Shown here: positions 1 through 10,273 of the stretch, piece after piece
How positions within the stretch are numbered: position 1 is the stretch's first letter
How the letters are laid out: the number at the start of each line of letters is the position of its first letter
IMG/VR virus record: IMGVR_UViG_2617270966_000009
Length of the DNA: 10,273 nucleotides
From: a virus
Lineage: Duplodnaviria > Heunggongvirae > Uroviricota > Caudoviricetes
Reading direction: 5' to 3' (one strand)
Translations under genes and position numbers: made by a program
Notes under the pieces: model-generated
Databases searched by the model: none
What the model was told of the DNA's origin: nothing
Seen by the model: the letters and a program-made list of their open reading frames with translations, nothing else

Positions 1-1254
1 ATGCCAAAACTCACAGACATGCAGATCCGCGCATGGATAAAGGCCGGGGAGCGATTCGAGGGACGCTCTGACGGTAACGGGCTTTATCTTTCATACCGCG
101 AAAACTACCAGACCCCCGTCTGGCGATTCCGCTATAAATTCGCAGGGAAACCCCGCGCCATGCTGATTGGCTCATATGCCGAGCTATCACTATCAAAGGC
201 CAGAGAGACAGCCAAAGAGCTATCGGCTCGCGTTGCGCTGGGCTATGACGTTGCAGGAGAGAAGCAGAAGCGCAAAACCGAAGCACTGGCGAAGATGGAA
301 GCAGAGAAGAACGCTATGCGCGTTTCAGAGCTTGCCGCTGAATACTTTGAGCGTCAGATCCTCCCGCGCTGGAAGCACCCCGATATACTCCGCCGCCGTA
401 TCGACAAAGATATAAACCCATGCATTGGCAGCATGAAGGTGGAGGACGTGAAGCCGCGCCATATCGACGACATGCTGAAAAGTATTGTTGACCGTGGAGC
501 GCCGACCATAGCAACGGACGTTCTGCGCTGGACACGCCGCATATTTGACTACGGCATTAAGCGGCACGCACTGGAGATTAACCCGTGTTCAGCCTTTGAG
601 GTGGCAGACGCCGGAGGGAAAGAAGTTTCCCGCGACCGCTGGTTAACACGTGGCGAACTAATCCGACTGTTTCAGTCTATGCGCACGGCTAAGGGATTCA
701 GCCGTCAGAACGAAATCACGTTCAAATTACTGTTAGCGTTATGCGTCCGCAAAATGGAGTTATGCGCCGCCCGCTGGGAGGAGTTCGATTTTGATAAAGC
801 CGTATGGCATTTACCAGAGGAACGCAGCAAAAACGGCGACGCTATAGACATCCCATTAGCACCGCCAGCCGTCGAATGGCTGAGAGAGCTTAAAACGTTC
901 TCATGCAACAGCGCATGGGTGCTTCCAGCCAGGAAGATGCAAAACAGAATGATCCCACATATTCAGGAAAGCACTTTACCCGTAGCACTGGCTAAGGTTC
1001 GCGCTGAAATGCCTGATGTGCCTAATTTCACGATTCACGACTTCCGACGCACCGCACGTACTCATTTAGCAGCGCTGGGCGTTGATCCGGTAGTCGCAGA
1101 AAGATGCCTTAATCACAAAATTAAAGGCGTGGAAGGTATCTATAACCGTCACCAGTATTTTGATGAGCGTAAAGCGGCGCTGGCGCAGTGGTGTGATTTG
1201 CTGGTGGCACTGGAAAGCGGAAAAGACTACAACGTAACGCCAATCAGAGCATGA
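1..1254 (+). CDS. int: Tyrosine-type site-specific integrase, phage P4 / CP4-57 family
   Basis: 417-aa ORF. N-terminus (KLTD.QIRAWIKAG...GLYL...WRFRYKF.GK.....GSY..LSL..AR) matches the arm-binding N-terminal domain pattern of P4-like integrases as I recall it. C-terminus carries the catalytic signature HDFRRT ... LNHK ... GIYNRHQY (R-H-R-Y tyrosine recombinase core). ATG at position 1, so the att site and any tRNA target lie upstream, outside the window. Confidence 0.9.
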   Translation: MPKLTDMQIRAWIKAGERFEGRSDGNGLYLSYRENYQTPVWRFRYKFAGKPRAMLIGSYAELSLSKARETAKELSARVALGYDVAGEKQKRKTEALAKMEAEKNAMRVSELAAEYFERQILPRWKHPDILRRRIDKDINPCIGSMKVEDVKPRHIDDMLKSIVDRGAPTIATDVLRWTRRIFDYGIKRHALEINPCSAFEVADAGGKEVSRDRWLTRGELIRLFQSMRTAKGFSRQNEITFKLLLALCVRKMELCAARWEEFDFDKAVWHLPEERSKNGDAIDIPLAPPAVEWLRELKTFSCNSAWVLPARKMQNRMIPHIQESTLPVALAKVRAEMPDVPNFTIHDFRRTARTHLAALGVDPVVAERCLNHKIKGVEGIYNRHQYFDERKAALAQWCDLLVALESGKDYNVTPIRA

Positions 1255-1272
1255 TGAGAGGAAAGATTCATA

Positions 1273-2223
1273 ATGAAATTACCTGCGCATAAATATTATT
1301 CTTTGGATAAAGCAGCCAAACTGGCCGGATGTGAAGTATCCGATTTAATACACTATGCAGCAATTGGGGTTTTAGAAATATGTATAAAAATTCCACCTAT
1401 TGAATTGTTTTACCATTACCCCAAAAATGAAGATGCCGACCCAGAATTACTTAAAGTTGAAACAGATAGTATTTTTCATATAGATACAAAAGCAGCACAT
1501 GAGAATTATCTTCTTAATCTGAGCAATGAGGCAGATAATCTCGAATCATATGGCTTATCACCGCTTGATTATAAAAATAGCGATAACCATATGTATTTTA
1601 TGAGGTTTTCATACAAATCAGAACATTTCTCAGTTATAGAGCGATACAATGTTGGGAAGGATGAAAGAGATATCGAAAGATGGAACGGTCTATTAGCAAT
1701 TCCGTCTGCGTTCATAGATAACGATGAGCGGGAGCTATCAGAATGGGATGATTGGGAGATCTCCGTATGCGAACTGACGCCTCCGAGATGTGACGAGTTT
1801 AGCAAATCGAATAATTATGAAATCGGAGCTTTTTATATTGACGGCTGGTATGAAATAAGCCGAAATAAAATGTATATAACTGACTATGAATACAATCTTC
1901 TTATAAATGGAGGAAAATATATTTATGACAGACCCATGCACAAACCACCCGCAAACAAGTTATCCAATGATATAAATACGCTAAAAGTTAATAAACGTGC
2001 CGAACGGTACGCAGTCAATAGGGAGAAACTATTAAAATCTGCAATTTATATACTTAGTAAGTATCCAAATGAATGCAGGGGAGTAAGGAAAGAAATAAGC
2101 CCTGAGAAGTGGCGTGACTGTCTTGTTCGTCATTTAGACGAAGTTCCACCACTTATGATAACTAATGAAGATGTAATTCTTAAACAGCTGCGATCTGCGG
2201 CAAATGGCAAAGTGGATAGTTAA
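1273..2223 (+). CDS. Hypothetical protein, AT-rich orphan gene with putative N-terminal HTH-like segment; function unknown
   Basis: 316-aa ORF starting 19 nt after the int stop, with GAGAGG upstream of the ATG. Composition is clearly more AT-rich than its neighbours (hand count about 38% GC in the first 60 nt versus about 55% at the start of int). N-terminus (YSLDKAAKLAGCEVSDLIHYAAIG) resembles an excisionase/MerR-type helix-turn-helix; the rest is rich in Y/N/K/E/D with no motif I recognise. Followed by a hairpin plus T-run at 2234-2261. Confidence 0.75.
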   Translation: MKLPAHKYYSLDKAAKLAGCEVSDLIHYAAIGVLEICIKIPPIELFYHYPKNEDADPELLKVETDSIFHIDTKAAHENYLLNLSNEADNLESYGLSPLDYKNSDNHMYFMRFSYKSEHFSVIERYNVGKDERDIERWNGLLAIPSAFIDNDERELSEWDDWEISVCELTPPRCDEFSKSNNYEIGAFYIDGWYEISRNKMYITDYEYNLLINGGKYIYDRPMHKPPANKLSNDINTLKVNKRAERYAVNREKLLKSAIYILSKYPNECRGVRKEISPEKWRDCLVRHLDEVPPLMITNEDVILKQLRSAANGKVDS

Positions 2224-2233
2224 CTTGCTATAG

Positions 2234-2261
2234 AGGTACTGCAAAATTACAGTACCTTTTC
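2234..2261 (+). terminator. Putative rho-independent terminator after the AT-rich gene
   Basis: Perfect 8-bp inverted repeat AGGTACTG (2234-2241) / CAGTACCT (2250-2257) with an 8-nt loop, followed by TTTT. The stem is AT-rich, so moderate strength. Confidence 0.5.
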
Positions 2262-2329
2262 ATTGTATATCTATACAGCTAGATTTCTCGTAACGAAGCA
2301 ACAACTACCGCTAAGAGGTTACGGGAATC

Positions 2330-2533
2330 ATGAACATCGACACTATCCCTACAAAAGGCTATATCAGACGCTTCCGCCTTGCTGAATTGCTGGGCGTTAG
2401 TGTTTCAACCATTGATCGCAAAGTTCGCAGCGGCTCGCTACCGCGCCCGGTAAAGCTGGGGGAGAAGATTACCGCCTTTGATGCGGTAGAGATTAATAAC
2501 TGGCTGGCGGAGCGCCGGGGAAAGGTGGCGTAA
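2330..2533 (+). CDS. alpA: AlpA-family phage transcriptional regulator (HTH_17-type)
   Basis: 67-aa ORF with RBS AAGAGG upstream. LAELLGVSVSTIDRKVRSGSLPRPVKLGEK...AFDAVEINNWLAER matches the AlpA/excisionase-like HTH pattern (ligand-free HTH followed by a conserved W). Position after int is the canonical AlpA location in PICIs and CP4-57-like islands. Confidence 0.85.
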   Translation: MNIDTIPTKGYIRRFRLAELLGVSVSTIDRKVRSGSLPRPVKLGEKITAFDAVEINNWLAERRGKVA

Positions 2534-2967
2534 TGAAAAAGAAAAACCGCCCCGTACAGCAGGCGGCTAACTCAGATATTCGCACGTCTGATATTACGCC
2601 GACCACCAGCCCGGTACAAGTACCTAAGCGAACCCCAAAGAAACACCGCGCCCGCGTCTATATGCTGCGTACTGGCGTAGAGGGATGGACAGAAAACGAC
2701 ATTCTGCGATATTGCCGCCTTTCATCTGGAAGGAACTACGCCAGCGAGTTAGAGCGCAGGCTTGATATTCAGCTTGAGCGTATAGACGAAAAGAACCCCG
2801 ACGGGATAGGGTCACATTTACGCTATCGCTTTACCGGGCGCGGTGACGTTCTAAAAGTTATTCGGCTTGTGAACCATAACGCCGACGCTGGCGGCTATCA
2901 GGGACTTTCTCAGCCTGAAATTGCCGACATTCTCAACCTATACCCGGACAATCTCACCGCCGCCTAA
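2533..2967 (+). CDS. Hypothetical protein with basic, low-complexity N-terminus
   Basis: 144-aa ORF whose ATG overlaps the alpA stop (TAATG), indicating translational coupling. N-terminal 40 residues are rich in K/R/P/T. No recognisable catalytic motif. Confidence 0.65.
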   Translation: MKKKNRPVQQAANSDIRTSDITPTTSPVQVPKRTPKKHRARVYMLRTGVEGWTENDILRYCRLSSGRNYASELERRLDIQLERIDEKNPDGIGSHLRYRFTGRGDVLKVIRLVNHNADAGGYQGLSQPEIADILNLYPDNLTAA

Positions 2968-2979
2968 CGGAGACTGAAA

Positions 2980-3813
2980 ATGAACATCGAAAAAAGCAGA
3001 TTAATTTCTGAGGCCGCCCCTCATCTGAACGCCTATCAGGGCACAATTAACGGTAATGAATTTGCCGCAATTGTCCCGGTTATTCCTGGTCATATCGGTG
3101 GGCGTGAAACCAATATTGTTAGCGCAAAAGCGTTACACAAAGCGTTGGGCGTGGGAAAAGACTTCTCTACATGGATCACTGATCGCATCTCTGAATATGA
3201 CTTCACCATTGGGCACGATTACTCAGTCCATAAAACAATTTCCCCAAATTTGGGGAAAAGCCCGAATGGCGCGGCTTACAGCAAGATTAAGCAGTCTGGC
3301 AGACCCGGCAAAGACTATCTGTTAAGTGTCGGAATGGCGAAAGAACTGGCAATGATCGAACGCAATGATCAGGGTCGCGCTATCCGCCGTTATTTCATCC
3401 AGTGCGAGGAAGAATTACAGCGTAGCGTGCCTGAAATCGCCGCCCGCTATCGTCGCCAGCTAAAAGCCCGTATCAGTGCCGCAAACAACTTTAAGCCAAT
3501 GTGCGATGCGCTGAATATGGCCCGTGCCGAGATGGGTAAAGCGACGCAGCAGCGCCACTACAGCAACGAGAGCAACATGATCGCCCGTATCGTGCTGGGT
3601 GGCATGACGGCGAAGCAGTGGGCGCAGGCAAATGGCATTACTGGCGAACCACGGGACAGCATGAACGCAGCACAGCTTGAACACCTCGCCTATCTCGAAA
3701 GCACCAATATCACGTTAATTGATATGGGCATGGAATATGAGCAGCGCAAAGGAGAACTCCCCCGCCTGTCGCAACGCTGGCTCGCTAAACGTCTGGAGGT
3801 AAACCATGCGTAA
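2980..3813 (+). CDS. Phage antirepressor / regulatory protein-like (Bro-N / KilA-N / Rha / AntA-type N-terminal domain)
   Basis: 277-aa ORF with RBS GGAGA 7 nt upstream. N-terminal region (NEFAAIVPVIPGHIGG...NIVSAKALHKALGVGKDFSTWITDRI...DYLLSVGMAKELAMIERNDQGRAIRRYFIQCEEEL) has the layout of phage antirepressor-type DNA-binding domains. The exact family cannot be resolved by eye. Confidence 0.7.
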   Translation: MNIEKSRLISEAAPHLNAYQGTINGNEFAAIVPVIPGHIGGRETNIVSAKALHKALGVGKDFSTWITDRISEYDFTIGHDYSVHKTISPNLGKSPNGAAYSKIKQSGRPGKDYLLSVGMAKELAMIERNDQGRAIRRYFIQCEEELQRSVPEIAARYRRQLKARISAANNFKPMCDALNMARAEMGKATQQRHYSNESNMIARIVLGGMTAKQWAQANGITGEPRDSMNAAQLEHLAYLESTNITLIDMGMEYEQRKGELPRLSQRWLAKRLEVNHA

Positions 3814-3988
3814 CCATAATCCGATGCCGGGAAGCCGTTACAAGGACAGTCACGGGGCTGTAGTGACCGTACAGCGCGTCGAGCATAACCGAGTGACCTT
3901 TTACCGCGAGGGCTATCAGTCGCCATGTGTTCAGCCTTTGGAGAGATTCGTTAATGAGTTCGTGGAGGTGCGCCGTGATACTGAATGA
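3806..3988 (+). CDS. Small hypothetical protein (60 aa)
   Basis: ATG at 3806 overlaps the stop of the upstream gene (ATGcgTAA) and is preceded by GGAGGT, suggesting translational coupling. Resembles small conserved prophage proteins, but I cannot name the family with confidence. Confidence 0.5.
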   Translation: MRNHNPMPGSRYKDSHGAVVTVQRVEHNRVTFYREGYQSPCVQPLERFVNEFVEVRRDTE

Positions 3989-4160
3989 ACCTGCCGCCCA
4001 GAAAGAAGCCTTTAATCTGGCTAGCCTGTTAACAAATGTTAACCCTTACAACCTTATAAAACCAAAGGTCGCGAACGGCTGCCTGTTATCAATTGTTATG
4101 GTTAATGACTTAGCAAAACTTAGCCTGAACCTCACAAAACCTGACATCCACGCACGGGGA
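3989..4160 (+). promoter_or_regulatory. Putative promoter/operator region for the downstream replication operon
   Basis: GTTAACAAATGTTAAC at 4028-4043 is two palindromic GTTAAC hexamers spaced exactly 10 bp centre to centre. It is followed by CCTTACAACCTTA and a TATAAA box (4055-4060). No convincing sigma70 -35 at canonical spacing, which would fit an activator-dependent promoter. The call is weak because a long open + frame runs through this region. Confidence 0.3.
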
Positions 4161-4694
4161 ATGACGACAAATGATGACATTTTAAACCAAGAAATAATCA
4201 CCTCTAAAAAGCTGATTGTGGGGAATAAATTCCCCCTGCTGGCTGGTGGTATGAACTGGATTGCTACCGTTGTGAACCGTTCCACATCGACTTTCGCGAC
4301 AAATACGCGTGCGCTGGAAGATTTATTAGGGGTCGTTACGCGAGAAGGTGAGTATTCGGAGTCCATAAAAAAGGGCTTGCCGACTATCGCCAACCCGGTT
4401 TATGGTTATAGCGCACCAGCAAAATCTGGTGCCGGGATTGGCGTCCTGATAATGTTACAGGCGACACATGACGCGCCGAGCGTCTTTTTTTGTGTCCTCG
4501 CATCTGCACACCTCTTTCCCAGCGATATGGCTATAGCCCATATTGCTCAAAAAGTAATGGTGGGCTGGATGGGGGCGGAGCGATCCGCGCCGGTTTCCTG
4601 TAACGCCGGTTACGCCAACCCTGTTCAGCTCACCACCAGTGAAATTGGCGTTTCCGGTGGTGGGAATAAATCCCAGTTACAGGAGGCTGCCATA

Positions 4695-4886
4695 ATGGCT
4701 ACTACCCCTACCCAAAAACCGCAATTTATCTGGATTATCGCAGCAGTTCGCCGCGATATGCCGACAATTACCGCCAAAATTCACCATATCGCCGCAGAGA
4801 CTGAGCAGGAAGCCCGCCGCATTCTGGCGCGGGATCACGTTTGCTTTTTTGCCGGACGTATTCGCACAGGGGGCGCACATGCTTAA
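4695..4886 (+). CDS. Small satellite protein, possibly Icd-like (host cell division inhibitor-like); 5' boundary uncertain
   Basis: Strong AGGAGG 7 nt upstream of ATG 4695 (MATTPTQKPQFIWIIAAVRRDMP...). The same frame is open back to 3927 with in-frame ATGs at 4161, 4527 and 4557, so the true product may be longer or there may be two in-frame products. The upstream segment MVGWMGAERSAPVSCNAGYANPV resembles what I recall of Ash-family proteins; this is unverified. Confidence 0.5.
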   Translation: MATTPTQKPQFIWIIAAVRRDMPTITAKIHHIAAETEQEARRILARDHVCFFAGRIRTGGAHA

Positions 4887-5058
4887 TTACTTCCGTGTTG
4901 CAGGATGCGCCACCGCCCGGAGCGGCGAATTAGTCGAGTTCGTTTATATCGTTGACGCCCGCAGCGCGATCAGCGCCAAAGCTGAGGCGCTAAATCAGGC
5001 CAGAAATGAACGCCTTTCCCACATCCAGATTACCCGCATTCGTGAGGTGGCAGCATGA
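4879..5058 (+). CDS. Small hypothetical protein (about 59 aa)
   Basis: ATG at 4879 preceded by AGGGGG and overlapping the stop of the upstream ORF (ATGCTTAA). The six-frame track start at 4849 lacks an RBS. Part of a chain of coupled small genes upstream of the primase. Confidence 0.5.
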   Translation: MLNYFRVAGCATARSGELVEFVYIVDARSAISAKAEALNQARNERLSHIQITRIREVAA

Positions 5059-5318
5059 ACATAACTACCATCTACCGCCACCCGGCAGAGCTGGAAGCCG
5101 AAGCGATGCTATCTCGCAAAGAATCATACCCGGATGATTTTACGCTGGCAGACCGAACAGCAGAACGCATGACCCGCGCCCGCAATGGGCTGGCTCACGT
5201 TATGACCGATTTATTACCACTCCTCGAAGTTGAGCAAGCAGCCATCGCGTATTGCTGGCTGAGTAAAGTCCTGACGATTGTCGATATAGCCAGAATTGAT
5301 GCGGAGGGCAGCGCATGA
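5055..5318 (+). CDS. Small hypothetical protein (87 aa)
   Basis: ATGA start/stop overlap with the upstream gene at 5055-5058. Acidic protein with no recognisable motif. Confidence 0.55.
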   Translation: MNITTIYRHPAELEAEAMLSRKESYPDDFTLADRTAERMTRARNGLAHVMTDLLPLLEVEQAAIAYCWLSKVLTIVDIARIDAEGSA

Positions 5319-5372
5319 GCAACGCACCGACCATTAAATCGGGAAATGCCGCTGGCGCACTGAGGGGGCGAC

Positions 5373-5714
5373 ATGATTACTAAAAATTTCCGACTGAATG
5401 CGCTGGCGAATAAGTATGCGTCGGCACTGTATAACCACATTACCTCCACCAGCGGCGGGGACTATTTCATGGTTGATGCGGACGGCCTCGCCGTCCGTGT
5501 GGAAATCGTCAATGGAGTAAAAGGCGTTCGCAGTCTGATCGATAGCTACACACTGGCAGCCATGAAAGTGTCCTACCCGCAGTGGGAAACCGTGGGGGTC
5601 GAGCTTCTTGAGCGTTGCGTCACTAATGACGGATTGACTGACGTCGGGCGTGAGATATGGCAAAGCATGGTTAAAGACATGGGCGCGACCGTGGCAGGAG
5701 GCAACCATGCGTAA
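5373..5714 (+). CDS. Hypothetical protein (113 aa), immediately upstream of and coupled to the primase
   Basis: ATG at 5373 with GAGGGGG RBS (5362-5368). Stop TAA at 5712-5714 overlaps the primase ATG at 5707 (ATGcgTAA). Confidence 0.6.
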   Translation: MITKNFRLNALANKYASALYNHITSTSGGDYFMVDADGLAVRVEIVNGVKGVRSLIDSYTLAAMKVSYPQWETVGVELLERCVTNDGLTDVGREIWQSMVKDMGATVAGGNHA

Positions 5715-8148
5715 TATCGACCTTATCCGCGAAGTGACCAGTGCCGCCGCCGGGCGCTGGCCTTATGTGCTGGCTGGATTGTCTATCGACGTGCCTGATT
5801 CATCGCGCCGCCATTCTCCATGCCCTGCATGTGGTGGAAAAGACCGTTTCAGATTCGACGACAACGGGCGCGGTAGCTTTATCTGCAATCAGTGTGGCGC
5901 TGGTGACGGTTTAGACCTGATTAAGAAGGTGAACAACTGCGACACTACGGAGGCGGCACAGCTTGCCGCTGATGTGCTGGGTATTGATTACCGGGCAGCG
6001 GAAACCGCCCCGGTGGCAGCGAGCCATAGAAGAGAGCAACTGGAAGCTGACCGCCAGCAGCGTGAGCAGGAGCGCCAGAAACAGGCAGCAGAGGATGCAG
6101 AGCAGCGAAGGGCTACGTTTGCCCGTCTGTATGCCGGAATGCGCCAGAGTGCCACACAGGGAGAATCTGATTACCTGCAATCAAAAGGGCTGACCGGGTT
6201 TAACTATCCGGTTATGCCGGATGGTTCGTTATTGCTGGAGCTGGTGGACGAATCCGGCGCAGTGGCAGCAGCGCAAACCATTACACCGCAGGGAGAGAAG
6301 CGACTCCTGACAGGTTCAGCAAAGCGCGGGGCATATCACGCCGTAAACGCACCAGAACAGCCGCAGAGCGTATTAATTGCCGAGGGGCTGGCTACGGCCC
6401 TGTCCGTTCACCTGATGCGCCCGGACGCGCTTACAGTGGCGGCAATTGACGCCGGGAACCTGATCCACGTTGCCAGAGTAATGCGCCGGGAACACCCGCA
6501 GTCGCAAATTATCATTGCCGCAGATAACGACCACCAGCAGGACGAACAGGCGAACACGGGCAAAGATGCCGCAGAGAAAGCCGCCTTATCCGTGGCTGGC
6601 TGGGTGGCGCTGCCGCCGACAGACTACAAAGCCGACTGGGACGACTACCGCCAGCAAAACGGGCTGGAAGTCGCTACGGCTGCGTTTAACGATTCGATGT
6701 ACCAGATTCAGGGGGAAGCCGTGAAACCACAACTACAGGCCATTGTGGGCGGTAAATCCCGCCGTAAAGCCGAAGTCGGAGATATTGCACAAATGGCAGC
6801 CAGCCAGAAAGCGCGGTTGCTTTCATCTCGCTGGGATATGTTGGCGGTCAACCCTGATAGTGGCGCTGTTTACTGCTACGAATCTGGCGTATGGGTGAAG
6901 CTACCAGACAGCGAATTAGAAAGGGTTATGGTGGCAATTTTCGACGAGCACGAAGCCCACTACACCGAAAAAGGGATTAAATCGGTTGTCGCAACCATGA
7001 AGCTGCAAATACCGGTAATTGGTGAGCGGAGCGGGGATCTGATTGGTTTTGATAACGGCGTTTATGACCTCGCTACGCAGACGTTTTCCGCCCATTCGCC
7101 GGGTAACTGGCTGATGAACCACAATGGGATCACCTACACCCCGCCAGCGCTGGGGGAAAATATTACCACCAGCGCCCCCAATTTTACCCGTTGGCTGAAT
7201 CATGCAACGGCTGGCGACCATCATAAGGCCGAGCGTATCAAAGCAGCCTTGTTTATGGTGCTGGCGAAGCGTCACGACTGGCAGCTATTCATTGAGATAA
7301 CTGGCGAGGGCGGCAGTGGGAAATCCGTATTCAGCAGCATAGCAACCACGCTGGCAGGTGAACACAACACCGCCAGCGGTAGCATGATGACGCTGGACAC
7401 CGCACGGGGACGGGCGCAGTTCGTAGGAAAAAGCCTGATTATTATGCCTGACCAGACCCGCTATGTTGGAGAGGGTGCGGGGATTAAAGCCATTACGGGC
7501 GGCGATCCGGTAGAGATTGATGGGAAATATGAAAAGCAGTTCACAACCGTGATAAATGCCGTTGTTATGGCAACCAATAACGAGCCGATGACATTCACGG
7601 AGCGAAACGGGGGCATTGCCCGCCGCCGCGTGATATTCCCGTTTAATAACCCGGTATCAGACGCAGACAAAGACCCGGATTTAACCGCAAAAATCAGGCG
7701 AGAAATCCCGGTGATTATCCGCCACCTGCTAACCACCTTTGCCGACCAGAACAAAGCAAAGGCACTATTACTAGAGCAGCGCGATTCGCAGGAGGCGCTA
7801 GAGGTTAAACGCGGCACGGATCCGGTTGTCGATATGTGTGCGGCGCTTTTTTTCATGAACGAACCCAAAGGCATGATGATGGGCGGAGGTACATGGGCAG
7901 GCCAGCCAGAGCCGAGGACGTATCTTTATCATCTTTATCTGGCGTTTATGGAGTATCACGGTTTGGGTAAACCGCTTTCCGTCAATAAGTTTTCACGCGC
8001 CATAAAATCAGCAGCAAAAGAGTACCGAGCCAGCTACCTGACGAGAAGCATTAACGGCAGAGCGCAAACCAACGTTGGCTATAACGAGAAGGCTGAGGAG
8101 TTCATGCCACGCGCTTACGGTGTGGAGAGCGGGCAGAGTGATGATTGA
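5707..8148 (+). CDS. Replication primase-helicase: primase Zn-ribbon + Toprim + phage/plasmid primase P4-family / D5-like SF3 NTPase
   Basis: Preferred start ATG 5707 with CAGGAGG 5 nt upstream; the track's longer ORF begins at a GTG at 5650 without an RBS. Zn-ribbon CPACGG...CNQCG at 5821-5895. Acidic Toprim-like IIIAADNDHQQDE with DND at 6523-6531. Walker A GEGGSGKS at 7303-7326. Size (813 aa) and domain order match P4 alpha-like and PICI pri-rep proteins. Confidence 0.9.
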   Translation: MRNIDLIREVTSAAAGRWPYVLAGLSIDVPDSSRRHSPCPACGGKDRFRFDDNGRGSFICNQCGAGDGLDLIKKVNNCDTTEAAQLAADVLGIDYRAAETAPVAASHRREQLEADRQQREQERQKQAAEDAEQRRATFARLYAGMRQSATQGESDYLQSKGLTGFNYPVMPDGSLLLELVDESGAVAAAQTITPQGEKRLLTGSAKRGAYHAVNAPEQPQSVLIAEGLATALSVHLMRPDALTVAAIDAGNLIHVARVMRREHPQSQIIIAADNDHQQDEQANTGKDAAEKAALSVAGWVALPPTDYKADWDDYRQQNGLEVATAAFNDSMYQIQGEAVKPQLQAIVGGKSRRKAEVGDIAQMAASQKARLLSSRWDMLAVNPDSGAVYCYESGVWVKLPDSELERVMVAIFDEHEAHYTEKGIKSVVATMKLQIPVIGERSGDLIGFDNGVYDLATQTFSAHSPGNWLMNHNGITYTPPALGENITTSAPNFTRWLNHATAGDHHKAERIKAALFMVLAKRHDWQLFIEITGEGGSGKSVFSSIATTLAGEHNTASGSMMTLDTARGRAQFVGKSLIIMPDQTRYVGEGAGIKAITGGDPVEIDGKYEKQFTTVINAVVMATNNEPMTFTERNGGIARRRVIFPFNNPVSDADKDPDLTAKIRREIPVIIRHLLTTFADQNKAKALLLEQRDSQEALEVKRGTDPVVDMCAALFFMNEPKGMMMGGGTWAGQPEPRTYLYHLYLAFMEYHGLGKPLSVNKFSRAIKSAAKEYRASYLTRSINGRAQTNVGYNEKAEEFMPRAYGVESGQSDD

Positions 8149-8164
8149 AACTTTTACGGCGGCA

Positions 8165-8415
8165 CTTATCCCTACTGCCCTACTAAAAACGAGACGAGGC
8201 CAGACGTAGCAAGGCTTTAAACTAGGTAGGGATATATATTTTTATCCCTACTTATCCCTACATATCCCTACCAAATAAAACAGGCAGTAAAATGCCGTTG
8301 AAGTGATTTAGTAGGGATAAGTAGGGTTATGTAGGGCAACAAAATTGAATGCCTACCAGTCTGAAAGCCTTGCCATTCGTGGCATGAGCCAGTTAGTAGG
8401 GATTGGTAGGGATAT
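8165..8415. repeat. Iteron cluster, putative origin of replication of the element
   Basis: At least 11 copies of a GTAGGG(A/T)T-type motif, mostly in phased arrays with exact 10-bp spacing. Minus-orientation copies (CCCTAC) at 8170-8175, 8178-8183 and three tandem TATCCCTAC at 8244-8272. Plus-orientation copies at 8226-8232, three at 8311-8336 and two at 8396-8411. Located directly downstream of the primase-helicase gene, the canonical ori position in PICIs. Confidence 0.7.
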
Positions 8416-8485
8416 TACACCCCCAAAAAGATTCTATGGGGGGGTGAGCTTAAAACGAAACTTGTCAAAACTTGACACACAGAAC

Positions 8486-8520
8486 GATGCCAGCAGCTAC
8501 TGAGCGGCGGCATTTTTTTG
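8486..8520 (+). terminator. Possible weak terminator downstream of the primase operon
   Basis: Short imperfect stem (ATGCC ... GGCAT) followed by a run of seven T at 8514-8520. The stem is weak, so this is tentative. Confidence 0.25.
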
Positions 8521-8582
8521 TGCTATTTGTTTCATATTTTGCAATTACGGTGATAAATATTGCTATTTGTGAAACTATAATA
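8518..8582 (+). promoter_or_regulatory. Putative promoter with flanking direct repeats upstream of the small-protein / metallopeptidase operon
   Basis: Perfect -10 hexamer TATAAT at 8576-8581. Exact 10-mer direct repeat TGCTATTTGT at 8521-8530 and 8561-8570 (40 bp apart), a candidate operator. The -35 is not obvious. A consensus TTGACA also occurs at 8471-8476. Confidence 0.35.
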
Positions 8583-8613
8583 ACTGTTGTTTTATACAGT
8601 TCTAAGGGGCGTT

Positions 8614-8787
8614 ATGGCTATTTCAGTAAAGCCGGTATTGATAAGTGAGAAGCAAATGGAAGCGATAAAGAAAATTCAGGAGGAGCAGCGTAAAAAATCA
8701 GAGGTAGGAGTTGCGCCAACGATCCACGAAATTGCTCGGGGATTAATGGATAAGGCGCTGGCCTCACTGGCAAGCGAGGGCGCGTAA
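8614..8787 (+). CDS. Small protein (57 aa), possible ribbon-helix-helix-type DNA-binding protein / antitoxin-like
   Basis: ATG at 8614 with AAGGGG RBS; the track's longer ORF begins at a TTG at 8587. Predicted short N-terminal strand (SVKPVLISEKQ) followed by helical segments. Stop TAA overlaps the ATG of the next gene (TAATG at 8785-8789). The fold assignment is an inference, not a motif match. Confidence 0.5.
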   Translation: MAISVKPVLISEKQMEAIKKIQEEQRKKSEVGVAPTIHEIARGLMDKALASLASEGA

Positions 8788-9458
8788 TGGGCGCCATTCA
8801 CCAGATATATGAGCATGAAATGTTCTATAACTGGATAGGTGATGGTAAACGATGTGTAGCATTCCACGAAGCGGGACATGCAGTAGCTGCATGGCTTATT
8901 CGCTTAGATATACAGGTTATCGCCGTTATGGATGAATACGGTTACGTTGCTGGCGAACATGTACATGAGGCCAAGTGTTTGGGCGTTGTTAAACACAGCA
9001 TAATTCACAGCCACGATCTCGGGCGTTTGCGGGATAGTAAATCTGGTGTAGTTGGGCAGAATGGTAAAGTTATCCCTTTCATACGTTACTATGCGGATGG
9101 TATAAAGCGCGATGCAAAAAAGGCCGCTTTTGTATCCCTCGCCGGACCAGTAAGCGAAGCCCTTTACGAAAACAACGATATTTTCAACAAAAAGTATTCG
9201 CTACCTCATCGCTATGACATGGCTAACGTAAATGACATGCTCGATTTAATCTGCGCTACAGATAAGCAAATTAACAGGGAGTTAATGCTTTCTAAACTCG
9301 TTGAAAAGACCAAAGCCCTCATGGCTCAATACTGGTATGAAGTAGAAAAAATAGCGCATTTGCTTGAACGGGATAGCATTGTGAATGGTCGAAATGTTAG
9401 CTCGTTAATTGGCATCAACGTCATAGACCGGGCAACGCCATTTTTGCTGGTGGAATAA
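8787..9458 (+). CDS. Standalone zinc metallopeptidase-like protein with HEAGH motif (FtsH/M41-like or ImmA-like active site)
   Basis: 223-aa ORF, translationally coupled to the upstream small gene. Contains VAFHEAGHAVAAWL (HEAGH encoded at 8865-8879), which closely resembles the FtsH peptidase M41 zinc-binding site; acidic residues downstream could supply the third ligand. No AAA+ ATPase domain is present. GC content is visibly lower than the replication genes. Confidence 0.7.
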   Translation: MGAIHQIYEHEMFYNWIGDGKRCVAFHEAGHAVAAWLIRLDIQVIAVMDEYGYVAGEHVHEAKCLGVVKHSIIHSHDLGRLRDSKSGVVGQNGKVIPFIRYYADGIKRDAKKAAFVSLAGPVSEALYENNDIFNKKYSLPHRYDMANVNDMLDLICATDKQINRELMLSKLVEKTKALMAQYWYEVEKIAHLLERDSIVNGRNVSSLIGINVIDRATPFLLVE

Positions 9459-9671
9459 CTCCCGACCAAACTCATTCGATGATTCATTTCTCCACGGGTA
9501 AGCTATGCCGGTAGACCTAACTCCGCAGTATTACCGGAATCAGCCAGGCTACAGGCACACAGGAGGCCACGCAACACAATCCGCGCCTGGATGGGAGTTA
9601 TATAATACCCCTGATGATTTTGACCAACGCCCACCATTCGACGATGAAACGCCATTCTGGGGGAGATAAAC

Positions 9672-9953
9672 ATGGTAAACGACAGTAAAGCCGAGGATCT
9701 GGAAGCAAAAGGGCTGTACCGACGCGCCGCAGCGCGATGGATGGAAGTCATGCTGTTATGCACCGAGGACGATGATCGGGAATGGATAAAGCGCCGCCGT
9801 GAAACGTGTCTTGAGAACGTGAAGCGCCCGCCCGTGAAGGCTGAGGACTTTGGCGACCTGCATAAAGCTGTTACCGAAACGCAACACCGCATGGGGATAG
9901 CGCAACCGAACGGTAACGCCTTCCGGTTAAATGGCGGCAATAGGCAAAGGTAG
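9672..9953 (+). CDS. PerC/Pch-like small transcriptional regulator (tentative)
   Basis: 93-aa ORF with GGGGGAG RBS. AEDLEAKGLYRRAAARWMEVM...REWIKRRRETC resembles the conserved core I recall from PerC-family (Pch) regulators encoded on prophage-like elements. Followed by a strong terminator. Confidence 0.55.
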   Translation: MVNDSKAEDLEAKGLYRRAAARWMEVMLLCTEDDDREWIKRRRETCLENVKRPPVKAEDFGDLHKAVTETQHRMGIAQPNGNAFRLNGGNRQR

Positions 9954-9965
9954 ACCACCAGTGGG

Positions 9966-10027
9966 GAGGGGCGGGGCAAATCCCTGCGGCCTGACGTCTT
10001 CCGGACTGCCCGCCCCATCGTTTTTTC
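9966..10027 (+). terminator. Rho-independent terminator
   Basis: GC-rich inverted repeat GGGGCGGGGCA (9968-9978) / TGCCCGCCCC (10007-10016), with inner pairing also possible, followed by TTTTTT at 10021-10026. Sits 13 nt after the PerC-like stop. Confidence 0.75.
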
Positions 10028-10087
10028 ATACCCGCGAAAAATGAAATTTAATCCGGGCGTGTTTCATCCTTCCAGAGGGTATGACGT

Positions 10088-10273
10088 ATGACACCACGCG
10101 AAATAGCCTTATTGACCATCGCCAAACTTGAGCACGGAGGCCACCAGCTTACACAGGCAGATCAACGGGAGATAGAACGCTCAGTTAATGCCGATATAGC
10201 CCGGCGCGACAGGTTCCGCGAAATGATGCGAGCACCTGCCTACCAGTGGAAGAAGCCAGCGCCGCGCAGGTAG
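10088..10273 (+). CDS. Small hypothetical protein (61 aa)
   Basis: ATG at 10088 with AGAGGG upstream; ORF closes with TAG at the very end of the window. Charged, helical-looking sequence with no recognisable motif. Confidence 0.4.
   Translation: MTPREIALLTIAKLEHGGHQLTQADQREIERSVNADIARRDRFREMMRAPAYQWKKPAPRR

Follow-up and report, generated by a model that had tools for sequence, protein, structure and literature searches.

Gram-negative phage-inducible chromosomal islands (PICIs) have been described as following a four-zone plan, with integration, Bro/immunity-RNA (C4/isrK), replication and late zones (PMC10111431), and AlpA is the master activator in those that have been characterised (PMC6092414, PMC11773190). 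For EcCIMP1 of E. coli MP1 (Pick et al. 2025), induction, excision, alpA dependence and Kapi1 transduction were shown experimentally (PMC11773190), and its PerC protein, EcCIMP1_025, repressed LEE1 expression in C. rodentium. The prototype E. coli PICI, EcCICFT073, illustrates an origin made of two iteron sets flanking an AT-rich region (PMC6092414). Two further reference Gram-negative PICIs, CfCIP10159 and EcCIRM13514 (Fillol-Salom 2018 set, re-mapped in PMC10111431), are bioinformatic predictions located in yicC, the 3′ end of which is also the target of the conjugatively mobilised islands MGIVmi1, MGIVflInd1 and SGI1-like (PMC8409611).

We analysed a stretch of 10,273 nucleotides, hereafter the window, and find it probable (roughly 0.8) that it represents 82% of a 12,566-bp Gram-negative PICI-type phage satellite of the EcCIMP1/CfCIP10159 lineage, located at the yicC 3′ end of an E. 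coli-type chromosome. The window is found as an exact match within a 144-kb E. coli-type contig, with yicC upstream and dinD downstream. All of its genes are on the plus strand in the order int, 316-aa gene, alpA, hypothetical gene, AntA, DUF4222, Ash/Icd, small genes, primase-helicase and origin, which confirms the conserved one-strand order proposed in an earlier note based on the sequence alone. That note also called the locus a PICI-like satellite, and this holds: the layout fits the four-zone plan of PMC10111431, and identities between the core proteins and their counterparts in the mobilised EcCIMP1 range from 60 to 100%. Its description of the window as an int-to-origin arm is right in that everything from the int ATG, the first base of the window, to the origin is included, but a further 1.9 kb extends past the origin. 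Furthermore, the order int, alpA, orf144, AntA, DUF4222, small genes, primase, PerC/RHH is repeated in about 20 IMG/VR loci.

Table 1. Features of the window (positions in the 10,273-nucleotide stretch).
Feature	Position	Strand	Basis or remark
P4-type tyrosine integrase (int)	1-1254	+	Pfam Arm-DNA-bind_3, Phage_int_M, Phage_integrase
316-aa protein	1273-2223	+	36% GC; variable int-alpA slot
Terminator-like hairpin after 316-aa gene	2236-2265	+	GGTACTG, 8-nt loop, CAGTACC, then TTTTCATT; read from sequence
AlpA-family regulator	2330-2533	+	Pfam Phage_AlpA 3.3e-8
144-aa conserved PICI protein	2533-2967	+	translationally coupled to alpA; EcCIMP1 counterpart 78% identical
AntA (Bro-network) anti-repressor-like protein	2980-3813	+	Pfam AntA 1.4e-21; PHROG anti-repressor Ant 1e-37
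DUF4222 small protein	3806-3988	+	Pfam DUF4222 1.4e-22; EcCIMP1 protein 70% identical
Long Ash/Icd ORF enclosing immunity RNAs	3975-4886	+	gene call; comparable to P4 cI region
a1/b1 target sites and isrK-like RNA (P4 seqA-type region)	4400-4490	+	ends in terminator
C4 / P4-CI-type antisense immunity RNA	4553-4640	+	Rfam C4 76.9 bits (gathering score 45)
a2/b2 target sites	4645-4684	+	complementarity to C4; b2 overlaps icd-like ribosome-binding site
Icd-like (host cell division inhibitor-like) ORF	4696-4886	+	first translated gene after RNA switch
Three small ORFs (59, 87, 113 aa) before primase gene	4879-5714	+	first two overlap
P4 alpha-type primase-helicase	5707-8148	+	Pfam zinc ribbon, Toprim, D5_N, DUF5906, Pox_D5
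Replication origin with iterons	8170-8411		11 GTAGGG(ATA) iterons, opposed sets, 10-bp spacing, around AT-rich DNA
Strong terminator hairpin closing replication operon	8478-8522	+	T7 run; -20.9 kcal/mol, z-score -4.6
Promoter-like module	8529-8599	+	17-nt dyad 8529-8545 / 8559-8575; TATAAT 8576-8581; LexA-box consensus CTGTTGTTTTATACAG 8584-8599
57-aa protein, first gene after origin	8614-8787	+	80% identical to EcCIMP1 gene at same position
Orphan FtsH-like (M41) zinc-protease domain without AAA+ module	8787-9458	+	HEAGH motif; variable cargo
PerC-family regulator	9672-9953	+	Pfam PerC 4.5e-30; 91% identical to EcCIMP1_025
61-aa conserved PICI protein	10088-10273	+	stop codon is window end

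Imperfect copies of the 3′ end of yicC mark both borders of the island. attL (CAGATTCAGAATATCGAGTAA), formed by the final 21 bp of yicC, stops 189 bp short of the int gene, and attR (CAGATTCAATATTGAGTAA) is found 2.1 kb downstream of the window. Together with the empty site in K-12, the two delimit the 12,566 bp. In the stretch holding the island the motif GGTGTAC occurs nine times (1.3 expected), with eight of the nine copies at the island ends: six arm-type matches precede the window by 32-82 bp and two are close to attR. The integration target is thus the 3′ end of yicC and not a tRNA; the attachment sites do lie outside the window, as had been proposed. Failure to find att repeats had been named beforehand as a possible refutation, and attL was found upstream and attR downstream. 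The flanks, also examined for prophage or plasmid genes, contain instead chromosomal housekeeping genes (rph and yicC on one side, dinD, yicG and ligB on the other), and we found no tRNA, prophage or plasmid context around the island. Unrelated strains carry the same island in yicC, and its core genes are all intact and 95-100% identical in another strain. CfCIP10159 and EcCIRM13514, compared by their att sequences alone, use the same target gene, and the attL flank of CfCIP10159 (...cagattcagaatATCGAGTAAGCtatcag...gggcttttttgttatcatgggctatcat...) is nearly identical to that of the island. The proposed synteny comparison with annotated PICIs gives a matching att region for CfCIP10159 and a matching gene order for EcCIMP1.

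Nine window proteins are 60-100% identical to EcCIMP1 proteins, among them AntA (92%), the 87-aa and 113-aa proteins (60% and 94%) and the 61-aa protein, which is 100% identical to both the EcCIMP1 and H1 proteins (WP_000188903.1). Both islands have alpA, the 144-aa gene, AntA, DUF4222, Ash/C4/Icd, small genes, primase, origin and RHH in the same order, followed by PerC, the 61-aa ORF, PRiA4_ORF3 and a 119-aa ORF, and C4 and isrK RNAs are common to both. In contrast, the integrases are just 28% identical and the AlpA proteins 36%, and EcCIMP1 integrates at tRNA-Thr. EcCIMP1 is also without the 316-aa protein and the M41-like protease, but has P22-type ejection-protein genes and an additional alpA. 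Of the other conserved proteins, the 144-aa protein goes under ‘PM1773 family protein’ in the annotation of one RefSeq genome, and the 113-aa protein matches phrog_37628.

The primase-helicase is recognised by the NCBIfam model ‘phage/plasmid primase, P4 family’ and is 38.5% identical to P4 alpha over its full length. Its N-terminal half is 72% identical to that of EcCIMP1, whereas the C-terminal part differs (D5_N/DUF5906 in the island, DUF927 in EcCIMP1). The EcCIMP1 origin is built on the same plan but from another iteron, GTTGGTTCA, and GTAGGG iterons are also present in relatives sharing the same primase as the island. GTAGGG is found 13 times in the window compared with 3.2 expected, 11 of the 13 fall within the origin, and none of 200 shuffled windows reached 13, indicating that the iteron origin proposed earlier is real. 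By its published description EcCICFT073 has, like the island, a unidirectional int-alpA-...-pri-ori arrangement with AlpA as activator and a two-iteron-set origin around an AT-rich region (PMC6092414).

Between DUF4222 and the primase gene, where the earlier note saw small coupled genes, there are indeed small ORFs, but this stretch also holds isrK-like and C4-like RNA genes, forming a P4-type RNA immunity locus that the note overlooked. The enclosing Ash/Icd ORF matches P4 bases 8195-8731, including the CDS annotated cI, at 39% (tblastn). A Pfam Phage_ASH match at aa 160-264 of the ORF 3927-4886, equivalent to nt 4404-4718, coincides with the RNA matches, and NCBIfam phage_ICD_like matches aa 267-314 of the long ORF (2.4e-19); in relatives the Icd-like ORF is a separate annotated 195-nt CDS. 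The isrK-like RNA (4413-4490) scores 75 bits in Rfam (gathering score 50) and has a terminator-like site at 4470-4484 followed by a T run, and the Rfam c4-a1b1 match, at 43.8 bits, is under its gathering score of 46.7. The C4-like RNA has a predicted fold of -45 kcal/mol, and C4 RNA is also found in P4 and in five of five related islands, EcCIMP1 included, with Rfam scores well above gathering. Complementarity to C4 is present both before and after this RNA: upstream in TTGGCGT (4438-4444) and GTTACAGG (4454-4461), and downstream in the a2 site TTGGCGT (4645-4651, with C4 4612-4618) and the b2 site GTTACAGGA (4676-4684, with the C4 loop 4596-4604), which precedes an ATG at 4696.

The slot between int and alpA is variable. 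Its 316-aa protein has an N-terminal Xis/MerR-like winged HTH, a beta-rich middle and a conserved C-terminal helical domain, and a relative with an int-adjacent member of this family was found inside a prophage late operon, the configuration of a helper-embedded PICI.

The accessory zone spans the 1.9 kb of the window past the origin and comprises the RHH, M41-like protease, perC and 61-aa genes. The segment holding the strong terminator, part of a terminator-to-LexA-box module, shows 91% mean column identity to EcCIMP1. EcCIMP1 likewise has the LexA-box consensus, and roughly 9% of complete E. coli genomes contain the surrounding 186-bp module; a LexA box at a post-origin promoter-like site has no mention in the literature searched. 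A parallel to this candidate box may be seen in operon I of SaPI, the packaging operon of staphylococcal PICIs, which is under LexA control (cited as reference 7 in PMC6092414). However, sequence and host are unrelated, and the downstream genes of the island are cargo and regulators, not terS or cpm. The 57-aa protein, with no match in Pfam, PHROG or phage searches, is putatively ribbon-helix-helix-like (RHH), as read from its sequence. The M41-like protein has profile matches to FtsH at both ends, and all significant matches of its AF2 model are FtsH-family AAA proteases (FtsH, AFG3L2, YME1, FtsHi; TM-score about 0.5). Its gene is missing or replaced in relatives.

We recognised no capsid, packaging or terminase-redirecting gene in the 12.6-kb island, and specifically no terS, rpp, capsid-remodelling gene or cos site; the check for packaging-redirection or capsid genes downstream that the note had suggested was negative. 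No P2/P4 cos was seen even at three mismatches and lambda cosN gave no significant match, while EcCICFT073 uses cos packaging with Rpp. With no capsid, packaging or cos element found, it is from homology only that we infer helper dependence. These same absences, and a late zone without the helper late genes present in EcCIMP1, would fit a decayed or helper-independent integrative replicon, maintained by vertical inheritance or plasmid-like replication after loss of phage packaging. Under the conservative rules of SatelliteFinder, int, alpA and primase alone define a ‘Type C PICI’, a class ambiguous to its authors; the island would be classed as Type C, which also fits. We consider such decay improbable, as the core genes, att sites and arm repeats are intact, yicC is occupied in unrelated strains and empty in K-12, and the core is common to a proven mobilisable PICI.

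A canonical P4-like satellite, with a P2-like helper whose capsid is remodelled via Sid, Psu and Delta, is close to refuted. P4 homology is extensive: both have an arm-binding tyrosine integrase (25% identity), an AlpA-family ORF88 (34%), a CI/seqA-type RNA locus lying within an ORF that precedes the replication genes (39% over the C4 and isrK region), with the C4, isrK and a1b1 RNAs in the same order, and an alpha primase-helicase with iterons adjoining. Because alpA, the RNA locus and the primase are homologous to those of P4, the label ‘P4-like’ given earlier is fair. Nonetheless, neither tblastn nor Pfam matched sid, delta, psu or epsilon to any part of the 12.6-kb island, a P2-type cos is absent, int lies at the left reading inward, unlike in P4, AntA, DUF4222 and PerC are extra, and the nearest relatives are PICIs. 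The shared yicC 3′ end (PMC8409611) could suggest an integrative mobilisable element that hijacks a conjugative plasmid or ICE to spread, as MGIVmi1, MGIVflInd1 and the SGI1-like islands do. We give this little credence, since Pfam identified no relaxase, MobI, TraG, TraN or SgaCD homologue, reference PICIs also use yicC, and AlpA, Bro proteins, C4 RNA and primase are the PICI/P4 kit. PHROG matches for many proteins, and plasmid locations for 16 of 2944 E. coli matches, might point to a full-size prophage or plasmid, a reading of negligible probability that is already refuted by the flanks: the att repeats are separated by 12.6 kb and lie between yicC and dinD, and Pfam and PHROGs revealed no structural, lysis or conjugation genes in the island.

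For the PICI-type satellite, the integrase would recombine a core of about 20 bp, restoring the last yicC codons, and would use the GGTGTAC arm sites at both ends. By analogy with P1 c4 and P4 CI, quiescence may be maintained by C4 pairing through its loop and 3′ single-stranded stretch with a1/b1 and a2/b2; this pairing, with b2 covering the icd-like ribosome-binding site, would block translation and lead to early termination of the small-genes-to-primase operon. As in EcCICFT073, EcCIMP1 and P4, a helper phage would switch on alpA, AlpA would activate the rightward operon, and the RNA block would be overcome as the Ash-like frame is read through and translated, so that the island excises and replicates. 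The primase-helicase would then fire the adjoining iteron origin, as suggested by the pri-ori tests of EcCICFT073; the AntA-type protein may lift the repression of a resident helper prophage, and excised island DNA would be packaged into helper capsids.

Taken together, these results indicate that the PICI call is right and that the island is of an already known, ordinary type, as it is closely like EcCIMP1, which has been shown to ride a helper phage. Its swappable genes would sit in two slots, one between int and alpA and the other after the origin, behind a conserved module of terminator, TATAAT and LexA box.

Contig JNPY01000001.1 (assembly GCA_000703545.1), which we found through an exact look-up of the primase protein, contains the whole window without a mismatch, at positions 4295-14567 of the 22-kb contig locus L004. 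Upstream in this locus lie the chromosomal genes dut, slmA, pyrE, rph and yicC; downstream, PRiA4_ORF3, a minus-strand ORF of 119 aa and a DinD paralogue are followed by chromosomal dinD, yicG, ligB, gmk, rpoZ and spoT. By aligning both junctions with the uninterrupted yicC-dinD interval of K-12, we located attL (CAGATTCAGAATATCGAGTAA; L004 4085-4105) at the end of yicC and attR (CAGATTCAATATTGAGTAA; L004 16653-16671), beyond which normal K-12 sequence follows. These junctions define an island of 12,566 bp, of which the window makes up 82%. Furthermore, the heptamer GGTGTAC has nine matches in L004 against 1.3 expected, eight of which lie no farther than 130 bp from an att site, and these repeats at both island ends look like integrase arm sites.

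An earlier note had read the window as the integrase-to-origin arm of a PICI-like or P4-like phage satellite, and had named beforehand two observations that would speak against it: missing att repeats, and flanks belonging to a full-size prophage or a plasmid. We found att repeats at both island ends, with the 3′ end of yicC as the target, and chromosomal genes on both the yicC and the dinD side, and both results favour the satellite-island reading. The start of the window at the int ATG and the single-strand gene order described in that note are borne out by a six-frame ORF list and family scans, which place every gene on the plus strand, and the window runs 1.9 kb beyond the origin. A tRNA gene as the target was rejected: the window contains no tRNA according to ARAGORN, and in the near-identical island L001 the DNA upstream is annotated as yicC, again with no tRNA.

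Features of the window, and identity of its proteins to those of EcCIMP1
Feature	Position	Strand	Basis or remark	Identity to EcCIMP1
int	1-1254	+	Pfam Arm-DNA-bind_3, Phage_int_M, Phage_integrase	28%
orf316 (316 aa)	1273-2223	+	36% GC; without family match	
alpA	2330-2533	+	Downstream of int; Pfam Phage_AlpA, 3.3e-8	36%
orf144 (144 aa)	2533-2967	+	Coupled to alpA; ORF list	78%
AntA	2980-3813	+	Family scan	92%
DUF4222	3806-3988	+	Family scan	70%
Long ORF (Ash/Icd)	3975-4886	+	Phage_ASH and Icd-like matches; family scans	47-62%
a1/b1 target motif	4400-4452		Rfam 43.8 bits, just below gathering score 46.7	
isrK-like RNA	4413-4490		Rfam 75 bits, gathering score 50	
C4 antisense RNA	4553-4640		Rfam 76.9 bits, gathering score 45	
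Three small ORFs	4879-5714	+	ORF list	
87-aa ORF				60%
113-aa ORF				94%
Primase-helicase	5707-8148	+	Zinc ribbon, Toprim, D5_N, DUF5906; 'phage/plasmid primase, P4 family'	72% (residues 1-348, N-terminal half)
Iteron origin	8170-8411		Adjoins primase gene; 11 GTAGGG copies	
Terminator hairpin			In the 190-bp stretch; -20.9 kcal/mol, z-score -4.6	
17-nt dyad			In the 190-bp stretch	
TATAAT	8576-8581			
LexA box, consensus CTGTTGTTTTATACAG	8584-8599		Predicted from sequence	
RHH-like protein (57 aa)	8614-8787	+	RHH is a reading of the sequence	80%
223-aa HEAGH protein	8787-9458	+	Overlaps RHH gene	
PerC	9672-9953	+	Family scan	91%
61-aa ORF		+	Ends at the window's final base	100%

Other E. coli chromosomes carry the same island, 95-98% identical, at yicC. 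Of 5426 complete E. coli genomes, 23 contain at least 80% of the window and 2078 (38%) some part of it; of the 2944 matches that parts of the window have in E. coli, 16 are on plasmids rather than chromosomes. The DinD paralogue lies in the island just inside attR (L004 15717-16541) and shares 85% amino-acid identity with the chromosomal dinD product (16892-17716). No CTGT-N8-ACAG box accompanies the island gene, and chromosomal dinD is preceded by one. The paralogue is missing from the related islands L005 and L006, and the region of a third, L007, is without any annotated dinD.

A close, experimentally characterised relative is EcCIMP1, the PICI of E. coli MP1, which excises only with its helper phage Kapi1, requires alpA and int, and is specifically transduced (Pick et al. 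2025, PMC11773190). We took the EcCIMP1 proteins from the MP1 chromosome and compared them one by one with those of the window. The two elements share the order orf144, AntA, DUF4222, Ash/Icd, 87-aa, 113-aa, primase, RHH, PerC and 61-aa ORF, and beyond the window EcCIMP1 and L001 have a single PRiA4_ORF3 protein accession in common. In EcCIMP1-like elements the antirepressor, Ash and primase are conserved and int, AlpA and PerC are variable (PMC11773190), and the identities of AntA, Ash/Icd, the primase N-terminal half and PerC make the island EcCIMP1-like. The same one-strand order recurs in about 20 IMG/VR loci whose primases are roughly 70% identical or more. A preprint by Mageeney et al. 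lists reference PICIs in yicC, and its supplementary att files lead to CfCIP10159 and EcCIRM13514; the attL flank of CfCIP10159 is nearly identical to that of the island.

Gram-negative PICIs are organised in four ordered zones (Mageeney et al. 2023, PMC10111431). Of the features that mark them (Fillol-Salom et al. 2018; Mageeney et al. 2023), the island has int leftmost reading inward with rightward, unidirectional genes, an AlpA-family regulator downstream of int, Bro proteins with C4 and isrK RNAs between alpA and the replication genes, pri-rep followed by an origin with two iteron sets around AT-rich DNA, and, at 12,566 bp, a size within about 10-20 kb with a specific att and no structural or lysis genes, none being recognised by Pfam or PHROG. 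All the PICI features that can be read from sequence are present in the island. We infer its dependence on a helper, and likewise its packaging route; helper-dependent induction, interference and packaging into phage particles, a further mark of such PICIs, have been shown in the relative EcCIMP1 only.

The earlier note had proposed looking downstream for packaging-redirection or capsid genes; with the three ORFs beyond the window included, PHROGs and Pfam recognised no packaging, structural, terS, rpp, ppi or capsid gene among the called island ORFs of at least 57 aa. SatelliteFinder Types A and B call for at least four of five core components, packaging or capsid morphogenesis among them; beyond int, alpA and pri-rep none was recognised in the island, and by SatelliteFinder's published description it would be an ambiguous 'Type C'. 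A P4-like satellite is favoured by the homology of int (25%), alpA (34%, to ORF88) and primase (38.5% over its whole length) to their P4 counterparts. P4-like satellites are, however, defined by seven core genes (int, psu, delta, sid, alpA, epsilon, alpha), and the psu-delta-sid operon and epsilon are missing here: no island protein gave a tblastn match to sid, delta, psu or epsilon, and none carried the corresponding Pfam families. Furthermore, the P2/P4 cos site had no match with up to three mismatches allowed, and lambda cosN matched at chance level only. With int, alpA and alpha shared and the late genes and cos missing, the island has the early and replication operon in common with P4 and lacks the late-operon features that define P4-like satellites. 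The yicC site is also taken by conjugatively mobilised islands (PMC8409611), and the yicC integrative mobilisable elements (MGIVmi1, MGIVflInd1, SGI1-like) are marked by mobilisation genes or an oriT; no Pfam family of such genes (mobI, mpsA/traG/traN/sgaC) was found in any island ORF. Collectively, the observation in the earlier note is confirmed and its interpretation supported. The island belongs to a known and catalogued kind, which makes the finding an ordinary one; with the family catalogued and one close relative characterised experimentally, the island call itself adds little, and its practical worth is as a map, with borders fixed at the yicC 3′ end.

Concealed within the long 'Ash' ORF is a P4-type RNA immunity switch that the earlier note overlooked. 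Rfam models for C4 and isrK detect P4 CI and seqA relatives in the Bro zone of PICIs (PMC10111431), and in the window all three Rfam features fall inside this ORF. The loop of the C4 hairpin (4596-4604) is complementary to GTTACAGGA (4676-4684), a site that overlaps a GGAGG lying 12 nt ahead of the icd-like ATG at 4696, and also to GTTACAGG (4454-4461). In addition, TTGGCGT, which occurs at 4645-4651 and 4438-4444, is the complement of the single-stranded ACGCCAA at 4612-4618. This layout of a1/b1, c4, a2/b2 and icd is that of P1 immI, and P4 gives the same three Rfam matches in the same order, its cI region aligning at 39% with the long ORF. C4 and isrK were also found in five of five related islands tested, EcCIMP1 included. 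The RNA genes and their complementary targets are established, as are the island borders, the homology and synteny with EcCIMP1 and P4, the architecture of the origin and the two variable slots described below; by analogy with P4, the C4 RNA would silence the icd-to-primase operon until AlpA-driven transcription overrides it.

The Phage_ASH match (4404-4718), which precedes the Icd-like match (4725-4868), falls on exactly the same bases as the isrK-like, a1/b1 and C4 features, and because of this shared span the protein-family signal may largely reflect conservation at the RNA level. The 'ash family protein' is a RefSeq pseudogene in EcCIMP1 and in L005.

The claim of an iteron origin after the primase gene is upheld by the enrichment of GTAGGG, with 11 of the 13 hexamers in the window within 8170-8411, 3.2 expected window-wide and none of 200 shuffles reaching 13. 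The iterons form opposed sets at 10-bp spacing with AT-rich DNA between them, and two iteron sets around AT-rich DNA are the origin design of E. coli PICIs (PMC6092414). In place of GTAGGG iterons, EcCIMP1 carries three GTTGGTTCA repeats at about 12830-13420 of its locus (L003), followed by an AT-rich spacer and then three copies in inverted orientation. This difference parallels that in the C-terminal part of the primase (DUF927 in EcCIMP1 versus D5_N/DUF5906 in the window), and together they look like a swap of a cognate initiator and origin.

The island has two variable slots, whose cargo here is a hypervariable Xis-HTH protein by int and, behind the origin, an orphan FtsH-like protease. 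Between int and alpA, the slot proteins of three yicC islands are just 21-28% identical to one another and have in common an HTH at the N terminus and, at the C terminus, a conserved block. For the orf316 family, 47 homologues were found across Enterobacterales, all unnamed, with swapping of modules; of 12 close IMG/VR relatives, 7 matched its profile in this slot, and five have unrelated ORFs of about 200 aa there, apparently of two kinds. In Enterobacter and Buttiauxella, too, homologues directly follow a P4-type int, and the Enterobacter island that carries one sits inside a prophage late operon. The family (1273-2223; L011 10001-10963 and L013 10001-10954 in related loci), unnamed and fast-diverging, comes directly after a P4-type integrase in every context examined, and the PICI-like islands concerned belong to several genera. 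Two related yicC islands, L006 (5289-5355) and L007 (5269-5334), have the Rfam int-alpA RNA motif RF02996 in the gap that separates int from the slot gene; it is absent from the window, where the gap from int to the 316-aa gene is 18 nt.

That PICIs have an accessory region behind pri has been noted before (PMC11364771). In relatives of the island this post-origin zone holds RHH with the 223-aa protein, a hypothetical protein with SSB, or SSB with an M41-like gene, and in EcCIMP1 it holds ejection-protein genes. The 223-aa protein has a HEAGH motif and profile matches to FtsH at both of its ends, and every significant structural match of its model is an FtsH-family AAA protease; it is a stand-alone FtsH-type protease domain. 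This orphan M41 domain (8787-9458) keeps HEAGH intact with no AAA+ module, and M41-like proteases 74-99% identical occur in E. coli, Salmonella, Enterobacter, Shigella and Dickeya. A phage origin of the 57-aa RHH protein was rejected as unsupported, tblastn against 50,697 phage records giving no match.

PADLOC recognised no known defence system in the 316-aa protein, the protease or the small ORFs; its sole match, a weak one, was the candidate-defence family PDC-S22 to the C-terminal half of AntA (aa 165-266, E = 4.5e-11). A PDB sequence search gave no match for the 113-aa and 144-aa proteins, and for PRiA4_ORF3 its sole match was a structure titled 'hypothetical protein'. Likely defence cargo is present in related islands: one of them, embedded in a prophage, has a 576-aa reverse transcriptase (RVT_1; L011 18272-20002) at its far end, and another has an Abi_2 gene upstream of int (L014 1059-2021).

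Between the iterons and the RHH gene, a 190-bp stretch shows 91% mean column identity to EcCIMP1, whereas the iterons and downstream genes around it differ. Within it, the predicted LexA box lies 2 nt past TATAAT and 30 nt ahead of the first post-origin gene. The pattern CTGT-N8-ACAG occurs twice in the 22-kb L004 against 0.24 expected by chance, the second copy being the known LexA box before chromosomal dinD; such patterns total 24 over 1.24 Mb of fetched loci. EcCIMP1 has a CTGT-N8-ACAG box 30-31 nt before its RHH start, and two more distant IMG/VR loci (L025 and L026) have one at the same position with a different spacer, CTGTATCGTTATACAG. Furthermore, 476 of 5426 complete E. coli genomes carry the 186 bp that surround the box as a module at least 90% identical, and its chromosomal position varies among several; the box itself was read in only a few of these copies. 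In one 90%-identical copy, TATAAT and the box are intact, the dyad has drifted, and ejection-protein genes follow.

The promoter-like module spans 8529-8599 (L004 12823-12893). More LexA-type boxes, CTGTATG(A/C)ATA(G/A)ACAG, were seen in the IMG/VR relatives L025 (4297), L079 (2665) and L026 (9733), near the end of int or just past the primase gene, and they hint that other cargo slots may respond to SOS too. A second LexA-like site of the window, in the alpA leader (2263-2278), has one mismatch; we dropped it because it is unconserved in relatives and within chance expectation.

From these sequence patterns, we put at about 0.4 the probability that the post-origin zone of this widespread PICI lineage is wired directly to the host SOS response, with LexA binding at the predicted box a matter of inference only. 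No mention of LexA control of Gram-negative PICIs was found in the main papers on these elements or by full-text search; a passage in PMC6092414 cites SaPI operon I as being under LexA control. Under SOS control of the post-origin zone, the Xis-HTH protein beside int could be a second, helper-specific determinant.

If the LexA box works, the regulation of Gram-negative PICIs would gain a direct input from SOS. In that case these islands would sense DNA damage themselves, beyond the sensing of a helper by AlpA, as SaPI operon I does, and through the SOS switch they would express cargo that can be swapped, such as the orphan FtsH-like protease and PerC of this island and, elsewhere, P22-type ejection proteins.

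What the first reader, a model, noticed from the sequence alone, without database searches (positions are those of the whole stretch)
1273..2261. AT-rich orphan gene between integrase and alpA: candidate cargo, possibly a single-gene anti-phage or regulatory function
The 316-aa ORF has a base composition clearly different from the flanking int and alpA (hand estimate high-30s % GC versus mid-50s). It carries its own hairpin/T-run terminator and sits in the integrase-proximal slot. The protein pairs an N-terminal HTH-like segment (LDKAAKLAGCEVSDLIHYAAIG) with about 270 residues that match nothing I recognise. Integrase-proximal slots of satellites and PICIs are known landing sites for variable accessory genes, including defence systems, so a compositionally foreign gene here is a reasonable candidate for an uncharacterised accessory function. 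That it is a defence gene is a hypothesis only.
Basis: partly seen in the sequence, partly recalled or inferred. Interest (0 to 1): 0.8.

Follow-up and report, generated by a model that had tools for sequence, protein, structure and literature searches.

The report
Hypervariable integrase-linked satellite gene family
The AT-rich gene between the integrase and alpA is real and sits in a swappable slot of a P4-related phage satellite, but it is not an orphan: it belongs to a large, undescribed protein family found only in this slot, which probably senses phages, though its function is untested.

Summary
A 316-aa ORF (1273-2223) has 36% GC, against 53% for the flanking int and alpA. It starts 18 nt after the int stop and is followed by a terminator-like hairpin.

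It is not an orphan. An exhaustive HMM search finds 640 clusters (50% identity) of similar length. All named sources are Enterobacterales and all are annotated as hypothetical. There are no Pfam, NCBIfam or PADLOC hits and no structural relative for the body of the protein.

The predicted architecture has four parts: an Xis/MerR-type winged helix, a variable acidic alpha/beta body, a disordered linker, and a near-invariant basic helical C-domain.

In roughly 30 loci examined the gene is always the first gene after a P4-type integrase, usually upstream of alpA. It was never found in phage or plasmid records. Among E. coli islands at yicC, where Int is 87-94% identical, the slot holds six different proteins, four of them from this family. 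One allele has moved between diverged islands. Every family member examined is AT-rich, so low GC is a trait of the family and not a mark of recent arrival.

The slot is positionally equivalent to P4's cII-beta-gop defence hotspot. Best reading (about 0.4): an accessory phage-sensing, anti-phage or helper-interference cassette. Close rival (about 0.3): an Stl-like helper sensor that controls alpA.

The parts
1..1254 (+). P4-type tyrosine integrase (Arm-DNA-bind_3 + Phage_int_M + Phage_integrase). It forms the left, conserved boundary of the variable slot.
   Evidence: Pfam hits at E 3e-16 to 3.5e-18. It is 87-94% identical in aa across the yicC islands whose slot genes differ.
1255..1272 (+). 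18-nt int-X spacer containing a Shine-Dalgarno-like GAGAGG. It lacks the RF02996 int-alpA RNA that occupies this position in sister islands.
   Evidence: Sequence. No promoter-like site lies upstream on the + strand. Rfam finds RF02996 in L007, L009, L023 and L025 but not in the window.
1273..2223 (+). Target gene X, 316 aa. Residues 1-65: Xis/MerR-type winged helix. Residues 66-215: variable acidic alpha/beta body. Residues 216-240: disordered linker. Residues 241-316: near-invariant basic helical C-domain.
2234..2264 (+). Terminator-like hairpin (8-bp stem, 8-nt loop) followed by TTTCATT.
   Evidence: The L007 and L014 cassettes have equivalent hairpins with different stem sequences.
2264..2288 (+). 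Cassette-specific DNA upstream of the alpA leader. It contains the palindrome TGTATA-TC-TATACA (2264-2277) and a -10-like TAGATT, and presumably holds the alpA promoter.
   Evidence: The palindrome is kept only in close alleles (L031) and not in the Kosakonia ortholog L002, so an operator role is unsupported.
2289..2329 (+). Conserved alpA leader, the right boundary of the variable cassette. A stem (2286-2326) encloses the alpA Shine-Dalgarno sequence.
   Evidence: A 39-41-nt match at about 97% identity in E. coli genomes that lack the X gene itself; junction alignment; fold of -12.2 kcal/mol, z = -2.35.
2330..2533 (+). alpA (AlpA/Vis-type regulator and excisionase).
   Evidence: Pfam Phage_AlpA E = 3.3e-8; 35% identical to P4 Vis.

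Best explanation
Gene X is a functional accessory cassette in the integrase-proximal variable slot of a P4-related satellite (int - X - alpA - antA - ash/icd with C4 and isrK immunity RNAs - alpha-type primase, with no psu, delta or sid). It belongs to a previously undescribed, Enterobacterales-wide family of modular proteins that is tied to this slot. The proposed mechanism is inferred, not shown. X is expressed with int in the lysogenic state. Its fast-evolving acidic N-terminal body (winged helix plus alpha/beta domain) recognises a phage-derived protein or DNA. Its conserved basic C-terminal domain, tethered by a flexible linker, then acts on a conserved host or nucleic-acid target to block the phage, either a competitor or the helper. 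In other words it would be a single-gene sensor-effector immunity or interference module. Cassettes are exchanged among islands by recombination between the int 3' end (or the int-alpA RNA) and the conserved alpA leader.
For: Shown. (a) The gene is real and under purifying selection: dN/dS 0.19, against 0.04 for int and 0.03 for alpA. (b) The slot is hypervariable. With Int 87-94% and AlpA 69-100% identical, the slot protein is the 316-aa target, a 321-aa variant (32% identical), 281-aa and 307-aa variants that only profiles detect, or 293-aa and 216-aa proteins with no detectable relation. Implied slot sizes are 1010-1137 bp in the rows sampled from the 308 genomes that carry the flanks. (c) The cassette boundaries are sharp. 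The X allele in L032 is nearly identical (dS 0.027) while its flanks have dS 0.47 and 0.87, which means recent cassette transfer. (d) The gene is dispensable for the backbone. tRNA-Thr islands that are 98% identical from position 2523 onward have another int and alpA and no X. (e) The architecture has a variable unit and a conserved unit: N~Mid r = 0.95 and N~C r = 0.35. The C-domain is 74% identical where Int is only 27% identical, and an acidic body is paired with a basic C-domain. (f) AT-richness is typical of exchangeable accessory genes. (g) Position: in P4, reading from attP, the order is int, then cII on the same strand with its own terminator, then beta and gop, cos, psu-delta-sid and vis. 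P4's gop-beta-cII protects against lambda and P1 (PMC9122126), and 6 of 8 unknown-function P4 hotspot loci tested were protective (10.64898/2026.02.27.708500).
Against: No occupant of the slot hits PADLOC: 0 of 7 at a meaningful E-value, and only stray E ~1e-3 hits among 131 family members. By contrast, most P4 hotspots carry recognisable defence systems. Known defence genes are shared among phages, plasmids and islands, but this family was found only directly after P4-type integrases and never in 50,697 phage records or in plasmids. The slot always holds one co-oriented gene of similar size, and synteny persists across integrases only 24-28% identical, which suggests functional coupling to the int/alpA module. 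P4 cII is not homologous. No effector-type domain (nuclease, TIR, HEPN, transmembrane) is recognisable. There are no experimental data.
Confidence: 0.4

Rival explanations
1. X is a helper-phage sensor and transcriptional regulator of the satellite, a functional analogue of SaPI Stl. The winged helix binds DNA at the cassette-borne alpA promoter (or at Pint) and keeps alpA off. A helper-phage protein binds the variable body and releases it. The hypervariable body then sets helper specificity.
For: The N-terminus has an Xis/MerR-type winged helix, the same fold class as AlpA and Vis. The gene has a fixed place inside the integration/regulation module, directly upstream of the master activator alpA, with a terminator between them. 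The family is exclusive to this slot in satellites. The promoter-proximal DNA upstream of the conserved alpA leader belongs to the cassette and is inherited with X. The wHTH co-diversifies with the middle domain (r = 0.95). How helper phages turn on alpA, and whether GN-PICIs have a protein repressor, are open questions (PMC6092414).
Against: No conserved operator was found. The 14-bp palindrome at 2264-2277 is lost in the Kosakonia ortholog despite a very similar wHTH, and promoter-region types do not track X types. The co-variation test does not separate the N-terminus from simple linkage. The island already has P4-type C4/isrK RNA immunity. A near-identical backbone exists without X, and the same slot can hold an unrelated 216-aa protein. 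The profile match to AlpA/HTH_17 is not significant.
Confidence: 0.3
2. X is an accessory factor of site-specific recombination, either a recombination directionality or architectural factor or an integrase modulator. It would work with Int and AlpA at the att sites.
Against: X type is uncoupled from Int and AlpA type. L009 has an identical AlpA and 94% identical Int but a distant X; L015 has 27% identical Int but 46% identical X. The conserved C-domain does not co-evolve with Int. AlpA already supplies the RDF-type protein. Hypervariability of the body would not be expected for an architectural factor. The slot is empty or differently filled in related islands.
Confidence: 0.1
3. X is a decaying or neutral hitch-hiking ORF, or the AT-rich stretch is non-coding filler with a chance ORF.
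For: No functional annotation exists anywhere. Composition is unusual.
Against: The intact 951-nt ORF is kept in 41 complete E. coli genomes. The closest protein cluster alone has 263 member sequences. There are 640 related clusters of conserved length. dN/dS is 0.19. The AF2 model is confident, with pLDDT around 90 in the domains. The C-domain is near-invariant across genera.
Confidence: 0.03

Closest known systems
P4 satellite integrase-proximal hotspot (cII-beta-gop; 'between int and psu')
   Same: Same topological position. It is the first gene after a P4-type int on the same strand and is followed by a terminator. The content varies among otherwise similar satellites. The P4 locus is non-essential and anti-phage (PMC9122126).
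   Different: P4 cII is not homologous (hhalign probability <= 0.3%). The P4 hotspot holds many unrelated, often multi-gene and known defence systems of variable size. Here the slot holds a single gene of about 1 kb, mostly from one superfamily, with no known defence domains. This element lacks cos, psu, delta and sid.
SaPI Stl / PICI Rpr master repressors
   Same: They are int-adjacent, have an HTH plus a highly divergent sensing part, and set specificity through an arms race with helper phages (PMC6092414).
   Different: No homology is detectable. The Stl gene is divergently arranged relative to the operon it represses, whereas X is co-directional with int and alpA. In X the conserved part is the C-terminus, not the HTH. 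The island uses P4-type RNA immunity. X is not universal among sister islands.
AlpA / Vis / Xis (HTH_17, MerR-type winged helix)
   Different: The sequence-level relationship is not significant (probability 1%). No Pfam HTH_17 or AlpA hit for the target, and only 1 of 131 family members hits at E = 0.005. X is 4-5 times longer, with two further domains.
BstA-type single-protein prophage abortive-infection factors (recalled from the literature, not tested here)
   Same: One protein of about 300 aa, carried by an integrated mobile element, with an N-terminal DNA-binding domain and an uncharacterised C-terminal part.
   Different: BstA has a KilA-N domain; X has no KilA-N or Bro-N hit. No phenotype is known for X.
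Rfam RF02996 int-alpA RNA
   Same: It occupies the same int-alpA interval and lies directly upstream of X in sister islands (sequences).
   Different: It is an RNA motif, not the protein, and it is absent from this window, which has an 18-nt spacer.

Membership tests
MerR/excisionase-type winged helix (Pfam HTH_17 / Phage_AlpA) | beta-alpha-alpha-beta-beta winged-helix fold | tested here: met
MerR/excisionase-type winged helix (Pfam HTH_17 / Phage_AlpA) | Significant match to the family profile | tested here: not met
   No Pfam hit at E <= 0.1 for the target. One of 131 relatives hits HTH_17 at E = 0.005. hhalign against an AlpA/Vis alignment gives probability 1%, E = 0.055.
MerR/excisionase-type winged helix (Pfam HTH_17 / Phage_AlpA) | Sequence-specific DNA binding | not testable with these tools
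   No conserved operator could be identified.
Known or candidate anti-phage defence systems (PADLOC-DB 2.0) | Match to a defence-protein profile | tested here: not met
   Zero hits for the target at E <= 1. Among 131 relatives only isolated E ~5e-4 to 7e-3 hits, each from a single member. Other slot occupants give only E = 0.002 and 0.044.
Known or candidate anti-phage defence systems (PADLOC-DB 2.0) | Protection against phage infection | not testable with these tools
   Needs cloning and a phage challenge.
P4 hotspot cargo (cII / sce7726 family) | Homology to P4 cII | tested here: not met
   hhalign probability 0.1-0.3%.
P4 hotspot cargo (cII / sce7726 family) | Located between int and the next core gene of a P4-type satellite, with variable content | tested here: met
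   P4 gene order; island gene order and C4/isrK RNAs; slot variability.
Core satellite gene (present in all related elements) | Invariant presence and vertical co-inheritance with int and alpA | tested here: not met
   The slot holds unrelated 216-aa and unresolved 293-aa proteins in yicC islands. It holds no family member in tRNA-Thr islands with the same backbone. X divergence is decoupled from its flanks.
CP4-57 YfjH (gene in the int-alpA slot of E. coli K-12) | Homology | tested here: not met
   hhalign probability 0.1%; yfjH is on the opposite strand.
SaPI Stl-type master repressor | Represses the island's lytic operon and is released by a helper protein | not testable with these tools
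   Only indirect arguments are available (see the rival explanation). No XRE-type HTH hit.

The most novel reading that the evidence does not exclude
X and its 640-cluster family are the missing protein switch of Gram-negative PICI/P4-related satellites. In this reading X is an integrase-linked, Stl-like sensor whose hypervariable body binds a helper-phage protein and whose winged helix and conserved C-domain gate alpA (and int) expression. Cassette swapping would then re-programme which helper phages a satellite can exploit.
Probability: 0.3. Interest if true: 0.85.

Novelty: new variant of a known kind. Interest (0 to 1): 0.6.

Why it matters
Integrase-proximal variable slots of satellites are proven reservoirs of new anti-phage systems, and how Gram-negative PICIs sense their helper phage is unresolved. 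This gene defines a large, unannotated protein family with several useful properties. It is confined to one satellite slot. It has a clear split between a variable module and a conserved module. It has a central fold with no detected relative. It also offers natural allelic series, with six slot types behind near-identical integrases in E. coli and four or more in Salmonella. Together these make it an unusually tractable candidate either for a new single-gene immunity mechanism or for the helper-specificity determinant of these satellites. It also changes how the Rfam int-alpA RNA should be viewed, since that RNA may be the 5' leader of this gene family.

Tried and rejected
1. Pfam, NCBIfam, PHROGs and PADLOC scans of the target gave nothing, apart from PHROG 13283 (unknown function) at E = 0.02 on residues 1-44. 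Scans of 131 relatives and of 6 alternative slot proteins also gave nothing.
3. K-12 YfjH and P4 cII, both recalled from memory as occupants of the same slot, were tested and are not homologous.
4. EcCIMP1_002, the slot gene of a characterised PICI, is a small unrelated ORF.
5. The operator hypothesis failed: the 14-bp palindrome at 2264-2277 is not conserved beyond close alleles. The Mantel-type test comparing the intergenic region with the protein domains does not discriminate, and near-duplicate loci inflate its p-values.
6. No sigma-70-like promoter was found for X.
7. The genome-contig scan returned only 5 loci because its peptide patterns came from the C-domain.
8. A literature search for the protein accessions returned nothing, and a search for 'int-alpA' returned one unrelated paper.

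Full report
**Observation.** The window is part of an island inserted between yicC and dinD in E. coli strain 600029. Its gene order is int (1-1254), the target ORF (1273-2223, 316 aa), alpA (2330-2533), a 144-aa ORF, antA, DUF4222, an Ash/Icd-like gene, small ORFs, a P4-family primase (5707-8148), a 223-aa HEAGH-motif protein and PerC. The composition break is real. The ORF has 36.3% GC (GC3 30%), against 52.7% for int and 53.4% for alpA. The ORF starts 18 nt after the int stop, behind a GAGAGG Shine-Dalgarno sequence, and no promoter-like site lies upstream. It is followed by an 8-bp-stem hairpin and a T-rich tail (2234-2264; -13.6 kcal/mol, z = -3.05).

**What the protein is.** No profile library recognises it (Pfam, NCBIfam, PADLOC; PHROGs only at E = 0.02 over 44 residues). 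It is nevertheless not an orphan. The word-indexed search found 47 clusters. The exhaustive HMM search found 640 clusters at 50% identity with E <= 1e-3, and 155 with E <= 1e-10, nearly all 270-380 aa long. All named sources are Enterobacterales and all are called hypothetical.

The alignment and the AF2 model (mean pLDDT 79, about 90 in the domains) give four parts:
- Residues about 66-215 form an acidic alpha/beta body with no relative in the PDB or BFVD.
- Residues 216-240 form a disordered linker.
- Residues 241-316 form a basic helical C-domain with 21 invariant residues, the motif being NREKLLKSAIYILSKYP.ECRG.RKEISPEKWRD...PPL.ITNEDVILKHLR.A.NGK.

The N-terminal helix-turn-helix and the body evolve as one unit (pairwise-similarity correlation 0.95). 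The C-domain is decoupled from them (0.35). It stays 74% identical in an island whose integrase is only 27% identical, so it does not co-evolve with Int.

**Where it lives.** In every context examined the family member is the first gene after a P4-type integrase (Arm-DNA-bind_3), on the same strand, in a small island with a primase or helicase. This covers the E. coli yicC islands, 11 look-ups of distant members, 5 representative genomes and 11 IMG/VR contigs, of which 8 were inspected. The one exception to the integrase rule is L033, where the contig is cut just upstream of the gene. The next gene is AlpA/HTH_17 in nearly all cases, including two where the gene caller had missed it. Some of these islands sit inside prophage late genes, like the published helper-embedded PICIs (PMC10111431). 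No relative was found in 50,697 phage records, and the single 'plasmid' hit is a 4.9-Mb record, that is, a chromosome.

The element is P4-related. It carries the C4 (P4 CI) and isrK RNAs that P4 itself carries, an epsilon/Ash-type gene, a Vis-like AlpA and an alpha-type primase, but no psu, delta or sid. The annotated P4 genome reads attP - int - cII (same strand, own terminator) - beta, gop - cos - psu, delta, sid - vis - cI - epsilon - alpha. The target's slot is therefore the positional equivalent of the P4 'int-psu' hotspot. P4's own genes in that hotspot, gop-beta-cII, are non-essential and protect against lambda and P1 (PMC9122126). P4 cII itself is not homologous to X, and neither is K-12 YfjH.

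**Is the slot variable?** Yes. A query made of int fused to alpA-antA, with X removed, matched at least 80% of its length in 308 of 5,426 complete E. coli genomes. In the rows sampled where both flanks matched contiguously, the implied slot sizes fell between 1010 and 1137 bp. Among yicC islands Int is 87-94% and AlpA 69-100% identical to the window's. The slot protein in those islands is one of six types:
- the 316-aa target;
- a 321-aa variant, 32% identical;
- a 281-aa variant, detectable only by profile (hhalign 98.2%);
- a 307-aa variant, 99.7% against the broad profile;
- a 293-aa protein of unresolved relationship;
- an unrelated 216-aa protein that overlaps the int stop.

Homology between islands stops at the int stop or at the X start codon, and it resumes 41 nt before the alpA ATG. 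The X allele in strain 54 (L032) differs from the window's at dS 0.027, while its int and alpA differ at dS 0.47 and 0.87. The cassette has therefore moved between diverged islands. Conversely, L009 has an identical AlpA but a distant X.

Islands at tRNA-Thr share a backbone that is 98% identical from window position 2523 onward. They have a different int (28%) and a different AlpA (36%), and no family member in the slot. X is under purifying selection that is weaker than on its neighbours (dN/dS 0.19 against 0.03-0.04), with most replacements in the middle body.

**Composition.** All 11 family members checked, from different genera and integrase clades, have 31-40% GC, while the adjacent int and alpA (or next gene) have 46-62%. 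The exception is L015, whose int is itself 39% GC. Even the conserved C-domain has GC3 of 0.29 in the window. Low GC is thus a family-wide trait and does not show that this gene arrived recently in this island.

**Mechanism.** The data establish a functional, exchangeable, slot-specific modular protein. They do not establish what it does.

I favour, at about 0.4, an accessory phage-sensing immunity or interference cassette. Several lines point this way: the variable body paired with a conserved output domain, its dispensability, cassette swapping, the unrelated alternative occupants, the AT-richness, and equivalence with the validated P4 hotspot. In a recent test, 6 of 8 P4 hotspot loci of unknown function were protective (10.64898/2026.02.27.708500).

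The main rival, at about 0.3, is an Stl-like helper sensor that controls alpA. It is favoured by the Xis/MerR-type winged helix, the position immediately upstream of the master activator, and the family's strict confinement to this slot. It is also favoured by the complete absence of defence-type domains and PADLOC hits among the slot occupants, and by synteny that persists across integrases only 24-28% identical. The way helper phages switch on alpA in Gram-negative PICIs is an acknowledged open question (PMC6092414).

Against the regulator rival:
- I found no conserved operator. The 14-bp palindrome at 2264-2277 is lost in the Kosakonia ortholog, and promoter-region types do not follow X types.
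- The island already has RNA immunity.
- X is absent from sister backbones.

A role as a recombination accessory factor is less likely (about 0.1), because X type is uncoupled from Int and AlpA type. A non-functional ORF is effectively excluded.

**Comparison and novelty.** The kind of feature, a variable accessory slot next to a satellite's integrase, is known from P4, and from SaPIs between int and stl (PMC9122126, PMC6092414). What is new is the occupant and how the slot behaves. The occupant is a large undescribed superfamily specialised to this one position, with conserved termini, a hypervariable core and a central fold without detectable relatives. Published zone schemes for Gram-negative PICIs list only Int and AlpA/HTH_17 in the integration zone (PMC10111431). 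I rate it a new variant of a known kind, with interest 0.6. It would rise to about 0.85 if it proves to be the helper sensor.

Noticed in passing
window 4413-4490 and 4553-4640 (+): Rfam isrK (75 bits) and C4 antisense RNA (76.9 bits) lie inside the Ash/Icd-like ORF region. P4 carries the same pair (L030 8615-8692 and 8420-8507). The island therefore uses P4-type CI RNA immunity despite lacking psu, delta and sid.
   Followed up: partly
L007 8149-8215; L009 3997-4063; L023 1789-1855; L025 1769-1835 (also visible in L002-L005 upstream of X): The Rfam RF02996 'int-alpA RNA' (60-66 bits) lies in the int-X spacer, ending about 20-30 nt before the X start codon, whatever the X type. The window, L031/L032 and the Salmonella islands lack it and have 13-18-nt spacers. 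It may be a cis-acting leader of the slot gene and not a free sRNA.
   Followed up: partly
window 8250-9458 (ORFs 8614-8787 and 8787-9458): A second low-GC patch (38-43%) lies downstream of the primase. It holds a 57-aa ORF and a 223-aa protein with an HEAGH motif (weak Peptidase_M41/FtsH-like hit; annotated 'peptidase M41 family' in some genomes). This matches the published PICI and P4 accessory or defence region downstream of pri (PMC11364771; 10.64898/2026.02.27.708500). No PADLOC hit.
   Followed up: partly
window 2286-2326: The conserved 41-nt alpA leader folds into a 9-bp stem (UCUCGUAAC...GUUACGGGA) that encloses the alpA Shine-Dalgarno sequence (-12.2 kcal/mol, z = -2.35). It could be a translational control element or a protein-binding inverted repeat.
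   Followed up: partly
window 2980-3813: The C-terminal half of the AntA-family protein (residues 165-266) matches the PADLOC candidate family PDC-S22 (E = 4.5e-11).
   Followed up: no
L028/L029 (E. coli tRNA-Thr/proA islands): A backbone 98% identical to window 2523-10273 is joined to a different int (28% aa) and a different alpA (36% aa). The breakpoint lies at the end of alpA, so int-(slot)-alpA is exchanged as one integration module.
   Followed up: partly
L001 16394-19422 (downstream of the window): The island's right end carries a pRiA4b ORF-3 family gene, a reverse hypothetical ORF and two tandem dinD copies. This suggests that the attachment site lies in or next to dinD.
   Followed up: no
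L015-L017: Family-bearing islands are inserted directly after prophage terminase, portal and Mu-F-like head genes. These are helper-embedded PICIs, and their integrase is itself AT-rich (39% GC).
   Followed up: no
L024, L026, L027 (yicC islands, including O157:H7 and O111 strains): The alternative slot occupant is an unrelated 216-aa protein whose start overlaps the int stop. It is followed by 386-470 nt of non-coding AT-rich DNA before alpA. It has no Pfam or PADLOC match.
   Followed up: partly

Follow-up and report, generated by a model that had tools for sequence, protein, structure and literature searches.

Beyond AlpA, no repressor or helper-directed early effector has been identified in Gram-negative PICIs. 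In the window analysed here, a stretch of 10,273 nt taken at its full length, two genes encoding proteins of 144 and 277 aa directly follow alpA, raising the question of what they contribute to the island. The preliminary description had assigned them, at 2533-3813, to a candidate module for sensing and derepressing the helper phage. The results presented here point instead, with slightly better than even confidence, to the head of an AlpA-activated early operon in a Gram-negative PICI of the EcCIMP1 type, with the roles proposed below for its proteins.

Identification of a P4-related satellite island

On the evidence of its genes, the whole window is a P4-related satellite of about 10 kb, of the Gram-negative PICI type. 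Its backbone comprises int, alpA, Bro-type genes, P4-like isrK/C4 immunity RNAs, a P4-family primase, an iteron origin and PerC (Table 1). As in PICIs, int, alpA and all major ORFs are co-oriented on the + strand, and the primase module is followed by the iteron origin. This layout matches exactly that of the four-zone model of Gram-negative PICIs (Integration, Bro, Replication and Late), which includes the C4/isrK RNAs (Mageeney et al. 2023, PMC10111431): int and alpA precede domain-swapping Bro-network genes (AntA, Bro-N, Rha, Ash), followed by C4/isrK and then by the primase. In these terms, the region under study covers the last part of the integration zone and the first part of the Bro zone, and no late zone is visible in the window.

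Table 1. Coordinates of the main features in the window.
Feature	Position	Strand	Details
Tyrosine integrase; island left end, integration zone with alpA	1..1254	+	Pfam Arm-DNA-bind_3, Phage_int_M, Phage_integrase
Terminator-like hairpin and T run, 3' of 316-aa cargo ORF	2234..2261	+	Inverted repeat AGGTACTGCAA/TTACAGTACCT, then TTTT
10-nt inverted repeat around the alpA RBS	2285..2327	+	Arms TTCTCGTAAC ... GTTACGGGAA; Shine-Dalgarno AAGAGG 2314-2319
alpA, AlpA/Vis-family HTH regulator/excisionase, first cistron of early operon, 67 aa	2330..2533	+	Pfam Phage_AlpA, E 3.3e-8
144-aa protein, satellite-specific family	2533..2967	+	Position after alpA kept; predicted model
277-aa two-domain Bro-network protein	2980..3813	+	AntA N-domain ~aa 31-130 (nt 3070-3369); conserved helical C-domain ~aa 135-277
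DUF4222 small protein, fourth coupled cistron	3806..3988	+	Pfam DUF4222, E 1.4e-22
Ash/Icd-like ORF, P4 eta/cI region counterpart, carrying the immunity RNAs	3927..4886	+	PHROG 6928 and 3960; NCBIfam phage_ICD_like, E 2.4e-19
isrK-like leader RNA with intrinsic terminator, overlapping c4-a1b1-like target element	4400..4490	+	Rfam
C4/CI-type antisense immunity RNA	4553..4640	+	Rfam C4, E 4.5e-14
P4-family primase-helicase (alpha-like), distal gene of same-strand run	5650..8148	+	Pfam Zn_Ribbon_Prim, Toprim_3, D5_N, DUF5906, Pox_D5
Probable replication origin, ~10 copies of iteron TATCCCTAC, both orientations	8167..8414	.	Iteron matching

Searches against Pfam, PHROGs and NCBIfam detected no phage structural or lysis genes among the scanned window ORFs, in keeping with PICIs, which span ~10-20 kb and lack such genes. 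They also detected no packaging or capsid-redirecting module (terS, rpp, capsid genes), a PICI feature, 3' of the primase. Like EcCIMP1, the island would be classed as a 'Type C' (incomplete) PICI (PMC11773190). The left operon of P4 (vis, eta/CI RNA, epsilon, orf151, cnr, alpha) presents the same gene order, with amino acid identities to the window proteins of 25% for Int, 35% for Vis (against AlpA), 39% for the 'cI ORF' (against the Ash/Icd-like ORF) and 38% over 812 aa for alpha (against the primase); as in P4, the CI/C4-type RNA of the window is embedded in an Ash-family ORF. A tblastn search of all P4 proteins against the window returned only int, vis, the cI-region ORF and alpha, with sid, delta, psu, epsilon, cnr and orf151 absent. 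Conversely, P4 has no AntA gene and, in a six-frame search with the family HMM, no homologue of the 144-aa protein, and the window presents three additional cistrons between alpA and the CI region. This P4-like backbone, together with the gene block shared with EcCIMP1, bears out the earlier view of the element as a phage satellite.

The closest E. coli relative of the window island is an orthologous island (L001) of ~10.3 kb located between yicC and dinD, and one related island is a circular assembly of 12,152 bp. The truly variable cargo slot in these islands lies between int and alpA. Helper-dependent induction, excision and transfer have been shown for the related EcCIMP1 (PMC11773190) and may extend to the window island, the circular related assembly lending indirect support.

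Organisation of the predicted alpA operon

The three ORFs lie head to tail on the + strand at the coordinates given in Table 1. The AlpA assignment (PF05930) scored 33.7 bits against a cut-off of 21, and the terminator-like hairpin upstream would separate the alpA transcription unit from the 316-aa cargo ORF. The inverted repeat in the alpA leader could correspond to a 5'-UTR hairpin or to an operator; single-sequence folding of the leader yielded a minimum free energy of -14.3 kcal/mol (z -3.3), and its arms vary in compensatory fashion across other alpA alleles, although a crude control makes this modest support only. One exact copy of the origin iteron is found inside alpA, at 2344-2352.

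The alpA and 144-aa genes overlap by 1 nt, the last A of the TAA stop codon being the first letter of the ATG (TAATG), and a 12-nt spacer containing GGAG lies between the 144-aa and 277-aa genes. The stop of the latter overlaps the DUF4222 start by 8 nt, and alpA, the 144-aa gene, the AntA gene, DUF4222 and the Ash/Icd-like ORF constitute a series of overlapping or near-abutting same-strand cistrons, located 3' of the terminator-like hairpin and 5' of the P4-like isrK/C4 element and the P4-type primase. While the close head-to-tail arrangement previously noted was confirmed, the extent ascribed to the module was not: the coupled run goes past 3813 in the direction of the primase, taking in DUF4222 and the Ash/Icd-like ORF, and the proposed module is hence the head of a longer operon. 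This arrangement indicates that the alpA, 144-aa and AntA genes would be transcribed as a single unit, and that they are probably translationally coupled. In P4, translational coupling links vis to the gene that follows it (PMC10111431).

The analysis of related loci revealed that this organisation is recurrent. The 1-nt stop/start overlap at the alpA/144-aa junction was present in 49 of 70 related loci, from many genera, with a 4-nt overlap in 5 more, and a spacer of 11-15 nt separated the 144-aa gene from the next gene in 52 of the 70. Given this recurrence, the junction arrangement is not due to chance. Pfam searches identified alpA directly 5' of the 144-aa gene in at least 57 of the 70 loci, with more detected by tblastn, and the gene 3' of it encoded an AntA (32), Bro-N (20) or Rha (3) protein in 55 of them. 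An integrase was found in 57/72 loci and a P4-type primase in 59/72. The order alpA/144-aa gene/Bro-type gene and the junction spacing are kept across the Enterobacterales, Orbales and Aeromonadales.

The partners of the 144-aa protein vary independently of it. Proteins of this family that are 88% identical pair with integrases 28% or 90% identical and with AlpA proteins ~25% or 77% identical, and sit beside either AntA or Bro-N neighbours. The TATCCCTAC iteron array was limited to loci with a primase at least 92% identical, and was absent where the 144-aa protein was 88% identical but the primase 86-87%, so that the array tracks the primase allele and not the 144-aa protein.

Immunity RNAs and probable replication origin

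As in P4, the window contains a CI/C4-type RNA with an upstream target element. The C4 and isrK matches were above their Rfam gathering scores (76.9 bits against 45 and 75 bits against 50, respectively), and c4-a1b1 fell below its own (43.8 against 46.7). A terminator-like site (4470-4484) followed by a T run is present at the isrK-like leader, and a promoter is plausible at 4377-4406 (TTGCCG-18-TATGGT). C4 RNA was also detected in three related loci (L004, L008 and L036), but the C4/isrK RNAs were missing at gathering score in 7 of the 10 related loci tested, so that the RNA gate included in the model below would hold for a subset of these islands only. Allowing for up to one mismatch, the iteron yielded 11 matches versus 1.44 expected, a count reached by 0 of 200 shuffles.

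A satellite-specific family of putative DNA-binding proteins

The 144-aa protein had been described as lacking a recognised domain and as a possible partner of its neighbours. It indeed returned no matches in Pfam, PHROGs, NCBIfam or PADLOC, and no significant ones in sequence and profile searches of the PDB, and its location next to alpA makes it a positional partner. The basic N-terminus reported earlier is also evident: K, R, P and T account for 50% of residues 1-42 (net charge +9), versus 20% of the remainder (net charge -2). The AlphaFold2 model (pLDDT 68.5) presents an H-H-H-beta-hairpin-H-H topology, in which a disordered basic N-terminal tail (aa 1-35) leads into a winged-helix-like core (aa 36-100) followed by two helices at the C-terminus. 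Sub-threshold matches to the HTH_91 winged helix were obtained over the same core in distant family members, and the best-conserved columns (LSSGRNY and NPDGIGxHxRYR) map to the third helix and the hairpin of the model, with the putative DNA-contact residues nearly invariant across orders. On the basis of this model, the 144-aa protein looks like a winged-helix-like DNA-binding protein.

The family comprises 98 representatives among 1.84 billion proteins. It had no match in 50,697 phage records, and is confined to satellite islands. Four long repetitive proteins recovered in the representative search (P0305, P0315, P0320 and P0325) were considered as fusions and discarded as repeat artefacts. 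Members of the family are present in 645 of 5,426 complete E. coli genomes (~12%), and in 12 of 12 sampled records an HTH regulator gene lay beneath the family match. The block would be the first made after AlpA in a lineage found in about one in eight complete E. coli genomes, and the family provides both a specific, testable candidate for an early regulator and a marker that should help to detect 'incomplete' (Type C) PICIs. Some orthologues (L002, H73) carry the PGAP/RefSeq name 'PM1773 family protein'; NCBIfam release 20 matched neither the window protein nor 28 relatives, and the name probably comes from a naming rule outside the searched library.

The 277-aa protein belongs to the AntA/Bro-N/Rha network

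Profile searches substantiated the description of the 277-aa protein as antirepressor-like, placing it in the AntA/Bro-N/Rha network: residues 47-129 matched the AntA/AntB family (PF08346; E 1.4e-21, 77.2 bits against a cut-off of 27), and the protein matched the PHROG 'anti-repressor Ant' (E 1e-37). The model of its N-terminal domain matched the APSES domains of Mbp1 and Bqt4, and the predicted structure resembles the APSES/KilA-N DNA-binding fold. The C-terminal domain weakly matched PDC-S22 (E 4.5e-11), a PADLOC family that is itself a candidate, and a search with this domain alone yielded nothing beyond fragments of its own family, with no further architectures. A literature search found no experiment on the binding of a repressor by a PF08346 protein. 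The antirepressor genes of N15 immA were considered as the origin of the 'AntA/AntB' name, but gp30 proved to be a Bro-N protein and gp32 an Ash-like one, and neither is specifically related to the 277-aa protein, which likewise shows no specific similarity to P4 epsilon. Given this lack of specific relatedness, experiments on N15 and PY54 were not used as functional evidence.

Comparison with characterised satellites and immunity regions

The gene arrangement of the window is already known from EcCIMP1 (L003; E. coli MP1), an experimentally validated E. coli PICI in which alpA is induced by the helper and needed for excision and transfer (Pick, Stadel and Raivio 2025, PMC11773190). EcCIMP1 presents the same order of alpA (204 nt), a 432-nt gene, an 834-nt gene, DUF4222, Ash and Icd, and its products are closely related to those of the window (143-aa protein, 78% identical; AntA, 92%; PerC, 91%; 113-aa ORF, 94%). 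The gene after alpA belongs to the uncharacterised, satellite-only 144-aa family, which the work behind the four-zone model does not single out between alpA and the first Bro gene (PMC10111431). EcCIMP1 differs in its length (20 kb), its location at tRNA-Thr, its integrase (28% identical) and its divergent alpA (36%). Its primase is of the DUF927 type, and it further carries a second alpA and DNA-ejection genes that it has captured, whereas the window island spans ~10 kb and presents no identified packaging genes. With the same block, EcCIMP1 offers a working genetic system.

The inducible and transferable reference E. coli PICI EcCICFT073 (Fillol-Salom et al. 2018, PMC6092414) has int, alpA, Icd-like, DUF4222, primase and PerC genes oriented as in the window, the C-terminal half of the primase being 54% identical, and carries the capsid and packaging genes missing in the window. 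It lacks the 144-aa gene, however, and its AntA gene is reduced to a 30-aa fragment (aa 24-53) just 3' of alpA. EcCICFT073 hence completes the PICI cycle without these two genes, so that any role of theirs must be accessory or lineage-specific. If both prove accessory, they would constitute a helper-specificity cassette and not core machinery.

Bro-network genes are also linked to anti-immunity in the immA/immI-type region of P1. In the P1 immunity operon (c4-icd-ant), ant lies 3' of the c4 RNA, which controls it. The window AntA gene lies 5' of the RNA element and, unlike P1 ant, should escape control by this RNA. Like the P1 operon, the immA region of N15 (Ash/icd-like gene, small gene, Bro-N gene; PMC4488713) resembles the window in bringing a Bro-network 'antirepressor' into one operon with a C4/CI-type small RNA and an icd/Ash-like ORF. 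In N15, however, the Bro-type gene is located 3' of the Ash/icd-like ORF, and its product, gp30, is a Bro-N protein annotated as an antirepressor, whereas the window protein is an AntA. A precedent is a satellite-encoded Bro/KilA-N/T5orf172-network protein, which binds DNA of the helper phage and represses one of its promoters (2021, PMC8096241), acting as a DNA-binding regulator of the helper and not as a repressor-binding antirepressor. This protein has T5orf172-related domains and belongs to another satellite family, and is likened to AntA by network membership only.

Proposed roles of the 144-aa and AntA proteins

In both Gram-negative PICIs tested, EcCICFT073 and EcCIMP1, AlpA is the master activator, induced by the helper, and activation of the alpA promoter is the helper-dependent step (PMC6092414, PMC11773190). 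In the model proposed here from sequence, genomic context and structure prediction, the helper phage would switch on the alpA promoter, and the 144-aa protein would be made alongside AlpA through coupled translation. Since the 144-aa and AntA genes lie 3' of the helper-activated promoter and 5' of the isrK/C4 element, they would be immediate-early outputs of induction, and the sensing role initially suggested for them is not supported. By analogy with P4, the isrK/C4 element would gate icd and the replication genes. The 144-aa protein may operate as a winged-helix-type nucleic-acid binder with a basic tail, as an early regulator or architectural factor, on a target common to these islands and independent of integrase/att type, AlpA allele, Bro-type neighbour and origin iterons. 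AntA could bind DNA via its KilA-N/APSES-like N-terminal domain and act through its helical C-terminal domain on helper gene expression or helper immunity, with helper specificity reflected in the exchange of AntA, Bro-N and Rha heads at this position. More tentatively, and with confidence well short of even, the 144-aa protein could serve a large PICI lineage as an unrecognised core regulator specific to satellites: a negative regulator or anti-activator that balances AlpA, or a factor directing host or helper transcription, with a target conserved from the Enterobacterales to the Aeromonadales and a ratio to AlpA fixed by coupling.

Several other roles can be envisaged for these proteins. 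Were AntA a true antirepressor inactivating the helper prophage repressor (as in P4 epsilon/P2 C and P22 Ant/C2), with the 144-aa protein as its partner or chaperone, the pair would induce the helper and amplify satellite induction. The family and PHROG names do read 'antirepressor', P4 keeps its helper-derepression gene epsilon in the equivalent operon, Bro-network genes of the N15 immA/immI region have been linked to anti-immunity (PMC4488713, PMC10612081), and the variable heads in the AntA/Bro-N/Rha slot fit helper specificity. These names are annotations and not tests, however, and the AntA protein lacks specific similarity to gp30 or epsilon and has an N-terminal domain whose model resembles a DNA-binding fold. 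Furthermore, genes 3' of the helper-dependent promoter cannot act as the first sensor, EcCIMP1 leaves helper induction and lytic replication unrestricted (PMC11773190), with no induction effect assigned to these genes, and EcCICFT073 works without both of them. Overall, derepression of the helper appears rather unlikely. The gene pair is less likely still to be anti-phage or superinfection-immunity cargo lying outside the satellite regulatory core. The PDC-S22 match and the dispensability of both genes in the EcCICFT073 lineage are in line with this idea, but PDC-S22 is only a candidate family, the 144-aa protein has no PADLOC match, and the fixed early-operon position and the coupling kept across orders are unlike those of typical cargo hotspots.

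The coupling to alpA, with TAATG in 49/70 loci, and the small size, basic nature and predicted DNA-binding core of the 144-aa protein could also suggest a second recombination directionality or architectural factor, acting with AlpA and Int at attL/attR, and relatives of AlpA do serve as excisionases (PMC10111431). Yet int and alpA are swapped as a unit while the 144-aa protein stays ~88% identical, its putative DNA-contact residues are near-invariant across orders whereas att sites differ, and EcCICFT073 excises without the gene (PMC6092414). A role as excision cofactor was rejected on the grounds that the protein varies independently of int and alpA, and we deem it very improbable. Least credible of all is an accessory part in replication, with the 144-aa protein binding to the origin iterons or loading the primase-helicase. 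The co-occurrence of a P4-type primase in 59/72 loci, the predicted DNA-binding fold and the iteron copy within alpA speak for it, but iteron binding was rejected given that the iterons follow the primase allele, and EcCIMP1 joins its homologue of the 144-aa protein to a primase of a different type.

Organisation of the window and of related islands

The window matches chromosomal islands of E. coli, with an orthologous island in strain MSB1_1D lying between yicC and dinD, 97.5% identical over positions 2200-4000 and annotated in the order integrase, hypothetical, HTH, hypothetical, AntA-AntB, DUF4222, Ash, Icd, P4-family primase, SSB and PerC. Using P4 proteins as queries, homologues of int (25%), vis (35%), the cI-region ORF (39%) and alpha (38%) were detected in the window, but none of sid, delta, psu, epsilon, cnr or orf151. 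Gram-negative PICIs comprise four zones, Integration (int, alpA), Bro, Replication and Late, the Bro zone containing P4-like immunity RNAs and Bro-network proteins that swap domains (PMC10111431). The window follows this organisation, with no recognisable late or packaging zone. The interpretation given in the preliminary description is partly supported: a satellite early module is upheld, and derepression is a candidate role.

Features identified in the window (coordinates in nt)
Feature	Position	Strand	Remarks
Integrase	1-1254	+	ORF
316-aa ORF	1273-2223	+	Low GC (35-37%); between int and alpA
Terminator-like hairpin	2234-2261		Upstream of the alpA cistron run
alpA (67 aa)	2330-2533	+	Pfam AlpA, E 3.3e-8
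144-aa ORF	2533-2967	+	No Pfam assignment
277-aa ORF	2980-3813	+	Pfam AntA/AntB PF08346, aa 47-129, E 1.4e-21
DUF4222 ORF	3806-3988	+	
Ash/Icd-like ORF	3927-4886	+	Several small ORFs also in the window
Promoter-like TTGCCG-18-TATGGT	4377-4406		P4-style; just 5' of the isrK/C4 RNAs
c4-a1b1-like target	4400-4452		Rfam score just under gathering score
isrK-type leader RNA with terminator	4413-4490		Within Ash/Icd ORF; Rfam 75 bits, above gathering score
C4/CI-type RNA	4553-4640		Within Ash/Icd ORF; Rfam 76.9 bits, above gathering score
P4-family primase	5650-8148	+	
Iterons TATCCCTAC	8167-8414		~10 copies, both orientations; 3' of primase; probable ori
223-aa ORF	8787-9458	+	
PerC-like ORF	9672-9953	+	

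As previously described, alpA, the 144-aa ORF and the 277-aa ORF are arranged head-to-tail with overlapping or closely spaced start and stop codons: alpA and the 144-aa ORF share a TAATG junction (1-nt overlap), a 12-nt spacer containing GGAG precedes the AntA ORF, and the DUF4222 start overlaps the end of the latter by 8 nt. The junctions are as claimed, but the proposed end of the module at 3813 is not, since the coupled run goes on past it. The overlapping cistrons, all on one strand, lie downstream of the terminator-like hairpin and upstream of the isrK/C4 element.

The alpA/144-aa/AntA block is already present, unstudied, in the published PICI EcCIMP1 of E. coli MP1, which excises only in the presence of its helper Kapi1 and is transduced by it, and in which the alpA promoter is induced by the helper and alpA is needed for excision and transfer (PMC11773190). 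Its RefSeq gene order is that of the window (alpA, 204 nt; hypothetical, 432 nt; AntA/AntB, 834 nt; DUF4222; Ash; Icd). Identity to the window is 78% for the 143-aa protein, 92% for AntA, 94% for a 113-aa ORF and 91% for PerC, but only 28% for the integrase and 36% for alpA. The AntA gene, coloured as an antirepressor, is strongly conserved among EcCIMP1-like elements, and neither this gene nor the adjoining hypothetical one features in any experiment of the paper (PMC11773190).

A complete related island of 12,152 bp from an E. coli chicken isolate (L077; NZ_CP148430.1) was deposited as a circular, non-mobilizable plasmid. It carries int (91% identity to the window), alpA (78%), the 144-aa homologue (78%), AntA (93%), DUF4222, Icd, primase and PerC, and its circular record is consistent with an excised island form. 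Similar records of 17-23 kb were found in Raoultella and Klebsiella; like L077, they probably represent satellites in excised or episomal form that were caught by assembly. Conversely, the reference PICI EcCICFT073 (E. coli CFT073), which is inducible, replicating and transferable (PMC6092414), has no 144-aa gene, and all that remains of an AntA-like gene is a 30-aa fragment (aa 24-53, 60% identical; 9824-9913 of its locus, ~110 nt after alpA). This points to descent from the same layout by deletion. As the element completes its cycle, not every lineage requires the pair for the basic PICI cycle.

A satellite-restricted family coupled to alpA

No match to the 144-aa protein was found in Pfam, PHROGs, NCBIfam or PADLOC, in agreement with its earlier description as lacking a recognisable domain, and its basic N-terminus was likewise corroborated (residues 1-42, 50% K/R/P/T, net charge +9). 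When 1.84 billion representatives were scanned exhaustively with HMMER (E up to 1e-3), 98 proteins were recovered; many are fragments, and four of the 98 are repeat artefacts. Relatives are named "hypothetical" or "prophage protein" at source, and some "PM1773 family protein" by PGAP, a name for which no NCBIfam model in the library used matches the family. Homologues were present in 645 of 5,426 complete E. coli genomes, with an HTH regulator gene under the match in all 12 records sampled, and absent from 50,697 phage records and from P4. A genome scan yielded 72 loci in Enterobacterales, Orbales (Gilliamella), Aeromonadales and Porticoccaceae; a distant copy in a Pasteurella record is flanked by HTH and Rha genes.

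Synteny and spacing are conserved across this satellite-restricted distribution. Among 70 analysable loci, Pfam AlpA is encoded directly upstream in 57 (tblastn adds further loci with missed ORFs), the stop and start codons overlap by 1 nt in 49 loci and by 4 nt in five, and the next ORF begins 11-15 nt past the stop in 52. This downstream ORF encodes AntA (32 loci), Bro-N (20), Rha (3) or Ash (2); jackhmmer links the first two groups. Of the 72 loci, 57 have a tyrosine integrase upstream and 59 have a P4-type primase downstream. The one thing new here is that the 144-aa protein is seen to form a narrow family, specific to satellites and coupled to alpA, whose core is probably a winged helix.

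The latter assignment draws on an AlphaFold2 model (mean pLDDT 68.5, from a shallow alignment) that predicts a disordered segment (residues 1-35), three helices, a beta-hairpin (81-87/94-100) and two well-predicted C-terminal helices. The best-conserved columns (KKxRA, GxTEN, LSSGRNY and NPDGIGxHxRYR) map to helix one, to the presumed recognition helix and to the wing. Three distant members present sub-threshold matches to the Pfam HTH_91 winged helix over the same predicted core, as in P0322 (aa 40-104, E 3.5e-4, 20.7 bits, below the cut-off of 27).

Proteins of this family that are 88% identical to the window copy occur with integrases of 28% (L004-L007) or 90% identity (L008-L009), with AlpA alleles ~25% or 77% identical, and upstream of AntA-type (L004-L006) or Bro-N-type genes (L007-L009). 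The 144-aa protein hence looks like a conserved core between two exchangeable modules, and att sites, a specific AlpA allele or the neighbouring Bro protein appear unlikely as its target. The iterons are similarly improbable: the TATCCCTAC array was found only in islands with primases at least 92% identical, and loci that share the 144-aa protein but have 86-87% identical primases lack it. From the near-invariance of putative contact residues across orders, we infer a conserved target instead.

The AntA protein and proposed regulatory roles

Profile search bore out the antirepressor-like family of the 277-aa protein (PF08346), and our literature search found no experiment on repressor binding by a PF08346 protein. 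In close relatives (alignment A2), the middle of the AntA domain (residues ~60-112) takes one of two forms while the sequence on either side is identical, indicating that recombination reaches inside the domain and swaps a sub-segment of its putative DNA-binding head. The helical, highly conserved C-domain (~aa 135-277) matches PHROG 2657 and the PADLOC candidate PDC-S22, and was found only with AntA heads. AntA-type proteins occur in 774 phage records, with only Edwardsiella phage EPP-1 covering at least 80% of the protein. The genes studied in N15 immA are Ash-like, small or Bro-N, without specific similarity to it.

In relatives, the helper switches on alpA transcription, and AlpA in turn activates the operon that encodes it (PMC6092414, PMC11773190). 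Both the 144-aa protein and AntA would then be made alongside AlpA as immediate-early products, and we infer that their genes are outputs of induction, rather than the sensors initially envisaged. The promoter-like sequence would begin the isrK/C4 transcript at ~4413, and this P4-like RNA system would gate the downstream icd and replication genes, with the 144-aa and AntA genes escaping. The c4 RNA precedes ant in P1, and the Ash/icd-like ORF precedes a Bro-type gene in N15; the window presents the reverse of both orders, with the AntA gene upstream of the RNA element. P4/P1-type immunity RNAs were also detected in L004, L008 and L036, but not in seven other related loci tested. Most likely, the 144-aa protein would act as a nucleic-acid-binding early regulator, and AntA as a helper-directed DNA-binding regulator or anti-immunity factor, whose exchangeable head would set helper specificity. 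CapR of PLE, a satellite Bro-network protein that represses a helper promoter, provides a precedent (PMC8096241).

The alpA leader and accessory features

In the alpA leader (2285-2327), a ~10-bp stem brackets the ribosome-binding site. The stem recurs upstream of unrelated alpA alleles (L004-L075) with differing arms (CGTAAC/GTTACG, CATAAC/GTTATG, CCTAAC/GTTAGG, CTCCTGT/ACAGGAG and CCCCCTGT/ACAGGGGG), often pairing the Shine-Dalgarno sequence. Single-sequence folds gave z of -2 to -5.7, but a crude control lent only modest support (Shine-Dalgarno bases paired, 4.44 vs 3.97; median z -1.64). The stem could either control how the master regulator is translated or act as an operator.

Searches of Pfam, PHROGs, NCBIfam and PADLOC gave no family match for the 316-aa ORF; L008, L012, L037, L042 and L043 carry divergent homologues of 35-52% identity. 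Related islands (L002; EcCIMP1) carry another ORF or none in its place, and this slot between int and alpA hence looks like a cargo hotspot. Six of ten related loci (L004, L008, L021, L048, L057 and L075) have the Rfam int-alpA RNA (RF02996) directly 3' of int; Rfam did not detect it in the window, where the 316-aa ORF begins 19 nt past int. The 223-aa ORF, with a HEAGH motif and a very weak FtsH-family match (E 0.0086), may be an accessory gene resembling a zinc metalloprotease; L002 has a copy 100% identical to it, and MSB1_1D and EcCIMP1 have none. Finally, an extra exact TATCCCTAC copy in the 5' end of alpA (2344-2352) is present in MSB1_1D and missing in L002, and may therefore be due to chance.

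What the first reader, a model, noticed from the sequence alone, without database searches (positions are those of the whole stretch)
3927..4886. 960-nt open frame with ambiguous gene structure: regulatory region plus Ash/Icd-like small protein(s)
One + frame is open from 3927 to 4886, but the only strong ribosome-binding site (AGGAGG) sits before the ATG at 4695, and the 5' part overlaps the upstream small gene. The 4028-4063 segment contains two palindromic GTTAAC hexamers 10 bp apart and a TATAAA box, which looks like an operator or activator site. This is where an AlpA-dependent promoter for the replication operon would be expected. A 319-aa product therefore seems unlikely; the region may hold a promoter, possibly a structured leader, and one or two small proteins expressed from internal starts (4161, 4527, 4557 or 4695).
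Basis: partly seen in the sequence, partly recalled or inferred. Interest (0 to 1): 0.45.

Follow-up and report, generated by a model that had tools for sequence, protein, structure and literature searches.

The report
P4-type RNA immunity switch, eta/kil genes
The long open frame is an E. coli island's copy of the satellite phage P4 immunity region, where a small antisense RNA and its targets lie inside a long reading frame that seems to be kept open only so that ribosomes can cross it, so it is a good example of a known system, not a new one.

Summary
The 960-nt open frame is real. It is neither an ordinary protein gene nor merely non-coding.

Positions 4377-4694 hold a P4/P1-type RNA immunity module:
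- a promoter (TTGCCG-18-TATGGT);
- an IsrK/seqA-like leader with a terminator (4413-4491);
- a C4/CI antisense RNA (4553-4640);
- a second target copy covering the Shine-Dalgarno sequence of a 63-aa Icd/Kil-like gene (4695-4886).

Rfam scores exceed the curated thresholds. In about 100 related loci the RNA stems covary and the loops covary with their targets.

Only 4695-4886 shows third-position wobble. Even so, the frame across the RNA genes stays open in 88 of 100 loci. It survives non-homologous upstream segments and compensated frameshifts. It starts at a GGAGG-GTG (3975) that overlaps the stop of the upstream gene.

This matches P4 eta/kil. Kil is nested in Eta, and Eta is translated only from upstream transcripts, which prevents immunity-dependent termination.

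The proposed operator at 4028-4063 is not conserved. Pfam "Phage_ASH" is the conceptual translation of these RNA genes. It does not match P4 epsilon.

Verdict: a new member of a known system, of modest interest.

The parts
3806..3988 (+). Upstream DUF4222 gene. Its stop (TGA 3986-3988) lies 11 nt after the start of the long ORF, which suggests translational coupling.
   Evidence: Pfam PF13973, 79.4 bits. Start/stop overlap seen.
3964..3977 (+). Shine-Dalgarno GGAGG (3964-3968), a 6-nt spacer, then GTG (3975-3977). This is the likely start of the eta-like long ORF.
   Evidence: PGAP uses this start in L001. L002-type islands have GGAGG-7 nt-ATG at the same place.
3975..4886 (+). Eta-like long ORF of 303 codons. 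The frame is open from 3897 and the first GTG is at 3927. It reads through the internal promoter, both RNA genes and their targets, and ends in frame with icd/kil.
   Evidence: No codon periodicity upstream of 4695.
4028..4060 (.). Present, but not conserved and with no promoter match.
4064..4347 (+). Mosaic, island-specific spacer segment of the long ORF. It is replaced by unrelated sequences of other lengths in sister islands, and the frame is open in all of them.
   Evidence: Its translation (as part of the 3975-4346 query, 124 aa) has only 24 relatives among 5.8 billion proteins, all at the same kind of locus. No PHROG hit.
4377..4406 (+). Internal promoter equivalent to P4 P_LE: -35 TTGCCG (4377-4382), 18-nt spacer, -10 TATGGT (4401-4406). 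The inferred transcription start is near 4413.
   Evidence: Same geometry as P4 (TTGCCT-18-TATAGT) and conserved in L002/L003. Position 1 of the isrK model aligns to 4413. Too weak for the simple consensus scan.
4413..4491 (+). IsrK/seqA-like leader RNA. It carries target copy a1 (TTGGCGT, 4438-4444), target copy b1 (GTTACAGG, 4454-4461) and an intrinsic terminator (stem 4470-4484 plus a T run).
   Evidence: Rfam isrK 75 bits against a threshold of 50. c4-a1b1 scores 43.8 bits at 4400-4452, below its 46.7 threshold. Terminator. Motif positions.
4553..4640 (+). C4/CI-type antisense immunity RNA. Its b' loop is TTTCCTGTAAC (4594-4604) and its single-stranded a' segment is ACGCCAA (4612-4618).
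   Evidence: Rfam C4 76.9 bits against a threshold of 45. Consensus fold of 93 distinct homologues gives 28 pairs, 17 with compensatory changes. Loop-target covariation.
4645..4686 (+). Downstream target (seqC, or a2/b2): TTGGCGT (4645-4651) and GTTACAGGAGG (4676-4686). The second contains the icd Shine-Dalgarno sequence AGGAGG (4681-4686).
   Evidence: The predicted duplex with C4 4590-4622 is -39.8 kcal/mol (no shuffle control was run for this sub-region).
4695..4886 (+). Icd/Kil-like gene of 63 aa, nested in frame in the long ORF and sharing its stop codon.
   Evidence: NCBIfam NF033153, 73.5 bits against a cutoff of 25. Third-position wobble. In frame with the long ORF in 74 of 94 loci.
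4879..5058 (+). Next small ORF (59 aa). Its ATG overlaps the icd/eta stop by 8 nt. It is the first of the downstream genes that lead to the primase ORF at 5650-8148, which this switch presumably controls.
   Evidence: Annotated as a CDS in L001. No family hits.

Best explanation
Positions 3975-4886 are this island's counterpart of the phage P4 immunity region, with kil nested inside eta.

In the repressed state (inferred by homology):
1. A constitutive promoter inside the long ORF (4377-4406) starts transcripts near 4413.
2. Some transcripts stop at the intrinsic terminator (4470-4491) and give an IsrK/seqA-like RNA.
3. Read-through transcripts carry the C4/CI RNA (4553-4640), which is processed to a stable small RNA.
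4. The b' loop and the a' segment of that RNA pair with matching sequences upstream (4438-4461) and downstream (4645-4686).
5. The downstream site includes the Shine-Dalgarno sequence of icd/kil, so icd is not translated.
6. The untranslated transcript is then terminated before the replication genes, and the island stays quiescent.

In the induced state (inferred):
1. Transcripts arrive from upstream, from the alpA-antA-DUF4222 operon.
2. Ribosomes finishing DUF4222 start at GTG 3975 and translate the whole long frame through the RNA elements.
3. That translation stops the RNAs from folding and pairing and stops Rho from loading, so these transcripts ignore immunity and reach the primase.

On this reading the frame is kept for the act of translation, not for the protein it would encode.

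Shown here: the RNA family matches, the covariation, the kept-open frame, the start-stop coupling, and coding constraint confined to icd. Inferred from P4 work: RNA processing, Rho termination and anti-termination by translation.
For: RNA module:
- Rfam C4 scores 76.9 bits and isrK 75 bits, both above their curated thresholds.
- P4 has the same order of elements, with CI RNA scoring as C4.
- 93 distinct C4 homologues share a fold of 28 pairs, 17 with compensatory changes.
- There are 42 distinct b' loops and 58 loop-plus-a' combinations. Each is complementary to its own upstream and downstream targets: 9.7 and 8.5 nt for the loop, against 6.4 nt across loci.

Coding constraint:
- Wobble appears only in 4695-4886.

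The frame is kept open:
- 88 of 100 complete, non-identical loci have an open frame of at least 150 codons spanning C4. The median is 201 codons, against 48 in the other frames.
- Among all 108 non-identical loci, 95 have such a frame, and in 93 of them it is the same frame relative to C4.
- icd is in frame with it in 74 of 94 loci.
- L125 and L126 differ from the window by indels of 1, 1, 2 and 38 nt plus a 3-nt insertion. The frame is shifted locally and then restored.
- 15 unrelated upstream segments are all open.
- Where icd is out of frame, the long frame still has no stop across icd in 18 of 20 loci, against 29 of 74 controls (Fisher p = 8e-5).

Start of the long ORF:
- It overlaps the stop of the upstream gene in most loci, including P4.

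P4 comparison:
- P4 kil is 65 codons and eta about 198, in the same frame.
- The mechanism is summarised in PMC10111431, citing Forti et al. 1999.
Against: - There are no expression data for this locus.
- The promoter is a weak consensus match and the simple scan missed it.
- Rho dependence, RNA processing and translation of the long frame are all taken from P4.
- The primary P4 paper (PMC94026) could not be read. Its content comes from a secondary summary and from memory.
- About 12% of loci lack the long frame, and 21% have icd out of frame.
- Part of the open-frame statistic is selection-biased, and the loci are phylogenetically related.
- Here the long ORF is coupled to a DUF4222 gene, not directly to alpA as in P4. 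AntA-like and other genes lie in between.
Confidence: 0.8

Rival explanations
1. The long open frame is a passive by-product. The RNA genes and promoter are conserved at the nucleotide level and happen to lack stops in one frame. Nothing upstream of 4695 is translated.
For: No codon periodicity upstream of 4695. DNA is about 80% identical between the window and L002, while the translated frames are 47% identical. The frame is broken in about 12% of loci and flagged as a pseudogene in L003 and L127.
Against: The frame stays open across non-homologous, length-variable upstream segments and across compensated frameshifts. A Shine-Dalgarno sequence and start codon overlap the stop of the upstream gene in most loci. 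Out-of-frame variants keep icd's +1 frame free of stops. Eta translation in P4 is reported from experiments.
Confidence: 0.08
2. The frame encodes a genuine sequence-specific regulator of 303-319 aa, an "Ash family" or Bro-network protein with an Icd-like C-terminus.
For: Pfam Phage_ASH scores 86 bits. PHROG "transcriptional repressor/regulator" families match. PGAP annotates it as a CDS. The Ash region is fused to Rha/Ant genes in many phages.
Against: The Pfam match (aa 160-264, nt 4404-4718) coincides with the promoter -10 box, isrK, C4 and seqC. There is no wobble there. Local frameshifts change the peptide and are tolerated. The N-terminal 124 aa have no family. In L002-type islands the same frame runs out of frame over icd. 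The database labels trace back to the old P4 "cI gene product" ORF.
Confidence: 0.05
3. The module works as in Gifsy-1 IsrK. The short terminated leader RNA acts in trans as an activator. It opens an inactive read-through transcript so that a short ORF starting after the terminator (ATG 4527 or 4557, the counterpart of orf45) is translated and couples to the downstream gene. This could replace C4-mediated repression or operate alongside it.
For: The isrK model scores 75 bits. In-frame ATGs exist at 4527 and 4557. The IsrK paper reports that orf45 is conserved as nucleotides but not as protein, and is needed for coupling (PMC4825925).
Against: The downstream genes are icd plus P4-type replication genes, not anrP/antQ. 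The C4 loop is complementary to the icd Shine-Dalgarno sequence, which predicts repression. The long frame extends far upstream of the promoter, with its own start, and the orf45 model does not explain that.
Confidence: 0.07

Closest known systems
Satellite phage P4 immunity region (P_LE, seqA, CI RNA, seqC, kil nested in eta)
   Same: Same order of elements and the same Rfam hits. Same promoter geometry. Kil/Icd homologue by NF033153. Long ORF in frame with kil, starting upstream of the promoter and overlapping the stop of the upstream gene. A P4-family primase lies downstream.
   Different: The eta-like ORF is longer (303 codons against about 198) because of an island-specific spacer (4064-4347). 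It is coupled to a DUF4222 gene, with AntA-like and other genes lying between alpA and it. C4-to-icd spacing is 54 nt, similar to P4. No epsilon (PF25738) homologue was found among the ten ORFs scanned. The a'/b' specificity sequences differ.
Phage P1/P7 immI region (C4 antisense RNA, a1/b1 and a2/b2 targets, icd-ant)
   Same: The antisense RNA is cut from the same transcript as its targets. The a2/b2 site covers the icd ribosome-binding site. An Icd-like division inhibitor is the first gene. Specificity is set by a few loop bases. These points rest on Rfam families RF01695 and RF03163 and on established knowledge of P1.
   Different: There is no ant downstream; replication genes follow instead. 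The nested long ORF is a P4 feature. c4-a1b1 scores just below its Rfam threshold here.
Salmonella Gifsy-1 IsrK / orf45 / anrP locus
   Same: The leader RNA matches the isrK model from end to end, terminator included. A reading frame overlies the C4-like RNA and is conserved as nucleotides, not as protein (PMC4825925).
   Different: That system is described as activation in trans by the short RNA, and it controls an antirepressor and an antiterminator. This locus sits upstream of icd and replication genes.
Pfam PF10554 Phage_ASH, the "ash family protein" of genome annotation
   Same: Strong match, 86 bits.
   Different: The family models the conceptual translation of the isrK/C4 RNA region. 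It matches the old P4 "cI" ORF and SfV orf37 exactly over their RNA genes. It does not match the P4 epsilon derepression protein, which is PF25738.

Membership tests
Rfam RF01695 C4 antisense RNA (includes P4 CI RNA) | Covariance-model score at or above the gathering threshold of 45 bits, matched over the full length | tested here: met
   76.9 bits, model positions 1-87, window 4553-4640. P4 CI RNA scores 74.9 bits.
Rfam RF01695 C4 antisense RNA (includes P4 CI RNA) | Long closing stem enclosing two hairpins, supported by covariation | tested here: met
   Consensus fold of 93 distinct homologues: 28 pairs, 17 with compensatory changes, nearly all cells paired.
Rfam RF01695 C4 antisense RNA (includes P4 CI RNA) | Two single-stranded segments (a', b') complementary to target copies both upstream and downstream, the downstream copy covering the ribosome-binding site of the first gene | tested here: met
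   Motif positions. Covariation across 58 specificity combinations.
Rfam RF01695 C4 antisense RNA (includes P4 CI RNA) | Produced by processing of a longer transcript, and confers immunity | not testable with these tools
   Needs Northern blots, RACE and genetics.
Rfam RF01394 isrK | Score at or above 50 bits, with a 3' intrinsic terminator | tested here: met
   75 bits at 4413-4490. Terminator 4470-4484 plus a T run.
Rfam RF03163 c4-a1b1 | Score at or above 46.7 bits | tested here: not met
   43.8 bits at 4400-4452. P4 itself also falls short, at 44.1 bits. The same element passes the isrK model.
P4 eta/kil nested genes | [quoted passage not shown] | tested here: met
   GGAGG-6 nt-GTG at 3975, 11 nt before the DUF4222 stop and about 400 nt upstream of the -35 box. 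The same overlap is seen in most loci and in P4.
P4 eta/kil nested genes | A Kil/Icd-like gene nested in the same frame and sharing the stop codon | tested here: met
   Window 4695-4886 is in frame. 74 of 94 loci are in frame. NF033153 matches both the window Icd and the P4 kil region.
P4 eta/kil nested genes | Translation of the long ORF suppresses immunity-dependent (Rho) termination | not testable with these tools
   Indirect support only: the frame is kept open with no constraint on the amino acids.
Pfam PF10554 Phage_ASH, taken as a protein domain | HMM score above the gathering threshold | tested here: met
   86 bits against 26, aa 160-264.
Pfam PF10554 Phage_ASH, taken as a protein domain | The matched region evolves as protein-coding sequence (wobble, indels in multiples of 3) | tested here: not met
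   Entropy is flat across codon positions over 4378-4694. Indels of 1, 1, 2 and 38 nt occur in L125 and L126.
P4 epsilon / derepression protein (PF25738) | Sequence match to the Derepression family | tested here: not met
   P4 epsilon hits PF25738 at 170 bits and not PF10554. None of the ten window ORFs scanned hits PF25738.
Icd-like cell division inhibitor (NCBIfam NF033153) | HMM score above the cutoff of 25 bits | tested here: met
   73.5 bits, aa 11-58 of the 63-aa product.
Icd-like cell division inhibitor (NCBIfam NF033153) | Inhibits cell division or FtsZ | not testable with these tools
   Reported for P1 Icd (PMC11897509, abstract listed). Not tested for this protein.

The most novel reading that the evidence does not exclude
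The long frame may belong to a widespread class of ORFs that are "translated for the sake of translation". It overlaps two structured RNA genes and a promoter. Across Enterobacterales it is kept open, through compensated frameshifts, unrelated spacers and even overlap with icd in another frame, while its peptide drifts freely. If so, the Pfam/PGAP/PHROG "Ash" or "transcriptional repressor" family is not a protein family in the usual sense. Surveys that used PF10554 as the P4 epsilon marker would then have been detecting the RNA immunity locus.
Probability: 0.6. Interest if true: 0.4.

Novelty: new member of a known kind. Interest (0 to 1): 0.3.

Why it matters
- **Annotation.** Genome annotation calls this region an "Icd-like protein" of 303 aa here, and an "ash family protein" or "transcriptional regulator" elsewhere. 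That hides an RNA-based immunity switch.
- **What is actually regulated.** Recognising the switch shows how the island's replication genes are controlled.
- **Immunity groups.** The a'/b' sequences can be read directly as immunity specificities, and 58 combinations appear in the sample.
- **A marker that needs care.** PF10554 should not be used as a protein marker for P4 epsilon.
- **Comparative support for the P4 model.** The open frame with no amino-acid constraint fits the experimental P4 finding that translating eta, not the Eta protein itself, counteracts termination.

Tried and rejected
- **Promoter or operator at 4028-4063.** No sigma-70 match, and the hexamers are not conserved in relatives with the same flanks. 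The segment aligns with the N-terminal region of other eta-like ORFs.
- **Separate small proteins from 4161, 4527 or 4557.** No codon periodicity anywhere upstream of 4695.
- **Minus-strand ORF 4046-4393 (115 aa).** No PHROG hit. The minus-strand promoter-like site at 4208-4179 is at chance level.
- **A protein domain in the N-terminal 124 aa.** No Pfam or PHROG hit. Only 24 relatives, all at the same kind of locus.
- **Anchoring the frame analysis on the terminator.** This failed for islands with a divergent terminator. I re-anchored on C4.
- **Full-length C4 against its targets with duplexfold.** Not informative (z = -1.2 and -1.8), because C4's own stems dominate the energy. The loop-level complementarity test was used instead.
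- **Reading Forti et al. 1999 (PMC94026).** The paper is not held.
- **Weak Rfam hits (HrrF, petD intron, aceE-II).** All far below their thresholds.
Full report
**Observation**

- The + frame is open from the first GTG at 3927 to 4886, 319 aa. Stop to stop it is 330 codons.
- Its 5' end overlaps a DUF4222 gene at 3806-3988.
- AGGAGG lies at 4681-4686, before the ATG at 4695. GTTAAC occurs at 4028 and 4038, and TATAAA at 4055-4060.
- The double hexamer is expected 0.01 times by chance.
- One statement in the finding is wrong. A second strong Shine-Dalgarno sequence, GGAGG at 3964-3968, sits 6 nt before an in-frame GTG at 3975. That GTG lies 11 nt before the DUF4222 stop.
- PGAP uses this start for a 303-aa "host cell division inhibitor Icd-like protein" in E. 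coli PT62, which is 99.9% identical over 3800-5100.

**Genomic context**

The window is a P4-like or PICI-like island. In order it carries an integrase, a DUF6387 gene, alpA (2330-2533), a 144-aa ORF, an AntA-like gene, the DUF4222 gene, the long frame, several small ORFs and a primase ORF at 5650-8148. The sister island L001 carries a P4-family primase at the corresponding place.

**What lies inside the frame**

Rfam finds three elements on the + strand:

| Family | Window | Bits | Threshold |
|---|---|---|---|
| isrK | 4413-4490 | 75.0 | 50 |
| C4 antisense RNA | 4553-4640 | 76.9 | 45 |
| c4-a1b1 | 4400-4452 | 43.8 | 46.7 |

- The isrK hit ends in an intrinsic terminator, with a stem at 4470-4484 followed by a T run.
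- Pfam Phage_ASH matches aa 160-264 of the frame, which is nt 4404-4718. That is exactly the stretch holding these RNA elements.
- The 63-aa product of 4695-4886 matches NCBIfam phage_ICD_like at 73.5 bits.

**Comparison with P4**

- P4 (NC_001609) has the same three Rfam hits in the same order on its minus strand. Its CI RNA scores as C4.
- The old P4 "cI gene product (AA 1-137)" CDS hits Phage_ASH over the CI RNA and phage_ICD_like at its C-terminus. The real P4 epsilon protein hits PF25738 "Derepression" and not PF10554.
- Reading the P4 sequence directly:
  - P_LE is TTGCCT-18 nt-TATAGT, just before seqA.
  - kil runs from 8365 to 8168, 65 codons.
  - The same frame is open back to ATGATGATG at 8767-8759. 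The TGA stop of ORF88 (the P4 alpA/vis homologue) lies within this run, at 8766-8764.
- The window has the same geometry. It reads TTGCCG (4377-4382), an 18-nt spacer, then TATGGT (4401-4406), with position 1 of the isrK model at 4413. L002 and L003 conserve it.
- PMC10111431 summarises Forti et al. 1999:
  - P_LE lies inside eta.
  - Its transcript is terminated through CI/seqA interactions and processed into CI RNA.
  - Kil is a truncated Eta.
  - Full-length Eta is translated only from the upstream late promoter, coupled to the alpA homologue.
  - Eta translation prevents termination.
- I could not read the primary paper.

**Comparative tests**

A pattern scan for the seqA terminator fetched 120 stretches from Enterobacterales genomes. 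Together with E. coli islands and P4, these gave 110 loci with a C4 hit.

1. **RNA structure.** 93 distinct C4 sequences share a fold of 28 pairs. 17 pairs show compensatory changes.
2. **Pairing with targets.**
   - There are 42 distinct b' loops and 58 loop-plus-a' combinations.
   - Each loop matches its own downstream and upstream targets over 9.7 and 8.5 nt, against 6.4 nt for targets of other loci. The a' segment behaves the same way.
   - In the window, TTTCCTGTAAC (4594-4604) faces GTTACAGGAGG (4676-4686, including the Shine-Dalgarno sequence) and GTTACAGG (4454-4461).
   - ACGCCAA (4612-4618) faces TTGGCGT at 4438 and 4645.
3. **Coding constraint.** Entropy by codon position is given below.

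| Segment | Position 1 | Position 2 | Position 3 |
|---|---|---|---|
| 4338-4377 (upstream of -35) | 1.10 | 1.06 | 1.19 |
| 4378-4490 (promoter, seqA/isrK) | 0.63 | 0.70 | 0.70 |
| 4491-4552 (spacer) | 0.90 | 1.07 | 0.82 |
| 4553-4640 (C4) | 0.75 | 0.66 | 0.64 |
| 4641-4694 (C4 end to icd ATG) | 0.79 | 0.69 | 0.94 |
| 4695-4886 (icd) | 0.42 | 0.43 | 0.92 |

4. **The frame is nevertheless kept open.**
   - 88 of 100 complete, non-identical loci have an open frame of at least 150 codons spanning C4. The median is 201 codons, against 48 for the other frames.
   - Among all 108 non-identical loci, 95 have such a frame, and 93 of them use the same frame relative to C4.
   - icd is in frame with it in 74 of 94 loci. 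The C4-to-ATG distances are 139, 142 or 145 nt.
   - Sister islands replace 4064-4347 with unrelated sequences. Their ORFs are 234 to 355 aa long and all open.
   - 15 unrelated upstream variants are open. The window's own 150 upstream codons stay open in only 0.03% of shuffles. This sample was chosen on openness, so the joint probability is inflated.
   - L125 and L126 differ from the window by indels of 1, 1, 2 and 38 nt plus a 3-nt insertion between seqA and icd. The peptide changes locally but the frame is restored.
   - Substitutions are spread evenly over codon positions: [3,4,5] and [7,3,3] in 3975-4347, and [15,16,16] in 4348-4694.
   - Where icd is out of frame (the L002 type), the long frame runs through icd in its +1 frame and beyond it. 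18 of 20 such loci have no stop in that frame within icd, against 29 of 74 controls (p = 8e-5).
5. **Start of the long ORF.** It overlaps the stop of the upstream gene in most loci. The offset is -1 in 24 loci, -4 in 12 and -14 in 6, the last group including the window's sequence (represented there by the identical locus L001).

**Interpretation**

The locus carries two overlapping constraints: conserved RNA genes, and an open frame that runs over them. The P4 model fits best.

- In the quiescent state, the internal promoter makes the leader and C4 RNAs. C4 covers the icd ribosome-binding site, the untranslated transcript is terminated, and the replication genes stay off.
- After induction, transcripts from the alpA operon are translated from GTG 3975 through the module. 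That translation overrides immunity.

The RNA matches, the covariation, the open frame and the start-stop coupling are shown here. RNA processing, Rho termination and anti-termination are inferred from P4.

- The 3960-4063 block is shared by several islands.
- L126 and L130 read GTTGTC...GTTGAC and TACAAA in place of the two GTTAAC hexamers and the TATAAA box.
- No sigma-70 promoter is found there.
- The segment aligns with the N-terminal region of other eta-like ORFs.
- An activator-dependent promoter cannot be excluded, but nothing supports one.

**Other checks**

- The N-terminal 124 aa have only 24 relatives among 5.8 billion proteins. All are at the same type of locus and many are fragments. 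They have no PHROG hit.
- The minus-strand ORF 4046-4393 also has no PHROG hit.

**Wider point**

- SfV orf37 (278 aa, annotated "transcriptional regulator") carries its Phage_ASH match at nt 1501-1782 of L131. Its isrK hit is at 1513-1589 and its C4 hit at 1614-1701.
- A tblastn search with the Ash-frame translation finds the same open frame in 116 phage records. It is often annotated as part of Rha or Ant regulators.
- Published work treats "Ash" as a protein domain of unknown function (PMC8951638).
- One survey used PF10554 as the P4 epsilon marker (PMC8628076).
- Only PMC10111431 notes CI and seqA homologues inside such genes.

**Verdict**

This is a well-preserved, uncharacterised member of the known P4/P1 RNA immunity system with the eta/kil nested-gene arrangement.

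Noticed in passing
window 4404-4718; L004 (P4) 8168-8584 and 7888-8175: Pfam PF10554 "Phage_ASH" matches the conceptual translation over the CI/C4 RNA region (the old P4 "cI" ORF). It does not match P4 epsilon, which is PF25738. A large survey of P4-like satellites (PMC8628076) used PF10554 as its epsilon marker, so that marker was probably detecting the RNA immunity locus.
   Followed up: partly
L002:2685-3752, and the same arrangement in L023, L003, L030, L040, L085, L095 and others: In about 20% of loci icd starts 1 nt earlier relative to C4. The long ORF then reads through icd in its +1 frame and ends 172-211 nt or more beyond the icd stop. In L002 it overlaps the start of the next annotated gene. 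18 of 20 such loci have no stop in that frame within icd, against 39% of in-frame loci.
   Followed up: partly
C4 b' loop and a' segment across L001-L130 (window 4594-4604 and 4612-4618): There are 42 different loop sequences. Together with the a' sequences they give 58 loop-plus-a' combinations, each matched by its own targets. This looks like a combinatorial set of immunity specificities among Enterobacterales satellites and prophages.
   Followed up: partly
window about 4063/4064 and 4347/4348: Sharp mosaic boundaries. Positions 3960-4063 and 4348 onward are shared with many islands, while 4064-4347 occurs in only 28 of 5,426 E. coli genomes. Elsewhere it is replaced by unrelated sequence of a different length.
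   Followed up: partly
L131 (phage SfV) 1153-1989: SfV orf37, annotated "transcriptional regulator" or "immunity region", contains isrK (1513-1589) and C4 (1614-1701) under its Phage_ASH match. It overlaps the stop of orf36 by 4 nt. The same architecture therefore occurs in a temperate phage.
   Followed up: yes
window 3975-4886: PHROG families 6928, 3960, 821 and 995, labelled "transcriptional repressor" or "regulator", match only the part of the frame that holds the RNA genes and icd. The labels probably descend from the superseded P4 cI protein annotation.
   Followed up: no
window 2236-2263: A stem-loop GGTACTGCAAAATTACAGTACC followed by TTTT lies just after the DUF6387-like gene and before alpA. 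It was picked up as a very weak HrrF hit. It looks like an intrinsic terminator separating the integrase module from the alpA operon, whose promoter would lie at about 2264-2329.
   Followed up: no
window beyond about 5318, compared with L001: The E. coli PT62 island (99.9% identical over the queried 3800-5100) has a different gene layout further downstream. It carries a 627-nt CDS at L001:5516-6142 and its primase starts about 630 nt later than in the window. The replication module therefore appears to be mosaic too.
   Followed up: no

Follow-up and report, generated by a model that had tools for sequence, protein, structure and literature searches.

Twelve phased iterons in mirror symmetry as the probable replication origin of an Escherichia coli PICI

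Introduction

Downstream of the primase-helicase gene of an E. coli island lies a 465-bp unannotated gap that holds an array of short repeats, the first of which starts 18 bp past the primase-helicase stop codon (8146-8148). This raises the question of what the repeats are for, and which protein reads them. The original prediction, made from the sequence letters, was of an iteron origin of replication bound by the adjacent primase-helicase, with a replicon specificity distinct from that of P4. Here we examine the array within the window (i.e., the whole 10,273-bp stretch of DNA that was analyzed, to which all coordinates refer) and in related loci, and conclude that positions 8149-8459 are very probably the vegetative replication origin of an E. 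coli PICI, with twelve sites presumably read by the island's own primase-helicase. This kind of origin is already described and has already been tested in a homologue, EcCICFT073; the feature that sets the present one apart is its repeat, GTAGGGAT.

Results and Discussion

Genomic context of the array

The window opens with the start codon of int (1-1254), a tyrosine integrase gene, which is followed on the same strand by genes for a 67-aa helix-turn-helix/AlpA-like protein (2330-2533), an AntA-domain protein, an Ash/Icd-like protein and the primase-helicase, with a PerC gene and an accessory operon (8614 onward) further downstream. Near-identical DNA is found in E. coli chromosomes as a ~12-kb island between yicC and dinD, an attachment site listed for the PICI EcCIRM13514 (Fillol-Salom et al., 2018, Table S1, PMC6092414). 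The island displays the genomic features of a PICI, i.e., an integrase, an AlpA-type regulator, rightward unidirectional genes, a length in the range of ~8-15 kb and a dedicated attachment site. As for the P4 set of sid, psu, delta and epsilon, no such Pfam families were detected in the ten largest open reading frames of the window, and the annotation of the complete island (L001) lists none of these products.

The array (8150-8460, at ≥95% identity) was found in 76 of 5,426 complete E. coli genomes, chromosomal in all of them and annotated in none, and no DNA match to it was found in the phage collection, even in distant-search mode. Across many E. coli islands the match often stops at ~8459, and two relatives (L003 and L004) carry the same array followed by different genes. 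The array thus belongs to the primase-helicase module and not to the downstream genes. The protein-coding part of this module consists of:

5650-8148, plus strand: primase-helicase gene (Pri-Rep, P4 alpha family); the longest open reading frame starts at GTG 5650 (832 aa), the RefSeq-equivalent start is ATG 5707 (813 aa)
7816-8094, plus strand: C-terminal winged-helix origin-binding domain (residues 704-796 of 813 aa), matching 1KA8; presumed iteron reader

The encoded protein, named "phage/plasmid primase, P4 family" in RefSeq, contains the Pfam domains Zn_Ribbon_Prim, Toprim_3, D5_N, DUF5906 and Pox_D5, and is 39% identical to P4 alpha over its full length (812 aligned positions). In a search of solved structures, residues 704-796 matched the origin-binding winged-helix domain of P4 alpha (PDB 1KA8, E = 4e-8), and residues 387-649 matched 7OLA (E = 1e-11), the self-loading SF3 helicase PriRep of SaPI5 (identity confirmed in PMC9371898).

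Twelve iterons arranged around a dyad

On both strands of the window, the count that the original prediction had proposed as a check, GTAGGG occurs 13 times against 3.2 expected, a number reached by none of 200 dinucleotide-preserving shuffles. Eleven of the 13 copies lie inside 8170-8411 and the remaining 10 kb hold two, which bears out the claim that the motif recurs at least 11 times. The longer form GTAGGGWT is found 10 times (0.32 expected), nine of them within the array region. One further degenerate copy, GTAGGCATT at 8348-8356, was recovered by allowing up to two mismatches to the consensus GTAGGGATA, and brings the array to 12 sites of 8-9 bp each. Sites are labelled "a" where the top strand carries CCCTAC and "b" where it carries GTAGGG; the array reads as follows:

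8167-8175 and 8176-8183, minus strand: left outer pair of iterons (a a), TATCCCTAC and TGCCCTAC, spacing 8 bp; the second is weak (core only)
8226-8234, plus strand: single reversed iteron (b), GTAGGGATA, then a pure A/T stretch, ATATATATTTTTAT, at 8232-8245 (14 bp)
8243-8251, 8253-8261 and 8263-8271, minus strand: left inner triplet (a a a), three copies of TATCCCTAC, spacing exactly 10 bp
8272-8310, no strand: dyad centre and spacer between the triplets, 39 bp with 33% G+C; candidate melting site, with a small hairpin GGCA-N6-TGCC
8311-8319, 8321-8329 and 8331-8339, plus strand: right inner triplet (b b b), GTAGGGATA, GTAGGGTTA and GTAGGGCAA, spacing exactly 10 bp
8348-8356, minus strand: single degenerate iteron in reverse orientation (a), AATGCCTAC (opposite strand GTAGGCATT), mirror of the 8226 site
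8396-8404 and 8406-8414, plus strand: right outer pair of iterons (b b), GTAGGGATT and GTAGGGATA, spacing 10 bp
8415-8459, no strand: right edge of the pri-ori module, with CACCCCC-N15-GGGGGTG at 8418-8446

The largely exact 10-bp spacing of the original prediction holds for both triplets and the right-hand pair, the left-hand pair being the exception at 8 bp, and its opposed blocks are equally recognizable, with three TATCCCTAC (8243-8271) facing three GTAGGG (8311-8339) and further copies on both sides. Two of the 12 sites are weak (8176-8183 and 8348-8356).

The site order, aa-b-aaa/bbb-a-bb (2-1-3/3-1-2), has strict dyad symmetry with a centre near 8291. This order is its own reverse complement, and the entire 250 bp is therefore a pseudo-palindrome. 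An inverted-repeat search of the array returned 68-nt arms that are 75% complementary, and as single-stranded DNA the 8160-8420 segment folds to -57.5 kcal/mol, compared with -25.3 ± 3.3 in shuffles (z = -9.75). Six sites stand on each side of the 39-bp centre, which is only moderately A+T-rich (67%); the spacer between the 8226 site and the left triplet is 100% A+T, and the long left spacer is 55% A+T, compared with 77-86% for the same block in CFT073 and in P4-type origins. The global dyad symmetry of the 250-bp array had not been part of the original prediction.

The repeat sequence follows the C-terminal domain of the primase-helicase

Relatives were drawn from 76 related loci on one-genome-per-species contigs, several E. 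coli islands and two plasmid records, and the repeat of each locus was taken as the most repeated short word in the 450-480 bp after the primase-helicase gene. The covariation comparison took in ~25 related loci, listed here by identity to the window protein (over the last 130 aa, unless stated otherwise) and repeat:

E. coli L003 and L004, Kluyvera, Atlantibacter and Buttiauxella (L003, L004, L007-L009): C-terminal identity ≥80%; GTAGGGA
Rosenbergiella (L010): 76%; GGTAGAGA
Yersinia, Tolumonas and two Aeromonas: 54-58%; GGTAGATA, GGTAGACC, GGTAGGGT, GGTAGAGA
L011, L048, L066 and L068, with a P4-type C-terminus: ~35%; GGTGAACA, the P4 type I iteron
Yersinia relatives L037 and L039: ~38%; CTGAACA or CTGAATA
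Proteus (L029): ~37%; GGTGCACA
Klebsiella circular element: 85% identity over the helicase and origin-binding domain; GTAGACG/GTAGAGG
EcCIRM13514 (L083) and Ecol_224 (L088), with a P4-type C-terminus: L083 ~28% over the last 115 aa; GGTGAACA
EcCICFT073 (L084) and IHE3034 (L086): L084 ~44% over the last 115 aa; GGTAGAYA

Natural swaps separate the parts of the protein. In L005 and L006, which occupy the same attachment site as the window island, the N-terminal primase is 81-88% identical to that of the window, the C-terminal half is unrelated (DUF927), and the repeats are GAGACAACA, in ~12 copies. L048 combines a helicase segment 83% identical to the window with a C-terminal domain only 35% identical, and its repeats are of the P4 type (GGTGAACA). 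EcCIRM13514 has an integrase 87% identical to that of the window and the same attachment site, yet P4-type repeats. The repeat therefore follows the C-terminal domain, and not the primase, the helicase or the integrase. P4-type repeats were found only beside P4-type C-terminal domains (L011, L048, L066, L068, L083 and L088).

The alignment of the C-terminal domains resolves two clades, GTAG and GTGAACA, which track the iteron families, and no simple amino-acid-to-base code is evident from it. In the Xenorhabdus and Photorhabdus relatives, simple k-mer counting returned no clear repeat. Between the window and Buttiauxella, repeat positions are 80% conserved (85/106), compared with 45% (69/155) for the rest of the array. 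The Klebsiella relative is a circular extrachromosomal record without any other typed replicon; 4.35 kb of its sequence is duplicated, and the record may represent an assembled circle that had excised but does not replicate.

A conserved layout shared with a tested PICI origin

While the repeats differ, the layout persists: the order aa-b-aaa/bbb-a-bb was found in 11 loci using at least five different repeats, with spacers of similar length. Across these 11 loci, the outer left pair is separated from the single site by 35-48 bp, and this site from the triplet by 10-13 bp; on the other side, the triplet is 4-23 bp (mostly 10-13) from its single site, which in turn is 35-49 bp from the outer pair. 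The central spacer spans 24-74 bp and is 56-79% A+T (11 relatives measured). The position of the outer left pair is occupied in all relatives compared as well as in P4 ori, and the CACCCCC-N15-GGGGGTG element (8418-8446) is kept in relatives with other iterons. EcCICFT073 and IHE3034 have the same layout with GGTAGAYA, and Proteus (L029) has the left half only (aa-b-aaa).

EcCICFT073 is the characterized PICI to which the origin reading can be most directly compared, a kind of comparison that the original prediction had also suggested and in which the layout proved to be the same. Placed on a temperature-sensitive plasmid, its pri-ori segment allowed colonies to form at the restrictive temperature; removal of either pri or ori lowered their number significantly, and without ori the number fell but did not reach zero (Fillol-Salom et al., 2018, ISME J, PMC6092414). 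As in the window, its ori lies directly 3′ of pri-rep, with the order aa-b-aaa/bb(b)-a-bb and near-identical spacer lengths. The helicase and origin-binding domain is 54% identical to the window over 441 aa, the right-hand spacer (CTGAAAGCC...GCCATT..TGGCATG) is partly alignable with that of the window, and the island is of the same type (int, alpA, Icd, DUF4222/AntA, PerC). The two differ in the repeat (GGTAGAYA vs. GTAGGGAT), in the long left spacer, which is A+T-rich in EcCICFT073 and not in the window, and in the protein, which has 584 aa in EcCICFT073 compared with 813 aa and a full P4-type zinc-ribbon and Toprim primase N-terminus in the window. The repeat GTAGGGAT is absent from the six published E. 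coli PICIs compared; in literature text (outside of which falls the iteron figure, Fig. 2a of PMC6092414), the window repeat strings matched nothing but unrelated I-SceI-type sequences, with no match at all for the tandem strings. Taken together, the position of the array, the 1KA8 match, the covariation and the EcCICFT073 precedent support the predicted architecture of an iteron origin beside its primase-helicase.

Start site or auxiliary site: comparison with P4

P4 resembles the window in the alpha-type domain architecture, with its C-terminal winged-helix origin-binding domain (1KA8), and in its 8-bp repeats in both orientations. The repeats themselves differ, as the original prediction had stated, the P4 type I iteron being TGTTCACC and that of the window GTAGGGAT; the proposed distinct replicon specificity likewise stands, in that islands at the same site with 87% identical integrases carry P4-type iterons instead. 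P4 also differs in having two loci, ori and crr, both required in cis, extra type II repeats, and a terminator between alpha and crr. In the P4 record it is crr, and not ori, that lies directly 3′ of alpha, ori being 4.5 kb away beside the AlpA-like ORF88. In the orientation of alpha, P4 ori has the order aa-b-aaa and spacings of 10, 43, 22, 11 and 10 bp. This corresponds to the left half of the PICI layout, and the P4-type origin of EcCIRM13514 comes closest in its spacings, with nearly every base pair in agreement. In the same orientation, P4 crr consists of two 120-bp copies of b-aaa-(A+T-rich)-bb, i.e., the inner part of the window layout.

This geometry is what gives weight to the most serious rival explanation, in which the array is a crr-like cis-acting enhancer bound by the primase-helicase and replication starts at a separate ori elsewhere: the P4 block directly 3′ of alpha is an auxiliary cis site and not the start site, and each of its repeats reproduces the core of the window array. 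However, neither the window nor the complete island L001 contains a second iteron cluster. Outside the array L001 has just a lone GTAGGGAT inside the alpA-like coding sequence, and this site has no equivalent in the other islands compared. The window array moreover reproduces all of the aa-b-aaa arrangement of P4 ori, spacings included, and adds the mirror image of it, and an EcCICFT073 segment with only pri and the 3′ repeat block replicated (PMC6092414). A crr-like role with a start site elsewhere thus appears very unlikely. The lone site (a perfect GTAGGGATA at 2344-2352) was also considered as a second binding site for the protein and put down to chance: it lies within coding sequence, ~0.08 copies would be expected, and nothing equivalent is present in the CFT073, RM13514 and DUF927-type islands.

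Returning to the origin reading, the absence of a second cluster from L001 implies one compact symmetric origin, as opposed to the two separated pieces of P4. We did not find the correspondence between P4 ori/crr and the PICI layout stated in the literature compared, and it may already be known. A broader interpretation, which we put forward tentatively, is that the compact 12-site 2-1-3/3-1-2 array might be a loading platform and the ground plan of all P4-alpha/Pri-Rep origins, irrespective of repeat sequence, with the ori/crr split of P4 as its taken-apart version. P4 ori would then represent the left half and crr two copies of the inner core, and alpha-driven looping between ori and crr would rebuild the PICI arrangement in three dimensions.

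Regulatory and host-protein readings

The repeats could instead be operators, bound by a transcription factor governing the accessory operon (8614 onward) or autoregulating the primase operon, and not an origin at all. Phased inverted repeats are typical of operators too, the array sits between two gene blocks, and a terminator-like hairpin (8486-8519, outside the array and found by folding only) and an A+T-rich stretch precede the next gene. Against this, the array moves with the primase-helicase and not with the downstream genes (boundary at ~8459; L003 and L004), the repeat sequence covaries with the origin-binding domain, and 12 sites over 250 bp are far beyond what an operator needs. Consensus scans of 8050-8800 moreover returned neither terminators nor promoters, including any sigma-70-like promoter. 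A role as operators in place of an origin is accordingly highly improbable, and secondary autoregulation by the bound protein may still accompany replication. A structured RNA was also considered: an Rfam scan of 7900-8900 (E up to 1) returned two meaningless sub-threshold eukaryotic matches.

Finally, that the repeats serve a host or recombination protein is scarcely credible: as DnaA boxes they have the resemblance of TTATCCCTA to TTATCCACA and the seven of nine bases that TTATCCCTAC shares with DnaA box R1, but no match to TTWTNCACA occurs in the window; as integrase arm sites they recall the 12-bp integrase arm repeats that P4 has close to crr, but the array is mid-island, 7 kb from int; and as a partition or packaging site they lack any partition genes in the Pfam scan of window open reading frames and the RefSeq annotation. 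Repeats change from island to island within one host and one attachment site, including where the integrases are 87% identical. They therefore track neither host DnaA nor the integrase, and arm sites were rejected for the latter reason. P4 alpha-driven replication is independent of DnaA.

A model for initiation

In the origin reading, the C-terminal winged-helix domain of the primase-helicase encoded directly upstream would read the twelve sites, and is predicted to prefer GTAGGGATA over GGTAGACA and TGTTCACC. The 10-bp phasing would place all sites of a group on the same helical face, and the mirror symmetry would let two oppositely oriented helicase hexamers self-load around the A+T-rich centre. 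The hexamers would melt the DNA at the centre (8272-8310) and/or at the pure A/T run (8232-8245), between which the sequence is ambiguous. The N-terminal primase would then prime, presumably for bidirectional theta replication after helper-phage induction, with host DnaA and helicase loader dispensable. The window contains neither the DnaA consensus TTWTNCACA nor the IHF consensus, in keeping with a self-loading initiator.

A comparable design has been described for SaPIs, whose origins comprise 6-12 iterons directly 3′ of rep, in opposite directions around an A+T-rich centre, bound by the C-terminal winged helix of a self-loading helicase for which two-hexamer loading without a loader was proposed (PMC9371898). 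SaPIs belong to another lineage and host, and their iterons, of 5-6 bp, are unrelated in sequence to those of the window; the likeness is one of design and distant helicase homology, not of origin sequence.

The origins of classical iteron plasmids (pSC101, R6K, F, P1) are built on 17-22-bp iterons, mostly direct, flanked by DnaA boxes and IHF sites, and their initiators (RepA/Pi) are not helicases and depend on host DnaA, DnaB and DnaC. Common to these and the window are initiator sites beside an A+T-rich region and a specificity that comes from the element's own initiator. The window sites, in contrast, are 8-9 bp long and mirror-symmetric, and the initiator is a primase-helicase.

Implications

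The origin itself will be no surprise to a specialist. Its recognition assigns a probable function to an unannotated 310-bp stretch carried by 76 of the 5,426 E. coli genomes, and the array would set the incompatibility type, or replicon specificity, of the PICI lineage. At one and the same chromosomal site, islands exchange origin-binding domain and origin together, and the layout of the sites stays constant over at least nine repeat sequences. The comparison would explain how P4 ori and crr relate to PICI origins. The relatives also offer a natural panel for how self-loading primase-helicases recognize and open an origin. If the common ground plan suggested above is correct, the domain/repeat pairs (GTAGGGAT, GTAGAGA, GTAGACA, GTAGATA, GTAGACG, GGTGAACA, CTGAACA, CTGAATA and GTGCACA) would amount to a readable winged-helix recognition code, and these natural pairs would form a set of mutually orthogonal replicons.

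Long spacers and right edge of the probable origin module

The following features of the window lie within the 12-iteron array or to its right:

8184-8225 and 8357-8395: ~40-bp spacers, each with a short inverted repeat, AAGCC-N10-12-GGCTT
8209-8218 (GCAAGGCTTT) and 8364-8373 (AAAGCCTTGC): sequences of the spacer inverted repeat
8418-8446: motif of the form CCCCC-AAAAAGATT-N-GGGGGGG, directly right of the last iteron pair
8458-8477, plus strand: tandem 10-bp direct repeat AAACTTGTCA / AAACTTGACA, just beyond the module boundary and 5' of the hairpin
8486-8519, plus strand: terminator-like hairpin with a run of seven T's after it; folding as RNA gives -20.4 kcal/mol (z = -4.95)

The spacer inverted repeat also occurs in Buttiauxella, Rosenbergiella, Yersinia and Aeromonas, and EcCICFT073 has it on the right side only; P4-type origins have plain A+T-rich long spacers in its place. 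Beyond the array, the motif at 8418-8446 is found at this position, in the general form AAAACTTTT...GGGGGGTA, in all members of the GTAG clade irrespective of their repeat sequence (besides the window, the related loci L003, L007-L010, L018, L038 and L069, EcCICFT073 as L084, and the circular Klebsiella record L089). This motif folds weakly (z = -1.7), and may mark the module edge or be a signal for priming or unwinding. The hairpin at 8486-8519, which was not picked up by a simple terminator scan, is located 3' of the origin, and primase-operon transcripts should therefore traverse the origin. In P4, by contrast, the terminator is placed between alpha and crr.

As the P4 ori adjoins the AlpA-like ORF88 of that phage, a relic second site was sought at the alpA-like gene of the window, where a single match to the iteron sequence is present:

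2344-2352, minus strand: single perfect GTAGGGATA, 15 bp inside the alpA-like coding sequence

This site is kept in the complete island (L001), but an equivalent is absent from the other islands compared (CFT073, RM13514 and the DUF927 type); we rejected it as a relic origin site and took it as chance.

Probable origins of related islands

The comparison with related islands included the following origin regions:

L089 15690-15960, minus strand: 12-site layout as in the window, GTAGACG alternating with GTAGAGG
L005 6780-7050 and L006 6840-7110: origins of DUF927-type E. coli islands at the same yicC-dinD site as the window island
EcCI042 (L085) 5203-5403: gap with repeat AAGTGAGG
EcCI clone D i14 (L087) 5659-5862: gap with repeat AGTGGGGA

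L089 (NZ_CP033626.1, K. pneumoniae 4743 "plasmid unnamed1") was deposited as a 22.86-kb circular plasmid, and a typed replicon is absent from it. Its gene content (int, AlpA-like HTH, AntA, Icd, primase-helicase, SSB, PerC and a tape-measure-like gene) is that of an island related to the window's. The gene set at 213-4559 is present a second time at 18417-22763, which puts the true unit at ~18.2 kb. The record could be an episomal PICI or else an over-assembled excised circle.

Many Xenorhabdus genomes hold several copies of a primase-helicase ~50% identical to that of the window. A simple 7-mer count revealed no obvious repeat family in the 480 bp 3' of the gene in the Xenorhabdus and Photorhabdus loci (L015-L035), whose origins may lie elsewhere or be built of more degenerate sites.

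In the published PICIs EcCI042 and EcCI clone D i14, the place of the P4-type primase-helicase is taken by a RepA-family helicase, and the short gap (200 bp) on the 3' side of its gene contains repeats that are different again. In L005 and L006, a window-type N-terminal primase domain is joined to an unrelated DUF927 C-terminal half, with the recombination joint near codon 350-370 of the primase gene, and the origin differs as well (~12 GAGACAACA repeats, in the order aaa-[A+T-rich]-bbb-bb-a-bbb). These two islands thus show a swap of helicase, binding domain and origin as a single cassette.

Follow-up and report, generated by a model that had tools for sequence, protein, structure and literature searches.

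The question raised by this locus is why an island of Escherichia coli should carry, just after its replication origin, an FtsH-type protease domain on its own, and whether the small gene that overlaps it is its partner. The window, by which we mean the whole analysed stretch of 10,273 nucleotides, had been described in an earlier note as holding two genes that overlap by TAATG downstream of the origin, and three readings had been offered for them: an ImmR/ImmA-like regulator-protease switch, a toxin-antitoxin-like pair, and a protease-based effector. The overlap, in which the two open reading frames have one base in common, and the position downstream of the origin iterons were both confirmed (Table 1). 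Of the three readings, a protease effector in phage conflict appears the most plausible on the comparative evidence given below. A dedicated module made up of the two genes was not supported.

Judged by its gene content, the element is a PICI-type phage satellite island in E. coli. The window is a single arm-to-arm stretch of this island, and where identical DNA occurs in complete E. coli genomes, its flanks are yicC and dinD. A tyrosine integrase, an AlpA-type regulator, a primase/replicase and an iteron origin are present at a fixed attachment site and within the PICI size of about 10–15 kb, and neither lysis nor tail genes were found in the island. The EcCIMP1-type islands have the same architecture; the mobilisation of EcCIMP1, an E. 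coli PICI, by helper phage Kapi1 was shown experimentally (PMC11773190). According to one paper, the PICI region downstream of pri is an accessory region with Tai immune genes (PMC11364771), and the variable cargo that follows the primase/ori module in Tai/EcCIMP1-type PICIs (PMC11364771, PMC11773190) has its counterpart in the window island. However, an M41 domain cargo is not described in these two papers, and no description of the leader gene, the LexA-like box or the DNA-delivery cargo of the sister islands was found in them. The lower GC content ascribed earlier to the pair was also observed, with values of 0.42–0.47 across 8400–9600 and of 0.51–0.59 in the primase and PerC flanks. The short ORF with an SSB-like C-terminus between the pair and the PerC-family gene is, from its alignment, a mosaic junction mark lying outside the pair.

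Table 1. Features of the window and their coordinates, counted from its first nucleotide.
Feature	Position	Strand	Remarks
Tyrosine integrase	1–1254		
316-aa unknown protein	between integrase and AlpA-like gene		
AlpA-like HTH protein	2330–2533		
AntA/B-family protein, then protein with Icd-like C-terminus, then several small ORFs	between AlpA-like gene and primase		
P4-family primase	5650–8148		
Replication-origin iterons GTAGGGATA/TATCCCTAC	8164–8415	both orientations	repeat families D1–D3, inverted pairs I1–I22
Intrinsic terminator, hairpin and U7	8486–8519	+	dG –20.4 kcal/mol, z –4.95
10-mer TGCTATTTGT, two exact copies	8521–8530 and 8561–8570	+	
Perfect –10 hexamer TATAAT	8576–8581	+	conserved across about ten genera
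Candidate LexA (SOS) box AACTGTTGTTTTATACAGTT	8582–8601	.	CTGT-N8-ACAG at 8584–8599
57-aa leader protein gene	8614–8787	+	ATG start; AAGGGG Shine-Dalgarno 8604–8609
Putative recombination crossover CTGGC	8758–8762	+	four-way alignment and similarity breakpoints
TAATG stop/start overlap	8785–8789	+	one base common; GAGG Shine-Dalgarno 7 nt upstream
223-aa stand-alone M41 (FtsH-type) zinc metallopeptidase domain	8787–9458	+	
HEAGH codons (residues 27–31)	8865–8879	+	within FHEAGHAV, residues 26–33
Codon of invariant Asp144	9216–9218	+	
Right flank of mobile peptidase cassette	9459–9525	+	similarity to FWSEC0003 ends at 9525, to Dickeya at 9522
54-aa ORF, SSB C-terminus remnant-like	9505–9669	+	ends ...FDDETPF; 9560–9668 aligns to 3' end of the SSB-like gene of L024
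PerC-family regulator, then 61-aa ORF	9672–9953		position of the regulator

Both genes are annotated in RefSeq, where some records start the peptidase at an internal ATG (8820) and so give it 212 aa. The domain identity is already known and is not new, because RefSeq labels some copies 'peptidase M41 family protein'. The FtsH/M41-type zinc site without an ATPase that had first drawn attention to the gene was borne out by fold, motif and the position of the Asp. The HEAGH motif (HExxH) is conserved, with H27, E28 and H31 invariant in 15 close and 20 distant homologues and G30 nearly invariant among the distant ones. Across the stand-alone M41 superfamily (18–47% identity), the invariant residues are H27, E28, H31, G52, G120 and D144. 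The superfamily profile aligns to FtsH of T. thermophilus with an E value of 9e-16, and the D144 column falls on the Asp of GAENDF, which we take to be the third zinc ligand of FtsH, hence a ligand position for D144. In M41 the third ligand is an Asp about 70–80 residues after the motif, and D144 was counted as this residue. The predicted structure of the 223-aa protein has the M41 protease-domain fold, and the FtsH protease-domain entry 2di4 is among its structural matches. A subfamily-specific insertion of about 45 residues (about 58–100) is partly of low confidence in the model; the AF2 confidence is low at residues 1–17 and 49–76, so that the substrate-binding region of the peptidase is poorly defined. 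Profile searches, which the earlier note had suggested for three families, gave a match to M41 that stayed below threshold (PF01434, 21.2 bits over 20 matched residues, gathering cut-off 29.9) and none to M78/ImmA or RHH. Distant stand-alone M41 relatives lie above this cut-off, with for example 40 and 48.5 bits.

No AAA match was obtained for the peptidase in Pfam or NCBIfam, and its HEAGH starts as early as residue 27. The 26 residues that precede the motif (MGAIHQIYEHEMFYNWIGDGKRCVAF) are polar and, judged from composition, form no N-terminal transmembrane helices. There was no PHROG match for the peptidase, and the PADLOC-DB 2.0 models matched neither this protein nor 20 superfamily members, nor the companions of the cassette (X and the lipoprotein-like protein) described below. 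The gene is under purifying selection, with a dN/dS of 0.17–0.29. From its sequence, the protein is an M41 domain with an intact catalytic site, and without the AAA+ unfoldase module and the transmembrane anchor of FtsH. It also differs from FtsH in its length, in its subfamily insertion and in falling below the Pfam M41 cut-off, and while FtsH is a housekeeping gene, this peptidase is found on a phage satellite.

The small gene is likewise under purifying selection (dN/dS 0.04–0.22), and its distribution indicates that it is a generic operon leader and not the partner of the peptidase. Its codons 1 to ~48 belong to a widespread 'leader' lineage, and the last 7 (SLASEGA) to the lineage of the peptidase cassette. 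Of the loci fetched, 24 have the leader gene but no peptidase, and so do about 500 E. coli genomes. These genomes came from a megablast search of the region 8450–9500 against 5426 complete E. coli genomes, in which they matched 8458–8762 alone, a segment reaching from the terminator through the promoter into the leader gene (first ~50 codons). The leader is carried by about 10% of the E. coli genomes and the peptidase by about 1%. In the E. coli leader-only genomes, the next genes encode DUF2824, 'phage DNA ejection' and 'injection' proteins. In about ten other enterobacterial genera, a leader homologue stands behind the same promoter architecture after the primase/ori module, and its cargo consists of P22 Inj_translocase and gp16/SLT proteins (Serratia, Escherichia), SLT-containing internal proteins of 873–888 aa (Klebsiella, Leclercia), tape-measure proteins of 857–1188 aa (Pantoea, Erwinia, Chimaeribacter), a baseplate hub (Rahnella), or a protein of 605–608 aa resembling an injection transglycosylase (Raoultella). 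Virion/DNA-delivery proteins fill the leader slot in most islands. The TAATG coupling to the peptidase is kept in five loci (L004, L015, L016, L061, L062), and in a sixth (L006) with a different upstream gene. The small protein returned a chance-level match to Cas11a/Csa5 alone (E 0.017 to 0.062) from Pfam, NCBIfam, PHROGs and PADLOC, and no HTH or RHH profile was matched in Pfam and other profile searches. Its predicted shape, an extended N-terminus followed by two helices, is compatible with a ribbon-helix-helix monomer, and the protein possibly has this fold. We propose, from these comparisons, that the leader protein is neither an antitoxin nor an obligate substrate of the peptidase.

The head of the operon is conserved beyond the gene it precedes. 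The hairpin of the intrinsic terminator, matched in stability by none of 200 shuffles, is conserved in the sister islands and by its position separates and insulates the operon from the replication module and the iterons. The perfect TATAAT pointed out earlier is present; a sigma-70 scan misses it because there is no acceptable –35 element 16–18 nt upstream. The 10-mer direct repeats had been put forward as a possible operator. Two exact copies of TGCTATTTGT do exist, but they are weakly beyond chance, since with at most 1 mismatch there are 3 matches in the window and 7 of 200 shuffles equal that. The second copy reads TGCGATTTGT or TGCGTTTTAT in sister islands, and a cross-genus alignment, in which the copies are not kept, ruled out a conserved operator at these repeats. 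Instead, a LexA-like box is conserved at the same position in all sister islands. The upstream alignment of about ten genera reads TATAAT, exactly 2 nt, CTGT...CAG and then the ribosome-binding site. The candidate box of the window, which starts 2 nt after the –10 hexamer and overlaps the expected transcription start, contains the sole CTGT-N8-ACAG of the 10-kb window (CTGTTGTTTTATACAG; 0.07 expected). Its heterology index is 5.0, against 0.3–9.8 for the training sites and 8.9 for the best of 100 shuffles, these values being approximate and taken from a matrix of 19 E. coli LexA sites. The same matrix scan also finds the box of neighbouring dinD, with hardly any other sites across about 280 kb of related loci. 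Spacing of the LexA type is found in Escherichia loci and in those of one Serratia lineage, two Pantoea species and Lonsdalea, and in most other genera the box is a variant 1 nt shorter that scores poorly. From these features we infer that the operon is LexA-repressed and SOS-controlled in the window island, and such control would time its expression to the induction of the helper prophage.

The joining of this head to the peptidase can be followed at the 3' end of the leader gene. Up to 8757 the window matches the leader lineage, and from 8763 it matches the X-block lineage. The window is, as read from this alignment, a chimera in which the leader was joined to the peptidase cassette by a crossover inside CTGGC, and the pairing of the two genes in the window would be recent. 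X and p62, two unknown genes, accompany the peptidase cassette elsewhere, and peptidase homologues at 46–99% identity occur in five arrangements. In the window-type arrangement, the small gene and the M41 gene follow their own promoter. In L018, L019 and L021, the order is X, p62, the small gene, a tail-completion protein gene and M41, and in L006, L007, L017, L020 and L022 it is X, a p62 homologue and M41, the small-protein homologue being absent from these five loci. In Dickeya, the small gene is cut to 'M...VKPV' (about 9 codons) and fused in frame to a peptidase that keeps an intact HEAGH. Of the 5426 complete E. coli genomes, 26 carry the window-type pair and 53 have the peptidase, whatever its arrangement; the peptidase is variable cargo with a lower GC than the backbone. 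No copy of either protein was obtained by tblastn in 50,697 phage records, nor of the peptidase in 72,556 plasmids, and the BFVD matches were limited to FtsH proteins of giant viruses and a single stand-alone M41, which comes from an uncultured phage. Another gene that follows the peptidase, encoding a lipoprotein-like protein of 352 aa, lies 3' of it in 13 E. coli genomes and in Dickeya, and in L025 it follows an M41 of 22% identity. The window and about 40 other E. coli carriers lack it, which rules it out as an obligate partner.

We hypothesize that the window carries a recombination-made satellite operon, probably SOS-induced, whose stand-alone M41 cargo is a conflict effector, and as a whole we consider this account slightly more likely than not. 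The cassette head would consist of the terminator, the TATAAT promoter with the LexA-like box at the transcription start and the leader gene, and the same head appears to drive helper-type DNA-delivery virion proteins in sister islands. A crossover inside the 3' end of the leader gene would have joined it to the M41 domain in the slot just after the replication origin. LexA would repress the operon, and DNA damage would switch it on at the time when the helper prophage is induced, with translational coupling to the leader yielding the peptidase. Since it has no unfoldase, the peptidase would cut without ATP in exposed or disordered segments, probably as an endopeptidase acting on one or a few targets. 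As its target, a protein of a phage, or one of the host that matters to phages, seems most likely; the peptidase would then be an interference or defence effector carried as satellite cargo. This last part, the conflict function, is held more tentatively than the rest, at a little less than an even chance. The sporadic distribution, the mobility of the cassette and the absence from phages point to it, as do the company of secreted or lipoprotein 'moron'-like genes and the mobile or defence-like contexts of distant relatives.

The lack of any PADLOC or PHROG match counts against this account. The capsid-operon position in L015–L022 and the virion cargo found in the slot fit a role in the satellite life cycle equally. 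They suggest the main rival to the conflict function: the M41 protease would process a virion, DNA-delivery or morphogenetic protein of the helper or the satellite as part of the hijacking and packaging programme. In L015, L016 and L018–L022, the peptidase has the replication module on one side and DUF2280/terS-like, capsid and neck genes on the other. In the capsid-gene-bearing relatives (L015–L022) it heads the morphogenesis operon, being preceded in L018 by the tail-completion gene. Such a function would also suit the DNA-delivery proteins that are the usual cargo behind the leader, as well as the co-orientation of the peptidase gene, its translational coupling and its probable induction along with the helper. 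However, the peptidase is present in the window island, E2348/69 and FWSEC0003, where structural genes are absent. Its position differs between islands, with an integrase as its neighbour in E2348/69, and both its absence from the phage records and its rarity relative to the leader among E. coli genomes speak against a life-cycle role, which we regard as unlikely.

An ImmR/ImmA-like switch, in which the small protein represses the operon and the peptidase cleaves this protein or a helper-phage repressor on a signal, leading to derepression, is less likely again. ImmA/IrrE/CapP proteins (M78, COG2856, paired with HTH repressors) resemble the window peptidase as small HExxH metallopeptidases on a mobile element, encoded 3' of a small gene and with a plausible link to DNA damage. 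The switch keeps some weight because a few distant mini-M41 genes follow genes for DNA-binding or DNA-binding-like small proteins. In L066, an Xre-type HTH gene stands directly before the mini-M41 gene with a 4-nt overlap, and an excisionase-like gene and an integrase are nearby; in L044 and L057, HTH_17-like and RHH-like small proteins, assigned by eye, precede it, also with 4-nt overlaps, and P0302 is an HTH_17-M41 fusion. The predicted shape of the small protein and the conserved TAATG coupling would agree with such a switch. On the other hand, the window peptidase belongs to another family, with no match to PF06114 (M78/COG2856), the protein encoded upstream has no detectable HTH or RHH signal, and the pairing varies between loci. 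The leader and the peptidase each occur without the other, the Dickeya leader is collapsed, and the arrangement in the window was probably made by crossover, all of which argues against an obligate ImmR/ImmA-like switch and against a toxin-antitoxin pair alike.

Least likely are the toxin-antitoxin pair and a mimicry of FtsH. A type II toxin-antitoxin-like pair, with a toxic peptidase neutralised by the small protein, was suggested by the overlap of a small gene with the larger enzyme gene downstream of it, by the sporadic distribution and by the mobile context, but co-occurrence is obligate in neither direction, the peptidase is by far the rarer of the two genes, and the Dickeya peptidase is intact beside a small gene of about 9 codons, which together with the recent chimera in the window leave this reading very improbable. 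FtsH controls lambdoid CII/CIII, and an orphan domain that shares its fold with the protease domain of the FtsH hexamer, which in isolation (entry 2di4) oligomerises by itself, might co-assemble or compete with host FtsH, shift the stability of CII/CIII-type substrates and so steer the lysis-lysogeny decision of the helper, but an identity to FtsH of 14–17% over the aligned core, the 45-residue insertion and the different termini make co-assembly doubtful and the whole proposal just as improbable.

The reading of the peptidase as a conflict effector has a known analogue in the Lit protease of e14 (peptidase U49), a single-gene zinc-protease abortive-infection system that is dormant and acts on one specific target during phage infection. 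Both are stand-alone HExxH zinc proteases on an integrated phage-related element, although Lit has no sequence or profile similarity to the window peptidase, for which Pfam gave no U49 match. The stand-alone M41 family itself is large and comprises no fewer than 2375 clusters at 50% identity and no fewer than 3879 at 90%. Distant M41-like genes (22–28% identity) fill the equivalent slot in related islands; in L023–L025 the gene after them encodes either a protein of 116 aa that begins with a signal peptide or the same lipoprotein-like protein, and L024 has the primase end, the iterons and the right end of the window. A defence-island-like neighbourhood and sites adjoining integrases are further contexts of mini-M41 genes, with the limit that in high-GC viral contigs the neighbourhoods come from naive ORF calling and the counts are unreliable. 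No published description of this protein, of a function of the stand-alone M41 family, of its residence on satellites or of the leader slot was found in the literature on PICI cargo, M41/FtsH and satellites. What appears to be new is the occurrence of the protease domain alone, its residence on a satellite and the size of the stand-alone family.

A broader proposal, which we offer as speculation with low confidence, is that stand-alone M41 proteins form a large class, so far unrecognised, of proteases that cut specific sites without ATP in the conflict between phages, satellites and hosts. The window peptidase would then be an SOS-induced satellite weapon against a protein of a helper or competitor phage (e.g., a DNA-delivery protein or a regulator) or against a host factor needed by the phage, and the leader slot would be a plug-in site at which satellites swap DNA-delivery proteins and effectors of this kind by recombination in the leader gene.

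Should the protease have a phage or host target, the anti-phage repertoire of satellites would gain a new enzyme class, and there would be a handle on a large family for which no published function was found. The conserved and probably SOS-controlled cargo slot of enterobacterial satellites, whose normal load is helper-type DNA-injection machinery, is relevant to the adaptation of satellites to different helpers and to their evasion of superinfection exclusion. Moreover, the locus teaches that two genes of a mobile element whose stop and start codons overlap do not necessarily make up a functional two-component system.

The terminator, the TATAAT promoter and the 53-66-aa leader gene form a conserved cassette head that is common to enterobacterial PICI-type satellites and was found in ~10% of complete E. 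coli genomes. The cargo downstream of the head is made up of helper-type DNA-delivery virion proteins, namely P22 ejection proteins, SLT internal proteins, tape measures and a baseplate hub. The junction for cargo exchange is inside the 3' end of the leader gene. No description of this cargo slot was found in the literature searched. To the right of the pair of leader and peptidase genes, a 54-aa ORF ends in FDDETPF, which resembles the acidic tip of SSB, and window positions 9560-9668 align with the 3' end of the SSB-like gene of L024, a related island with a more distant M41-like gene. This ORF looks like a leftover of mosaic recombination that lies outside the pair.

Coordinates of the features discussed (L numbers denote related loci fetched from other genomes or contigs)
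Feature	Position	Remark
316-aa ORF	window 1273-2223	between integrase and AlpA-like gene
LexA-box-like site CATTGTATATCTATACAGCT	window 2261-2280	heterology index (approximate LexA-box score) 6.8
AlpA-like gene	window 2330-2533	
AntA/AntB-family gene	window 2980-3813	
319-aa ORF	window 3927-4886	start codon GTG
Cassette head	window 8458-8762	also L002, L003, L005, L009-L014, L028-L042
54-aa ORF	window 9505-9669	
Protein X + p62 block	L004 3633-4385; L061 8091-8844; L062 6092-6844; L015 5080-5844; L017 5181-5907	
Lipoprotein-like gene	L004 5290-6348; L008 8795-9853; L025 6638-7744; L062 about 7719-9176	
Tandem M41-like genes	L026/L027 5857-7138	viral contig (= L047/L049); 196 and 188 aa

The window has a second LexA-box-like site, located ~50 nt ahead of the AlpA-like gene, whose product is presumed to be the master regulator that governs induction of the island. 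Sites with a comparable score were not detected in the other loci scanned, few of which cover the region upstream of an AlpA gene. The 316-aa ORF had no match in NCBIfam or PADLOC, and in the 319-aa ORF the match to an Icd-like cell-division-inhibitor domain is limited to the last ~48 residues; the N-terminal ~260 residues have no domain assignment. In its C-terminal part, the AntA/AntB-family protein has a match to PDC-S22, a candidate defence model of PADLOC (E 4.5e-11), and the gene for this protein is split by IS903B in strain FLI21.

M41-like peptidases of widely differing sequence (22-90% identity to the window peptidase) are followed by a protein of 352-368 aa whose signal peptide is of the lipoprotein type (…LTGCTAGK), and the gene for this protein was present in 13 of the 53 peptidase-carrying E. 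coli genomes. This protein gave zero matches in any profile library. Tandem M41-like genes were observed on a viral contig, which suggests that in some lineages the gene was duplicated or the products form hetero-oligomers. Furthermore, protein X (183-187 aa) and p62 (55-62 aa) constitute a conserved block that accompanies the peptidase in most arrangements and is missing from the window. Protein X is 61-72% identical across contexts and had no match in Pfam, PHROGs, NCBIfam or PADLOC. The real functional partner of the peptidase may be this block of X and p62.

Follow-up and report, generated by a model that had tools for sequence, protein, structure and literature searches.

A PerC-family gene of the EcCIMP1_025 type beside a phage-derived cos region on an Escherichia coli satellite island

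A small gene with a PerC-like signature, carried toward the 3′ end of a phage satellite, raises the question of whether such an element may act on the virulence regulation of its host and, if so, in which direction. The gene was examined within the whole stretch of viral DNA on which it lies (10,273 nt; IMG/VR record IMGVR_UViG_2617270966_000009), referred to here as the window. The reading we favor, held as a whole with somewhat better than even confidence, is that the gene encodes a PerC-family protein of the EcCIMP1_025 type which would regulate through contacts with other proteins, lower the expression of the LEE, be transcribed as part of an operon, and lie beside a cos site used in packaging.

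Family membership and N-terminal domain

The gene, designated perC here (9672..9953, + strand; taken from a program-made ORF list), is an allele of EcCIMP1_025 and encodes a 93-aa product, MVNDSKAEDLEAKGLYRRAAARWMEVMLLCTEDDDREWIKRRRETCLENVKRPPVKAEDFGDLHKAVTETQHRMGIAQPNGNAFRLNGGNRQR. The PerC core named in the preliminary description of this DNA, LE.KGL.RRAA.RW, was found in the motif LEAKGLYRRAAARW, which extends from L10 to W23 (L10-E11-A-K13-G14-L15-Y-R17-R18-A19-A20-A-R22-W23). The HMM search proposed as a check bore out the identification: the protein matched Pfam PF06069 (PerC) at an E-value of 4.5e-30 and 104.2 bits, above the gathering score (cut-off 22.6), across profile positions 1-86 of 90. 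A match to PHROG 994 was also detected (E = 1.6e-36), and all but one of the 109 database homologues carry PF06069. When aligned with EPEC PerC, PchABC, and PchE, residues M1, D4, A7, L10, G14, R17, R18, A19, A20, R22, W23, R36, C46, G75, and R85 were found to be invariant, such that the N-terminal LE.KG.YRRAA.RW motif was accompanied by the family positions R36, C46, and G75. Membership in the PerC family is far above chance. The family call itself is not new, as the gene is 100% nucleotide-identical to a gene of E. coli PSS-13 that RefSeq already names 'PerC family transcriptional regulator' (WP_032236946.1). Moreover, perC genes on E. coli PICIs are already published, having been noted since 2018, and an orthologue has been tested on LEE1; the PerC finding as first given thus adds little to what is already known.

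A TPR-like module of three helices, homologous to the ANR (AraC negative regulator) family, is proposed for the first ~50 residues. This domain corresponds to codons 6-51 (9687..9824, + strand), with helices at residues 5-13, 16-29, and 33-51, and the three helices were predicted at a pLDDT above 90. ANR proteins have three helices and seven highly conserved residues, A10, E14, A22, W26, A29, W43, and R47 (PMC4983702), six of which are matched in the gene product (A7, E11, A19, W23, W38, and R42), the exception being V26. The alignment with Rnr was free of gaps and paired E11, G14, Y16, A19, W23, R36, W38, R42, and C46. Mutation of A14, E18, A26, or W45 abolishes the activity of Aar (PMC4983702), and the equivalents of all four residues are present. 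When scored with the ANR model NF033650, the protein reached 28.5 bits (E = 1e-6, residues 6-50), a significant match although below the curated cut-off of 32; the corresponding scores were 31.1 for EcCIMP1_025, 18.2 for PerC, 13.6 for PchABC, and 17.9 for PchE. Some ANR similarity is found in all PerC proteins, the activators included. PerC, PchABC, and PchE have L, V, or Q at the position of W38, while within the clade of the present protein W38 is common yet not invariant. At 93 aa the protein is more than the three-helix module of under 10 kDa that makes up an ANR, as it includes a C-terminal region, H61-74 and MGIAQPNG.AFRL, which is conserved and has no counterpart in ANRs.

No DNA-binding fold was recognizable in the protein; a sequence search of the PDB returned chance matches to histone H2B alone (E = 0.32), and Foldseek against the PDB gave nothing significant. 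Because of the ANR signature in the N-terminal domain, antagonism of other proteins appears likelier than activation at a promoter. Regulation would most likely proceed through protein-protein contacts, with AraC/XylS-type activators and/or H-NS-family proteins (H-NS, Ler) as the predicted partners, as for Aar and Rnr.

Direction of the effect on the LEE

EcCIMP1_025 is the PerC-family gene of the PICI EcCIMP1 in E. coli MP1 (Pick, Stadel & Raivio, ISME J 2025, PMC11773190), and its product is identical to the protein encoded here at 85 of 93 residues (91%) over the full length. The two genes differ at 20 nucleotides, 16 of which are within the first 63 nt, indicating a mosaic 5′ end; five of the eight amino acid substitutions fall among residues 1-12, early in the N-terminal domain. 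EcCIMP1_025 was reported to silence a LEE1-lux reporter in C. rodentium in a dose-dependent manner, whereas EPEC perC activated it in the same assay; for this repression the gene had been over-expressed in a heterologous host, with pTrc99a as the vector (PMC11773190). The cross-talk with the LEE that had been suspected is therefore shown for an orthologue of 91% identity, though with a sign that is LEE1 repression and not Pch-like activation. If the allele acts like its orthologue, net LEE1/ler expression in a LEE-positive cell would be lowered rather than raised. The label 'PerC transcriptional activator' on genes of this kind probably has the wrong sign, since the ANR signature is present in the clade and the member that was tested represses the LEE. 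A satellite carried by commensals would therefore dampen virulence and not boost it.

The carriers of the gene were surveyed in a sample of complete E. coli genomes with either marker (perC or escN). Of the 21 perC-carrying entries, 18, PSS-13 among them, were without escN (about 85%). Three copies are present in ETEC H10407. Co-occurrence of the perC allele with the LEE was found in some genomes of the O111 lineage. A perC gene was seen in an O111:NM genome; on this basis, the three LEE-positive O111-type genomes are taken to have perC as their second match. As most carriers are without the LEE, the main role of the protein is likely to be a general modulation of the regulators of the host or of mobile elements.

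According to the preliminary description, the protein would be a Pch-like activator of ler/LEE1 and other genes of the Pch regulon, encoded by a self-contained moron. Such an activator is in line with the Pfam family and N-terminal motif common to PerC and Pch, with the statement of Fillol-Salom 2018 that some PICI-coded PerC homologues activate the LEE, and with the presence of the allele beside the LEE in the O111 lineage. Nonetheless, we regard it as highly improbable, as (i) the proven activators share only 36% (EPEC PerC) and 34% (PchABC) identity with the protein, which showed no close relationship to the LEE1-activating PerC/Pch subgroup ('class 1') and grouped with EcCIMP1_025 instead; (ii) the orthologue represses LEE1 where EPEC perC activates; (iii) few carriers have a LEE, and homologues are fixed in the islands of two hosts without it, Salmonella and Klebsiella; and (iv) the moron part finds neither a promoter of its own nor a 'terminator' distinct from a cos site, as described below.

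Island context and the sequence downstream of perC

The location of the gene on a satellite, as first described, was confirmed. The backbone (1..8148, + strand) was found by Pfam and PHROGs to include an integrase (1-1254), AlpA (2330-2533), AntA (2980-3813), DUF4222 (3806-3988), Ash (3927-4886), and a P4-family primase (5650-8148). This is the layout of a Gram-negative PICI, an element of about 10-20 kb free of phage structural and lysis genes, with int, alpA, and the primase module in order. An island 98.4% identical to it is annotated in RefSeq for PSS-13, where it lies between yicC and dinD and is without structural genes; the island of the window would thus be a PICI integrated at this site. 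The full PSS-13 island is approximately 12-13.4 kb long, and no convincing core was found for att direct repeats flanking it. PADLOC gave no defence matches among ten proteins of the window.

Two reading frames separate the primase from perC. The first (8787..9458, + strand) encodes a protein of 223 aa that has an HEAGH motif and weakly resembles M41/FtsH (PF01434, 21.2 bits, under the cut-off of 29.9), and it occupies the slot held by ProQ or SSB in related islands. The second is a putative 54-codon ORF (9505..9669, + strand; from the ORF list) that PGAP leaves unannotated and that had no match in Pfam, NCBIfam, PHROG, or PADLOC; no gene is annotated in the equivalent stretch of locus L001. 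Its stop codon is 2 nt before the perC ATG, and the Shine-Dalgarno sequence of perC, GGGGAG (9660-9665, + strand), is positioned 6 nt before the ATG and inside the end of this ORF. A sigma-70-like promoter site was not found in 9459-9671, a prediction that is weak as evidence. In Salmonella and Klebsiella the gene order primase, ProQ or SSB, PerC is conserved, with the PerC homologue directly after the primase module and overlapping the preceding ProQ or SSB gene. The absence of a promoter-like site in 9459-9671, the abutting start codon, the slot fixed across genera, and the nature of the downstream hairpin make an autonomous moron with its own strong terminator appear less likely. From this arrangement, perC would probably be transcribed as the last gene of the replication operon of the island.

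The same arrangement bears on an alternative in which the protein was selected for a role in the life cycle of the satellite, with any effect on the LEE incidental; it might, for example, lift H-NS silencing from the island or helper or direct it elsewhere, or modulate regulators of the helper or host after induction. This alternative overlaps in mechanism with the explanation we favor and differs from it in purpose. It draws on the position after the primase/SSB/ProQ module, where reading frames overlap or abut across genera, on the corresponding location of PchE in the capsid-forming island Sp7/OI-51, and on the lack of the LEE in most hosts. Relatives are likewise found in phages (N4-like, Fels-1, and P1-like) and on conjugative plasmids beside ProQ/FinO, and Rnr is encoded by a Mu-like prophage, in its early region. 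However, not all EcCIMP1-like elements have the PerC gene (PMC11773190), and it is therefore not essential to them. We consider this alternative possible but clearly the less likely of the two, and retain general modulation by a LEE-lowering protein as the preferred explanation.

Downstream of perC is a hairpin followed by a T-run (9965..10026, + strand), which had been described as the strong terminator of the gene. The GC-rich stem consists of the perfect arms GGGGCGGG (9968-9975) and CCCGCCCC (10009-10016), which are 33 nt apart and form eight perfect pairs, extendable to about 10; a T6 run (10021-10026) follows 4 nt later, and the structure starts 12 nt past the stop codon of perC. The hairpin and T-run thus exist as described; their strength as a terminator is doubtful, as the structure was not called by a terminator scan, showed no gain in folding energy over shuffled sequence (z = 0.38), and has the sequence of a phage cos site. 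Rfam gave no matches in 9300-10273.

The hairpin lies inside a phage-derived cos region (9963..10066) that matches, over its full length, the stretch between HNH and terS in SfI/SfII/SfV/SfIV/ST64B/phiP27-type phages. Window positions 9963-10061 are 94.9% identical to SfII over 99 nt, and the cos region is 80% identical to a region of phiP27 annotated as 'cos-site'. Prophages in roughly 1,000 E. coli genomes were also matched by the region, both of the inspected prophage copies being located between HNH and a P27-family terS; about three quarters of the 1,332 matching genomes match the cos segment only. Within the region is the presumed cosN decamer TGCCCGCCCC (10007..10016), which is the exact cohesive end of SfI, includes the 3′ arm of the claimed terminator stem, and occurs a single time in the window. 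The virion DNA termini of SfI lack exactly 5′-TGCCCGCCCC-3′ (PMC3636060), phiP27 annotates CGCCCGCCCC at the position aligned to the decamer, and the deposited linear genome of SfV opens at window position 9999|10000. When compared with the diverged EcCIMP1, the decamer and its 3′ flank were found to be conserved, while the 5′ arm and the loop vary.

These features can be weighed against a simpler view, in which the hairpin and T-run are a plain intrinsic terminator of perC and the likeness to phages is a scar of recombination with no part in packaging. The GC-rich stem, the closely following T6, and the short distance to the stop codon are what such a terminator would have. Against it are the 33 nt between the perfect arms, where an intrinsic terminator has a short loop of 3-8 nt with the U-run directly after the stem, the negative scan and folding results, a homology that spans the entire intergenic region of about 100 bp and so extends beyond the hairpin, the exact SfI decamer inside it, and the retention in EcCIMP1 of decamer and 3′ flank rather than of the 5′ arm and loop; in addition, the capture of a cos site is an established satellite strategy. 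This view is accordingly judged unlikely, although the hairpin could also terminate transcription that is not antiterminated. Instead, the complete cos region is most likely the packaging signal of the island, and it would mark phages of the SfI/SfV/phiP27 type as helpers. A general linkage of perC to cos was considered and rejected, as the cos region is absent from the PerC-bearing islands of Salmonella, Klebsiella, and Sakai.

Beyond the cos region, in the position held by terS in the phages, is a 61-aa gene (10088..10273, + strand; from the ORF list) whose product matched PHROG 7271 at E = 2e-6. The protein is identical in EcCIMP1, is annotated as WP_000188903.1 in both L001 and L002, and is a conserved feature close to the 3′ end in related islands, with tblastn matches in islands of Salmonella and Klebsiella. 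That it is a fragment of TerS was rejected, as no similarity to P27-family TerS was found.

Comparison with known systems

A broader reading, to which we give slightly less than even odds, is that islands of the EcCIMP1 type are packaged mainly by HNH-dependent cos phages of the SfI/SfV/phiP27 type, and that PerC/Pch and ANR proteins form one TPR-like superfamily. Roughly one complete E. coli genome in five has a prophage with this cos region. If the reading is correct, (i) packaging would proceed through a wholesale copy of a phage cos placed right after perC, with Kapi1 only a low-efficiency route; (ii) the packaged DNA would be multimeric, at approximately 3 × ~12-13 kb here or 2 × 19.96 kb for EcCIMP1, compared with phage genomes of 37-43 kb; and (iii) PerC/Pch and ANR would both be regulators borne on mobile elements, with the sign of the LEE effect tracking ANR-type residues such as W38. 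On sequence grounds, the cos copy predicts a class of helper phage that is unreported for EcCIMP1-type islands, and its identity offers a testable answer to the question of packaging and helper left open by the EcCIMP1 authors. GC-rich hairpins at the module junctions of satellites should be compared with phage cos regions before they are called terminators.

EcCIMP1 is likewise a PICI with int, AlpA, AntA, Ash, and primase, and shares with the present island the cos-like region, the 61-aa protein, and a pRiA4b ORF-3 family protein, both proteins being identical. Its integrase and site (tRNA-Thr next to proA, versus yicC-dinD here) are different, as are its size (19,963 bp versus about 12-13 kb) and the gene that precedes perC; moreover, 163 bp are inserted between perC and cos. 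The dependence of EcCIMP1 on Kapi1 as helper for excision, replication, and packaging has been shown; this P22-like phage, the sole demonstrated helper, does not have the present cos sequence. The Shigella phages SfI, SfV, SfII, and SfIV, by comparison, have the decamer with about 100 bp of flanks that are 90-95% identical.

The satellite EcCICFT073 likewise carries the cos of its helper, and SaPIbov5 is known to do so as well. EcCICFT073 has a mimic of a lambda/phi80-type cosN together with a different cosB and depends on Rpp, whereas here the whole intergenic region comes from an HK97-like, HNH-endonuclease-dependent type of phage, and the window showed no homologue of Rpp. In CFT073 itself, the region at 1.395-1.435 Mb is a lambdoid prophage.

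The regulators themselves compare as follows. PerC of EPEC, from the pMAR2/EAF plasmid, and PchA/B/C of EHEC prophages belong to the same Pfam family, have the invariant residues in common, and are likewise small regulators of LEE1 borne on mobile elements; Pch acts by the alteration of H-NS complexes. They differ from the present protein in that they activate LEE1, are without an equivalent of W38, have the lower ANR scores, and are encoded in the per operon or at the ends of lambdoid prophages rather than in a PICI replication operon; PchABC in addition have a 14-residue C-terminal extension. PchE of O157:H7, from the capsid-forming PICI Sp7/OI-51, served in its Sakai Sp7 form as the PICI-borne protein for comparison, and at 47% identity it is the closest of the named Pch proteins. 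Its gene, like the one examined here, follows the primase and SSB in a PICI; it differs in having no W38, in an island that encodes capsid and terminase genes, and in its reported targets, which are flagella, curli, and eae. PchE was reported to leave LEE1 unaffected and to lower adherence, and its steady-state level in uninduced cells was reported to be low. Finally, Aar of EAEC and Rnr of EPEC and C. rodentium, which repress virulence regulons, the LEE among them, through binding to AraC-family proteins, H-NS, and Ler, have the N-terminal three-helix domain in common with the present protein, and its predicted fold superposes at 0.7-0.8 Å onto ANR-family phage proteins; the ANR proteins are 4.4-9.5 kDa in size, and the protein described here adds to this domain a conserved PerC-type C-terminus of ~40 residues.

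The perC-family gene and its place in the satellite

The perC-family open reading frame (ORF) is located at 9672..9953 on the plus strand and encodes a 93-aa protein, with a Shine-Dalgarno sequence (GGGGAG, 9660-9665) positioned 6 nt ahead of its ATG. The family signature named in the preliminary description was found at residues 10-23 (LEAKGLYRRAAARW), and the protein scored 104.2 bits with the PerC profile PF06069 (gathering score 22.6, E = 4.5e-30, profile positions 1-86 of 90). The protein also matched PHROG 994 (E = 1.6e-36). Among 5.8 billion proteins searched, 109 homologues were detected, distributed over Escherichia, Salmonella, Klebsiella, Enterobacter, Citrobacter, and relatives; PF06069 was present in every one of them except one. 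The strength of these profile matches and the number of homologues place the PerC-family observation far beyond chance, and the initial identification was correct. The idea of a PerC-family gene on a satellite already has precedents in RefSeq and in publications, including (i) PerC variants encoded by some E. coli PICIs (Fillol-Salom et al. 2018, PMC6092414); and (ii) the PICI EcCIMP1 and its PerC-family gene EcCIMP1_025 (Pick, Stadel and Raivio 2025, PMC11773190). A putative ORF of 54 codons at 9505..9669 (+), with its stop codon 2 nt ahead of the perC ATG, had no family match and no PGAP annotation in the counterpart island.

The window is a PICI-type phage satellite. PHROG and Pfam matches identified a tyrosine integrase (1-1254), AlpA (2330-2533), AntA (2980-3813), Ash (3927-4886), and a P4-family primase (5650-8148), as well as a DUF4222 gene listed between AntA and Ash. 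The best match of the window was an island of ~12-13 kb in E. coli PSS-13, 98.4% identical and inserted between yicC and dinD, in which no structural or lysis genes were found; no att core repeat was identified and the exact ends of this island were not found. Its perC is 100% identical to that of the window at the nucleotide level and is named 'PerC family transcriptional regulator' in RefSeq (WP_032236946.1). Just upstream of int in the PSS-13 region (L001 7900-7990, outside the window), a TAGGTGTAC(A/C)C-like motif was observed four times at close spacing; these copies may be arm-type integrase or regulator binding sites. An AT-rich (36-43% GC) ORF of 316 aa between the integrase and alpA (1273-2223) was without match in Pfam, PHROG, and PADLOC; this slot holds a variable gene in related islands, making the ORF a candidate accessory or defence gene.

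No sigma-70-like site was detected between the preceding gene and perC. When related islands were compared, the gene order was primase, ProQ-like gene, and PerC in Salmonella, where the islands occupy the same chromosomal neighbourhood, adjoining yicG-ligB, and the PerC protein is present on at least 1000 contigs, and primase, SSB, and PerC in Klebsiella, with the PerC start overlapping the preceding gene in both. PchE of the Sakai Sp7 island occupies the same slot, after SSB. This conserved order indicates that the perC-family gene belongs to the replication operon at a fixed position, in genera without a LEE, and perC is probably expressed within the replication operon of the satellite. PerC-family genes repeatedly adjoin ProQ/FinO-like or SSB genes in the Salmonella and Klebsiella PICIs, Sakai Sp7, and an IncK2/Z conjugative plasmid (L009-L016, L008, L024), a pairing that hints at a common module for establishment or early functions. 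In the window, the ProQ/SSB slot is filled by a conserved 66-aa gene (8587-8787) followed by a gene whose 223-aa product contains an HEAGH motif (8787-9458); this product has weak, sub-threshold M41/FtsH-like similarity, and PADLOC returned nothing for either protein.

Relationship to PerC/Pch activators and ANR proteins

The window protein was compared with EPEC PerC (pMAR2), PchA/B/C (a 104-aa protein encoded by three gene copies in O157:H7 genomes), and PchE (Sakai island Sp7/OI-51), and was found to be 36%, 34%, and 47% identical, respectively; hence it is not close to the proven LEE1 activators. Its identity to EcCIMP1_025, the sole PerC-family gene product of EcCIMP1 in the E. coli MP1 region, is 91% (85/93). 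When examined in C. rodentium, EcCIMP1_025 silenced LEE1-lux in a dose-dependent manner, whereas EPEC perC activated it in the same assay, and the authors suggested that EcCIMP1_025 may in fact belong among the ANR-type repressors (PMC11773190). Of the proposal that the gene is a Pch-like activator of the LEE, the family assignment stands, while activation is made unlikely by this silencing orthologue and by the low identity to the activators. At the DNA level, 16 of the 20 nucleotide differences between the two perC genes fall within the first 63 nt, the upstream sequences are unrelated, and the downstream sequences are almost identical except for a 163-bp insertion in EcCIMP1. The clustered 5′ differences and unrelated upstream DNA place perC at a recombination boundary between modules, with the mosaic junction inside the gene (window 9672-9735 versus L002, the MP1 region, 9753-9816, minus strand). 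The insertion separates the perC stop of EcCIMP1 from its cos region (L002 ~9370-9532, minus strand) and is absent from the window.

The ANR profile (NCBIfam NF033650, curated cut-off 32 bits) detected some similarity in all PerC/Pch proteins compared, yet the scores set them apart: 31.1 bits for EcCIMP1_025 and 28.5 bits for the window protein, both below the cut-off, versus 18.2, 17.9, and 13.6 bits for EPEC PerC, PchE, and PchABC, respectively. Seven residues are highly conserved in ANRs (A10, E14, A22, W26, A29, W43, and R47), and mutation of the equivalents of four of these seven abolished the activity of Aar (PMC4983702). Rnr, the sequence of which was recovered from an E. coli genome via the published cloning primer, aligned without gaps to the profile of the window clade, with E11, G14, Y16, A19, W23, R36, W38, R42, and C46 paired. 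By this alignment the window protein has six of the seven ANR residues (A7, E11, A19, W23, W38, and R42), with V26 at the seventh position. The counterpart of W38, which is common though not invariant within the clade of the window protein, is L in PerC, V in PchABC, and Q in PchE. In E. coli M8, transposase genes and a DUF3164 gene precede rnr (L017 3001-3234) within the early region of a Mu-like prophage, so that mobile elements carry ANR genes just as they carry PerC genes.

An AlphaFold2 model built from 51 homologues (mean pLDDT 80.7) predicted helices at residues 5-13, 16-29, and 33-51, with pLDDT > 90 over residues 1-50, and a less confident fourth helix at 61-74. The first 48 residues superposed at 0.7-0.8 Å with ANR-family phage proteins of a viral structure library. 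Neither a helix-turn-helix nor any other DNA-binding fold was detected in the protein, and it had no sequence relative among solved structures. The modelled TPR-like module points to protein-protein contacts. ANRs act by binding AraC-family proteins, H-NS, and Ler (PMC4983702), and the protein-contact reading is also compatible with Pch, which acts by altering H-NS nucleoprotein complexes (PMC4764244). The window protein is most likely an ANR-like, protein-binding anti-regulator that would lower, not raise, LEE1 expression; in its native role it probably acts on general regulators, namely H-NS-family and AraC-family proteins, and not on the LEE.

Co-occurrence with the LEE

Co-occurrence was estimated by searching E. 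coli complete genomes with a chimera in which 700 nt of escN were joined to perC; 982 genomes matched, and 60 rows were sampled evenly. Forty-two rows were escN, with a second match in three, all with an O111-type LEE; the remaining 18 were perC-only, PSS-13 among them. This perC allele was also seen directly in an O111:NM genome. In this 60-row sample, roughly 85% of carriers are without a LEE, and the allele is present in a minority of LEE-positive strains. Cross-talk with the LEE in nature is possible, as some O111-type carriers do have the locus; however, with most carriers lacking it, such cross-talk cannot be the main reason for the existence of the gene. The gene had also been portrayed as a mobile regulatory moron that could affect host gene expression. 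Its satellite location and the possibility of cross-talk agree with this, but the fixed operon slot without a promoter-like site makes an autonomous unit less likely, and the LEE-free carriers argue against the LEE as its main purpose. ETEC H10407 (NC_017633.1) has three copies of this perC allele, and ETEC virulence is controlled by Rns/CfaD, AraC-type regulators already known as targets of ANRs.

The cos segment downstream of perC and candidate helpers

The hairpin after perC is real, with perfect arms at 9968-9975 and 10009-10016 and a T6 run at 10021-10026. It is less likely to be a strong terminator of the gene's own, as the arms are 33 nt apart, a terminator scan made no call, and the folding energy equals that of shuffled sequence. 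When perC plus this segment was compared with E. coli genomes, 1332 genomes matched, about three quarters of them through the last ~70 nt only, with no gene annotated beneath; the two such matches inspected were both between the HNH endonuclease gene and the P27-family small terminase gene of a prophage. Alignment revealed that ~9963-10066 covers the HNH-terS intergenic region over its whole length. In the phage collection, SfII matched at 94.9% over 99 nt, with further matches to SfI, SfIV, SfV, ST64B, and others; phiP27 matched at 80% in a region annotated 'cos-site', its annotated decamer CGCCCGCCCC aligning with 10007-10016. The two ends of the deposited linear SfV genome meet inside the match, at 9999|10000. 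Sequencing of SfI virion DNA termini gave the missing cohesive end as 5'-TGCCCGCCCC-3' (Sun et al. 2013, PMC3636060); the window contains this decamer a single time, at 10007-10016, where it forms the 3′ arm of the hairpin. The SfI decamer and the phage-wide matches together identify 9963-10066 as a copy of a helper-type cos region. Cleavage of HK97-like cos sites needs an HNH endonuclease. The hairpin may also stop non-antiterminated transcription, the two roles not being mutually exclusive. Beyond the cos lies a 61-aa gene (PHROG 7271, 10088-10273) that is identical in EcCIMP1, where a second copy (62% identical) lies upstream of perC (the two copies at L002 9055-9237 and 10057-10239); islands of Salmonella and Klebsiella encode homologues of 37-41% identity close to their 3′ ends (L009-L014 ~15160-16080). 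This protein was considered as a TerS and rejected, having no similarity to TerS.

By segment match, roughly 1000 complete E. coli genomes have prophages with this cos region, and EcCIMP1 has it as well. The EcCIMP1 study did not mention cos, called the packaging mechanism unresolved, and demonstrated the P22-like Lederbergvirus Kapi1 as a helper (PMC11773190); Kapi1, though in the phage collection, was not among the records matching the cos segment. Island sizes would fit multimer packaging, with 3 × ~12-13.4 kb here (island ends approximate) and 2 × 19,963 bp for EcCIMP1 compared with phage genomes of 37.1-42.6 kb (SfV to phiP27). Judged from sequence, the cos copy would predict SfI/SfV/phiP27-type helpers for the EcCIMP1-type island family. 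It is the only new element within 9672-10027 and is a known kind of satellite feature: carrying the cos of the helper is the established packaging strategy of EcCICFT073, and SaPIbov5 uses the same strategy.
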